From assembly GCA_951406725.2 (NCBI GenBank), contig OX597835.1:48236001-48300000 (forward strand): a stretch of DNA of 64,000 nt. The letters run 5' to 3'. Both the position numbers and the translations under genes were made by a program. The notes under the pieces are model-generated. The model was not told where the DNA came from. It ran no database searches and saw only the letters and a program-made list of their open reading frames with translations. This stretch comes from Octopus vulgaris. Taxonomy: Eukaryota. Shown in pieces: positions 1 through 64,000 of the stretch (position 1 is the stretch's first letter; the number at the start of each line of letters is the position of its first letter).

Positions 1-27
1 AATGACTGAAACAAGTAAAAAAAAAAA
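1..27 (+). mobile_element. 3' tail of tRNA-derived SINE family A
   Basis: AATGACTGAAACAAGTAAAA matches the 3' ends of the fuller copies at 43480-43500 and 63495-63520. Confidence 0.7.
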
Positions 28-903
28 ACACTGCGACTCCCACATAGTCTAATAGAAGTTTTTAGAAATGTATTACCTAAGGTATGATTTGAACACACAA
101 ACCGAAGTTCTAGGCAAAGTCGGTGAGATTTTCATGAAAAGTAAGGATCAAATTCCTCACAGAATGTACGTTATTGTTTCAGGAGGAAAACCCAGTTAAG
201 CAACCTGAAAGGAAAACAAAACACAGGTTGGTCATGGGTAGATTGCCTTTGCTGTTATGTAGGTTCAGTTATATTTGACTGACGCTAAACCCCCGCCACC
301 ACCACCACCATGACCACTACCACTACTATCAAGACTGCAGCAACAACAACAACTAGAACACCGATGGTTGTATCATACTACTTTCACAACCAAATTTGAG
401 TGTATTAATAAAAAGACTTCATAAAAAAAAACCGTCTGTAACTCGTGAGAAAATTGGATCTATAACCAATAAAATAATCAATATATTTCAAACCAGTTCG
501 ATATCTCATAACATATCAATACTGCGGCAACACAATATTTATTTTAATGCAGTATTATAGAAATTATAGAAGTTTTATCCGATCGATTTTCTGCCTTCCG
601 AGAGACAAAAGTTTAAGAAGTATTAGGAGTCCTGAAACTGCAGAGTTTCTCACTGGATACACGTTTAGCGCGTACACACACGTAAAGAAACAGACAGACA
701 CAGCAACACGTGTGGGTGGTGCCTGTGTGTCGGTGTGCATTGTATGTTAAGGTCCTTGGATACAAAAGAGAGAGAAAAAAGTACTCAATACATAAAGTAG
801 AGTATATTCATTTAAGTGGGAGCATTAGATTTCACAGATCCGATATTTTGAACGAAGAGTTTCAATGGAAGTACTGGAAAAGTTTACATATATGTACTGA
901 TAC

Positions 904-993
<90 letters not shown>

Positions 994-1079
994 TGCGTGT
1001 ATGCATGTATGTATGCATGTATCTATCTATCTATCTATATATATATATATATATACATTTTTCCAGAATGAGATAATAA

Positions 1080-1530
1080 ACCAAGATTTTAGAACATTAT
1101 AAAATTGGTCTTACAGCTGTTTCCATGATATTTATTATATCCCTTCATCGGAGCTGGTGTGAGAAGATGGTTAAGCAATAGTTAATTTAGATAAGATACG
1201 AAATAGAGAGTGAAGTGGAGGAATGAAGATAGATGTAAGATATGTAGGGATATAGTATTTGTAGCATTTGCAGAATGGTATACATATAAGATTCCAATAT
1301 CTTGTGAGTTAAATAGAATAGTATTTAAAATGCTACATGCAGCACGGAATTTTATCAGTGAACATATCGCGGTCTCAAAGCGATGAAAATATTTTGACAA
1401 ATTTAAATGTTTTAAATTTTGTGTGTTTCTTAAATGGCTCATAAACGTCTTCCACGCTGCAATTGTTTTTGCTCCAGCACAATATCTCAGATTAGGTCAC
1501 TTGCTATGCAAGTACATCTCCGTAATCATC
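1080..1530 (-). mobile_element. Penelope-like element remnant with degenerate type I hammerhead
   Basis: Minus strand 1107-1152 reads CCGATGA-AGGGATAT-aataa-ATATCATG-GAAAC-AGCT-GTA-AG (hammerhead core, palindromic helix III loop). Upstream MSHLRNTQNLKHLNLSKYFH only weakly resembles PLE GIY-YIG sequence. Confidence 0.55.
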
Positions 1531-1545
1531 TCTATAATGTATATA

Positions 1546-1622
<77 letters not shown>

Positions 1623-1666
1623 TACATATAATAAATAGTAAATAATATATAATGTATATGTGTATA

Positions 1667-1734
<68 letters not shown>

Positions 1735-1924
1735 TTTCTTGGATTTGGTTTTCAAGATTATTTATGTGAGTTCGTGTGTTGAAGCACATGCTGCTGTGCC
1801 TGAAAAGGTTGCAAGACTCAACGAAAATTCTAGAAAAGTAAAGAAGGAAATAAGTGGAAATTTTACCGGTGAGTGTATTAAATTATAAGGCACGAAAAGA
1901 AAATGATTCTCTCCAGACATAACA

Positions 1925-1979
<55 letters not shown>

Positions 1980-2044
1980 CATATATATACGTACATACAT
2001 ATATATACATACATACATACATATATATACATACATACATATAT

Positions 2045-2190
2045 GGGTACATTGCTAACGGTGCAAATAGCATGACATACTTAAACAACGAGAGAACAGG
2101 ACAAGTAAACACAGAGAAAGGACCCTTCATCAGTTGTCGGTTGTCCATGTACTCCGCATTTCGAGCATTGAACGACAATATGAGTATAAT
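2045..2190 (-). ncRNA. Short repeat with a hammerhead-like motif of non-standard strand order
   Basis: Minus strand 2186-2122: TACTC-ATA-TTGTCG-ttcaat-GCTC-GAAA-Tgcg-GAGTA-catggacaac-CGACAA-CTGATGA-A-GGGT. Intact CUGAUGA and GAAA; all three helices can pair. Confidence 0.5.
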
Positions 2191-3746
2191 ATATATACGC
2201 GTACATATATGCATATACATATACACCTGGCCTGTTAGAAGCTCGATGGAAATGCTTACGACTTTGCCAAATTTCATCATATGAAATCTGTGTGAAACTT
2301 CTTTGTTCGGAAACAGTTCTTACTTAAGACAAACCTATCATTCTACATATGTGTGTTTATGCGCGTGAGTGTGTGTACATATATGTGCGTGTGTGTACTT
2401 GTGTGTGTGTGTGTGTGTGTGTGTAAGTGTGTACAGATTTATCCCTAGGATGCAAAAATGGGTGTATATAATTAATGTATGTAGTTATGAGCAACATATA
2501 TTGTAACTTATTGGATTTGAAGTAGATGTTGAGGTATTAGTCTAAGAAATTGGACCCTAAATATGGTTCTGTTTAATCACTACACGAAAACATGAAAGGG
2601 GAACAGCAACAACAACAGTAACAACAACAACAGGTCCAGCTGCAACAACAATAACAACAGCACAACAGTATTCGCGAGTTCTGTTTTCCCTTTAAAGCAT
2701 AAAATTACTGAAACTAAAAAAATATGAAGAAGAAATATTTATACAACATCAACTACAAAACCAGTAACAGCATTAATAATTATGAAAGAAAAAATGTTCT
2801 TTTAATTTTTAATTGCTAGGAAGATTAGTTGATGCGACTGTTAATTAGAGAACGAAAGAGGGAGAGAGAGAGAGAAGAGGGAGAGAGAGAGAGAAAAATG
2901 GGAGGGAGACAGAAACAGAGAATGAAAATGAAAACTATACCGAAATAGAAATTTTATACCTGTATACATACATATACACATATATTTGTGTATATATGTA
3001 TATATATACATACATATATACACAATTATATATATATATATACAATTGTGTATATATGTATGTATGTCTCCTGCTGTATCAACATTTGCCTATCTGTTTA
3101 TGGTTGTGTGTGTGTATGCGCGTGCGTGTGTGTTATAAGGCAGATAGGAGGAGTGAAGCATTGAGAGACACTCGCACACATATACACATATACATATATA
3201 CATATATACACATATACATATATACGCACAAGTTACGTCTTCAAGAAAAGTAGATGAACCCAAGAAGGATTAAATACTTGTAAAGCAAGAAAACACTTAT
3301 TTCGAGGATTAACATCTCAGTTACGCTTTGAAGTATCACTTGTCGGTTGTCTTGCTTCTTTAAATATTAAACAAAATAAACATCACGCATCACACCGTCT
3401 CTTCATCCAACCCTCTTCCCCGTCGTGTAAATATGTTCTCGACACCGATGTCTAACAGATCTGTCACAAGTCTGACCTCCACCAACCCACGAAACTGCTA
3501 ACCTACAATTGCCATCTGGCGACACTGTTACATATTGCCTAATAATTCCAATGCTATCTCCTTCCGCTACCAAGAAAACTCGTTCCAGGAATAAGTACAG
3601 GGGTCCTTTTGCTCAACAAAGCCTTCCAAATCTTCTCCATATTATGGCTGCAGTCCAATGAGAGACAGAAACAAATAACATATTTCCGTGTATATGTATA
3701 TTTCCGTGTATATTTCCGTGTATATTTCCGTGTATATGTACACACA

Positions 3747-3848
3747 GAAGAGACTAAGCTCGAAACGTCGAAGACTTTTCCATTTCTCCGGAGCGTCGAA
3801 CTAAATACACCTGTCTCTCTCTTTTGTTTTCTATACATTTTAACTACG
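3747..3848 (+). mobile_element. Partial PLE-type terminal repeat (family H1) with truncated hammerhead
   Basis: ...GAAGAGACTAAGCTCGAAACGTCGAAGAC...; direct repeat of the 3' part of 3896-4088. Confidence 0.6.
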
Positions 3849-3895
3849 CACACACACAAACACACACACATACACACACACACATGCACACATAT

Positions 3896-4210
<315 letters not shown>

Positions 4211-4212
4211 TC

Positions 4213-4404
4213 AAATTTTGTCATAGGGTAAGAAATTTAAGGGAGAGGTAGGTGGATTACACTGACTCCAGTGTTCAACTGCTACTTATTTTATCGGCCA
4301 CGGAAGAATGAAAGACAGTCGACCTAGGTCGAACGAGAACTCAGAACGTAAAGACGGACGCAATGCCGCCAAGCATTTTGTCCGGTGTACTAACAATTCC
4401 GCCA
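4213..4404 (-). mobile_element. tRNA-derived SINE family B, head interrupted by LINE
   Basis: Aligns to the copy at 44870-45104 (CCAGTGTTCAACTG..ACTTATTTTATCG..AGTCGACCT..GAACTCAGAACGTAAAGACGGACG). Confidence 0.8.
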
Positions 4405-5688
4405 CACCCGTTAAAAGGAGGGCTGGGCATGCCGTGGTTGATGATGCGCAGACACGCGCTGAGACTGCGACATCTCTGGCTCTATGTAGACGACGGTGAA
4501 CAGGTGTGGTCGCCGTTTGTGAGGCACGCTTTCCCGCAGCTCGTCTCCATGACCGAACTGCAGTCGTGGATCAAAAAGAGGCCGAGGAAGGGCGAATGGC
4601 ACCGCGAGTGTCGCGTTGCTCTCAAGCAACTCTGCCGTCCTGGGTCGACCTTGAGTGACTTCAACACAACCAAAGCATTCTATAGGGGTTTAGTGGAGGG
4701 GAGGTACGACGACGAGCTCGGGGCGAACCTGGACGTCGACGAGGAGTACCTGACCCGCCTGTTCCGGACGACTTTCGGGCCAGGGCCCATGGACAACTTC
4801 TAGAGATCCCTGGCCTGGCAGTGCTACCGAGAAGCGCTACCCGTTCGGGATAAGCTCTACAGACACGGCTCGAGAAACACGGGGCCGACCTGCCCGAGAT
4901 GCGGTCAGAGCGACGAAACCGTTCTGCACGCACTCGTGCAGTGTCCAACAATTTCCGACGTGTGGGCTTATGTCGAACAACTGCTGTCACGTGTGGGACG
5001 AGTCGGTTTATCAGCTGAGTCTATCGTCAATATTGTCACGCCTCCTTCCTTCAAACGGGAAGGAAGAGCTATTTTCATCATCCTTGTGGCTATGGCGAAA
5101 GAATGTATCTGGTGGACTCGTCTGAAAGGATTGGAGACAAACACTTTCCTCTCTGGTCAATCTCTCATCAACTTCTTCAAGTACCACTTGAAAAGGAAAG
5201 TGAGAGTAGAGAGGCAAGTTTTGTCTAGCGAATGTTTTAAAAAAAGATGGGTGAATGTAGCAAGAATGGCACGTATGAATGACGAAGCCACCTTGAGCAT
5301 GATCCTATGAACCCAGAAATTGAAAACAGAGAGTTGCTTATTCGCAAAAAAAAAAAAAAAAAAGAAATATAACATGTGACTCCATTGACCGAGGTTACCG
5401 TGGTTTTTTCCGTAGGCTTTTCTTTCCACGGGTAAACCTCACCTGTCCTCCCCTTTACACTTCATATTGACATTTCTGTGATAACGATCCCTATTGATCA
5501 ATTTTTTTTTTTCCTCTCCCACTTTTTTTAACCCCCTTTTTTTTTGTCCTCTTTCTCTCCTTTTACGATCCCTTTTGATCGAAACTCCCCCGTCCTTTTT
5601 TATTTTTTTTTTTAAACCTTCAAAAGAAAAGCTCTACCTTGTAATTTGTTCTATCTGTGTGCAGCCCTGTGTGGCTAATAAAGAAACA

Positions 5689-5690
<2 letters not shown>
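4405..5690 (+). mobile_element. 5'-truncated L1/Tx1-clade non-LTR retrotransposon (ORF2 C-terminus plus 3' UTR)
   Basis: ORFs 4363-4803 and 4936-5310 share a frame. Reading through TAG 4801-4803 gives HPLKGGLGMPWL...GPGPMDNF*RSLAWQCYREALPVRDKL...CPRCGQSDETVLHALVQCP (zf-RVT CCHC knuckle). Stop at 5310, AATAAA at 5677-5682, then (TCTA)n. GC-rich relative to the flanks. Confidence 0.92.
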
Positions 5691-5749
<59 letters not shown>

Positions 5750-5812
5750 GCCTGTCTGTCTGTCTGTCTATCTGACTGACTGACTGTCTGTCTGTCTGTC
5801 TGTCTACCTATA

Positions 5813-5843
<31 letters not shown>

Positions 5844-5899
5844 ATATCTACCCATCCATCCATCAATCCAAGCTGTGTGTATGTTTTGAAATCCTCTTT

Positions 5900-6075
5900 C
5901 CAATCTAAGCGCAAGGCCTGTAGTTGGGTGGGAAAGGAGTGAGGTGTCGATTAAATCGACCGCAGGTGCTGAACTTGTACTTATATCATCGACCCAGAAA
6001 TGAAGAAAAGCTAATTCGACCACGGCGGAATTTGAACTCAGAAGTTTAAGACGCGAAGCATTCTTCGGCATACTA
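5900..6075 (-). mobile_element. SINE family B, degenerate
   Basis: GTCGATTAAATCGAC...TCGACCACGGCGGAATTTGAACTCAGAA matches other B copies. Confidence 0.7.
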
Positions 6076-6153
6076 AGGATAATAATTCTTTGTGCAGAAT
6101 TTAGCAGACAAAGATATCTGCAGAACATCATGATAATAATGATGATGATGATG

Positions 6154-6270
<117 letters not shown>

Positions 6271-6786
6271 GAGTGAGAGAGCAGTGCATACCATCAAAGT
6301 GACACTGGGGTAAAATATACGAAGCCCAATATACCCATCATGACTACCCGTCTGATAAGGGTACACTAGGCAAATGCATCACAACCATACATGCGCGACA
6401 TGGTGATCTCATATCAAGATAAACAGCATATGACTTTGCAGGTAGGGGCCCAGTTAGAATTTTCTTCTGGTCGTGTAGCCTATCCCACTCAAAAGGTCCC
6501 TGAATATGGGTTATTTAAGGATGATGAACAAAATACCCATGTTTCCAGAGGTGAATTATTCAAACCCCAAAGAATCCTTCTCAACACATGGCTATGATGC
6601 TCCCCCACTACTTCTGCTCATGATCAGAGATGCACATATCGTCAGCCACTAAGGGACATGCTCAACTGGTTAAGGCCAAACAACTCACAAGCAAATCTGT
6701 GGTATTGAGCAGAATATTTGCTGTAGCCCATCTTTTATACCAAGACAAAACAAAGTACATGATAACACTTCCAATCAGTTAAGATC
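6271..6786 (-). mobile_element. ~0.55 kb non-coding (AAT)n-associated element, unit 1 (truncated)
   Basis: Highly similar to units 2 and 3; bounded by (ATT)n on both sides; no long ORF. Orientation inferred from an AAT tail. Confidence 0.75.
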
Positions 6787-6816
6787 TTACTATTATTATT
6801 ATTATTATTATTATTA

Positions 6817-6893
<77 letters not shown>

Positions 6894-7408
6894 GAGTGGG
6901 AGAGCAGTGCATACCATCAAAGTGACACTGGGGTAAAATATACGAAGCCCAGTATACCCATCATGACTACCCGTCTGATAAGGGTACACCAGGCACATGC
7001 ATCACAACTATATGTGCGCGACATGGTGATCTCATATCAAGATAAACAGCACATGACATTGCAGGTGGAGCCCAGTTAGAATTTTCTTCAGATCGAGTAA
7101 CCCATCCCGCTCAAAAGGTCCCTGAATAAGGGTTTATTAAGGACGTTGAACTAAACACCCATGTTTTCAGAGGTGAATTATTCAAACCCCAAAGAATCCT
7201 TCTCAACACATGGCTATGATGCTCCCCCATTACTTCTGCTCGTGATCAGAGATGCACATATCGTCAGCCACTAAGGGACATGCTCAACTGGTTAAGGTCA
7301 AACAACTGACAAGCAAATCTGTGGTATTGAGCAGAATATTTGCTGTAGCCCATCTTTTATACCAAGACAAAACAAAGTACATGATAACACTTCCAATCAG
7401 TTAAGATC
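6894..7408 (-). mobile_element. Same element, unit 2 (chimeric)
   Basis: Matches unit 3 over most of its length, but shares unit 1 variants and truncation point at its right end. Confidence 0.75.
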
Positions 7409-7438
7409 TTACTATTATTATTATTATAATTATTATTA

Positions 7439-7503
<65 letters not shown>

Positions 7504-8057
7504 GAGTGGGAGAGCAGTGCATACCATCAAAGTGACACTGGGGTAAAATATACGAAGCCCAGTATACCCATCATGACTACCCGTCTGATAAGGGTACACC
7601 AGGCACATGCATCACAACCATATGTGCGCGACATGGTGATCTCATATCAAGATAAACAGCACATGACCTTGCAGGTGGAGCCCAGTTAGAATTTTCTTCA
7701 GATCGAGTAACCCATCCCGCTCAAAAGGTCCCTGAATAAGGGTTGTTTAAGGACGTTGAACTAAACACCCATGTTTTCAGAGGTGAATTATTCAAACCCC
7801 AAAGAATCCCTCTCAACACATGGCTATGATGCTCCCCCACTACTTCTGCTCGTGATCAGAGATGCACATATCGTCAGCCACTAAGGGACATGCTCAACTG
7901 GTTAAGGTCAAACAACTGACAAGCAAATCTGTGGTATTGAGCAGAATATTTGCTGTAGCCCATCTTTTACACCAAGACAAAACAATGTACATGATAACAC
8001 TTCCAATCAGTTAAGATCAGAAGCCATGAGAGCCACTGCCTGGTACTGCATCAGGGC

Positions 8058-8060
<3 letters not shown>
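7504..8060 (-). mobile_element. Same element, unit 3 (longest)
   Basis: Extends ~40 bp further (AGAAGCCATGAGAGCCACTGCCTGGTACTGCATCAGGGCA) before (ATT)n/(ATC)n. Confidence 0.75.
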
Positions 8061-8105
<45 letters not shown>

Positions 8106-8176
8106 CATCATCATCATCATCATCATCATCATTATTATTATTATTATTATTATCATCATCATCATCATCATCATCA

Positions 8177-8251
<75 letters not shown>

Positions 8252-8427
8252 TTAGCTCTTATGTGTTGAATACCTTCCAAAATAATTAACAACCAATTAT
8301 CAAAACTTATAATGTGCGGAAAACCCTGTGAGACCTCTGACAACAGGCTACTGTCCGCTCTCACAACATCAACTGGAGCAACAAGAGCGAGCGCTCTGAG
8401 AAGTAAAACAATAATAACAATATCAAT

Positions 8428-9481
8428 GCTTTCTTTATTCACCACAATATCTTGGGTACGGTACTGAACAAAACAATGTGGGCTTGGTGTAGAATTAGTA
8501 AAAAAACAGTGATAAAATAAATTATAATGATGAGCTCTCTGCAAAAGAGGGAGTGCTCCCTGGGTTGCTCGTCAAAACCACTCAAAACAAGGGTCACCCT
8601 GAGTACTAGGACAAGTCCTCTCTCCCCATAATTTTCCTTTAATTTACAGATAAATATTTTTTGAGTAGACCCATTCACTCGGAACATTTTTCTAACATTC
8701 ACCCATCTTTTAACAGAGTTGATTGCAGGCAGCACTTCCTTCTCTCTCCTCCTTTCCTTCTCAAGTGAAACTTGAAAATGTTGATAAGGACTCGATCAAT
8801 GAGAAAAGTGCCCGTCCTTCAGTCCTTTCCCTTTGGTCCACCACGCAACTTCCTCTGTTCAGAGTAACAGACAAATAAACACTGCCTGCCCTTCTCGACC
8901 CCAAAGGCGAGGCTGGGTGATCTTCACAGTGTCCGATCAGCAATACTCACAAATCAGCAATACTTGAACACTGGACGAAATTGGTATAATTTCGTTTCTC
9001 TCGGCGTATATCTAGGAAGCCTGGCTGACGGCTCATCCATGAAGGCAGAGTGAACCTCGGACTGACAATCGCCTACCCCTGGTAACACTACCAGGCCAAG
9101 AATTTCTGGAAACTATAGGCCCCAACACGAAAGTCCTCCAGAACAGAGCAGCTGGATGACTCTGACCGATGCCCAGAGTCACCCGAAGAATGTCATCGCA
9201 CTTGTCCGCCACTAATCCTTTATAGATCGCAAAAGAGGAACTTCCACCGACCACATTGCTTGACTGATAGAGTATTGTGAGTGCATGACAATACTCTTGG
9301 TGTCAGGTGCCCTGCCTCTATCTACAGGATGCCAGGCACCCTTCCTTGGTCATCATATATGACTGAAGCTCAGTCAAAGAGATGAACTGCGGAAAAGTGA
9401 GGCTGACCACACTTGCTCTCCACCAAGGAAGCACTAGAGATGTCGCAGCCTACGCATCATTACCCACAGCATTCCCAGCCC
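8428..9481 (-). mobile_element. Degraded L1/Tx1-clade LINE 3' fragment, related subfamily
   Basis: Minus strand GGGCTGGGAATGCTGTGGGTAATGATGCG..GCTGCGACATCTCT aligns to 4420-4477. KRWVNV motif is shared; 3' end GTGGTGAATAAAGAAAG resembles 5671-5687. Confidence 0.8.
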
Positions 9482-9534
<53 letters not shown>

Positions 9535-9684
9535 ACATTTGGCGGATCGCTTGTAATGATGCTCTGGATGGTGTTGGTAGTTGTGGTCGTAGCAGATGGC
9601 AGAGGGGGAGGAGGAAGTGGGGAGAAGAGGATGAGGTGACACTAGAGCTGTCACCAGAATAACGTTAGCAATAAAAGTAGGAGT

Positions 9685-9865
9685 TTGCAGCGCAATTGCT
9701 TGACCTGCGAGAAATAATAGACAATTTCCTTCACATCACACTCAGTCCTCTTTAACAATGGACAATGTAAGTCAAATCTACATAAAACCCGATGGTCTCA
9801 ACTGGGAGGGCCCTAATCATAAAGCTGTTCTATCTTAGGGGCTGACCTAGGGCTAAACAAGAAAC
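9685..9865 (+). mobile_element. Old diverged interspersed repeat (SINE-like tail ...CTGACCTAGGGCTAAACAA)
   Basis: Weak similarity to ~190-290, 38320-38490(-) and 44690-44750(-). Confidence 0.35.
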
Positions 9866-10860
9866 CATCAATAATGATAAACACGATCGCGTGATTAGCA
9901 TCACCCCTTAAATTACTCATTTCCTTTGTCGATGGTGCGTCGAACAATTGCTGATGTCATTGCTACTACTACTTCCACTGTTGTTGCTGACGCTGCAGCT
10001 GCATCGATTGCAGTTGCAACTGCAGACTGCTGCAACTTATTTCTCTGCTGCTGCAACAAATTGCGCAGCTAGAGATTTGCGGTTTGGTGTTAAATATTGT
10101 TCTTCTTATCGCTTATGTTGCCCTTGCTGTTGTTTTTGCTGTTGTTGTTATTTAGTCCTAGCGGAACAGGCCGTCAAACCATACGAAAGATGGTTCCAGA
10201 ACATAACACAATTTGAAGACATTGTGTATATAGTCTTAAAATTTCGTATCCAAGGTTTCCTTTTGGTCTCTCTTTATCTCTTTATCTGGGGGTTTTTTCT
10301 AGCACTCACAGTGACCAGATGAGAGGCTTGTTTCGCTGATGCACAATATTCAAATATTTTGCTACCGCACAATATTCAAATATTTTACGCACAACGATAC
10401 ATAACGATGCTCATTTATGCACAATTACGCATAAATACGACGTGCCATGGATGGGCGGAAACAGTGCATGGAAGTTCAAACTGCTAAACATGGCAGTCGA
10501 ATCAAATTCACATCACATTATACAGAATTAAGAACAAAGGACACATTAATTTAAGACAGGATGGTCACGGCCAATCAATGAACACAAAAAACAACAACAA
10601 CAATGATAATATTAAATGTAATGATATGCAACGATGCACAAATATGTGCAATGTTCATATGATTGCGATAGAAGTTTATTAAAATGAAAAAACATGTTTG
10701 TAGAAGCAACTTCACCTCGAACAGCCGCAACCAACACCAAATAATAATGTTTGAAAAAATTAATTAAAAAAATTAATTGGTCGCCATGTATATACATACA
10801 AACATATATACATATGCGTATATCTAACTATATATATATACATATGTATATATACATATA

Positions 10861-10920
<60 letters not shown>

Positions 10921-11372
10921 TGCATATATATATATATTGTATATGTGCGTATAATTATGTATATATATATCAAACTTTCATCATAAAACAAACTGTTATT
11001 TCATAAAATTTAATTTATTGATGGAATAATTTTTTTAAGCAAGGAGATGAAACGAAACAAAATTTAAAATAGGATAAAATGAAATATGAGGGAGGAGGCA
11101 ACGAAAAGATTGTGGAGGAATTTTTTTGTGCTTTTTTACGTTAATAATGTTGCGATGTCTGGTTATGTTGTGTGGGGTGGGTTTTGAATGCAGGGAGAAT
11201 ATGAAGAGAAAAACCACAACCGGTTAAATACACACACACATACACACATATATGGCGATCAATCAATTTTTTAAAATTAACCTATATATATATGTGTATA
11301 TATATATATGTATATAAATATATATATATATATATATATACGTATATTTGTGTATATGTATACGTACATGAA

Positions 11373-11403
<31 letters not shown>

Positions 11404-11502
11404 GTGTGTATATATATACATATATATACATATATATATATGTATATTTGTGTATATGTATACATACATGCATATATATATATATATAAATATATATATA
11501 TA

Positions 11503-11639
<137 letters not shown>

Positions 11640-11746
11640 TATGCCTGTATTTTAATGATACAAAATATTTCTTCCAGCTTGAAGTTCTGCGTTCAAATCC
11701 CGTCGATATCTCCAGTATTTTACTCTCTCCCACCAAAATTTCAGGC

Positions 11747-11986
<240 letters not shown>

Positions 11987-12419
11987 AACATATATAAATA
12001 CACGCATACCTTAGAACGTAAGCTTAGTGGATCTTATCAACAATACATTTTACGTAGTTCTGGAGTTATCTAATACAGAACTCAGTTAAAGTGGATAGAT
12101 ATATCTATTATAGGAAAAGTGGACAGTCTGCACCAGTGTTTCTAAACCAGCTCTACCTGAACCTTGACAGTTCGCATATACCTTGGCGCTCCACTTAGGG
12201 TTTTGCTGATAAAATTTAGGTTCAATAAGGTGGCAGAATTTCTAAAATACGCAAGATATTTTAACAATTTCTTTTATACAATACCTAATTAAAATTTAAT
12301 TTAAAAAATATAAGATTTTTTAAAGATTGCATGAGAGAGGGAGACAGAGAGAGAGAGAGAGATTGTGTGGTGTGTGTGTGTGTGTGTGTGTGTGTTAAAA
12401 GGAGCGACTCACGGAATGT

Positions 12420-12485
<66 letters not shown>

Positions 12486-12577
12486 AAGGGCAGACGATGG
12501 TGTCTCTTTTAAAAATGAATATACTACCAACACTGAATATGTGTATTGAAACTCGTATGTGTAAAAAACACAAACGC

Positions 12578-12622
<45 letters not shown>

Positions 12623-12631
12623 CGCACATGT

Positions 12632-12662
<31 letters not shown>

Positions 12663-12819
12663 CGCACATGTATACATATATATAACCGTATATATATATA
12701 TAGATATGGACACACACACATATAGGTATAATACATACATACATATACATATATATTAAGTATATGCATAAATGTATGTACATTTCTAAAATTGTATACA
12801 TCATGTGCACATATATGTA

Positions 12820-12921
<102 letters not shown>

Positions 12922-13055
12922 CATATATAAACGTATATGTATATATAAATATATATATATATACATATACATACATATACATACATTTTTCATTTTTCAT
13001 TTTTTACCCTTACCATTCCACATGTATTTTATATTTTCTTTTCGTAACGTATTTC

Positions 13056-13098
<43 letters not shown>

Positions 13099-13309
13099 TG
13101 CATAATATTCATTCCTTAGCCTTTCTTTTTTGTCCCCTACCGCCACCTCACGACTATTGTTTGTGTATTTACGTCCAAGCAATTTTGAAAAGGCTCCCAA
13201 AAGAATGCGCTGGGGTCGATTCGTTTCAACAGAAATTCAAGGCAATGCCCCACCATAGCTGCACTCTAATGAGTAAAGCAAATATAGCCACAATGATTCA
13301 CACATACAG

Positions 13310-13336
13310 TCATACATACATACATACATACATACA

Positions 13337-13370
<34 letters not shown>

Positions 13371-13810
13371 CATGGTGGCTGCCCCCTCGTTATCGAGTAT
13401 GGCCATTGCACGAAGCTTCACTGTTATTGGTGCTGCGATCGAATACATACATACATACATACATACATACACACATACATACATACATACATACATACAT
13501 GCATACATACATACATACATACATACATACATACATACATACATACATACATGCATACATACATACATACATACATACATACATACATACATAAATGCGT
13601 ACATACATACATACATACATACATAACACAAATATACATACATACATTTGTACATGCATGCATACATACATACATACATACATACATACATACATACATA
13701 CATACATACATACATACATACATACATACATACATAACACAAATATACATACATACATTTGTACATGCATGCATACATACATATTTTTCATACATGCATA
13801 CATTCATACA
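13310..13810. repeat. (TACA)n tract with internal ~110 bp duplication and a 70 bp GC-rich insert (13371-13442)
   Basis: ATAACACAAATATACATACATACATTTGTACATGCATG occurs at ~13623 and ~13734. Confidence 0.9.
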
Positions 13811-14099
13811 TGCATTAATATATATTTATATATATATTAATTCTTATTTATATATATTAATCTAGGCGAGTATTTAAACCCTGAAAATAACTATCACCCC
13901 GGCTTTTAATCTTTAATTCCTTTCTCCAGAGAATAAAAGTTTGAAATAAATCTAATTGATTTTTATTGCTTCCAAATTCACCAGATCGAAACTTCTATCG
14001 ACCCCACGCAACTGTAGGGAGCCATCGAGTTCATTTTTCAAGCTGATTCTTTCTTGTTTTTAGATACCTAACGTTTATCTTTGTGTCATCCTACTGATT

Positions 14100-14151
<52 letters not shown>

Positions 14152-14259
14152 TGTGTGTGTACATACACACATATAAACATATACAAATGTGCACATACAT
14201 ATATAGATGTAAGTATATAAATGTATTTATCTTCACATTTGCAGATATAGTATATATAT

Positions 14260-14291
<32 letters not shown>

Positions 14292-14418
14292 TATTATATA
14301 TATAGAGAGAGAGAGAAAGGGAGAGAGGGGAGAAAGAGAGAGATGTATATATATATATAGATAGATAGATAGATATAGATGTTTATATATTTATATGTGT
14401 ATATATATATATATATAT

Positions 14419-14537
<119 letters not shown>

Positions 14538-14553
14538 TAGATGTTTATATATT

Positions 14554-14593
<40 letters not shown>

Positions 14594-14963
14594 CATACAT
14601 ATAGATGTCTGTATAGAGACATAGATATGGGTGCATATTTACTGTTTGGTTTCTCGGTTTATCCTCCCTTTTTTACTAAAACTTTCCGTATTAATAATAT
14701 ATTTTGGAAGTTAATATTTTGCCTGTAAGCTCTACTAATTATGCCACCCACCACTGCTCTCTTCATCCTCCTTCTTCTCCTTCTTTCTCTTCTTCTACTC
14801 TACTACTACTGCTGCTACTGTTACTACTACTACTAATAATAATAATATTAATAATAATAATAATAATAATAAGAAGAAGAAGAAGAAGAAGAAGAAGAAA
14901 AAGAAGAAGAAGAAGAGCAACAACAACAATAATAATAATAACAACAACAACAACAACAACAAC

Positions 14964-15037
<74 letters not shown>

Positions 15038-15314
15038 CAACAACAACAACAACAATAATAATATTAATCTGATCGATCTTATTGCCGTTCTGAAAATGAA
15101 ATCATCGAGCAATTGCTTGTTTGATATCAGGCGATATTTCTATACCTATCTATAACTAGTACTATGCGCCCCCCACTCACCCACACATCCACAAACAGAA
15201 ACACACAGCTATACACACTTACCCACGCTCGTACTTATCTATTTACTCATGTGTATATGTGTATGTATACATAAAAATATACATTATACATACATATATA
15301 TATACAAACACACA

Positions 15315-15386
<72 letters not shown>

Positions 15387-15423
15387 CGTATGTGTGTCTG
15401 TGTATATACACAGACACACATGC

Positions 15424-15491
<68 letters not shown>

Positions 15492-15494
15492 TTG

Positions 15495-15643
15495 TTTGTC
15501 TGTGTTCGTCGCCCAGCTATCGCTTGACGACAACTGTTGTTGGTGTGTTTAAGTCTCCGTAACTTTGCGGTTTGGTAAAAGAGACAAATAGAATACGTAG
15601 TAGGCTTGCAAAGAATAAGTCCTGGGATCGATTTGCGCAACTG
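15495..15643 (+). mobile_element. SINE family A, 3' half
   Basis: ATCGCTTGAC..TTGGTGTGTTT..CCGTAACTT.GCGGTTTGG.AAAAGAGAC..AAGAATAAGTCCTGGGATCGATTTG. Confidence 0.8.
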
Positions 15644-15910
15644 CTGTAACAAATAAAGGAAAAAAAGAATCTATATATATGTGTCTGTGTGTGTGTGTGC
15701 GTGTGTGTGTGTTTGTTTGTCTATACATATATACGTAAGATATTTAATCTCGTCTACTATTTCATTAATGTTTATTTAGTAATATGCAGCCAAGTTCATA
15801 ATTAGTTACAAATTTAAAACTATACACAGAAGGTAATACCCATTTGCATGTTTATATTTATGTGTATGCGTCTAAGGTGTACGTATGCGCATGTACGTGA
15901 GTGCGTGCGC

Positions 15911-15949
<39 letters not shown>

Positions 15950-16172
15950 GGCAAACATTTTTATCCCATCATATGCCTATATTTATGCATACACCCATGC
16001 ATACACACTAACACAGACACATATTCCAGTAGATTTAGATATAGACATAGGCATATCCATATATACATATATATGTGTGTGTATATATAATATACGTATA
16101 CATATACATAAATGTATATGTATATATATATTACATATATATATGTGTGTGTATGTATGTATAGATAGATAA

Positions 16173-16203
<31 letters not shown>

Positions 16204-16269
16204 CATAAGAAAAATAGATTGAAAAATAAATAGACATATAGATAGATAGATAGATGATATATTTATATA

Positions 16270-16304
<35 letters not shown>

Positions 16305-16336
16305 ATAGGTAATAGATAGAAAGATAGATAGATAGA

Positions 16337-16390
<54 letters not shown>

Positions 16391-16401
16391 ATAGATAGAT
16401 G

Positions 16402-16496
<95 letters not shown>

Positions 16497-17159
16497 GCAC
16501 ACTCACGTTCAGTTGTGCATATTTATATATGTAAAACTGTTAAAATGTCTTCATTTAGGACAATGTCTACTCGAGAATACCTGCTGGAGCTAAATACAAA
16601 ATTATATTTCCTAAATGAAACCAGTATAGCAACCGTATGTGGTAGGACAACTTGTAAGAAAGAGCTGCTTGATATCCCTCAATAAAGAAGTAATTACCCT
16701 GAAATTAAATCTTTATCATCGGAAAAAGAAACAGATTTTCATAACAAGATGGCCAGATTAAATCGTATATGTGACCTCGTCACAATTTGAACTCAGAAGG
16801 AAAAGATCCGTAAGTGAAAACCGTATGAGAATTGGTTCGATGGCATATTGATTCTGTCAAACCTATTCGACGTAATTACCTTTAAAATTAAAATAAGGAG
16901 AGATTGTTTAATGTAACTTTTGATACGCTGCACTGGAATAAAAGATGGAATATTTAAGGAAGGTACATCTTATAGGTATGTTCCCACAGGGCTGATATAT
17001 ATTTGGTTCTGCCTGTTCTTGCGAGATGGAAAGAACATTAACAAAGCCGGCAACAACATTAACAATAACATCAACAACAACACAAATGCGCAAACATATA
17101 ACCAAATGATTAATTTCAACATCTACATTTCCGTTGTATACATCAGTCATTGTTAGTAG

Positions 17160-17230
<71 letters not shown>

Positions 17231-17398
17231 CATATAGACAAACATATATATATATATATATATATATATACACTCACATACACACACACACATACACATA
17301 CACATATACATATACATATATATATAAAGTTTGTATGTATATGTATGCGCACAGATCTTTTTATTTATATATATTCTGTTTATGTATATACATCTCTA

Positions 17399-17460
<62 letters not shown>

Positions 17461-17464
17461 ACTA

Positions 17465-17521
<57 letters not shown>

Positions 17522-18223
17522 GTATGTATACATACATACATACATACATACATGCTTCTGTGTGTGTGGAACCGTATATTTCTATGTAATACATACTAAT
17601 GTTGTCTCTTACACTTTATGCAAATATATATATTTTAATACATATATCTCTTGTATCAGATTAGAGAAATTGCTATGATGTATCTCTCTCAGGAACCAAG
17701 AACCATCTGATCCAATCTTGTATCTTAATAGATTGATTTCTTTATACTTTCTCCTATTTTCTTTTCGCAAATTCTTGTTAATATTATTGGTAAAATACAT
17801 ATTAACGGACAGCTGCAGGTTAAAACGATAACAGCCTTACCAAGATATTATTATTTCACAATCTGTCTGAATGCCTCACTTCATGTCTTTTATATACCTC
17901 TGTCCATGACTCTTACTCTCTCTATCTTTCTCTCTCTCTCTTTCTCTCTGCAGACAGACACACGCACGCACTCCTAACACTCGCAAACACACACACACAC
18001 ACACACACACATACATACACACACACGCACACGCGCGCACACACACACACACACGTACAAACACGCACGTATATACGCATAAATATATGCATGCATCCCA
18101 CTGTATGTAGGTGTGTTGCAGCTGTATAAACTACGTTTGTATGATTAAGCGTTCGTGTAAATATGTCTAACATAAAAATATATTTATACATATGTGCACA
18201 TATACGCACATACATTCATACCG

Positions 18224-18260
<37 letters not shown>

Positions 18261-18389
18261 CATATATAAATACATATATACATACATATATAAATACAAA
18301 TATAAATACATATATACATATATATATATATACATATATATATATAAAGGAGACCATGCGCATGTATTATTATTATTACTGTTATATAA

Positions 18390-18797
18390 CAGCGAGCTGG
18401 CGGAGTTGTTTTGTACATCGGACAAATTGTTTAGTGGCCTTTCGTCCGCTAATACGTTCTGAATTCAAATTCCACCAGGGTCGACTTTATATTTCATCCT
18501 TTCGGAATTGATAAAATCAGATCCAGTCGAAATTACTGGCCTTGTATCAAAATTTGAAATCCTATTCATAATTGTAATAAAACAACGTGCTGGCAGCCGT
18601 GTTTCGTAACACGGACAAAAGGCTTGGCGGCATTTCGTCCGTCGACACGTTCTCAATTCAAATTCCGCCGAGGTCGTCTTTACCTTTCTTCCTTTCGGAG
18701 TTGATAAAATAAGTACCAGTTGAACATTGAGGTCGATCTAATCGACTTATCCACTCTCCCGAAATGATTAAGCCTTGCCCCAAAATTTGAAACCAAT
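18390..18797 (+). mobile_element. Two head-to-tail SINE family B copies
   Basis: GCGAGCTGGCGGAG...TTCAAATTCC.CC.GGTCG.CTTT..CTTTCGGA.TTGATAAAAT occurs twice (18390-18560, 18585-18797). Confidence 0.8.
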
Positions 18798-19531
18798 ATT
18801 ATCATAATTGTTGTTGTTGTAATATTAGATGTAAATATAAAACGACTGCCGGTAGCTATATGCTTCTGGATACAATAAAATATTTCGTCATAAATTTACT
18901 CAACTCTTAAAACACCTTCTCATGCACTTAATAAAACGTCAAACCATGGCCATACATTTTTCACTGGACGGATTTCTGCTTAAATAAACAAGTTAAATGA
19001 AATCCCATATATTATATACACCTTATTGTACACCTTCTACCCTGTCGGGTCTACACCCAGTTTAGAACGAAAGCATTCAGTCGCATTAAATATTCTAGCT
19101 AATGCTATAGTGACGTTGAGAATATAAATTACAGAGACTGAGATTTTAATGTTTACTCCAAAGATAGTCATACATCGGCAGAAGCCTTCGTTCCATTTAG
19201 CATTATTCCCTAGTCTTTGAGTGCCATTAGTGATGTTTACTCTTCTGCTGGAAACTTGTATGCCTTGGCGCTAAAATATTTTCTCACAAAGGCATTGATA
19301 TAGCTCTACAGGTCGTAGCATGCTTTGACCAGTCGATGGTTGGTGTTAACTGAATCAATAAGGATGCTAGCGTCTGGAACTGCACACTAATTCCATTCTT
19401 TTTTGGAAAATGTCAAAAGGCGGTAATAAAATATGATAATTCTTTGAAAGACATAAATCCCAAATTTAGGAACTGATCTGGAGTTATGAGTGTTCTGTAA
19501 TGAATGACATAATGTCATTATCGCCAATGCT

Positions 19532-19685
19532 ACATCGACCCCAGTACTCAACTGGTACTTATTTTATTGACTTCGAAAGGATGACAAGCAAAGCTGACCC
19601 GGGCGGAATTTGAAATCAGAACATCAGAGACGGACGAAGGCTGCTGAGCATTACACCCGGGGTGCAAACAACTTTGTCAGCGCAC
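19532..19685 (-). mobile_element. SINE family B
   Basis: ATCGACCCCAGTACTCAACTGGTACTTATTTTATTGAC..GGCGGAATTTGAA. Confidence 0.8.
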
Positions 19686-19688
19686 CAT

Positions 19689-19728
<40 letters not shown>

Positions 19729-19730
19729 GC

Positions 19731-19762
<32 letters not shown>

Positions 19763-19873
19763 TGATGTTGATAATATATACTATTCCGAATTAAATATAT
19801 ATTCATGCATATGGATAGTAACATGATATAATAAATGCATCTGTACGTATTTATGAGTCTATATGTGTTTGTT

Positions 19874-19943
<70 letters not shown>

Positions 19944-20386
19944 TTCCTCTGTGTGTGTGTGCGTGTGCGCGCGCGTGTTCAGTAGAAGACGCATTTCGAT
20001 ACGTTATTATTTTTCGAAAAGTTGATAATTTCGAAAGTATTTTCGGTTGTCTCAGCCGAATAGTTTCAGGACCAATGTTAAAAGTTAGGCAGTGACTGTA
20101 TTTTAAGGGATATCATTTACCGCACACCAGAAATATTCTGTGTGTATATGTGTACATAAGTGTGTGTGTGAGAGAGAGAGTGTGTGTGTGTTGATCTATA
20201 TGTATGTTTTGCGTGTCTGCGTGAGTATTGTGCGTGCGTATGTGTGTACAATTTCATATGAAAGTATATATCTATTTTATTGGTTTCTGTTTGTATATAT
20301 CTTTGTGTGTAAGCTTATGCGTATTTACATGTATATAAATATATAGATAGATATAAAAATTGATAGATAGATATACATATATATAC

Positions 20387-20431
<45 letters not shown>

Positions 20432-20554
20432 TACGAAAATATAAATATTGTTAAAATGAAGTCAATATCCAGCGAGAATGAAGCAACACATAGAATTATG
20501 AATATATAAAGCGGTATATTTCTAGCAATGATCGTACTTCGTGTACACCTGCTT

Positions 20555-20619
<65 letters not shown>

Positions 20620-21135
20620 GTCTGTATGTATGTATGTGTATATATATAGGGAGAGAGAGAGAGAGAGAGAGAGTATTATACGACTGTCTGCTTTTCCGAT
20701 AATGTATATTGCAATACTTGTATATGCTTTACACTTATAAAATTTTAAAAAGCTTGGCTCAATGCGTTCGCACGCGCCCACGCGCTCGCACGTGTGTGTG
20801 TGTGTGTGTGTGCGCGTGTGGGCGAGTGTGTGATTAAATGCGTTTCTGAAAATCCAATATCTAGTTGGTGCCAACTGCTGTCTAAATTTGGATCATAACA
20901 GACCCAGCATTTTTCAAAAAACAAAATGCAGCAACAGCAAAAAACAACAGCCACAACATCAAAAGCTACAACAACAACAACAGGATGCGCAACAACATGA
21001 ACAGCAACAACAACTAGAACAATAACTTCTAAACTTAAAACAAAACGGCAACCTGTACAAAATTAAATTTTCAATCCAATAAGTTGACATGGCCATCCAC
21101 TGGGATTCTATAAATGTTTTTTTCTGTCGTTCTAC

Positions 21136-21346
21136 CTGGTTTCTCATGTTGCTGCTGCTCTTCTTCGTGTTGGTAACGATGGTTTTACTGTTTGTGGTGT
21201 TGGTGTTGTAGTTGGTGGTGCAGTTGGTGGTGGTGTTGTTATTGGTGCGAGTTGGTGTTGATGGCCTTGGTGCTGAAGTACTGGATTTCTGAGCAGCTTG
21301 TGTTGATGCGAGTGCCGTTGTTATTGTCATTAATATCCTAGTAGTA

Positions 21347-21407
<61 letters not shown>

Positions 21408-21617
21408 TGTGGTGGTGGTGGTGGTTATGACACTAGTGATACTACTTGCTGCTCGGTCTCTTCTCAGCCTTTCATCAAAGACCATTTCTAAACATGCCAA
21501 AAAAAATCGTCCAATTCACAATTTCGCGCCGCAACCGTCGTTCCAGTAGCTACCATTGATTCTACAGCGAATATTGTGGCTTCTAAGCTGAAATTGCTTC
21601 GCTTTAAAACACACGGT
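21136..21617 (-). other. Candidate low-complexity coding exon (unconfirmed)
   Basis: ATG at 21485 gives MVFDERLRRDRAASSITSVI-T(n). Restoring one base in the (GTA)n tract at ~21348 joins it to the 21330 ORF, ending at CAG|GTAGAA (21136); possible acceptor TTACAG at 21618. No family recognised. Confidence 0.25.
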
Positions 21618-21730
21618 CTGTAATCAAATTACTTAACAGTCAAGTTTCATCTCCCAAACGCTATCAACCTCCAGATGATTCTTCATTTTTCGCCATTAGA
21701 TTTGACTTATATAACATGTTTAGAAATTGA

Positions 21731-21878
21731 TGCAGGTGTGGTTGTGCGTTATGAAGCTACCTTCCGAATGACATGGTTCCTGGTTCAGTCCCATTGAGTG
21801 ACACCATGGGCAAGTAGCTTTCACTATAAATTCGGGCTGACCAAAGCTTTGTGAGTGGATTTGGCGGACGGAAACTCA
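21731..21878 (+). mobile_element. SINE family A, 5' half
   Basis: tRNA-like head with B box GGTTCAGTCC, then GGCAAGT..CTATA..CGGGCTGACCAAAGC.TTGTGAGTGGATTTGG. Confidence 0.8.
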
Positions 21879-21892
21879 TATATATATATCTT

Positions 21893-22082
21893 CATCATGC
21901 TTGACCGCTAAATCTATAAGTTTTTTCATTCTCTCTCTGTTTATTTTTTTCTTATTCCTTTCTGCTTAAGAGCGTAAACTCGAAACGTAAAAGAATTGTT
22001 CATTTTCTCAAGCGTCAAACTAATACACCTGCTTGTTATTCCTACACCCTCGTCTTTTGTTTTTCTATAAATTTTATCTGTA
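21893..22082 (+). mobile_element. PLE-type terminal repeat H1 with mutated hammerhead
   Basis: CTGCTTA-A-GAGC-gtaa-ACTC-GAAAC-GTA at ~21962-21989. Confidence 0.7.
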
Positions 22083-22244
22083 TATGTGTGTGTATGTATG
22101 TATGTATGTATGTATGTATGCATGTATGCATGTATGCATGTATGCATGTATGTATGTATGTATGTATGTATGGATGTATGGATGTATGGATGTATGTATG
22201 TATGCATGTATGCATGTATGCATGTATGTATGTATGTATGTATG

Positions 22245-22283
<39 letters not shown>

Positions 22284-22329
22284 GTATATGTATATATATA
22301 TGTATATATATATATATATATATATAATA

Positions 22330-22843
22330 GCGTGCTGTAAAATCACACCACTCCATTCACACTAGCACTGGCCACTTCTCAGCACCCACATCACACAACG
22401 TCATCCACACACCCACACACATAATCTTCAATAATCACCACACATAACACTATACACATATCCACACGTTACAGATGCACACACAGAGATTTGTCAAAGA
22501 CTTGACAAAGTAACTGTCTTCTATTCACACACACACTTGCACATTCATACACACCATTCTCACATGCCCACCTCCGCACAGGCACCTTCAGTTGGTGTTA
22601 CCGTCCCTTCCTTCCAACCTCTTCTTTCAAACACCTTCTCAAATCAGTTGCTATGCTGGACCGCTAAATCTACAAGTTTTTCCTTATCTCTGTTTCTTTC
22701 TTCTCATATTTCTTTCTGCTGAAGAGCGTAGGCTCGAAACGTAATAGCCTTTTTCATTTTTCATTTCCCGGCGTCAAACTAACACTTGCTTGTTGTTCAT
22801 ACACTTGTCTTCGTCTTTTCTTTTTCTATAAATTTCATCTGTA
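22330..22843 (+). mobile_element. PLE-type terminal repeat H1 (22651-22843) with upstream CA-rich body
   Basis: CTGCTGA-A-GAGC-gtag-GCTC-GAAAC-GTA at 22716-22743. Confidence 0.7.
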
Positions 22844-22857
22844 TATATATATATATA

Positions 22858-22960
22858 AAATCGTTAAAGGCACGAAATTGCGTATGACCCTCTGGCCGAT
22901 AACTGATGAGGAGTTGGTGACCATCTGTATCTGTTTCCAGTTTGTGCATTTATTATATGT
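22858..22960 (+). ncRNA. Second copy of the permuted hammerhead-like motif
   Basis: aaATCG-ttaaag-GCAC-GAAA-TTGCG...CGATAA-CTGATGA-GG; same spacing as 2122-2186. Confidence 0.4.
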
Positions 22961-23679
22961 CATTTAACTCATATGTGTATATCATATCATATCATATATT
23001 ATATTATATTACAATATATTACACTATACGTATCATGTAATTCCACTCTAATTCTCTGAATAACCATCCTTAAAAAATTTCCACCATTTTCTCTAAGCAA
23101 AAAAAGAAAAATGTTTTTGACAATACATTCCAAACATACACTCACACACTCTCTCTCTCCCTCTCTTACACACACACACACTCTCTCTCCCTCCCTCTCT
23201 TACACACACACAGCTGGTTAAACCATGAATAAGTGGCTTCCCATTCACTTCAAAAGACTTCCTGTAACTTGAATTCTTGAACTTCATCCCAAACCTACAT
23301 AAAACAAAACATTTATATGAGACTGACTAAAGCAAATGTTCGTTAAGATCTTAAATATGGGTACAACCTGTTAAACCCCGAAAAAAGTGTCTTTTCTCTC
23401 TGACTCCCCCCAAAATTATTTCCAGTATTTGATAAGAGGGACACATCGAAACCAGTAATATTTTATTAGACATTCTCTAAAACGTTCTTCTATGTCTTTT
23501 CCAGCTTTATTTACTTTTTTAAAACTATACATAAAAATATATTAAATATATTACAATACAGGTGGCCGGTTAGCAGTTAAAAAAGAAGGGTACACAAATA
23601 GTACCAGTTTTGCTAGAAATAGGAGTGAAAAACGACTCGAATAGCTACACAAAGCACTAACTTCATGTACTTGTGTGTG

Positions 23680-23840
23680 TGCTTGTGTCTGTGTTTTCTT
23701 TGTTCCTACCACCACCACCGCTTGACAACTGGTGTTGGTATGTTTACATCCATGCAACTTAACAGTTTGGTGAAAGCGATCAATAAAATTAGTATCAGGC
23801 TTTAACACAAAAATAAGAACCGGGGTCGATTGATTCAACG
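23680..23840 (+). mobile_element. SINE family A, 3' half
   Basis: CCGCTTGACAACTGGTGTTGGTATGTTTAC...GGGGTCGATTGATTCAAC. Confidence 0.75.
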
Positions 23841-23844
23841 ACGA

Positions 23845-24180
23845 CAATGGCGACGATGATGATGAGGATGATGATTATGATGATGATGGTGGTGGTGGTG
23901 GTGGCGGTGGTGGCGGTGGTGGTGAAGATGATGGTGATGAGGATGAGCAGGAGGAAGAGATCAACTTCATGATCATCATGAGAAGGACGACGATGATGAC
24001 GATGGCTATGGCAAAGAGGACAACGATGTCGATGACAATGAGCACGATGATGACGATGATGATGATGATTATGACGATGAAGATGATGGTGACGATGATG
24101 ATGATGATTATGACGATGACGATGATGGTGACGATGATGCTGATGACGATGATGATGATGACAATGATGCTGATGACGAG
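23845..24180. repeat. Imperfect (GAT/GAC/GGT)n trinucleotide tract
   Basis: Direct reading. Confidence 0.9.
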
Positions 24181-25014
24181 AGACATCTTAACACTGAAAA
24201 ACACACACATACTTTGTTTCTCATGATTGCTTTTCATATAACGACAGTAATATTGATGTTACTACTGTTGTTCACATCACCGTCATCTTCGTCTTGATGT
24301 TGTTGTTATTGTTAGAGATGATGATGATGATGATGATGATGATGAGGAATTTATTTTCCTTTCTTGTTGCATTTAAATATCGACGATGAGCACTTTTCTT
24401 CTTCTTCTTCTTCTTCTCCTATTCCTTCTTCTTCTTCTTCTTCTTCTTCTTCTTCTTCTTCTTCTTCTTCTTCTTCTTCTTCTTCTTCTTCTTCTTCTTC
24501 TCCTTCTTCTTCTTGTCGTTCTTTTCAATGTTGTCCTTCCTCTTAGTGTTGCTGCATCTTGTAGACATTCAACTCAATTTTTTTTTTTATAATTTTGTTC
24601 ATTTTGTTATTGCTGGTATTTTTAGTGTTGCCGTTGTTGTTGTTGTCGCTGATGATGTTGCAAGTCTATTCTTGTTGGTTTTTGCTATCAAAAGAAGGCG
24701 AGGATAGAGGGAAAAGCGGAATGAAGGTGCCGGATTGGGTTAAGGGTAAGATTAGGATCCGTTCTTAACGAGGATAAATGGAATTCTAGCGGCCATTGCC
24801 GTCTTTGTTGTTGTTGTTACGGTTAATGTTTTTCACTTCGTCATAGCTGCCATTATTGTCGTCGATTTTGTTCTTCCTCTACGTTTCCTAGTAATACATA
24901 CTTATTTACACACACATACACACAAACATACATACACACAAACACACACACACACAAACACACACTCATACACACGGGTAAACACGCACATACACACGCA
25001 TGTAGATACTGATA

Positions 25015-25050
<36 letters not shown>

Positions 25051-25070
25051 TATACATATATATATATACC

Positions 25071-25101
<31 letters not shown>

Positions 25102-25102
25102 G

Positions 25103-25154
<52 letters not shown>

Positions 25155-25174
25155 TATGCTAATATACATCTGAA

Positions 25175-25332
<158 letters not shown>

Positions 25333-25869
25333 AATATATAAATATGTATATATATATATATACATATATATTTTTTTTTTTATTCATATGTTTGTGTATT
25401 GCTATTTCTTTGTGAACATACAGATGTTTACATTATTTTATTCATGTTCTATTCCTCTTTCAATTCCTTCCATTTACCTGTCCAAAAAGTTGGAAAAATC
25501 AAGGAAGAATTGGCGAGCTTCTTTTGGAGAAAGATCAAACAGTAAGTCTTTGGAGGATAACGTTTTGCTTGGCTTTTATTTCACCATTATATCATATTGA
25601 AATCTATCATATTATGGTATATTGCATTATGTTATGTTTTACCTTTCATTTTTCATTAGCCTGTCTCATCGAGTCAGACAACATCAGTTACAATCACAGC
25701 ACAGAAATATATACACATGTACAAATGTATATAAATCTATGTCTTTACGTGTTCATACATACATACATACGTTTATATATGTATGTGTATATATATATAT
25801 GTATGTTTGTGTTTAGATACATATATACGTATATGTATATATATATATATAGATATATATATCTATATG

Positions 25870-25930
<61 letters not shown>

Positions 25931-26014
25931 ATCATATATATATTTGTATGTAAATTTGTATAGTCATATGAATAAGTATATGTGCTTGCATACACATACA
26001 TATATACATACTTA

Positions 26015-26147
<133 letters not shown>

Positions 26148-26148
26148 T

Positions 26149-26181
<33 letters not shown>

Positions 26182-26590
26182 CGTGTGTAAGCGTGTGTGA
26201 GCGTGTGTGTGTATACGTATAGACTGCGAAAACTACAACAAACTTAATAAACAATACAAAACGATTAAAAAATGCTAGGAAATATGAAACAAACAGAACA
26301 CCACATCAGTAGTTATGGAATATTGGATAATAATTCCTTTTATTTTTGATATATTTGTTTTATTCACTTTAACTTTTCAAAGACAATAAATAATAGAATA
26401 ACAAAATTAGAAAATATTTTGTAAAACATAGTTTTCTAGAAGTGTCTTGTCTAAAGTCAAATTGTCGTCGTATTTCAACTAGAATTCAAAGCTTGTCATA
26501 TTATAACAAGAAAATTCAATTTCTCAAAAATCGGTTTTTGAAATCAAATTTAAAGAATCGCACGTCATAGAGACTGTCTCTTTCTTGATC

Positions 26591-26628
<38 letters not shown>

Positions 26629-27514
26629 CTTCTTCTTCTTCTTCTTCTTCTTCTTCATCTCGGAAATACTGTGACCATTCCTGTGAAAGTGAGTATAAAT
26701 TTGAAAGCAGAATGTTTAACGTATCAAAGAATTCACTGTGAAAGACCACCTTAATTCTTTGCTTGACATCGTCACAACAACACGAACCTTCAAACCACTC
26801 CCACTCTTATTTTATTTTTCTCATTCAGTGAATTATCCATTTTCTAACATTTATTATATTTTTTTAATTTTACACCTTTTTTCCAATTTTGAAATGTTAA
26901 TTTTGAATTTATATATAATTTTGTCATCGTTTGATTCGCATGAAATATGGTTGTTTATATGTGTGTATGTGTGTGTGCCTATGTGTGTGTGTATGTGTAT
27001 GCATATATCTGCGCAGTGTGTATATGTGTGTAATTGTATGCATTCGCGTGTTCGTAGCAGGAAGCAAATGTCCCATTCTTGCGCTATATTTTACATTTTA
27101 AAGAAGAAAAGTTGGAAAGAAAATTTTAAAACAGTTAAAAAGAAAAAAACTAACAGCAGAGAAAATATTAAAAAAGGGTTAACTTTCAAGATCAAAATTT
27201 TATATTAATAATAACAAATAAATGTATAAATTACACTTATAAATTGAAAGTGTACACAGCATTAAAACTGATGATGATAGAATGCAGGACAAGATCAACA
27301 ATGGTGACAAGCCCTACAATATTATCAATTCTAAAAGTCTAAATTTAACAGCAAGTGGCATATTGCATGAAAGAACCAACAGCAAAAAGTTGCAGCTAGA
27401 AATAGTTTTCTATAAGGTTCGTGTTCTTATGAAGTTTTCTGAAGAGTTAATACAAATGTGGTAGCGTCGCCATTAAAGCTACACTAATGCTTTATAATAC
27501 TTTAGGGGGTGGGT

Positions 27515-27673
27515 CGTCTGTCTTTACGCTCTCAGTTCAAATTCTGCCGAGGTCGACTTTGACTTTCATCCTTTCGGGGACGATAAATTAAGTACCAGTT
27601 GCGTACTAAGGTCGATCTAATCGACTGACCCCACCCCCAAAATTTCGGGCTTTGTGCCAAGAGTAGAAAAGAA
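27515..27673 (+). mobile_element. SINE family B
   Basis: GTTCAAATTCTGCCGAGGTCGACTTTG..TTCATCCTTTCGGGG.CGATAAATTAAGTACCAGTT. Confidence 0.85.
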
Positions 27674-27754
27674 TACTTTAGGCGTGAATTGGTTGGATGA
27701 GTGGGATTCGTTGTTTGTGCTAAGGTCTTTATGTTTCGAGTTCAAGTTTTATCC

Positions 27755-27930
27755 TTTTATTCAGTCATTAGACTTCGGCCATGCTAGAGCACTGCCTTGA
27801 AGAAGTTTAAGTCAAATGAATCGACCCCCACCCGGCACCGTACTTATTTTGTTATTCTATTTTGCCGAAACGCTAAGTTACGGGGATGTAAACACACAAA
27901 CACTGATTGTCAAGCGGTGGCGGCGGAGAA
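27755..27930 (-). mobile_element. SINE family A, 3' half
   Basis: Reverse complement of family A tail (CGGCCATGCTAGAGCACTGCC..TTTGCCGAAACGCTAAGTTACGGGGATGTAAACAC). Confidence 0.8.
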
Positions 27931-27955
27931 ACACATACACAATGACACACACACA

Positions 27956-27986
<31 letters not shown>

Positions 27987-28098
27987 CATATATACATATA
28001 TACATATATACATAGCTATGTATACATATATACATATACATATATATATACATACATGCATACATATATATATACACAAACATACATGTATATATACA

Positions 28099-28146
<48 letters not shown>

Positions 28147-28224
28147 CACACACACACATATATATATACATACATATTTATATACATATATATATATATA
28201 TATGTAAATATATATATACAAAAT

Positions 28225-28389
28225 GTGACCGCGTGTGTACCGTTGGTGATTTTTTTCCTCCGTCTTCCCTTCTCTGGATCTTTCCTTTTCCTATGTTTCT
28301 GACGAAGAGCTCCGCTCGAAACGTTAAGCCCTCCTTCTTCCCGTCCTCGCGTTGTTGTGTTTTCTCTTTGTGTTTTCATGTTTGGATTA

Positions 28390-28393
<4 letters not shown>
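28225..28393 (+). mobile_element. PLE-type terminal repeat (family H2) with minimal hammerhead
   Basis: CTGACGA-A-GAGC-tcc-GCTC-GAAAC-GTT at 28299-28325. Homologous to 47993-48187(-); flanked by (TA)n. Confidence 0.7.
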
Positions 28394-28469
<76 letters not shown>

Positions 28470-28913
28470 AATATTTTTTAGATACAAAATTTTAAGGACT
28501 GACCACTGAAAGTGGACAGTCAATATGCTAGATATAGACGTCAAAATCGCTATTTTCCGCGAAGAATGTGTTCTCAAGAAAAAACTCAGCAAAAAACCAA
28601 AGCGTAAAAATAAGCAAGACAAATGAAAATATACGAAATAAAAACCGATTACCTATGTACTAATTAGTTTCACTTGTTAATATTTACGTACATATGTACA
28701 CGCTAATATCTGCAAGATCATCAGCATAGTCTGTCGTTTACAAACATAATTTCCAGAACTAGATACAGAACCCTTGACCGAAATCCCGCATGCATAGAGT
28801 TCAACAAATTATATTTATGTGTATCTTTCAAATGCCTTCACTTTGGCGCGCTGAGATCGGAAATTTACTCTGCAGTTAATAAACTACAGCAGTCAATTTA
28901 CCGTTTAGAGAAC

Positions 28914-28971
<58 letters not shown>

Positions 28972-28996
28972 CATGCATACATATATAAATATATAT

Positions 28997-29058
<62 letters not shown>

Positions 29059-29104
29059 TCTGTCAACCAAATCCACTCACAAAATTTTGTCGCCACTAGA
29101 ACTT

Positions 29105-29232
29105 AAGTCATCGACCCCCATAGAATGAGAAGAAAAGTCGATCGAGGTGGAATTTGAGCTTAGAACGTAAAGCCGGACGAAAAGCCGCTAAGCATCTTGT
29201 CCGGCATGCTAACGATCCTTCCAGCTCACCAT
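29105..29232 (-). mobile_element. SINE family B
   Basis: AAAGTCGATCGAGGTGGAATTTGAGCTTAGAACGTAAAG..GCTAACGATCC.TCCAGCTCACC. Confidence 0.75.
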
Positions 29233-29739
29233 CTTCCTGGTACTGAGCCCGATTATTAGGTCTTTTGAGAAATGAATCAATTAGTCACATCTACGTTGTC
29301 ACTTTATATGATTGAAATAATAGCTAAATCCCCTTCAAAATTATGTTCTACTCTAATCTGTTATACATAGGATTTTTTATACAAGACGTAAAACAAATAT
29401 AATATGGAAGCTAAAGTACAACAACCGTTGTTGTTAGTAATGGTAGATTGGCAGAAACAGCAGGATTGAGATATTCACTCTGAATATTGCCTCTCCGTGT
29501 TCAAATCCCGCCATGATCAACTAGACTTTTCCTCCTCCCGAAACCATTACAATTAACGATAAATCGGATCCTAATCCTTTTCTGATTCTTCACTTCTACC
29601 AAAAATAATTGGTATAATTAATGACTTGGCACAATTGGTTGAACAGTAAGTGTAGCGGTTTTTTTATATTTTGAGTTCGAATTTTTCCGTCCTTTTCTTT
29701 TCTACCAATTTTTCAGCTCGAACACCAAAGAGAAAGAAT

Positions 29740-29930
29740 TGTTTCAAATTTTGTCACAAGGCCAGACAATTTAAGGGGAAGAGGGGCACCAATTCCATCG
29801 CCTGCATCGCAAACTGATGTTTATTTTATCCATCCTAAACGGAACCATAAAATAAGAACTCGGCAGAATTTGAACTCAACACGTAAACAGCCAGAAGAAA
29901 GGCTGTCAAACATCTTATCCGACGTGCTTA
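29740..29930 (-). mobile_element. SINE family B, degenerate
   Basis: TTTCAAATTTTGTCACAAGGCCAG..CTCGGCAGAATTTGAACTCAA. Confidence 0.65.
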
Positions 29931-29957
29931 CGATGATGATGATGATGATGATGATGA

Positions 29958-30008
29958 CAAGAAGAAGAAGAAGAAGAAGAAGGAGAAGAAGAAGGAGAAG
30001 AAGAAGGA

Positions 30009-30040
<32 letters not shown>

Positions 30041-30328
30041 AGAAGGAGAAGAAGGAGAAGAGGAAGATGAAGTAGAAGAAGGAGGAGGAGAAGAAGAAGA
30101 AGAAGAAGAAGAAGAAGAAGAAGAAGAAGAAGAAGGAGGAGGAGGAGGAGGAGGAGGAGAAGAAGAAGAAGAAGAACAACAGCAACAACAACAAGGAGAA
30201 GGAGAAGAAGAAGAAGAAGAAGAAGAAGAAGAAGAAGGAGGAGAGGAAGAAGAAGAAGAAGAAGAAGAAGAAGAAGAAGAAGAAGAAGAAGAAGAAGAAA
30301 AAGAAGACCAAGAAGAAGAAGAAGAAAC
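29958..30328. repeat. Long (GAA/GGA)n polypurine tract
   Basis: ~370 bp, nearly all purine on the + strand. Confidence 0.95.
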
Positions 30329-30699
30329 TTCATCATTAAAACACCAATAAACGTGTTATACAATATACTTAGTTCCTCTTTATTTCACTTACACGAACCT
30401 AAAGCTAATATATGTAATTCCTTTTTCATTTAAAACATCCATTTTGAAACGTAACAAATTTTCTCCGCATATAAATATCCGTATTTTAATCTCTTATAAT
30501 TATTTTTTAAATCCTAGTATTAGATATATCCTCCATTTCTCATCCATCTTTAATTGCTCCGTTAAACCCATCAACATCGCCCCGCCGTTCATGTTTAATA
30601 TAATATACTTCCAGTCAATCTGTTATGTACATATTCCTTTTCCTTCTTAATAGGAATTTTTCGTATCTATCCTGCAGGAACTAAAATGAATGCAGGCCT

Positions 30700-31620
30700 A
30701 ATCAATTATACTTGATACTAAGTATCTCCATAAAGTGAGAGATACTTAGAAAATGCAAACCGTACTTCAATTGCGGCAGGAAATTCCGATTATGCCAGGC
30801 TGAGAAGAGAGCAGTTTTTAAAAGGTACTCAACACCCGGATGTCTACCTGAATAGCAGGAGTGAGGTGTTTAATCCTTGCCCGCATGAAAGGACGTACGT
30901 CCTATCGTAACTGCGCGCCCCACCATGACTGCAGCTACAGATCCCCTGCCTCGACCCTCCGTCAACAACCTTCCACCAATGCCCTCGAGCACGGCAAAAA
31001 CAGTTTGACCAAGGCACACACCAATGCACCCTTGTACACATACCTACAATCCTATAAGGCGGACAACCCATAACACCTACCCCTGCACACAAACTCTACA
31101 CCCACACATACACAGACACTTCCCACACACACACACTATACACCGCACGCCAACATAAAAACCCCTCGATTTTATCCTTTACAGAAAGAAAACAGATCAA
31201 AGAACACAGCTATATATACCAACACCCCCGAAAAAATTATGCATATGACACCATATCACACGCCCCACACCACAGGAGCACCAAATTAATAATGCATATC
31301 TTCCTTGCTTCAAAATATACCTTACCAGCTTCATAGCAAGGGACATAATTCCGAACCTAATACTCTTTTTCGTTTCATCGCCTTTTTTCATAGCAACCGC
31401 TGACCGGTTGTGCTCATCCAGCTCCGACAATAGAGAACAGTCGACATGATTCCTTCCCTATCGGCTACCTCTGATGAGGGTAAAGTTACATAATCGGATT
31501 GTTACCTAACACTCTGCTGTATTCTTTACGCGAAACCAATTGTTAAGATCAGCCATGATGGATATTTAATACTATACTTTTCGGACGATATACCCACTTT
31601 ACTGACAGATATATGAGTGC
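30700..31620 (+). mobile_element. Penelope-like element 3' end: GIY-YIG C-terminal remnant plus hammerhead
   Basis: 30730-30910 translates IK*EILRKCKPYFNCGRKFRLCQAEKRAV/(frameshift)LKGTQHPDVYLNSRSEVFNPCPHERTYVLS*, fitting the PLE pattern W.I....PY....C.LC..EK...LN.RSE....C.H. Hammerhead CTGATGA-GGGTAAAG...CTTTACGC-GAAAC at 31471-31545. Confidence 0.8.
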
Positions 31621-32046
31621 CGCTTTTCCTTGACTTATTGTCTTTTAGACGACTCACGTATATCACACACACATACACACATACACACACACAAACACAC
31701 ACACACACACTCATATATATATGTATGTACATATATACGTATGTGCAAGTGTATATATGTATATATACACAAGTATATATATATATATTTCTATATACAA
31801 GATAGAGGTAATGTAACCCTTTAAGGGATAGATGTATCCATAGGCACCCTGGTGTATTAACACAGTATGTATGGTCCTTGTTATAAGGTATAAAGTAGTA
31901 GGTAATTTAAAGGAAAAACCGTGGTTTAATTTATACAACGACGATAACAAATAGAGCAATAACCAACAATAAGACGTTCCCACTTCTCATTGTTAATTAC
32001 TGCTCCATTTCTTATCGTCTCTATGTTTGTACATATACATACATAC

Positions 32047-32092
<46 letters not shown>

Positions 32093-32113
32093 GTGGATAT
32101 ATATATATATTTA

Positions 32114-32198
<85 letters not shown>

Positions 32199-32478
32199 AT
32201 ACGTATATATCTTAAACACACATACATATAAAGATTATATCATTTCTAAATTACGATTCAAAAACACTAAACTTTTATTTCATTTTCTCACAAATTCTCT
32301 TGATTCGTTCAAAACTTTACTTTATACATATTGTCAATCATTATATATTAATTTATTATATATATATATGGAGAGATGGGGAAAAACGAAAATCTTTGTT
32401 GCAGCGCTCCTAATTAGTGCTCAATATGGGCAAAAAGTTTATGACAGATTTTTGTTATATATATATGCATGTGTATGT

Positions 32479-32568
<90 letters not shown>

Positions 32569-32799
32569 TATATACATATACACAGATATATATGCACATT
32601 CAATGATATACATACATATGTATTTTTATGTATAGAAATTTCATTTTCCTAGAAATATATACGCACACACACACACACATTCATATATGTATATACATAT
32701 ATATATATGCATATAAATAGATGCATATATACACATATATATTTATATTATTCTCTTAGGGCTTCGTATATTTGCCATATATATATATATATATATCCA

Positions 32800-33125
32800 A
32801 TTATTTTTGCATCTCACCATTAATAAGTTACAATAACTGTTTTCAATTACAATGACGTACCTATGATTTTGTATGTAATTAAAATCTGAAAGGAAAATAG
32901 TAATTAAAATGAAATTTTCATAATTAATTATATTTTTTAAAACCGAAAAATCTAACCTTTGTAATAACGTGTGATATAAGTTGCTTTTTTCCAATATTTA
33001 TCATAAATCAAAGGCTTTATTGTTAAGTGTAACTGCCCTGTTTTATTAAATCTTAGGGTATTGATTTCATATATTCATGGTTTATCAGATTCCACCACGC
33101 CGAAGACACTGAAACATCTGTAGCC
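32800..33125 (+). mobile_element. Very degraded Penelope-like 3' end
   Basis: KTEKSNLCNN remnant at ~32938; CCGAAGA-cact-GAAAC-ATCT-GTA at 33100-33122. Confidence 0.45.
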
Positions 33126-33237
33126 TTACGCGTGTGTGTACGTGCATGTTTGTGTGTGTGTGTGTGTGTGTGTGTGCTTGTGTGTGTGTGTGTGTGTGTG
33201 TGCTTGTGTGTGTGTGTGTGTGTATTTCTGAGTGTGT

Positions 33238-33542
33238 GAAGGCAGCGTATTCGGCTCGTGATTGAAAGGTCGTAAGTTCTATTCTAGGCAGCGTGTTGTG
33301 TCCTTAAGCAAGACACTTTTACTTTCTGGGAGTTCATTCATGTGGCTAAAAGCAAGATTTTCCCTTTCATCAAGGCGCTAAAACTGTCAATTCTGGCTGA
33401 AGCTGAATCTCCCTGAGAACTATGTTAAGCGTTCGCGCGTCTGCGCAGTGCTCAGCCACTCGCAAATTTTACTTTCCTGTGTAGACTCCCCTGTTGATCG
33501 GATCAACTAGAAAACCACGTAGCCGTGACCGACGGAATTCCT
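33238..33542 (+). mobile_element. tRNA-derived SINE family C
   Basis: Degenerate tRNA head followed by GTTGTGTCCTTAAGCAAGACACTTTAC. 3' tail GATCAACTAGAAAACCACGTAGCCGTGACCGACGGA also occurs inverted at 40035-40075. Confidence 0.65.
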
Positions 33543-33581
33543 GTTTGAATTTGCCTATGTGTGAATGTGCGTGTGCATGTA

Positions 33582-33621
<40 letters not shown>

Positions 33622-33654
33622 TGTGTGTGTGTCTGTGTGTGTGTGTGTCTGTGT

Positions 33655-33845
33655 GTGTGTGTGTCTCCCACCGCCGCTTGACAACTGATGTGTTAATGTC
33701 TCTGTAACGAAGCGGTTCAGCAAAACATAACGATAGAATAGATACCAGGCTTTTCAAAATGAAGCCCTGACGTCGATTCATTCAACTAAAATATCTTAAG
33801 GCGGTACCCCAGCATGGCCGCAGTCTAAAGTAAAATATAAAAGAT
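33655..33845 (+). mobile_element. SINE family A, 3' half
   Basis: CCGCTTGACAACTGATGTG..AAGGCGGTACCCCAGCATGGCCGCAGTC. Confidence 0.8.
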
Positions 33846-34243
33846 ACGTGTCTGTGTATATATGTATATATATATATATATATATAAATAAATGCTTATG
33901 TACATAAATATATACATATATATATATATACACACATTTATAGATGTATAAATACATGTATGCACATATGTATGTATGTATGTGTGTGAGTTTGTGTGTG
34001 TCTGTGTCTGTGTGTGTAAGTGTGTGTGTGTGTGTGTGTGTATGTTCGAGGAAAAGTTGTGAGACAAATTTCAGGCCACCAGCTGTTTCATTCAGATAAA
34101 CATCATTAAATGTATAATTATATAAATTGCTAGTGATACATTTCTATTTTGATGTATCTATTTCTCTGTCTCTGGCTCCGACGTATATATCTTTATATGT
34201 CAGTATATAATGTACATATGTATATATATTGGAAGAGAGACAG

Positions 34244-34278
<35 letters not shown>

Positions 34279-34531
34279 CAAAGATACACAGGCGCACAAT
34301 CACAAACACACACACACACATATAAATGTTTCTGTTTCATAAAGGAATGTGTGATTATCTGTATTTGAACAACTTGATCGCAAATTTAAATCATAGTATT
34401 ATTGTTTATAGAAAACTTTAAGCAAACTCATTTTGAAAAAGAAACAATAGCTCTTTTATATATGTATACATATTTATATACATAGATATATATATACATG
34501 CATACAAAAATTTATCTGAAAGAGAAAATAA

Positions 34532-34564
<33 letters not shown>

Positions 34565-35296
34565 AACAGGTGTCAGATTTTTGTGTTTTCTCCCTCGGTT
34601 AGTTCTCCGAGGTAGTTCATTCTTCAATAGTTAACTTCACTCTTAACCTCTTATAATAACTTTTCCTGACACCATCAAATCGAAGCGAGTTCAATCTCAA
34701 CTCGCTCCAGGCTACGTGTCATTTGATTTTTACTTCTAGTTCTTGTTATTGTTTGTCTTTCTTTCATGCTTTTTTACTGTTTTTATTTTAAATCTATTAT
34801 TAGAATATTTACATATTTATTTATTTCAGTAACGGAAATTGTTGAAATCCCACAGAAACCCTTCCAAGAAACTCTGACCTTGTTTCATTATTCGCCAACA
34901 TTTTCGCATCTCATCAATCGCCATTATAATTTTGTGTCGGTATATTTTGTTTTTTTTCTCTTTAAAATTATATTTCATTCTTTTGCACAAAAATATACGC
35001 ATTGACTAATACATATATTCATACTCACAGTCGCACCTACACACACACACACACTCACACACATTATATATATATATATATATATATATTCAAATATATA
35101 CCTGTATTAGTATACTCACAAAGTAAATGTGTGTGAGTGAATATATTTAATTATACATGTATATATGCGTGTGTGTTTGCATGGCATTGTGCGTGCGTGT
35201 CGCCGTGTCTACGTGCACGTGTGTAAATAGAGAAAGAGAGAGAGAGAGAGGTAGTTATGTGTATGTCTGAGTGTGTCGTGTACCTGTGTGTAAGGC

Positions 35297-35346
<50 letters not shown>

Positions 35347-35653
35347 GTGTGTTTGCATAGTGTTTAAATAGTTAATTAAACGCACGCAGACATTCAAATA
35401 ATATTATTAACCAAATATATATATATTGTACGTATGCATGTCAAAGTTTATATATTCCTACACAAAATAAACGCAAACACAGATTCGTGTAGGAATAGAA
35501 ACAAATGCTTAGATTTGTGTGGATGCTTCTGTCATACGAGAAGAAATTCTAATGAAATTATTTTTCCTTCACCTTCATTTCCTCCCCCTCCTTCTCTTCT
35601 ACCCGTCTTTCCTTCTCCTGGTATTCTCTTTCTCTCTTTTTCTGGTCGATCAC

Positions 35654-35984
35654 ATTGTTGTTGTTGTTGTTGTTGTTGTTGGTGGTGGTGTTGGTGGTGG
35701 TGGTGGTGGTGGTGGTGGTGGTGGTGTTGGTGGTGTTGGTGTTGGTGGTGGTGTTGGTGGTGTTGGTGTTGTTGTTGTTGTTGTTGGTGGTGTTGGTGGT
35801 GGTGGTGGTGGTGGTGGTGGTGGTGGTGGTGGTGGTGGTGGTGGTGGTGGTGGTGGTGGTGGTGGTGGTGGTGGTGGTGGTGGTGGTGGTGGTGGTGGTG
35901 GTGGTGGTGGTGTTGGTGGTGGTGTTGGTGGTGGTGGTGGTGGTGTTGGTGGTGGTGGTGTTGGTGGTGGTGGTGGTGGTGGTT
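35654..35984. repeat. (GTT)n/(GGT)n tract
   Basis: ~300 bp of GGT/GTT; source of the poly-W/G/V/P/T ORFs. Confidence 0.95.
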
Positions 35985-36863
35985 GCTCTGCTTCTTCGTC
36001 TCCTCTTTCCATCTACTCCCACTTCCTCTCTTATTCTCTCCTTATTTTTTCTTTACGTCTGGATACCATATCCTCCCACCTTTCATATCTCTTTCTGTCT
36101 CTCTCTCTCATTTTCTTTTTCTTTTCTCGCAAACCAATCACTTGTCTTTCACCCCCTCCTCTCTCTTAATCCAACATTCTTATATCAAGTTCTTCTTCTA
36201 TCGCTTTGCTATTCTCTTTCCCACTCTCTTTCAATCTATCCATCCGTCCAATCTATCAATCAACCGATCCATCCATCCATCCATCCATCCATCCATCCAT
36301 CCACCCATCCATCCATCCATCCACCCGTCCGTCCCTTCATCCATCTATTTATCTACCTATCTACCTATATCTATCAATCCATTCATCCATCTATCTGTCT
36401 GTCTGTCTGTCTCACTCGGGTGGGCTGTCTCTCTCCTTCTCTTTTCGTCTCTCTCTTTCTCTCTCTTTCTGTCTGTTTCTCTCTCTCTGTATTTGGACGT
36501 ATATATACGCATACACACACACACACACATATATATGTATATACATGTACATACATTCATATATACATACATACATACATGCATACATGTGTCTGTAAGT
36601 GAGAGAGTGTCTATGTGTGTGTTTGTATGCCATAATCCGCGCCACAGCTTCCAGTGCCATCCTCATCACACACCTCTTCTACTACCCCCGCCCATCCCAC
36701 CACCACTACTACTACTACCGTTCCTAATTACCAATCTGTTTTAATTACCTTTCAATTCTTTATTGCTAATTCTTTAGAATTCCGAAAATGTATTTTAATT
36801 CCCAAAGTTTTTTTTCTTTTTGAAATATTGGTGTGTGGGCATGTGTGTGTGTGTGTGTGTGTA

Positions 36864-36909
<46 letters not shown>

Positions 36910-37561
36910 TTTGTGTTTATGTGTGTGTGTGTGTGTTTATGTGTGTGTATATGTGTGTATATGTGTGTGTGTGTGTGTGTATGTGTGTGTGTGTGTGTTT
37001 ATGTGTGTGTATATGTGTGTGTATATGTGTGTGTATGTGTGTGTATATGTGTGTGTGCGTGTGTGTGTGCTCGTATGTATCATTGAGTGCACGTGCATAT
37101 GTGTATGCGTGTCTAAAGATATTTTCTGCGTATAATACTTGTGTATGTGTATTTTGATGTATAGCGTTTCTTTGTGTGTGGTTAGAATGTGTGTGTGTGT
37201 GTGCACGCGTGCGAGCGCCTATATATATATATATGCGTGCGTTGTAGCGAAATGCATTTAGTGTATATTTTCGTATACAAGAATCCATATTCATAAACTT
37301 TCTTTGTGTATGTGCGTGTGCATATGTGTGTGTGTGTGCATGTATGTATCTGTGTGTGTGTGTATGAGCGTATGTGTGTGCTTGTGTGTGTGTCTGTGTG
37401 CGTCTGTATGCGCATACTTTTTCTGTGTATAAGATAATTTTGTAACTGTGTAGTGTTTTTGCATAAAGCTAGAACCCGTGTCTCGAAATTGTCTTTATGC
37501 ATGGTGTTGGTATACGTGCTTGTCTGTACGTAGTATACATATAAGTGTGTAAAGTCTGTAG

Positions 37562-37609
<48 letters not shown>

Positions 37610-38009
37610 TTCTGCCAATCTGAGTAGACTGTTGGCATTTTCAAATGAAACAATCCTCCCTGTATCGGCTTGGCTAACTAAATATCGCAGCCAATGGACT
37701 CATTGAATTTCATAGTCCATTACCTATGGACTATGAAAGATAAAACGTGATATTCGCAACAGGATCGCTTGGAGAGCCTATTTGGACTTTAAAAAAAGCA
37801 ACAGAATCTGAGTTCTTTCTGTAGTTTTTATGGTGTCAAAATAGCTTTATTAGCTCTTTTCTAAAGGATTCTGGAATTGGTGGCAAGAAGTCTGGAAGTT
37901 ACTCTTAGACCAGAGAATCAGCCTGAATACTTATAAGGGAGCAGATTCCGCCACAGATTCCTACGGTCCACATGGTGATTTAATATAGGACGATCTTCCT
38001 CGGCTGGTA

Positions 38010-38250
38010 CAATATATCTCGATTTCAGCCGCGCGAAGTCAAAATTCACTTCGGCGAGATATGAACACAAAGCTCAGAGGGAAGAAGCAAATACTGTAAA
38101 CTTGTGACTTTGGTTGTTTATAAATTTTCTGTTGGGTTAGAATATCTTGCGGTATTCATTTCAGGCCTCTGTGTTCTGCGTTCAACTCTCGCCGAAGTAA
38201 ATTAAGCTTTTCATCTTTCGGGGTTGATAAATCAAGTGCTAAGATCGATT
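38010..38250. mobile_element. Two degenerate head-to-head SINE family B fragments
   Basis: TTCGGCGAGATATGAAC (-) and GTTCAACTCTCGCCGAA..TTTCGGGGTTGATAAATCAAG (+). Confidence 0.5.
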
Positions 38251-39187
38251 TTGCTTTACACATCTCTGAGTGTATGTCTGTGTGTATGTATATGTGAAAC
38301 AGTACCTCTTGCAGTTGTTATTTCGTTACAGCTGGCCCCGATTGATGGTCAAGCTCCCTCGTGACCATTTTCCTCTATTTTCGTCTGAATGTTGGAATGC
38401 ATTGCCAAATGTCGCCATCTTCTGAGGGCTGCGATTTTCAAGAGATTTCGCTGTTATTTCTGGCAGATCAAGTGACGTCATAAAAGACTCCCAATGAATG
38501 CACGCAAAGAAGTAAGGAATAACTTTATTTCTGCCTGTAACTGTTTGATTTCACATGTTTGTATTCAACTGTATGGACTGTTATAAACTGTGTCTGTGAA
38601 ATAGTTTATTTGTATGTGAATATGCTCGCATATATGTGATTGTATGCGTGTGTTTGTGTGTATGAGAGAGAAAGAAAGGGACAGAAGTTAAAGACCTTGC
38701 CCATATATATATATATGCGTATGAGTTTGCTTGCTATTAAAATTGTTTGCGTGCGTTGCAATGCGAGTCGACTGCTGTGCTTTGTACGTCTACTACGAGT
38801 GTCTCGCTCTCTCAATAAACGAGTATGCGTCTGTAAGCTCATAATAGTGTTTATGTCTTTGAGACACAATATCGTAGCGTACGAGCGTGTATTTATGGTG
38901 CTAAAAGCCTTTCTTCGTCAAAGTGTATATGAATTACTTTATTACTGTTATTTAACGAAATAAAAACAGAACTAAATCTGCTTACAATACAAAATCCATA
39001 TTAGAAATTATTTCTCTTATTTAATACTTTCACATTAACTTTTTAATTGTTTGGACAAAATGGCGTCTAACATCGCCAGATTTTCATTTTACTTTTTTCT
39101 TTTAAATTTTGCATACAAACTTTAATCTCTACTTTAACTTTTATTGTTGTTGTTTTCGTTGTTGTCCTTCGTGCCTTTTCGTCGTCG

Positions 39188-39218
<31 letters not shown>

Positions 39219-39439
39219 TATTATTATCCATTGTCGTCATCATCATCGTCATCATCACTTTTCTTCACCTTTTTCTTCTCATTCTGCATCAACCTCTACT
39301 TTTCCGTCATATTCTACTTCCTCTTCTTTTTCTTCTTCTTCTTCTTCTTCTTCTTCTTCTTCTTCTTCTTCTTCTTCTTCTTCTTCTTCTTCTTCTTCTT
39401 CTTCTTCTCTACTACTACTACTACCAGCACTGTCACTAC

Positions 39440-39558
<119 letters not shown>

Positions 39559-39619
39559 GTAATAATAATAATAGTAACAATAATAATAACAACAACAACA
39601 ATAATAATCCTTTCTACTA

Positions 39620-39732
39620 TAGGCAAAAGACGAAGAATATGGGGAGAGAGGGATGGTTGATTACATCGACCCCGGTGTTTCACTGGTTCTTAATTTATCG
39701 ACCTCGAAAGGATGAAAGGCAAAGTCGACCTC
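39620..39732 (-). mobile_element. SINE family B, 3' part
   Basis: ATCGACCCCGGTGTTTCACTGGTTCTTAATTTATCGACCTCGAAAGGATGAAAGGCAAAGTCGACCT. Confidence 0.85.
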
Positions 39733-40074
39733 TATTTTTCTACTTGTTGCTCTTCTCGGCATTGTTCTCCATCTTCCACCTCTTCACATCTTCCTCCTCC
39801 CCCTCCTATAGACGTTTCTTTCTGAATTTACTTGGCGCTTCAAAAGAGTATAACTAAAAGAAGAGTCTGATGCATATCGCACATTATAAGTGTCACGACA
39901 GTTTCCCAGTCTCCGCTTTATTTTGACCCGACGGGGCTCATCTCATTGCTCGCGCTCTATATTTGCTGCTGAAAAATAATCTTTGGTCAACATCAAAAAG
40001 TTCATGCATATACATGATTATATGTGTATGTCGTGGGCACTCCGTCGATTGCGACGACGTGGGTTTCCAGTTGA

Positions 40075-40207
40075 TTCCCAACCATATGGATCCGGATTCA
40101 GTCCAACTGAGTGGCACTTTCGGCAAGTGTCTTCTACTATAGCCTCAGGCCGACCCAAGCCTTGTGAGTGGATTTGGTAGACGGAAACTGAAAGAAGCTC
40201 GTCGTAT

Positions 40208-40238
<31 letters not shown>

Positions 40239-40480
40239 TACACACGCACACATATATATGTATATGTTTGTGTGTTTCTGATTGTCCGCGCACCATCGCT
40301 TGACAACCGATGTTGGTGTGTTTACGTGCCCGTAAAAATAGCGGATCGGAAAAGAGACCGATAGAATAAGTATTAAGCTTACAAAGAATAAGTACTGTAG
40401 TCCATTTTTGTTCGACCAAAGGCCGTGCTCCAGCATGGCCGCAAGTCAAATGACTGCAAGAAATAAAAGAGCAAAATAAT
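40075..40480 (+). mobile_element. SINE family A, near full length, internal (CA)n
   Basis: Head, internal microsatellite and tail collinear with 63018-63526. Confidence 0.88.
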
Positions 40481-40497
40481 ACACACATATAGATATT

Positions 40498-40646
40498 TAA
40501 TGGGCTTCTTTCAATTTCCGTCCACCAAATCCACTCACTAGGCCTTGGTCGGCCCGAGGCTACATAAGATAACACTTGCCAAGGTGTCTTGCAGTGGGAC
40601 TGAACCCGGCACAATGTGGTTGGGAATCAGCTTCTTACCGCACAGC
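40498..40646 (-). mobile_element. SINE family A, 5' half (inverted)
   Basis: GGGCTTCTTTCAATTTCCGTCCACCAAATCCACTCAC..GTGGGACTGAACCCGG. Confidence 0.85.
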
Positions 40647-40657
40647 AATGTACACAC

Positions 40658-40710
<53 letters not shown>

Positions 40711-41839
40711 TATGTATCTTTATTTCCGTGTATATATGCGTCTGTGTGAATGTGAGTCTGTGCGATTGTAAGTGTATGTGTGGGTGTGTGTTGTGTGATG
40801 TGTGGGTGTGCGCGCGTATGAATGAGTGTGTGAGTATATGTATCTCTATATGTACATAAGTGTTGGACATCTGTTTAAAAAATGCAATGTTAAAGAATTT
40901 TCTTGCAAATAAATATAGCAGAAAAGTTTTTACTCACTCCCAATGCGCACGGATATGCATGTCTGTCAATATGCAAATCTATATGCATTTTTCTATCTAC
41001 CAATCCATCTATCTGTCAATACATACATACATACTACTACATACATACATACGTATATATATATACACACACACGTATATGTAATATAAGTATATATGTA
41101 TGTATGCATATATATGTTCTTTCATACATATATATACCTACATACAGACACACTCACACACACATAAGCTCTCACACGCGCGCACATGCGCTCACACACA
41201 CACACACATACATAGTTGTATGTTAATACATATATATTTCATTTCACTCCAAAAGTGAAACGTAAAAAAATTGTTAAAATGAGTAAATGCACCAAAAAAA
41301 AAAATCCATGACACGGCAACCGACAAGAAGCAAGTCTCTCACCCATTCTTCGACGAAAAAATGGATCCACGAGCAGTAAAAAAAAAAGAAGGCCCAAGGA
41401 GAAGCAGTCAATGCTTTATAATGGAATTGAAGTTGTGAAGTAATAAAACATTATTTGGGGATAATAAAACTAAACGGTTGCGGTGGGGAAGAAAGAAGAG
41501 AAACAATGAGGAGAGTTGAGGAGAAACGAAATAAAGAATAAGGGAGAGAGTAAGAGAGGGAAGACAAAAGGGAGAGGAGGGTTGAGGTAGAGGGAGTGAG
41601 AGATAAATGGAGATTAAATGAATATATAAATAGATAGACAGATAGAGAGGGGGAGAGAGAGTCAGACAGTCAGACAGTGTAAGACAGATAGATAGATGGA
41701 ATGGAACGTACGTACACACGCAAACACACACACACACACACACGCACACACACATACATACACACACACACACACATGCACACGCACGCACACACTTACA
41801 TACATATACAAACAGAGAGAAACAGATAGAGAGAAAGAG

Positions 41840-42165
<326 letters not shown>

Positions 42166-42589
42166 CTTGACAGATAAGGAGAGTGAAAGAGGCAAGAGTA
42201 ATGGAGTATGAGAGATAACGGGGACGCGCTAAGTTATTGCGTTTTTAAAAAATGCGTTCAAGTGGGACGGAACAAAAGATAGCACTTGCACACACACACA
42301 CACGTGTGTGAGTGCGCGCGCCCACGCCCACACATATTTATCTATATATACCCCTGTTCGTCTATATACATGTCTTGCAAACACAGATATTTGTAGAAAA
42401 GGTATAAAATCGAAAAGTAGTAGAGATTAAGTAAAAAACAAACAAGGGGGTTTGGTTTAGGAAGAGAAAGAAAAAAGCGAAGAAAAAGTAATTCAAGAGG
42501 GAAAAAAGGGGTTCGGTGATGTCTACGACAGAAAACGGAAATAAGGCAATGGACAATAGAAACCCACACATATATGCATGCATGCATAA

Positions 42590-42636
<47 letters not shown>

Positions 42637-42879
42637 TGCGTGTGTGCGTGCGTGCGTGTGCGTTTGCATTTCTTACAGAAATGCAAACGCACACGTACAC
42701 ACACCTGTACACACACACATATGATTTTGTACACACACACCTGTACACACACACATATGCTTTTGTACAATCATGTATATATATATGTATATGCGTATAG
42801 TACTATATACGCTTATACGTATATTCTTGTATATATGCCTATATATAACAATATATACAAATACGTTAAACATTATTTT

Positions 42880-43030
42880 ATTCTTTTATTTGCTTCAGTC
42901 TTTTGACTGCGGCCAGGCTGGAGCACCGCCTTTAGGCGAACAAATCGACCCCGGGACTTATTCTTTGTAAGCCTGGTACTTATGTTATCCGTCTCTTTGC
43001 CGAACCACTAAGTTACGGGAACGTACGCAC
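42880..43030 (-). mobile_element. SINE family A, 3' half (inverted)
   Basis: TTCAGTCTTTTGACTGCGGCCAGGCTGGAGCACCGCCTTTAG..TTTGCCGAACCACTAAGTTACGGG. Confidence 0.85.
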
Positions 43031-43064
43031 TCTAAATTCGATGGTGGTATGACAAACACACACA

Positions 43065-43176
<112 letters not shown>

Positions 43177-43199
43177 TATATATATATATGACCTCGTAA

Positions 43200-43500
43200 G
43201 CACCGTTGGGCAAGTGTCTTCTACTATAGCCTCGGGCCGACCAAAGCCTTGTGAGTGGATTTGGTAGACGGAAACTGAAAGAAGCCCATTGTATATATGC
43301 ATATATATATGCGTGCGTGTGTTTGTGTGTCTGTGTTTGTCCCCCTAGCATTGCTTGACAACCGATGCTGGTGTGTTTATGTCCCCGTTACTTAACGGTT
43401 CGGCAAAAGAGACCGATAGAATAAGTCCTGGGGTCGAGTTGCTCGATTAAAGGCGGTGCTCCAGCATGGCCGCAGTCAAGTGACTGAAACAAGTAAAAGA

Positions 43501-43502
<2 letters not shown>
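43200..43502 (+). mobile_element. SINE family A, 5'-truncated
   Basis: GGGCAAGTGTCTTCTACTATAGCCTCGGGCCGACC...GCATGGCCGCAGTCAAGTGACTGAAACAAGTAAAAG. Confidence 0.9.
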
Positions 43503-43542
<40 letters not shown>

Positions 43543-43545
<3 letters not shown>

Positions 43546-43708
43546 GACGGGCTTCTTTCAGTTTCTGTTCACTAAATTCACTCACAAGGCTTTGTTCGGA
43601 CCGAGAGGCTATAGTAGAAGACACTTGGCCAAGGTGCCACGCAATGGGACTGAACCCGGAACCATGTGGTTTGGAAGGAAGCGTCTTACCGCACAACCAC
43701 TCCTGCGT
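43543..43708 (-). mobile_element. SINE family A, 5' half (inverted)
   Basis: GGCTATAGTAGAAGACACTTGGCCAAGGTGCCACGCAATGGGACTGAACCCGGAACCATGTGGTT. Confidence 0.88.
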
Positions 43709-43839
43709 CTATGTATTATATTTGTACATACATATACATACACAGAGACCTACGCAGACAGACACACTCAAACGCGCACACATATACACAACTATACAAA
43801 CATATTTTTGTGTACGTGTATGTGTGCGTACGTGTGCGT

Positions 43840-43883
<44 letters not shown>

Positions 43884-43976
43884 AAGATAATAATCAACAA
43901 TCTTTATGTTGTTTACGTGTGAATTTATTCGTTCTCAGCTGCTTGAAATAAATAAATAAGGAAAGAAAGAACGAAA

Positions 43977-44034
<58 letters not shown>

Positions 44035-44477
44035 AGGAAAGGAAGAACACTTACTCAAGATAAAGCCAAACAAATGCAAGTTGTGTATCTGTTGTTATAT
44101 TTTCTTTTCTCCCTTGTGTCAAATAAAGAAAAATAATTAGTTATTTTAGTATTTAAAACATTTGATAATTTTTTTCTGTTGTCACATGTATGTTTAGTAA
44201 ATATCGGGTCATTGCAACGTTGATGAAATTGTTTGAATATTGAAAACAAAAAAGAAAAAAAAAAGTGGAGGATCAAGAGGTTGAATTGCGCAGTCGTTCA
44301 TGAAAAATAAGACCCTACCGTCACGGAGGGAACGCCGTGTAATCGAGAAAGGCTTTCAATAGGATTAGACAATAAGAATAACGGAGTTATGTGGTCGGAC
44401 AATTTGCTAACAAAATACTGTGGAATAACCCACAAAACACACACTGCTGTCTTAAACTAGAGAAGAATGTAATTGGC

Positions 44478-44665
44478 CAGTGGTGGTCAACCGGACTCCT
44501 TAAGGCGATCGAGGCTCCATATAAGATTTTGTTGCTAAAATTTATTCAAGAATTTTTTTTTTACATAATTCCTAAGAATATTTAATGCTAAAACGACAAT
44601 AAGTTTTTTTTCAAACATTGAATGGTTAAACGGGTAAATCTGAGTAAAAATAAGAATCAAAGGTA
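44478..44665. mobile_element. hAT-like MITE fragment
   Basis: CAGTGGTGGTCAACC start; interior similar to 46163-46397. Confidence 0.4.
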
Positions 44666-44754
44666 GAAGATATATATATACAAATGCAGTGAGGTGTAAT
44701 CTGAGGAAGATTTAGCAACTATTTCTTGCAAGTCGTTTAACCACATAAGTGTCC

Positions 44755-45104
44755 TCGATTACATCTACCCCAGTGTTTCACTGGTACTTAATCTATCGAT
44801 CGCGAAAGGATGAAAGGCAAAGTTGACCTCAGCGGAATTTGAACTCAGAACGTAGCGACGAGCGAAATACCTATTTCTTTACTACCCACAAGGGGCTAAA
44901 CACAGAGAGGACAAACAAGGACAGACAAACGGATTAAGTCGATTATATCGACCCCAGTGCGTAACTGGTACTTAATTTGTCGAACCCGACAAGATGAAAG
45001 GCAAAGTCGACCTCGGCGGAATTTGAACTCAAAACGTAACGGCAGACGAAATACGGCTACGCATTTCGCCCGCCGTGCTAACGATTCTGCCAGCTCACCG
45101 CCTT
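44755..45104 (-). mobile_element. Tandem SINE family B (partial plus full copy)
   Basis: Minus strand head GGCGGTGAGCTGGCAGAATCGTTAGC (A box)...GAGTTCAAATTCC (B box). Segment 44755-44870 repeats 44940-45053. Confidence 0.9.
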
Positions 45105-46162
45105 ACAGGGAGAAAATAATAAAATTATATTTTTTCTTTCGAAAATTAATATTTATTTCATCATTTTTCTATAAGCACCAAAAAATTTTCATAAAAGTTA
45201 AAATTATAATGATTGTATGTATACCATATTTCCTGATGTTACTTAAGGTAGCAAAATTATAGCTCAGGGTTATCAGTCTTTTAATTAGAGAATTTTGGTT
45301 GGTTGTTAGTCAGACGAGAATGAGTGGTGTTCATGCCAATCTGCACTTATTAACCAATAGCGACTCATGAGCTACTGTAGTAGGAAGTAACGCGTCCACA
45401 TGTATTAGCGTTCTCAAAGCGGAGAACACTTTAGAGAAGCTTGCTTTAGGTTCGAATCTACTACGAGCAGTTGAGGACGGAATGGCAAGCGGTGTTAAAC
45501 CGGTGCATAGAAATGGTAAGGTGTCACACTCAATATATATTTTAGGATTTCGATGAGGCGTAGCACTATTATTCTTTAGCTGTCAGAATTCAAAATGCAG
45601 AGTGTCCCAGAATTAATAATCTACTTTAATGAAACCGGGCAAATTAGCAAGAAAAAAAAAAGAATAAAGAGTGACAGCATTATATGTTTAATACTGATTT
45701 ATGATGTCAAAACAAATAGATTTATAAATTTTAGGTGAAAATTTTATTGAAACTTTTCGATATGTGCTCCGTCTGTATCTCTGCAAATTTCAAATCTATT
45801 CTTAACGTTGCGAAACACATGTTGAAACATTTCAGGAATAATCTCCTGCACAGCTACCCGAATGTTTTCTGAAGTATTGCTCCATCCCTGGGATGGAAGT
45901 AGAGAAAATATTTGCAGTAAAATTTATGAAAAAAAAAAACTGTGTAGGACAGATAAGCAGGATCCAACAGAAATGAAAAAAAAATCCAAAAAAAAAAAAA
46001 TTAAACCTTTTAAAATTATAAATATTAAAATAAAATTTAAAATTTATACACTTTCAACATATATTAAATACGATAAAATTAAGTAAAAATGAATTCTTAA
46101 AACAAATTGTCTGGTTTCACTGAAATGTAATACCTCGGCTACCTTGTATTTACGCATTAAAG

Positions 46163-46397
46163 CAGTGGTTCTTAATTGGGCTCCAAAGAGCCCTTCTGGG
46201 TCCAAACAAGATACGGTTGTTAAAATTGATCTTTAATAAATTGGTTTTATTTCTACACTTTTTTTATACAATTCCTAATAACTTTTTAATTATGAAAATA
46301 AAATATATTTTAAAACATCATATGGCTAGAAGGAATTCATCCGAGTAAAATTGGAGTCAAAAGGGTCCAAAGGAACAATAATGGTCGAGAAGCACCG
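46163..46397. mobile_element. hAT/Charlie-like MITE
   Basis: Imperfect TIRs CAGTGGTTCTTAA / TCGAGAAGCACCG around an AT-rich interior; TSD not recognisable. Confidence 0.55.
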
Positions 46398-46953
46398 GTG
46401 TAGAAAAGGAAAGCGTTTAGGTTGAGGAAAGCGAAATATCAATTCATAAATGAGCAAAGAAAAGAAGGCTTTAAAATAATCTCTTTCATTAGTTTACAGC
46501 TGTTTCGGCTAAATGTAGCAATGTACGCATAGCTGAGTGATTGTGTGATATCTCATTGCGTCTTCGGAGCCATTTGTTTTTGTTTGAGTGCGTGAGTGTA
46601 TGTGTGTGCGTGTGTGTGTATGAGCGTGCGTGTGTATGTGTGTGTGCGTGAGTGTGTGTGTACATTATCAGTCTTTGTCCTCTCTCCATTTTCATGTATG
46701 CATGTATATATATTCTGTTCATCAAGCCCAATGCGTCTTATCTGCTTATTTGAATCATTGACTCCATGTCTGCTCTACTGAATTTCACCTTCTGGCCACT
46801 CGACATCCGCTTCCTCGATCCTTGGTAAAGTTTCCAAACTGGGAATCGGTTGAGCGCTACAGCGTGTTTTCAATATTGAGAATCTCCCGATCTCATCTAT
46901 TAGCGTTCTCCCCACCCTCTCTCTTCCCCCTCTACCCCTCTCTCTTCCCCCTC

Positions 46954-47062
<109 letters not shown>

Positions 47063-47361
47063 AGCTTATTTTTGTCTGTACATATATATTCCCCTCCTAT
47101 TACCGAAAGCTGAACAGTTATTTCCCTTACCCACAACAATAACAATAATAACGATAACCAATTACCTCCCCTTATTTATCTACTTGTGAAGTCATTCACT
47201 CCTGAATATCATCACACACAACATGGACAAAATTTCTTAAGAAAAAATATATATTCAAATAAGTAAAACATAATATCATGAATAGCGATAGCTAAACCGG
47301 TCGATATGTTGAAAATTATGTTAAAACTATGTAAGTGTGCGTATTTTCTTTCTTAATTTCT

Positions 47362-47408
<47 letters not shown>

Positions 47409-47489
47409 ATATGTATGTATGTATGTATGTGTGTATATATATACCTACATGTATAATAACAATAATAATAATAATAGTAGTAGTAGTAA

Positions 47490-47551
<62 letters not shown>

Positions 47552-47912
47552 ATGATAATAATGCTAATAATATATCTTAAGTAACCAGAAGAGGGGTTTC
47601 GTATTAATCATAATTTTCTACGACGGTCGTTTCCATGTTATTATTCGAAAACATCTCAACAGACTAAATATCATTTAATTATTAAAATTGGTATAAACCT
47701 TTGTTAGAGGATAGTGGGTTGTATAAGGGTTCTAATTCGTTAATAAAGGTTAGATTGTGAGTTGCAATAAATGAATGAGAGAATAAATACGTGAATACTT
47801 AGTTAATTCTGTGGGCAAAGTCGAAACAGCTGTAAGATAATATGCTGAATTTTTTCAGTTAATAAATTATATTAATGCTACATCTCCATTTTCTGAATTT
47901 TAATTTACATAC

Positions 47913-47992
<80 letters not shown>

Positions 47993-47994
<2 letters not shown>

Positions 47995-48183
47995 GTTAAT
48001 CCAAACATGAAAACACAACAACGCGAGGACGTGGAACAAATATAGTATTATTGGACGCTCAGGAAAAAGGAAAGAAGGAGGGTTCAACGTTTCGAGCGGA
48101 GCTCTTCGTCGGAAACATAGGAGAAGGAAAGATCCAGAGAAGGGAAGACAGAGGGAAAAAAATCGACAACGGTACACACGAGG

Positions 48184-48187
<4 letters not shown>
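47993..48187 (-). mobile_element. PLE-type terminal repeat H2 with minimal hammerhead
   Basis: Minus strand CCGACGA-A-GAGC-tcc-GCTC-GAAAC-GTT at 48112-48086. Confidence 0.7.
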
Positions 48188-48229
<42 letters not shown>

Positions 48230-49252
48230 GTGTGTGTGTGTATGTATGTGTGTGTGTGTGTGTGTGTGTTTATATATATATACATATATATACATATATA
48301 TATAAAGAGAGAGAGACAGAGAGAGAGAAAGAAAGCAAGAAAGAAAGAAAAAAAGAAAGGAAGGAATAGAGAGAGAGAGACAAATATAAACACGGAAAGA
48401 ATGATGCTAATGATACGAATATGTATATGGAAAGAATGTTGCCAATTGTGAATATCAGTGATGTAATTATTCAAGTGAGTGGACCGTTTTGTATACAGAA
48501 CAGAAATACAATAACGGTTTACATATGCAACATACTGAATTGTGACTAAGTCTACCTTCCGTAGAAAGGTACTGCTTGTACGCTGTTTCTGTCTTCAGAA
48601 ATTTCCTTCAAAACACTTGGGTCAACTAGCGTTTAAAGGAGAATAAACTTGCTCAAGACGGTCATGTAGTAAGAATCGAACCTGGAAACACGTGGTTCAG
48701 AAGCAAAGTTGTTAACTACACCGCCATAACAATGGCACACGATATAACATTAAAGGTCTTCCTCTATTCCAGCATATACTGTTGATGCTGATGCTGCTGC
48801 CAGAAGTGATGATGATGATGATGATGATGATGATAGGGATCACGACCAGTAACAGGGGTGAGGGGTGAGTTGCTGTTCTTGGTGGTGGCGGTGGTGGGGA
48901 GTCAGTAGTTTATAACCTCCGTCTTTTCAGTCGTCACATTTTTAGTAATTTCCTGCCTTTGCAAAATGGCGCAGAAATGAACATCGTTCAAGCGATTGCT
49001 GCTGTCACACCGAACACATGAATTAAAAGTAGATTTCTCAAAACTAACAACAGCAACAACAACAACAACAACAACAAATAAAACAATGAGGTAAATGACA
49101 AAATAAATTCTAAAAGAAACACAAACCAAAACAAACAGATAAATAAAAGTAATAAATATATTTTTCGATTTCACATTTCGATAACATCATTAGAGAAGTA
49201 TTAAGGAGTTATTTTCTTCTTATTATTGATTTGGATCTTTCTTGTCGTTGGA

Positions 49253-49344
<92 letters not shown>

Positions 49345-49610
49345 CATCATCATCATCATCATCATCTTTGTTACTGTTACTGTTGTTGTTACCATTATCA
49401 TCATCAACATTAGTATTATCATTATTACAAGTTGCAGTAGTAATAGTTTTAGTAGTAGTAGTAGTAGTAGTTGTTGTTGTTGTTGTAGTAGTAGTAGTAA
49501 TAGTAGCAGCAGCAAAGCAGGGGCAGTAGCAGTAGTAGTAGTAAGTAGTAATACCATTATTATTATCACCATCCAAATCATCATTATCTTCAACATCATA
49601 ATCATTATTA

Positions 49611-49683
<73 letters not shown>

Positions 49684-50331
49684 TTGTTGGTGTATGTCCA
49701 AGTCCTGTCGTTAGGCTTTGTTATGTTATGAGATAATCCTAAATCCAGTAGCGTTGATCTTTGACACGATAGGATTCAGTTGCGTCTCTTCTTTAAGTCC
49801 AGGGGGTAAAGACAGGGGGTCAGGTCAGTGTTGAGATTGATGTTCCTTGATTAATGAATGTTGCTTTATTTTGTTTTATTATTTCCTTAAAGAGAGTGAA
49901 AGCAAGGGAGAGAAGAAGCGAAAGTGAAACACGTTTTTGCCAGAATATAATAGCGAAAGCAAGGAAAATGCCAAAGAAAAAAGTTAAATAAAAAATTAGA
50001 TGATAGATATAAATACAATATCACAAAAAAAAATAAAAACAAAGGAAATAAATACAGGAAAAACAAGTATCGGGTCAATGAAAGATAAGAGTTAAGTTTA
50101 TCTAAGTGTGTGCCACGGGTAACATTAGCGGAAACTCGTGTTAATATCATAAGCTCTAAAGAAGTTGGTTGTTGTGAGACGTCCAGTGTGAGGTTCATAG
50201 TTTAATCATTGTATATGAGACAGAAAAATGTTTAGTCTAGCACTATAGCACCATATATCATGAGGTGAGTTGATTTATCAGTACATAAAAGCAATAAAGT
50301 GTGAGGAGAGACACTGATAGGATTAACTTAT

Positions 50332-50398
<67 letters not shown>

Positions 50399-50441
50399 GA
50401 GAGAGAGAGATACATATTTATATATATATATATATATATAC

Positions 50442-50480
<39 letters not shown>

Positions 50481-50670
50481 TTATATACATATATATACAT
50501 AATATATTTATATATATATATATATGTATATATATACATATTTATGTACATATATATACATAATGTATATATATATACGTATATGTATTCCTAATTCATA
50601 CATATAGATATTTAAATACATACTTACATATGTATAACACACAATATACACGAGCGCATATATATATATA

Positions 50671-50707
<37 letters not shown>

Positions 50708-51404
50708 CAAAACACACATACACGATGTGTGTGCGTTGTTAGTTCGTGGGTCGTCTGGATTTTAGGCGTAAGAGCAATATATTCTCAATGTGCCTGATGT
50801 TAAAAACACCTGAAAGTAATCCAACTTCTTAAGCAAATAAGGTTAAGGTTAAGAGAAGAGACGATACGAGGACAGACAAAACAAACGTTAGGGTCAGGGG
50901 ATCGAATGGAACGAAACGTATGAATAAACAATTGAAATATATATTACAATTAAATGTGAATGAATGATTTACAAAAAATGAAGCGGAGGGCGCGGTCGAC
51001 CCCACAAACCACAAAGACACAATGAAGACTTTGTTTTTTTCCATTTTTTTTTTGTTCTCGTTTAGACAAGTTCTTTCACTCGCTACAGACTTCCATTTTT
51101 TACGAAACACTTTTCGATAGGCATTTCTTCTCCAGCCTTATTTTCCGTTTCATGCGGAAAACGAAAAAGTCAATTAACCCGAGACTGGAGACGAATATGC
51201 CTTATTTACGTGATTTACATTACTTCCATTTGACGGATATTTGTCATCTTTGTCTACAAACAAGATATCCGTCAAATGTCACTAATGTAAATAATGTACA
51301 TAATTCCTCATCTCTTAAATATAGAACTGTATGAATATGCCTGTTGCATCCTTTCTCAGGGCGACAGACATCATATTTATCTTTTACTTGGACACCACCT
51401 CGAG

Positions 51405-51560
51405 AATTTTTAGTGGAATATATTGAACCCAGGACTTATTCATTTTAAGCCTGAAACATATTTTACCAGTATCTATTGCAAATGCGCTAAGCTCTGAGAA
51501 CGTAAACACACTTATACCGGTCGCCAAGAGATGGTAGGGAACAAAACACAGACACAAAGA
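51405..51560 (-). mobile_element. SINE family A, 3' half, degenerate
   Basis: CCCAGGACTTATTC..GCTAAG..AACGTAAACACAC. Confidence 0.55.
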
Positions 51561-51624
51561 CACCCACCCACACTCACACGCACATACACACTCATACCCA
51601 CCCATCCACACACATCCACTTATA

Positions 51625-52515
51625 CAGGGTGCAATGGGTAAATTGTTGACATGTTATGTTTTAATTTTGCGCATGCGCATAGTTTGTTTTTGATTTTGTT
51701 GACTACACATTATAGCGGGACCAGTTGGGCACCGTCTGTGAGAAAAACAGCACTATGACGCTATTCAGTCTGCCAGGAATTTGGAAACAACATACTGTAC
51801 TGCCTGGCATTCGCGCCCGAAGCTCCAGCACGAAGATTTCAGGATCAAATGGTGTACACAGAGAACAACCGTTGGCCTCCCGTATCACCAAAACATGTAC
51901 CGCCAGTGATCCAGCATTCAGTCAACATGATGGCGTTTGGAGTGATCTCTAGTGATTACGAAGTTATGCTTCCATTCATCTTCCCACACGGCCTCACTTA
52001 ACACGGAGGTCTACATCGAGTTCCAGGAGGATGCAGTGCTGCCTTGAGTCAACAGGGTGTCTGCCGAAAGACCTTATGTCTGGCTACAGGACTCTGTACC
52101 TTGCCACACAAGCAGGAGAACCCAATCATGGCTTTCAGACAATTTCTGTGACCACAACACCACTAACATCAGGCCACCTAACCCCCAAGACTGCAACCCT
52201 ATTGATTATTATGTGTAGGGTAAAGTTGAGCGAGAGACCAACAAAACTCCTTGTAACACCAACGATGAACTGAAGGCAAGGATTATGGCAGCATTCACCA
52301 ACTTAAACAAGAAGATCGTTCAGAAGAGTTGCAGGAGATTCCGAAGTCGTCCGGAGGCCGTAGTTGGAGCCAATGGCGATTTTATTGAATTAATTTACTC
52401 TTTAGTATTTCAAGATATTTTCATGTAATTTTGGTAATTATATCTGTTAAAATGAAATGTCAATGTTATTTTCATTTTTGCATAATTTAGATGACAGTTT
52501 ATTCACTGTACTCTG
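51625..52515 (+). mobile_element. Tc1/mariner DD37D (maT-type) DNA transposon, internally deleted and inactive
   Basis: TA-flanked imperfect TIRs CAGGGTGCAATGGGTAAATTGT / ACAGTTTATTCACTGTACTCTG. 52072-52389 translates PYVWLQDSVPCHTSRRTQSWLSDNFCDHNTTNIRPPNPQDCNPIDYYV*GKVERETNK...FRSRPEAVVGANGDFIE, with 37 residues between the last two catalytic Asp. The N-terminal two-thirds is missing. Confidence 0.9.
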
Positions 52516-52574
52516 TATATACATGCTTAAGTCCATGTATTGTTACCCACATATATGCGCCTGTGTGTGTGTGG

Positions 52575-53030
52575 TGGGGGTGGAAACTCTTGGCATCGAC
52601 GAGGACGAACTGACTGGTTTGTTTCGTTGCAATTTCGGGCCCGGTACTACCATGGATAATTTCCCGAAATCCCCGGCCTGACAGTGCTACCGAGGAGCAC
52701 CGCCACTCTACAGGCACGAAAGCACTGTCAGGTGGGAAACCGTTCTGCATGCAATCGTGTAGAGTCCTAGTATTGTGGAGTTACATCGAACAGCTGTTAT
52801 CGTGTGTAGGACCAATCCGACAATCGGCCGAATCCAGGATCGACCCAGCACCCACCTTTAACGAAGCAGAACAGGTGATGTTCCTCTGCCTGGTGACTAT
52901 GGAGAAAGAGGCTGTGGGATGAATGAGGCTGTGGGATGAACGAAGCTGAGAGGAATGAGGAAAGACAACTTCCTCTCCAGTGAATTTCTCATCGAAATAT
53001 TTGAGTTCCACATCGAAAGGAAAGTGAGTT
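52575..53030 (+). mobile_element. Degraded L1/Tx1 LINE ORF2 fragment with several internal deletions
   Basis: LGIDEDELTGLFRCNFGPG.TMDNF aligns to LDVDEEYLTRLFRTTFGPGPMDNF; GAAACCGTTCTGCA and TCGAACA.CTG shared with 4915-4983. Confidence 0.85.
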
Positions 53031-53122
53031 GATGAAATAAGTACCAGCTGAGCGCTGGGGGTCACTGTAATTGACCATTCCCACTCCTTCTAAGTTTCTG
53101 GTCTTCTGTCAAATCTAGAAAG
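53030..53122 (+). mobile_element. SINE family B, 3' part
   Basis: GATGAAATAAGTACCAGCTGAGCGCTGGGGGTC. Confidence 0.6.
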
Positions 53123-54033
53123 AATATTAATTATTATTATTATTATCATTATGCTAATCATTATCACTAGCGTTATTGGGATTGGAAAATCTTTGATAAG
53201 AATTGATGTTCATTCTGCTGCTTGGCGATGGCAGCTTCGATACACTTCCTTAATCATTTATGTTTTCTCTGTGGCTAACAAATACATGTAGTGAATGATG
53301 AGTGAGTGAGAAATAGAGAGGAAGGGAGACAGAGGCAGAGACAGTAAGGGAGAGGGAGAGAGTCAGAGAAAAAGAGAGGCAGAGGTTGTCAGTAAATGAA
53401 GCAGATGGAAGAAACATGCGGACAATAAGAGGAGGAATGAGAGGAGAGAGGGTGAAGGAGAAAGCTGTACCAGTTGTATTGTGGGGTCGAGAAGTCTCCG
53501 TCGAGAGACATTGATGGATGAATGCTCAATTTACGGGGAAGCTTCAAACCATGGGATAGACAGTAAGGGACAGTATTACAATCACACACACACACACACA
53601 GACACACACACACAGACACACACACACAGACACACACACACCTATATGTGTGTGTGTATACATGTGTATCTACAAACACACATACATAAACATATGTGTT
53701 TCTATATGGGTATAGAGATATGTTTATATGCATGTGTGTGGATCTGTGTGGGTGTGTAGGTAGGTAGGTAGATGCATGGATGTGGGTAGACATACACACA
53801 TCTGCATACAACTATGTGCTCGTATATATATGTATGCAGGTATGTATATATCGGGAGAGACACACACACATTCGCACACGCAGAGAAGGAAGAGGGAAGA
53901 GAGATTGTAATGCATCTATCTACGCAGACACATAAACACAGTGAAACATATATGTGTGTGTGTGTGTATAAATATGTGTGTATACAGACAGAGAGAGAGA
54001 GAGAGAGAGAGATAAATATATATAGAGAGAGAG

Positions 54034-54096
<63 letters not shown>

Positions 54097-54641
54097 GAGA
54101 GAGATAGATAGATAAATATATATATATAGATAGATAAATAGATAGATAGATAGATTGACTGATAGATAGAGAGAGAAGGAGAGAGAGAGAAAGAAACAGA
54201 TACAGAGAAAGAGGGAGATGACTGAGAGATTGAAAGTGAGAGAAAGAGAGACAGAAAGAGAAGGTGAGTGAGATACCTACGTAGTGGGAGACGAAGTGAA
54301 AGTAATGTACATGCCTGTATGTGTGTGGTGTGTGTGATGTTTATGTGTATGTGTGTGGTGTGTGTGTTTGAGTGTATATCTGTTTGTATAATTCAAAGTG
54401 AGAGATGGGGAAGAGAGAGAGAGAGAGAGAGAGAGTGGGAAAGAGAGAGGAGGTAAAAATGGCAAAAGAGATTAAGTAACATCCATAAAAAGCACGATGG
54501 GCTGAAAATCAGCGAAGGGAGATAATTGTAAGAGGACAATTAAGCATTTGAAGACTTTTGGAATTGGATTAGAAAGTTTCGATATTGCTATTAGGAATTA
54601 GGAATGGTTTGCAAGGTCTTAGAACTTTTCTTTGATCTGCC

Positions 54642-54657
54642 TCAAGGTCAAAGGTGA
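54642..54657 (+). promoter_or_regulatory. Candidate nuclear-receptor element (TCAAGGTCA overlapping DR1)
   Basis: TCAAGGTCA-A-AGGTGA in non-repetitive-looking sequence; motif match only. Confidence 0.3.
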
Positions 54658-54779
54658 CGAAATCAGGCTGGAACTTTCGTCGGAACATTTATTCTCTGTG
54701 TACTGGCATACAAATGGCGCTCCCGAATAATATTTATGTGTGTTTGTGTTTGTTCGATTATGCGTGTGTATGCGTTTGC

Positions 54780-54840
<61 letters not shown>

Positions 54841-55008
54841 CGTGTAAGTGTATATATACGCACATATATGAATGTATACAAATGCATATACTATATATAC
54901 ATATGTACACACATATGTTTGTCCGCATACATTAATACATACATACACATTTATATACATGAGTCTGTTTGCCGGTGTCTGCTTGAAGTAGGGTGTATGT
55001 GTGTGTGT

Positions 55009-55047
<39 letters not shown>

Positions 55048-55297
55048 TGTGTAATTCAATTCGGTTATATTGCATTATTGATCTGCTGTTTTATACTATC
55101 TTTTTTTTTTTTTTTTGGAATCTTCGATAATTGATAATCTTCTTTTCTATCTATGTATCTGTATGTCAATATGCCACGCTCTGTGTTTTCGTATCTATAT
55201 GTGTGCAGGGCATCGCATAGACATTAATATACACACACACAAAGACAAACATATACAACATGACTACACGAATATAATCTATATACATTACAGTGAG

Positions 55298-55330
<33 letters not shown>

Positions 55331-55369
55331 AATATGAAATATGTATATACTCGTATGTATATATATATA

Positions 55370-55404
<35 letters not shown>

Positions 55405-55545
55405 GTGTGTATGTATATATTGCACAGAAATGCATATATATATATATATATATATATATACTATATATATATATATGTATATACATACGAATATATACAT
55501 ATTTCATTTTATCGATTTGTCTCTATATATTTATCTATCTAACCT

Positions 55546-55601
<56 letters not shown>

Positions 55602-56027
55602 CACACACAGACGTATGTAATCATATACCTACACATGCACTACCACATGTATACATACACATGCATATAATTGTATGTATGTAAATTTACGTATGTACAC
55701 ATACATATATATATCTTACATATTGTTTTTCCACTTTATTGTTGATAATCGAAAAATATTTATGGTATCCAAGACAATTAGTCTACTCCTCCCCCCCCCC
55801 CACTGCTTGCCAACAGCCAATCAAATGTTATTACGTCTGCTATATTTTTATATACGCATCTAGACTGTCCAATGTGTTCTCCTTTTAAGAAGGCTGGGGT
55901 GTGTCTTATGAGGAAGAATAAGTTGCTCTTTCTAACAGGCCCCGCACCACCGAAAATGTCTCTCTTTCGTCCACTCTGTCAAATGTAGACACAATGTTAC
56001 TGATTTATGCAATAGCCGTCGCAAAAA

Positions 56028-56246
56028 TGTTTCAAATCTTGGCACAGGGCCAGCATTTTGAGGGGGAGGGGCGGAGAGAATTCGATGACATCGATCCCAG
56101 TGCTTAACCGCCAATTTTATCGGCCGCGAAATGATGAAAAGCAAAGTCGACCTGAACGGAATTTGTACTCAGAACGTAAAGACGGACAACATACGATTAA
56201 GCATTTTGTCCGGCGTGCTAACTACGATTCCACCAGCCGGTCGCCT
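56028..56246 (-). mobile_element. SINE family B, full length
   Basis: TTTCAAATCTTGGCACAGGGCCAGC..GCAAAGTCGACCT..CTCAGAACGTAAAGACGGAC..CCAGCCGGTCGCC. Confidence 0.8.
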
Positions 56247-57011
56247 TAATACTAGTAATAATGATGTTGATAGTCATGTTGGGGAGAATGTAATTATGTT
56301 GTTGTTATTGCTACTCTTGTTTAGTCTCAAGACATTCCTGAATGTGTAGACTTGTAACTTGCGGATTTATAAGTCGACGTTTCTCTGCAACACACAGCCA
56401 TATCTCTCGACTTATAAAATGTCTTCTGTTCGTGTACAATCATATCTTTTTTGCTTTTAAACACTGCAAAGTCCATAAGAGATACTTTCTCAGGACGAAT
56501 ACCGTAGTTAATTAAGTTGTCAAGCATGTACCTGTTTTAAGTGTGACATCTAGACTGCCACTTCAAACTACTTTCTCTCAATATATATAGACAGAAAGAG
56601 AGAGAGATAGAGGGAGAGACAAACGCACAGAGAGGCAGCGACAGAGAGATATACATGTGTGTGTGTGTATGTGTGTGTATAAATCGACAAAAAAGTGTAC
56701 AGTAAAGTGTCCTTCTTACAGTTAATGAGACAGTATATACTTTATATCCTCTAAGTCAGTAAAAACCGGTTGCAACTGATAAGGAACGCAGGACCAGGCG
56801 ATATTCATACGTAGAGAGGACGTGGTAGAAGATGGAAACTGGAAGGAAAGCAGGATAGAGTGAGGAGGAGAAGCAGGCAAAGTCGAGAGGGAGTTAAAGT
56901 AGAAGATGAAAGAGGAAAAAAGGAAGGATAAGAAAGGACTTAGTGAATTAAGAACCAAAGACATTTATTAAAATCTCTTGGCGACACGGTTCCAAGTTTG
57001 AATAGGAAACG

Positions 57012-57508
57012 TTGTTCCCTCCGTTTCTATCGCGGGTGTCACGTTCCAACCACCCGTCCCGCGATAAGTGAAAATCCACGAAGTAGAAACAGTATTGTAC
57101 TGAATATTTTTTAAAAAATTTTTATAATTTGTATATATTAATTTTATAATAAATGCAAAACAACACCCCACACTCGCCTCCCGAGTTTCGTTTCCCATAC
57201 AGCATGCGCGATCCTTTGTTTACTCATCTACGGTACACCAAGTGTTTGCTTTTAATATATTTGAATTAATGTGTTATACAGTGCAGAACCGTACTGTATT
57301 TTTATTTATTAATTCATTAATTTTTAGTCGTAAAATGCATATTTTACCATATAAGTAATTAAAATGTAAAAAATATAAATAATTACCGGCCGCAGGAACG
57401 CGCGCTCTACTGAGGAGACTGTGATATGAATTCACATATATTAGCCAGAAAAATCCGCGATGTACTGAGGGCGCGATAGGTGAAGCGCGATATGGCGAAT
57501 GCTTACTG
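57012..57508. mobile_element. Tigger/pogo-like non-autonomous DNA transposon
   Basis: Left TCCCTCCGTTTCTATCGCGGGTGTCACGTTCC; right GCGCGATATGGCGAATGCTTACTG-TA; repeated subterminal CGCGAT motifs. Confidence 0.6.
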
Positions 57509-57684
57509 TATATGCTGTTAATTGTCACGGAACACTGAAAACTGAGAAATGAAATGGTGCGTAGTGTTGAAGTGGAAGACGACAAGCTGCCGTTGAACAC
57601 GTAGTATTATAACTGGAATGTGCTCCCGAAGCGATCGGCACGGCGTGGCTTGTTATTCCCCAATATAAAGAAAGATGTAAAGAT

Positions 57685-58583
57685 TGAATACGGTGCAATA
57701 TCTAATATCGGACGATGTACAACACAAGTTCTGTATAATGCGATATTGTCCTCCAGTGATGGTTGCAGCGTCATTAAAGTAGGGGCTAGCTGTTGCTTCA
57801 CCAGTTAGCGCGTTTAGCAACACCTCGTTGTTTGCAGCGCCTTGCTAGAAGCTGTCAGGGCATCCTTTTATGAAGGTGAGAAGTGGTGCAGAAAAGCCAG
57901 GAGCAGTTGCAATGTCAGAAAGTGAAATTCGGAATTTTCGAACTTGTTTATCTTTCAATTAAACGACGGGTTGATGAAAGATGGGTGGGGGAAGAGAAGG
58001 ACAGAGAGAGAAAGTGGAGAGAGAGTGAAAGAGAAGGAGAGAGAGAGAGAGAGAGAGGTGAATACGGTCCATCCTGAAAGTGTATTCTGTCCGTAACGTT
58101 ACGGACATCACACAACAAATTCAATGTGTTCCTTTTTGTTGATTTTACAGATAGGAGTTTGCTGATGCAGACAAACAACAGCGTCACTGGTGTTTGATTG
58201 TATACATACGTGCGTACGGGCGTATTTACGATAAATATATCATATCGTATATATATATATATATACCTACACATTCCAACCCCTATAAATCCCATCCCGC
58301 CCCTACCCCATCCTACACATATACTCAACCCAATTGTTTTCGTATACATTCGATGCTTTCTTCCAAGGAATCTAATGCTCTTAGCTTAGTTTTTCCTTTG
58401 GGCTGGCCAGATCGGAGCAATCTTACGATTAATAAGCCGAAATTGCGAGGATGACCCGATTCTTGACTGAGGTTAGAAAGCTTCGAATGACCCGTCCTTT
58501 TTTGTATCGTCTATCTGGATGTTTTGTTGTCCCTTTTTGTATCACCTGGTTGTCCGGATGTTTTGCGTTCTTGTCCCATTTTG

Positions 58584-58627
<44 letters not shown>

Positions 58628-58785
58628 TTATATTTTACGTCATGTGTAACTAAACATGAATTTGTTTTTGAAGCGCTGAAATATATTGTAGCAAAATTAG
58701 AAAGATATAGCTTTCAACGCTTAAAAACTGATAGAACAGCATATATAGGATGAAATCCTTACAGAGTAGAAAAATCAACATATAC

Positions 58786-58863
<78 letters not shown>

Positions 58864-58984
58864 ACACGGCGCAATATCTAATATTGGATGATCTGCGTCA
58901 CAAGTTCTGTATAATGCGATATTGTCCCCCAGTCATGGTTGCAGCGTCATTAAAGTAGGGGCTAGCTGTTGCTTCACCAGTTAG
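57685..58984. repeat. ~125 bp direct repeat (57685-57808 and 58861-58984)
   Basis: CACAAGTTCTGTATAATGCGATATTGTCC.CCAGT.ATGGTTGCAGCGTCATTAAAGTAGGGGCTAGCTGTTGCTTCACCAGTTAG present twice. Confidence 0.9.
58325..58590 (+). mobile_element. PLE-like terminal repeat carrying a third permuted hammerhead-like motif
   Basis: GCAAT-C-TTACGA-ttaata-AGCC-GAAA-TTGC...TCTTGA-CTGA-GGTT at 58417-58474; T-rich tail running into (TA)n. Confidence 0.5.
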
Positions 58985-59076
58985 ATATAGATATAGATAT
59001 AGCTATATAGATATATAGATAGATAGGTAGATAGACAGACAGAGAGAAAGACAGACAGACAGACAGACAGACGGAA

Positions 59077-59114
<38 letters not shown>

Positions 59115-59134
59115 ATAGATAAATAGATTGATAG

Positions 59135-59325
59135 ATGAAATTTACAGAAAAACAAAAAACGAAGATAGGTGTATTAACAACAACCATTTGTATTAATTTG
59201 ACGCTGGAGATAGTGCGAAAGTCTTTTATGTTTCGAGCCTATGCACTTCAACAGAATGGAATATGAGGAAATAAACAGAGAGAGAATAAAAAAACTTGTG
59301 GATTTAGTGATCAATCATGGCGACT
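59135..59325 (-). mobile_element. PLE-type terminal repeat H1, degenerate hammerhead
   Basis: Minus strand CTGTTGA-A-GTGC-atag-GCTC-GAAAC-ATA; flanks align to 22651-22843. Confidence 0.65.
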
Positions 59326-59713
59326 GGTTGGGAAATATATATATTTGAGTATAAGGTGTTTAAATATTTGTCATATTGCTTAATTTATATCACAATATTT
59401 AATGGAGATCATATTACAATATCCTAATTCAATATATTGCACTATACACAAGCAGAATGGAAATGTGAAATATAAATATACAAATTAATATCAAAACAAT
59501 AAGTCTCAGAGATTGTAGGACAGCCAGGTTATTCATGTGGCATGAATATTATCTTTTATTATATCTGTGTATTTTTCGTTGTCTTGTCTGTTTCTTTTTG
59601 TATATGAGGATTTTCATGGATCTTCTAGACCCCCCCCCCTTAATTTGCCACTTCTGTGTACGAAGACCAAGAAGAAATCTTGCGAAACCGTTTGTTTTAA
59701 AGAGATACCTATT

Positions 59714-59825
59714 GAAACCAGCTGAAGAGATACATCTACACCGAGGGATACACTTAAACCAGATGTTCAGGATTCCATCAACGAGGAACCGATGCTAGAT
59801 GGGTCGAAACAATTGTATTTTTTTC
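59714..59825 (+). ncRNA. Type I hammerhead ribozyme motif with large loop II
   Basis: CTGAAGA (59722-28); helix II GATACATCTA/TAGATGGGTC (9 of 10 pairs); GAAAC-AATT-GTA (59806-17). Helix I is weak. Confidence 0.6.
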
Positions 59826-60944
59826 ACTAACCCGATTTCAACGCTTGTATATTTGATTTGGAGTTTTTGGTAGTATCTGAGCACCACCGTATTTCAAGCA
59901 GATTGGAGGCTGGTCCCTTGCTCCCTTAATATAATTATATGCATATGTATATAATTATTAATTTAATGTATAAATTACCTATAAACTTCATATCATGCTG
60001 ACTACCTGACAAAAATCATTAACAGGATTTTATCCTTATATTCTATTACGTATATATATATATACATATATATAAAGAAATTATATTATTATTATTGTTA
60101 TTATTATTATTATTATTATATATATATATATTCTGCCTAGCATGGATATGCGCTTTAAAATGCTATCAAACTGTATTATCCATCTTGAGAAATCATATTG
60201 TATTAGCATATTGTACGACAAAGCACCCAAAATCACCATCGGACAAATAGGTTCAGCACTGGACGTGAAAGTGCTGCATCAACTAATTTCAACGTGTTTG
60301 CTCTTCGTCGGGAGCAGGTATCATCTATCACGGCATGCTAATCATATCTTGCCAGTGCTAATATATAGAAAAGTAATGAGCCATCAGTCACCAGCGTCTC
60401 AAATAATTGGCAGGGAAACAATATTAGAACCGAATATCACAAAGCTGTAATTGGTAAGATGTCATAATCTGTGTTCACAAACGTTGCGAAAGATTCTATT
60501 TTCCATTTTGCTTTACTCCTCACACTTGTGTGTATACAAATAAATACATACGTACACACACACGCACGCGCACACACACACACACATATATATATACATA
60601 CATATACACACACACACAACACACACATAAATATCTGTGTCTATAAATGCATATAAATAAGCTTAGATATGTGCGTATAGACATATACCCACCTACTTAT
60701 CTCTGTCTATCAGTCTTTGTATCTAATCAGCTGTCTATCAAAATACCTAAGCCTCGTCTGCTGTATCTATCTCGTTATATGCGTGCGACGATTTACTTTA
60801 TACATTTATAAATATACATGCATTAGGATGTATTTTGTATGTATGCATATAGATATATCTATAAACGTGTAAATGTATGCACATCTTCCGTATGCATACC
60901 TTCATATCTTTATGCCTACAAATATCACAATTTAGAAACACGCT

Positions 60945-60982
<38 letters not shown>

Positions 60983-60997
60983 CTATACATACATACA

Positions 60998-61037
<40 letters not shown>

Positions 61038-61051
61038 CTTACATACATACA

Positions 61052-61088
<37 letters not shown>

Positions 61089-61101
61089 TTACATACATAC
61101 A

Positions 61102-61140
<39 letters not shown>

Positions 61141-61362
61141 GTATGTGTGTATATATATATATATGATATATATGTATATATATGTGTGTACATATATGAT
61201 ATACATGGATGTAGGTATAGGATATATTTGTATGTATGTCTATATATATACCTAATAAATATGTATATATATATGTGTGTGTTTGTGTGTATACCAGCAC
61301 AATTTTGCTTTCGTATATATCTACCATTCTGTGTATACACACACACGCGCGCGCCCAGACAT

Positions 61363-61437
<75 letters not shown>

Positions 61438-62094
61438 TGTGTATGATTATCCACATCCATGTGCTGACGTTTCCTTTCGCTCGCCGTTCGTTTCTCATAA
61501 GCAAATCTTATCAGAATATTTATCCTGGCGGAAACCCTCTAGATGTGATTCAGTGAAGCTAAAAAGTTTATTTACAACATCTCCACTTTATCTTAAAAAG
61601 GGTTGGGGGTGAATAGCTTCTAATCGTGAAATCGATAGCTCGATGTGTATATTCGCTCTATCACGCAATGTATCTATCTATAATGATGTGTGTGAGCGTA
61701 TCTCTGTGTAAAGAACTATGAGTGTATTTATTGTGTATTGGTATGTATGTGTCTCTCTGCTTTTTAGTACGCCTTTTTGGTTTACAACACGGTACTTGTG
61801 CTGGTGGAGGGAGTGCTATCAATATTTCATGTACGGTGTTTAGTTAATGTTGGGGATGATCGCGGCGGTGATACTCGTGCTGTTATTTATTGGGATTATG
61901 TGATGAGAATTCAATTTTCTCATAATTGGAGGCAATTTTATGGCACATCAATGCCATCAGAATAGGCTAAATTCTAGAAACAAAACACACAAATTTTGTA
62001 TAACTGTTTGTTCCGTTTGATTTTGGAGTTTTCGTTGTTTTTTGGTTTGGTTTTTCGGGTCAACCTATACACAGATACACATACATATACACTT

Positions 62095-62131
<37 letters not shown>

Positions 62132-62146
62132 CAAATGTGTATGTGT

Positions 62147-62195
<49 letters not shown>

Positions 62196-62196
62196 C

Positions 62197-62233
<37 letters not shown>

Positions 62234-62417
62234 AGCCTGTACATCTATTCATCTATCTTTCTGTATATACATGTAAAATTTATTTGTATTTATATGTATG
62301 TGTGTGCCTGTGAGAAGAAAAATATATACAGACAGAGAGAGAGAGAGAGAGAGAGTCGTACTTATATACATACATACAAATATGCATGCATGTGTACATA
62401 CATATATACATACATAC

Positions 62418-62448
<31 letters not shown>

Positions 62449-62739
62449 CATACATACATACATACATACATACATACATACATACACATTCACACATACA
62501 TGCACACATACATGTATATGATGGGGCCGCAAACTCGTGTTCGAGTATTACCATCGCCTAATCGAAAGTTTCACACGTCTTTGTGATGAGTCTTACTTTT
62601 TATTTTCGAGAGATGCCTCTGCATGGTGAGTTTTTTTTAATTGTGGGGAAGGATTTACACAAATCTAATCCCAATCTTTGAATATGGACAACATAAATTC
62701 AAAAAGAAGAACTTGTCTACATCATCATATATAGTCAGT

Positions 62740-62865
62740 GTCTCAGGTTTTCTCTCGGAGTTTCCCTCTCCTAGAGAAATATTATGAGAAGAGGGGGGGC
62801 CTCCCACACCCAGAGGGCCAACCGCGTGCCTGGACACAAATCCAGGTATTTCCACGTCTCCAGAC
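62740..62865 (-). mobile_element. Possible RTE-clade LINE 5' UTR fragment
   Basis: GC-rich; minus strand TCTAGGAGAGGGAAACTCCGA..AAAACC resembles RTE 5' UTR motifs (recalled, not verified). Confidence 0.3.
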
Positions 62866-62994
62866 ATACATGCATGCATACACATGTACATATATTGCTG
62901 TTTGGCCATTCGCTGTTCATGAGCTCTTCCACCCTTTGATAGTTCTTATTTTTCGTGCTACAGGATATATACATCATATATCTAAACAAAAAAA

Positions 62995-63526
<532 letters not shown>

Positions 63527-63562
63527 ATACATATATATCATATAGATAGATGAATGGATAGG

Positions 63563-63621
<59 letters not shown>

Positions 63622-63622
<1 letters not shown>

Positions 63623-63770
63623 TCAGGTCACTCTTGGGTGCTACTGGTAACATGTATCCCAGTACAACGTGTTCCATGGTCGGATCGTCACCGTCTAAAC
63701 TGGCAACCCCATCAAGCTTGCTTGGTGAGGAGGGTGATTGCTGGACACCTTGCAGGACGAAAAATAGGAC
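63622..63770 (+). ncRNA. Retroelement 5' UTR-like segment with a degenerate HDV-like ribozyme fold
   Basis: P2 CCAGT(63659-63)/ACTGG(63699-703) directly after CTAA; P4 CGG/CCG. P1 and P1.1 not satisfied. Confidence 0.3.
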
Positions 63771-63774
63771 ATAC

Positions 63775-64000
63775 ATGGCGCTTGTCATCGAGAAACTGGT
63801 CGACAAGGCGCAGACGTGCACTGTGCCGGGCCGGAGCATCCATGACAACTTCCACCTGATGCGCTACATCATAGACAGGGTAGTTAAGGAACCTGGCATG
63901 GGTGGGGCGCTGATCAATTTGGATCAATCGAAAGCTTTCGATAGGATAGACCATCGATACTTGGAGGCTGTTCTCAGAGCGGCTGGCTTCGGTCCCGTCT
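63775..64000 (+). mobile_element. L1/Tx1-clade LINE reverse transcriptase fragment (continues beyond window)
   Basis: Open frame absent from the ORF track: ALVIEKLVDKAQTCTVPGRSIHDNFHLMRYIIDRVVKEPGMGGALINLDQSKAFDRIDHRYLEAVLRAAGFGPV, with Q..PGRSI.DN and LD..KAFD.V.H motifs. Confidence 0.93.

What the first reader, a model, noticed from the sequence alone, without database searches (positions are those of the whole stretch)
2122..2186. Hammerhead-like RNA whose strand order fits none of types I, II or III
Seen (minus strand): TACTCAT-A | TTGTCG | ttcaat | GCTC | GAAA-Tgcg-GAGTA | catggacaac | CGACAA | CTGATGA-A | GGGT. Helix I TTGTCG/CGACAA is a perfect 6 bp placed directly after an AUA triplet and directly before CUGAUGA. 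Helix III pairs AT/AT plus TACTC/GAGTA across a 3-nt bulge. Helix II GCTC/GGGT has two wobbles. Known: types I-III are circular permutations with nested helices. Inference: here the order is NUH...GAAA...CUGANGA, so all three helices cross. That implies a fully pseudoknotted monomer or an obligate dimer, which standard hammerhead descriptors would miss. The 6-nt linker joins the distal ends of helices I and II, which lie close together in the known hammerhead fold.
Basis: partly seen in the sequence, partly recalled or inferred. Interest (0 to 1): 0.85.

Follow-up and report, generated by a model that had tools for sequence, protein, structure and literature searches.

The report
Split-core hammerhead ribozyme in animal retroelements
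The flagged bases are a broken-off piece of a jumping-gene repeat, present in many thousands of copies in this animal genome, whose RNA pairs up into a hammerhead (self-cutting RNA) wired in an order we could not find described; it likely cuts itself, probably only when two copies meet, and it would explain why a large group of animal retroelements seemed to lack this ribozyme.

Summary
The motif is real and not chance: it is a 5'-truncated, mutated copy of a ~670-bp non-coding Penelope-like repeat. Its block order (cut site, GAAA, CUGAUGA) is that of the published non-circular type SGC hammerhead (Eckert 2023), so the order itself is known. Across 12 families or singletons in this genome, helix II pairs with a strand 22-28 nt upstream of the cut (5 or more Watson-Crick pairs in 11 of 12). 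The bases after A9 pair further upstream still, next to a hairpin. The core strand is therefore broken between A9 and G10.1, a wiring outside the six published types. The same plan sits in the 3' UTR of this genome's Naiad reverse-transcriptase element. Read by eye, 9 of 17 published Naiad 3' ends, a group said to lack canonical hammerheads, parse as split-core or CSG hammerheads. Copies' 5' ends cluster at the predicted cut (scan-corrected P 0.02), which is indirect evidence of cleavage. An outer helix extending helix III suggests cleavage needs two copies. Cleavage and dimer are untested. The window copy lacks the upstream strands and is probably dead alone.

The parts
2041..2185 (-). 5'-truncated copy of the family A repeat (3' ~145 nt of a ~670-bp non-coding Penelope-like element); lacks P5 5' strand, hairpin P6, helix II 5' strand and P4 5' strand
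2180..2184 (-). helix III 3' strand (16.5-16.1)
2179..2179 (-). A17; predicted cut between 2179 and 2178
   Evidence: analogy with hammerhead core; 5' ends of copies cluster here
2173..2178 (-). helix I 5' strand
2163..2167 (-). helix II 3' strand (11.5-11.1); its partner lies upstream in full copies and is missing here
2159..2162 (-). core G12 A13 A14 A15.1
2155..2159 (-). helix III 5' strand, one mismatch (2156) against the family
2150..2153 (-). AGUA of the internal loop between helix III and outer helix P4 (faces GAA in full copies)
   Evidence: both strands in 34 of 50 copies
2141..2146 (-). P4 3' strand, decayed, partner missing
2134..2139 (-). helix I 3' strand
2127..2133 (-). core C3-A9
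2121..2126 (-). P5 3' strand (follows A9; pairs about 75 nt upstream of the cut in full copies; partner missing here)
1926..2040 (.). (TA)n-type microsatellite at the element's 3' end
22860..22920 (+). second, decayed copy of the same ribozyme plan from another family (H2), also truncated near its cut site

Best explanation
The 65 bases are the 5'-truncated remnant of one copy of a Penelope-like repeat whose RNA pairs, as covariation across families shows, into a hammerhead core with its strand broken between A9 and G10.1; it likely cuts itself after the NUH triplet, likely only when two copies pair, and so would set the 5' end of the RNA that a Naiad-type reverse transcriptase is inferred to copy. 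Chain order in full copies (shown by pairing): P5 5' strand, hairpin P6, helix II 5' strand, P4 5' strand, helix III 3' strand, cut, helix I 5' strand, short link, helix II 3' strand, GAAA, helix III 5' strand, P4 3' strand, helix I 3' strand, CUGANGA, P5 3' strand. On its own a copy can fold without knots: P5 closes a 'foot' loop (P6, helix II 5' strand, helix I 3' strand, CUGANGA), and P4 plus helix III form a rod ending in a 'head' loop (cut site, helix I 5' strand, helix II 3' strand, GAAA). Helices I and II join head to foot. Inferred: the rod keeps a molecule's own head and foot apart, so the foot of one copy docks on the head of another (a second copy in a head-to-tail transcript, or another molecule), as with the dimer-dependent hammerheads of other animal Penelope-like elements. 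Inferred: the cut 5' end is where reverse transcription runs off, giving copies, and upstream partial copies, that begin at the cut. The window copy is such a product and cannot form the family's helix II.
For: Covariation on 55 copies of five subfamilies, sequence-only MAFFT alignment: 92.4% of cells paired, 17 of 28 pairs with two-sided change, score 0.469 against 0.236 shuffled (0/500) and 36-45% paired when slid. Seven different helix II sequences in all. U16.1 in 47 of 50 copies, position 17 never G. 26 of 30 loci picked without the CUGANGA block have it intact; among these only N7 differs between families. 5' ends: 12 of 89 copies picked by the 3' end alone lie at -3..+16, 3.1 expected, scan-corrected P 0.0185, and only 2 lie at -72..-4; a second set has 24 of 106 at -5..+14 against 14 at -72..-6. 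Penelope-like anatomy: (TA)n 3' end; 15 of 98 copies followed by the element's own start; L002 is a head-to-tail pair whose first copy begins 10 nt before the cut. Naiad link: 8 of 15 loci picked by reverse-transcriptase DNA carry family N downstream; family N matches the published Octopus Naiad 3' ends. P4 forms in all families, 3-10 pairs, ending 0-3 nt before helix I. Dimer precedent: PMC4209133 passages.
Against: No cleavage assay and no RNA data: no RNA holder was listed and only contigs could be laid. Two helices inserted between A9 and G10.1 have no precedent that I found; only a single unpaired base is documented there, and the insertion could disable the core. Copies are related, so the shuffle control overstates significance; the three two-sided pairs of helix II in A3 mostly reflect one split (A/C against B/E/F). 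Family N alone shows no covariation above shuffles (179/500). The H2 consensus gives only 3 contiguous WC pairs for helix II (one copy gives 6). P5 is short or imperfect in N, H2, J and M. The swap control for P4 was not clean: cognate flank and linker were best in only 2 of 6 rows. Within family A the core is barely better kept than flanks (92-95% against 90%), so inserted copies decay neutrally. Nearest-neighbour folds of A, B, F and N prefer other nested folds to P4-III. The 5'-end window was chosen after seeing the data. The dimer rests on geometry, not on a 3D model. No ORF was found upstream of 14 copies of families B, C, E and F (output partly cut), and family A is a closed non-coding unit, so Naiad as their mobiliser is inferred.
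Confidence: 0.55

Rival explanations
1. Same split-core wiring, but it folds and cleaves as a single molecule: the internal loop between helix III and P4 bends back so that head and foot of one copy meet.
For: The loop is up to 7 x 8 nt in family A; published SGC and CSG ribozymes cleaved during transcription although their equivalent helix is sometimes joined directly to helix III (PMC10085705); most copies in the genome are single.
Against: The loop is short or largely paired in E and N and, read by eye, a single bulge in Naiad-4_Dst; AGUA/GAA on facing strands in 34 of 50 copies is the signature of a stacked bulged-G motif (recalled).
Confidence: 0.22
2. A structured but non-catalytic signal derived from a hammerhead (for example a binding site for the element's protein); the 5' ends cluster because reverse transcriptase stalls on the fold or joins by TA microhomology.
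For: No precedent for the A9/G10.1 insertion; family A has AUAU at the cut; 61 of 89 copies extend more than 3 nt past the cut.
Against: All catalytic bases and the NUH rule are kept in 12 families with different stems; ends do not cluster at the 3' feet of the helices (+17..+132 has 15 of 89); families without AUAU also end at the cut.
Confidence: 0.13
3. An ordinary type SGC monomer, with helix II formed by the bases right after CUGAUGA.
For: 92.7% of cells pair in subfamilies A-F; the motif fits an SGC descriptor.
Against: Pairing is by wobbles; its one common two-sided column is equally explained by P5; it drops to 1 pair in H1, H2, J1, J2 and M.
Confidence: 0.07
4. Chance resemblance in microsatellite-rich DNA.
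For: 1-2 of 60 window shuffles gave a descriptor hit.
Against: Thousands of copies against 0 in controls and strong covariation.
Confidence: 0.01

Closest known systems
Type SGC (HRIMA-1) and type CSG non-circularly permuted hammerheads (Eckert et al. 2023, PMC10085705)
   Same: Full hammerhead core; cyclic order cut site, GAAA, CUGANGA; short link between the far ends of helices I and II; a fourth helix at those far ends.
   Different: Block C is broken between A9 and G10.1 by helix P5 and hairpin P6, which the six-type scheme assumed cannot happen; the fourth helix is tied by both strands to helix III; found in an animal genome and a retroelement, whereas the paper reports no SGC or CSG in genomes of known organisms.
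Minimal type I hammerheads of animal Penelope-like elements (Cervera and de la Pena 2014, PMC4209133)
   Same: Sit in the terminal repeat or 3' part of Penelope-like elements; thought to act as dimers; an unpaired base after A9 is common.
   Different: Those are nested type I with a palindromic helix III; here helix III is complete and the inferred dimer swaps the CUGANGA foot.
Naiad Penelope-like elements (Craig et al. 2021, PMC8557442)
   Same: (TA)n targeting, 5' truncation, inverted 5' pieces, short tail; family N is the 3' UTR of the published Octopus Naiads.
   Different: Described as lacking canonical hammerheads (8 'half cores'); here they carry non-canonical ones. Families A-J are non-coding.
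Animal non-LTR retrozymes (bioRxiv 10.64898/2026.07.22.740005, passages seen; other features recalled)
   Same: Short non-autonomous hammerhead-bearing derivatives of Penelope-like elements.
   Different: Retrozymes are tandem arrays; these copies are mostly dispersed and about 670-800 bp; circular RNA not shown.
Pseudoknot (PK) hammerhead with helix IV (PMC11300833)
   Same: Helix II made as a pseudoknot; an extra helix near the core.
   Different: There helix IV carries the loop for the pseudoknot and links to helix I, pistol-like; the passages read describe no break after A9.

Membership tests
Hammerhead ribozyme | CUGANGA and GAAA core bases | tested here: met
   26 of 30 loci picked without CUGANGA have it intact, only N7 varies between families; GAAA was part of the search patterns, so its conservation is not independent
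Hammerhead ribozyme | NUH triplet with A15.1-U16.1 | tested here: met
   U16.1 in 47 of 50 copies, position 17 A, C or U, never G; A2 was picked without this block
Hammerhead ribozyme | Helices I, II, III around the core, with covariation | tested here: met
Hammerhead ribozyme | A9 joined to G10.1 directly or through 1-2 bases | tested here: not met
   A9 continues into helix P5; G10.1 follows hairpin P6 upstream
Hammerhead ribozyme | Site-specific self-cleavage after H17 | not testable with these tools
   indirect only: 5' ends of copies cluster at the site
Types I, II, III | Nested helices, circular permutation | tested here: not met
   order NUH, GAAA, CUGANGA; Rfam 0 hits
Type SGC | Order cut site, GAAA, CUGANGA with short helix I-II link | tested here: met
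   link 1-7 nt
Type SGC | Unbroken block C (helix I strand, CUGANGA, helix II strand) | tested here: not met
Type SGC | Fourth helix between the G-C linker and the 3' tail | tested here: not met
   the linker pairs with the 5' flank instead (P4); no conserved tail pairing seen by eye
Penelope-like element (Naiad type) | (TA)n insertion, 5' truncation, inverted pieces, tail or partial tandem | tested here: met
Penelope-like element (Naiad type) | Reverse transcriptase ORF | tested here: inconclusive
   broken RT remnants upstream of family N in 8 of 15 loci, Pfam RVT_1 below cutoff; none found for B, C, E, F or inside family A; one H1 copy follows a Naiad RT end
Non-LTR retrozyme | Tandem arrays giving circular RNAs | tested here: inconclusive
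   2 full head-to-tail pairs and 1 partial among 98 copies; circles not testable with contigs

The most novel reading that the evidence does not exclude
A seventh natural hammerhead wiring, with two helices inserted between A9 and G10.1, is active as a head-to-foot swapped dimer. It is a circular opening of the same architecture as the CSG hammerheads of nematode and spider Naiads, so non-circularly permuted hammerheads are the standard ribozyme of Naiad retroelements across several animal phyla (about 20,000 copies in this genome alone), and the puzzling geometry of published SGC/CSG ribozymes is a sign that they too are dimers.
Probability: 0.45. Interest if true: 0.92.

Novelty: new variant of a known kind. 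Interest (0 to 1): 0.82.

Why it matters
It would extend the hammerhead beyond the six wirings thought possible and show that the A9/G10.1 step can carry a whole domain. It would move non-circularly permuted ribozymes from anonymous metagenome contigs into animal chromosomes at high copy number. It answers a stated puzzle, the lack of canonical hammerheads in Naiad elements, with a directly testable RNA, and gives a genomic read-out (5' ends at the cut) for what hammerheads do in Penelope-like retrotransposition.

Tried and rejected
Rfam scan: 0 hits. Single-strand fold of the window copy: z -0.64, uninformative for a knotted RNA. The loose pattern (20,662 against 198) was dropped as a copy count: about half of its first 100 rows are a canonical type I hammerhead repeat. 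MAFFT misaligned family N with the others, so its 10 copies and one truncated G copy were left out of A2. One search's parser mis-anchored family C and P6 in F and N; redone. Two loci from the generic pattern (L379, L380) do not fit the plan. Sequencing runs: no RNA holder listed; contigs of 4 runs show presence only. No ORF partner found upstream of 14 copies of B, C, E and F. A tail-paired fourth helix as in HRIMA-1 was looked for by eye and not found conserved. Earlier scan findings: none bore on this. Lunse et al. 2017 on dimeric Penelope hammerheads is not held; only its title was seen. Not-in-print claim rests on 10 searches and passages; subscription papers and the preprint's supplements were not seen.

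Full report
Observation. The letters are as reported. A descriptor for the order NUH, GAAA, CUGANGA finds one hit in the window and 1 in 60 shuffles at like stringency; Rfam finds nothing. The window lies in a 2.8-Gb, microsatellite-rich animal genome, most likely an octopus (inferred from the match to published Octopus Naiad 3' ends). The motif is part of a dispersed repeat: 2727 first-look candidates for the window stretch, 3016 exact pattern matches against 0. A generic pattern with 20-32 nt between GAAA and CUGANGA has 27,401 matches against 5,769 for the reversed control, so roughly 20,000 copies of all families; only a sample of these was examined.

The order is known. Eckert et al. (PMC10085705; main text parts 1-6 of 8 read; supplement searched) named it type SGC and showed cleavage. 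They found SGC only in metatranscriptomes and CSG only in metagenomes, and assumed that CUGANGA and its two neighbouring strands form one unbroken block.

The element. Family A is about 670 bp, non-coding, with a fixed 3' end at (TA)n and variable 5' ends. 15 of 98 copies with room downstream are followed by the element's own first 40-55 nt or by a second copy; L002 and L334 are full head-to-tail pairs. Inverted 5' pieces are common. These are Penelope-like traits (PMC8557442 passages). The window copy starts 7 nt before the predicted cut and has one change in helix III.

Helices I and III. On 50 copies of subfamilies A, A2, B, C, E, F, G (10 N copies and 1 truncated copy left out), helix III has 4 of 5 and helix I 5 of 6 pairs with two-sided change.

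Helix II is elsewhere. While reading a published ostracod Naiad end by eye I saw that the strand before GAAA pairs upstream. In this genome the same holds. On 55 copies chosen for an intact upstream sequence (A3) the revised model gives 92.4% paired cells, 17 of 28 pairs two-sided, score 0.469 against 0.236 shuffled, and 36-45% paired when slid. The upstream helix II scores 0.555 with nearly all pairs Watson-Crick. Four families and two singletons fetched afterwards were a blind test: H1, J1, J2, K and M give 5-6 WC pairs at -22 to -28, H2 gives 3 in the consensus and 6 in one copy, and the direct helix has a WC run of 1-2 in all 12. Chance for each, by shuffling the upstream window, is 0.005-0.08 (0.57 for H2). 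The bases after A9 pair with the strand just before hairpin P6 (P5: 6, 4, 7, 5, 6, 3 and 11 pairs in A, B, C, E, F, N, H1; imperfect in H2, J, M). Against: copies are related, so shuffle counts are not probabilities, and family N alone shows no excess.

The core. 26 of 30 loci picked without CUGANGA have it intact. U16.1 is kept in 47 of 50 and position 17 is never G. Inside family A the core is only slightly better kept than flanks, as expected for dead insertions; the selection is on the source lineages.

Signs of cleavage. Of 1031 matches to a 3'-end motif I fetched 90 of the first 100 listed, giving 89 distinct copies. 12 begin at -3..+16 from the cut (3.1 expected; P 1e-4; 0.0185 after correcting for choosing the window), 2 at -72..-4 and 15 at +17..+132. 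In a second set of 106 copies from several subfamilies, which cannot show ends beyond +14, 24 begin at -5..+14 and 14 at -72..-6. Stalling or TA microhomology remain possible; direct RNA data were not available.

Monomer or dimer. Helix III is extended by an internal loop and an outer helix P4 (3-10 pairs). The loop has AGUA facing GAA in 34 of 50 copies, the signature of a stacked bulged-G motif (recalled). P4's outer end lies 0-3 nt from the far ends of helices I and II. In the hammerhead fold helix III stacks under II and helix I lies beside II, so those far ends and the end of helix III are at opposite poles; Eckert et al. note the same difficulty for SGC. A rod closed by both strands cannot easily return, so a head-to-foot pair of copies is the simpler solution (inference). 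Folding gives the nested P5, P6, P4-III form for family C, P4-III for E and P5 plus P6 for A, but other folds for B, F and N. In a partial tandem such as L002 the downstream foot would cut the upstream head, giving a template whose copy again starts at the cut (inference).

Naiad link. Craig et al. state that Naiads lack canonical hammerheads and flag 8 'half cores'. A motif from the Octopus Naiad 3' end has 493 matches against 0 here; 8 of 15 loci picked by RT-coding DNA carry it downstream (Pfam RVT_1 E 1e-5, below cutoff). I read 17 published Naiad 3' ends by eye only. Six parse as CSG with all helices (Parc, 1_Nbra, 3_Nbra, Hcon, Hpol, Smim), three as split-core (Obim, Ovul, 4_Dst), one partly (Esco), and seven not in the stretch seen (Adux, 1_Skow, 3_Dst, Ppla, Ppac, Sdum, Omin). 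Six of the 8 half cores are fully explained. CSG and split-core forms are the same cyclic order opened at different places, with P4 as the helix joining I and II.

Papers seen otherwise as passages: PMC4209133, PMC11300833 (first part), PMC3088659, PMC10162972, PMC13725137, PMC6155905, bioRxiv 10.64898/2026.07.22.740005 (supplements not seen). None of these passages describes a break after A9 or permuted hammerheads in Penelope-like elements; the ten searches are listed under Tried and rejected.

Verdict. Real feature; works like a hammerhead; not a member of types I-III or of type SGC as defined. The wiring is well supported (about 0.85), cleavage likely (about 0.75), dimer dependence the leading but untested mechanism.

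Noticed in passing
window 3967-3989, 22719-22741, 28299-28323 (+): Copies of minimal type I hammerhead repeats (CUGANGA, short helix II, GAAACG palindrome) of the usual Penelope-like kind.
   Followed up: no
L113-L140: A very abundant (AAT)n-associated repeat with a canonical type I hammerhead and one extra A after A9; about half of the first 100 rows.
   Followed up: partly
PMC8557442 supplement File S5, 3' ends of six nematode and spider Naiads: Type CSG hammerheads with a long helix joining helices I and II, read by eye; type CSG was known from a handful of soil metagenome sequences.
   Followed up: partly
family A 5' part, e.g. L002:1300-1320 (-): A splice-donor-like site near the element start, kept in A, B, C and F, followed by long pyrimidine tracts; Penelope-like elements have a 5' intron.
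   Followed up: no
L343:1-1550: An H1 ribozyme copy lies 1.1 kb after a Naiad RT end on the same strand, in place of family N; nested insertion or an alternative 3' UTR.
   Followed up: no
window 4312-5310 (+): Broken C-terminal part of a LINE-type ORF2 with a CCHC zinc knuckle (label recalled).
   Followed up: no
L277:~1300-5600: A long, nearly intact endonuclease plus reverse transcriptase LINE in two frames, unrelated to the ribozyme.
   Followed up: no
family A-F tails, e.g. window 2099-2105 (-): About 20 nt after P5 the tail repeats part of the helix I 5' strand and could compete for the helix I 3' strand.
   Followed up: no
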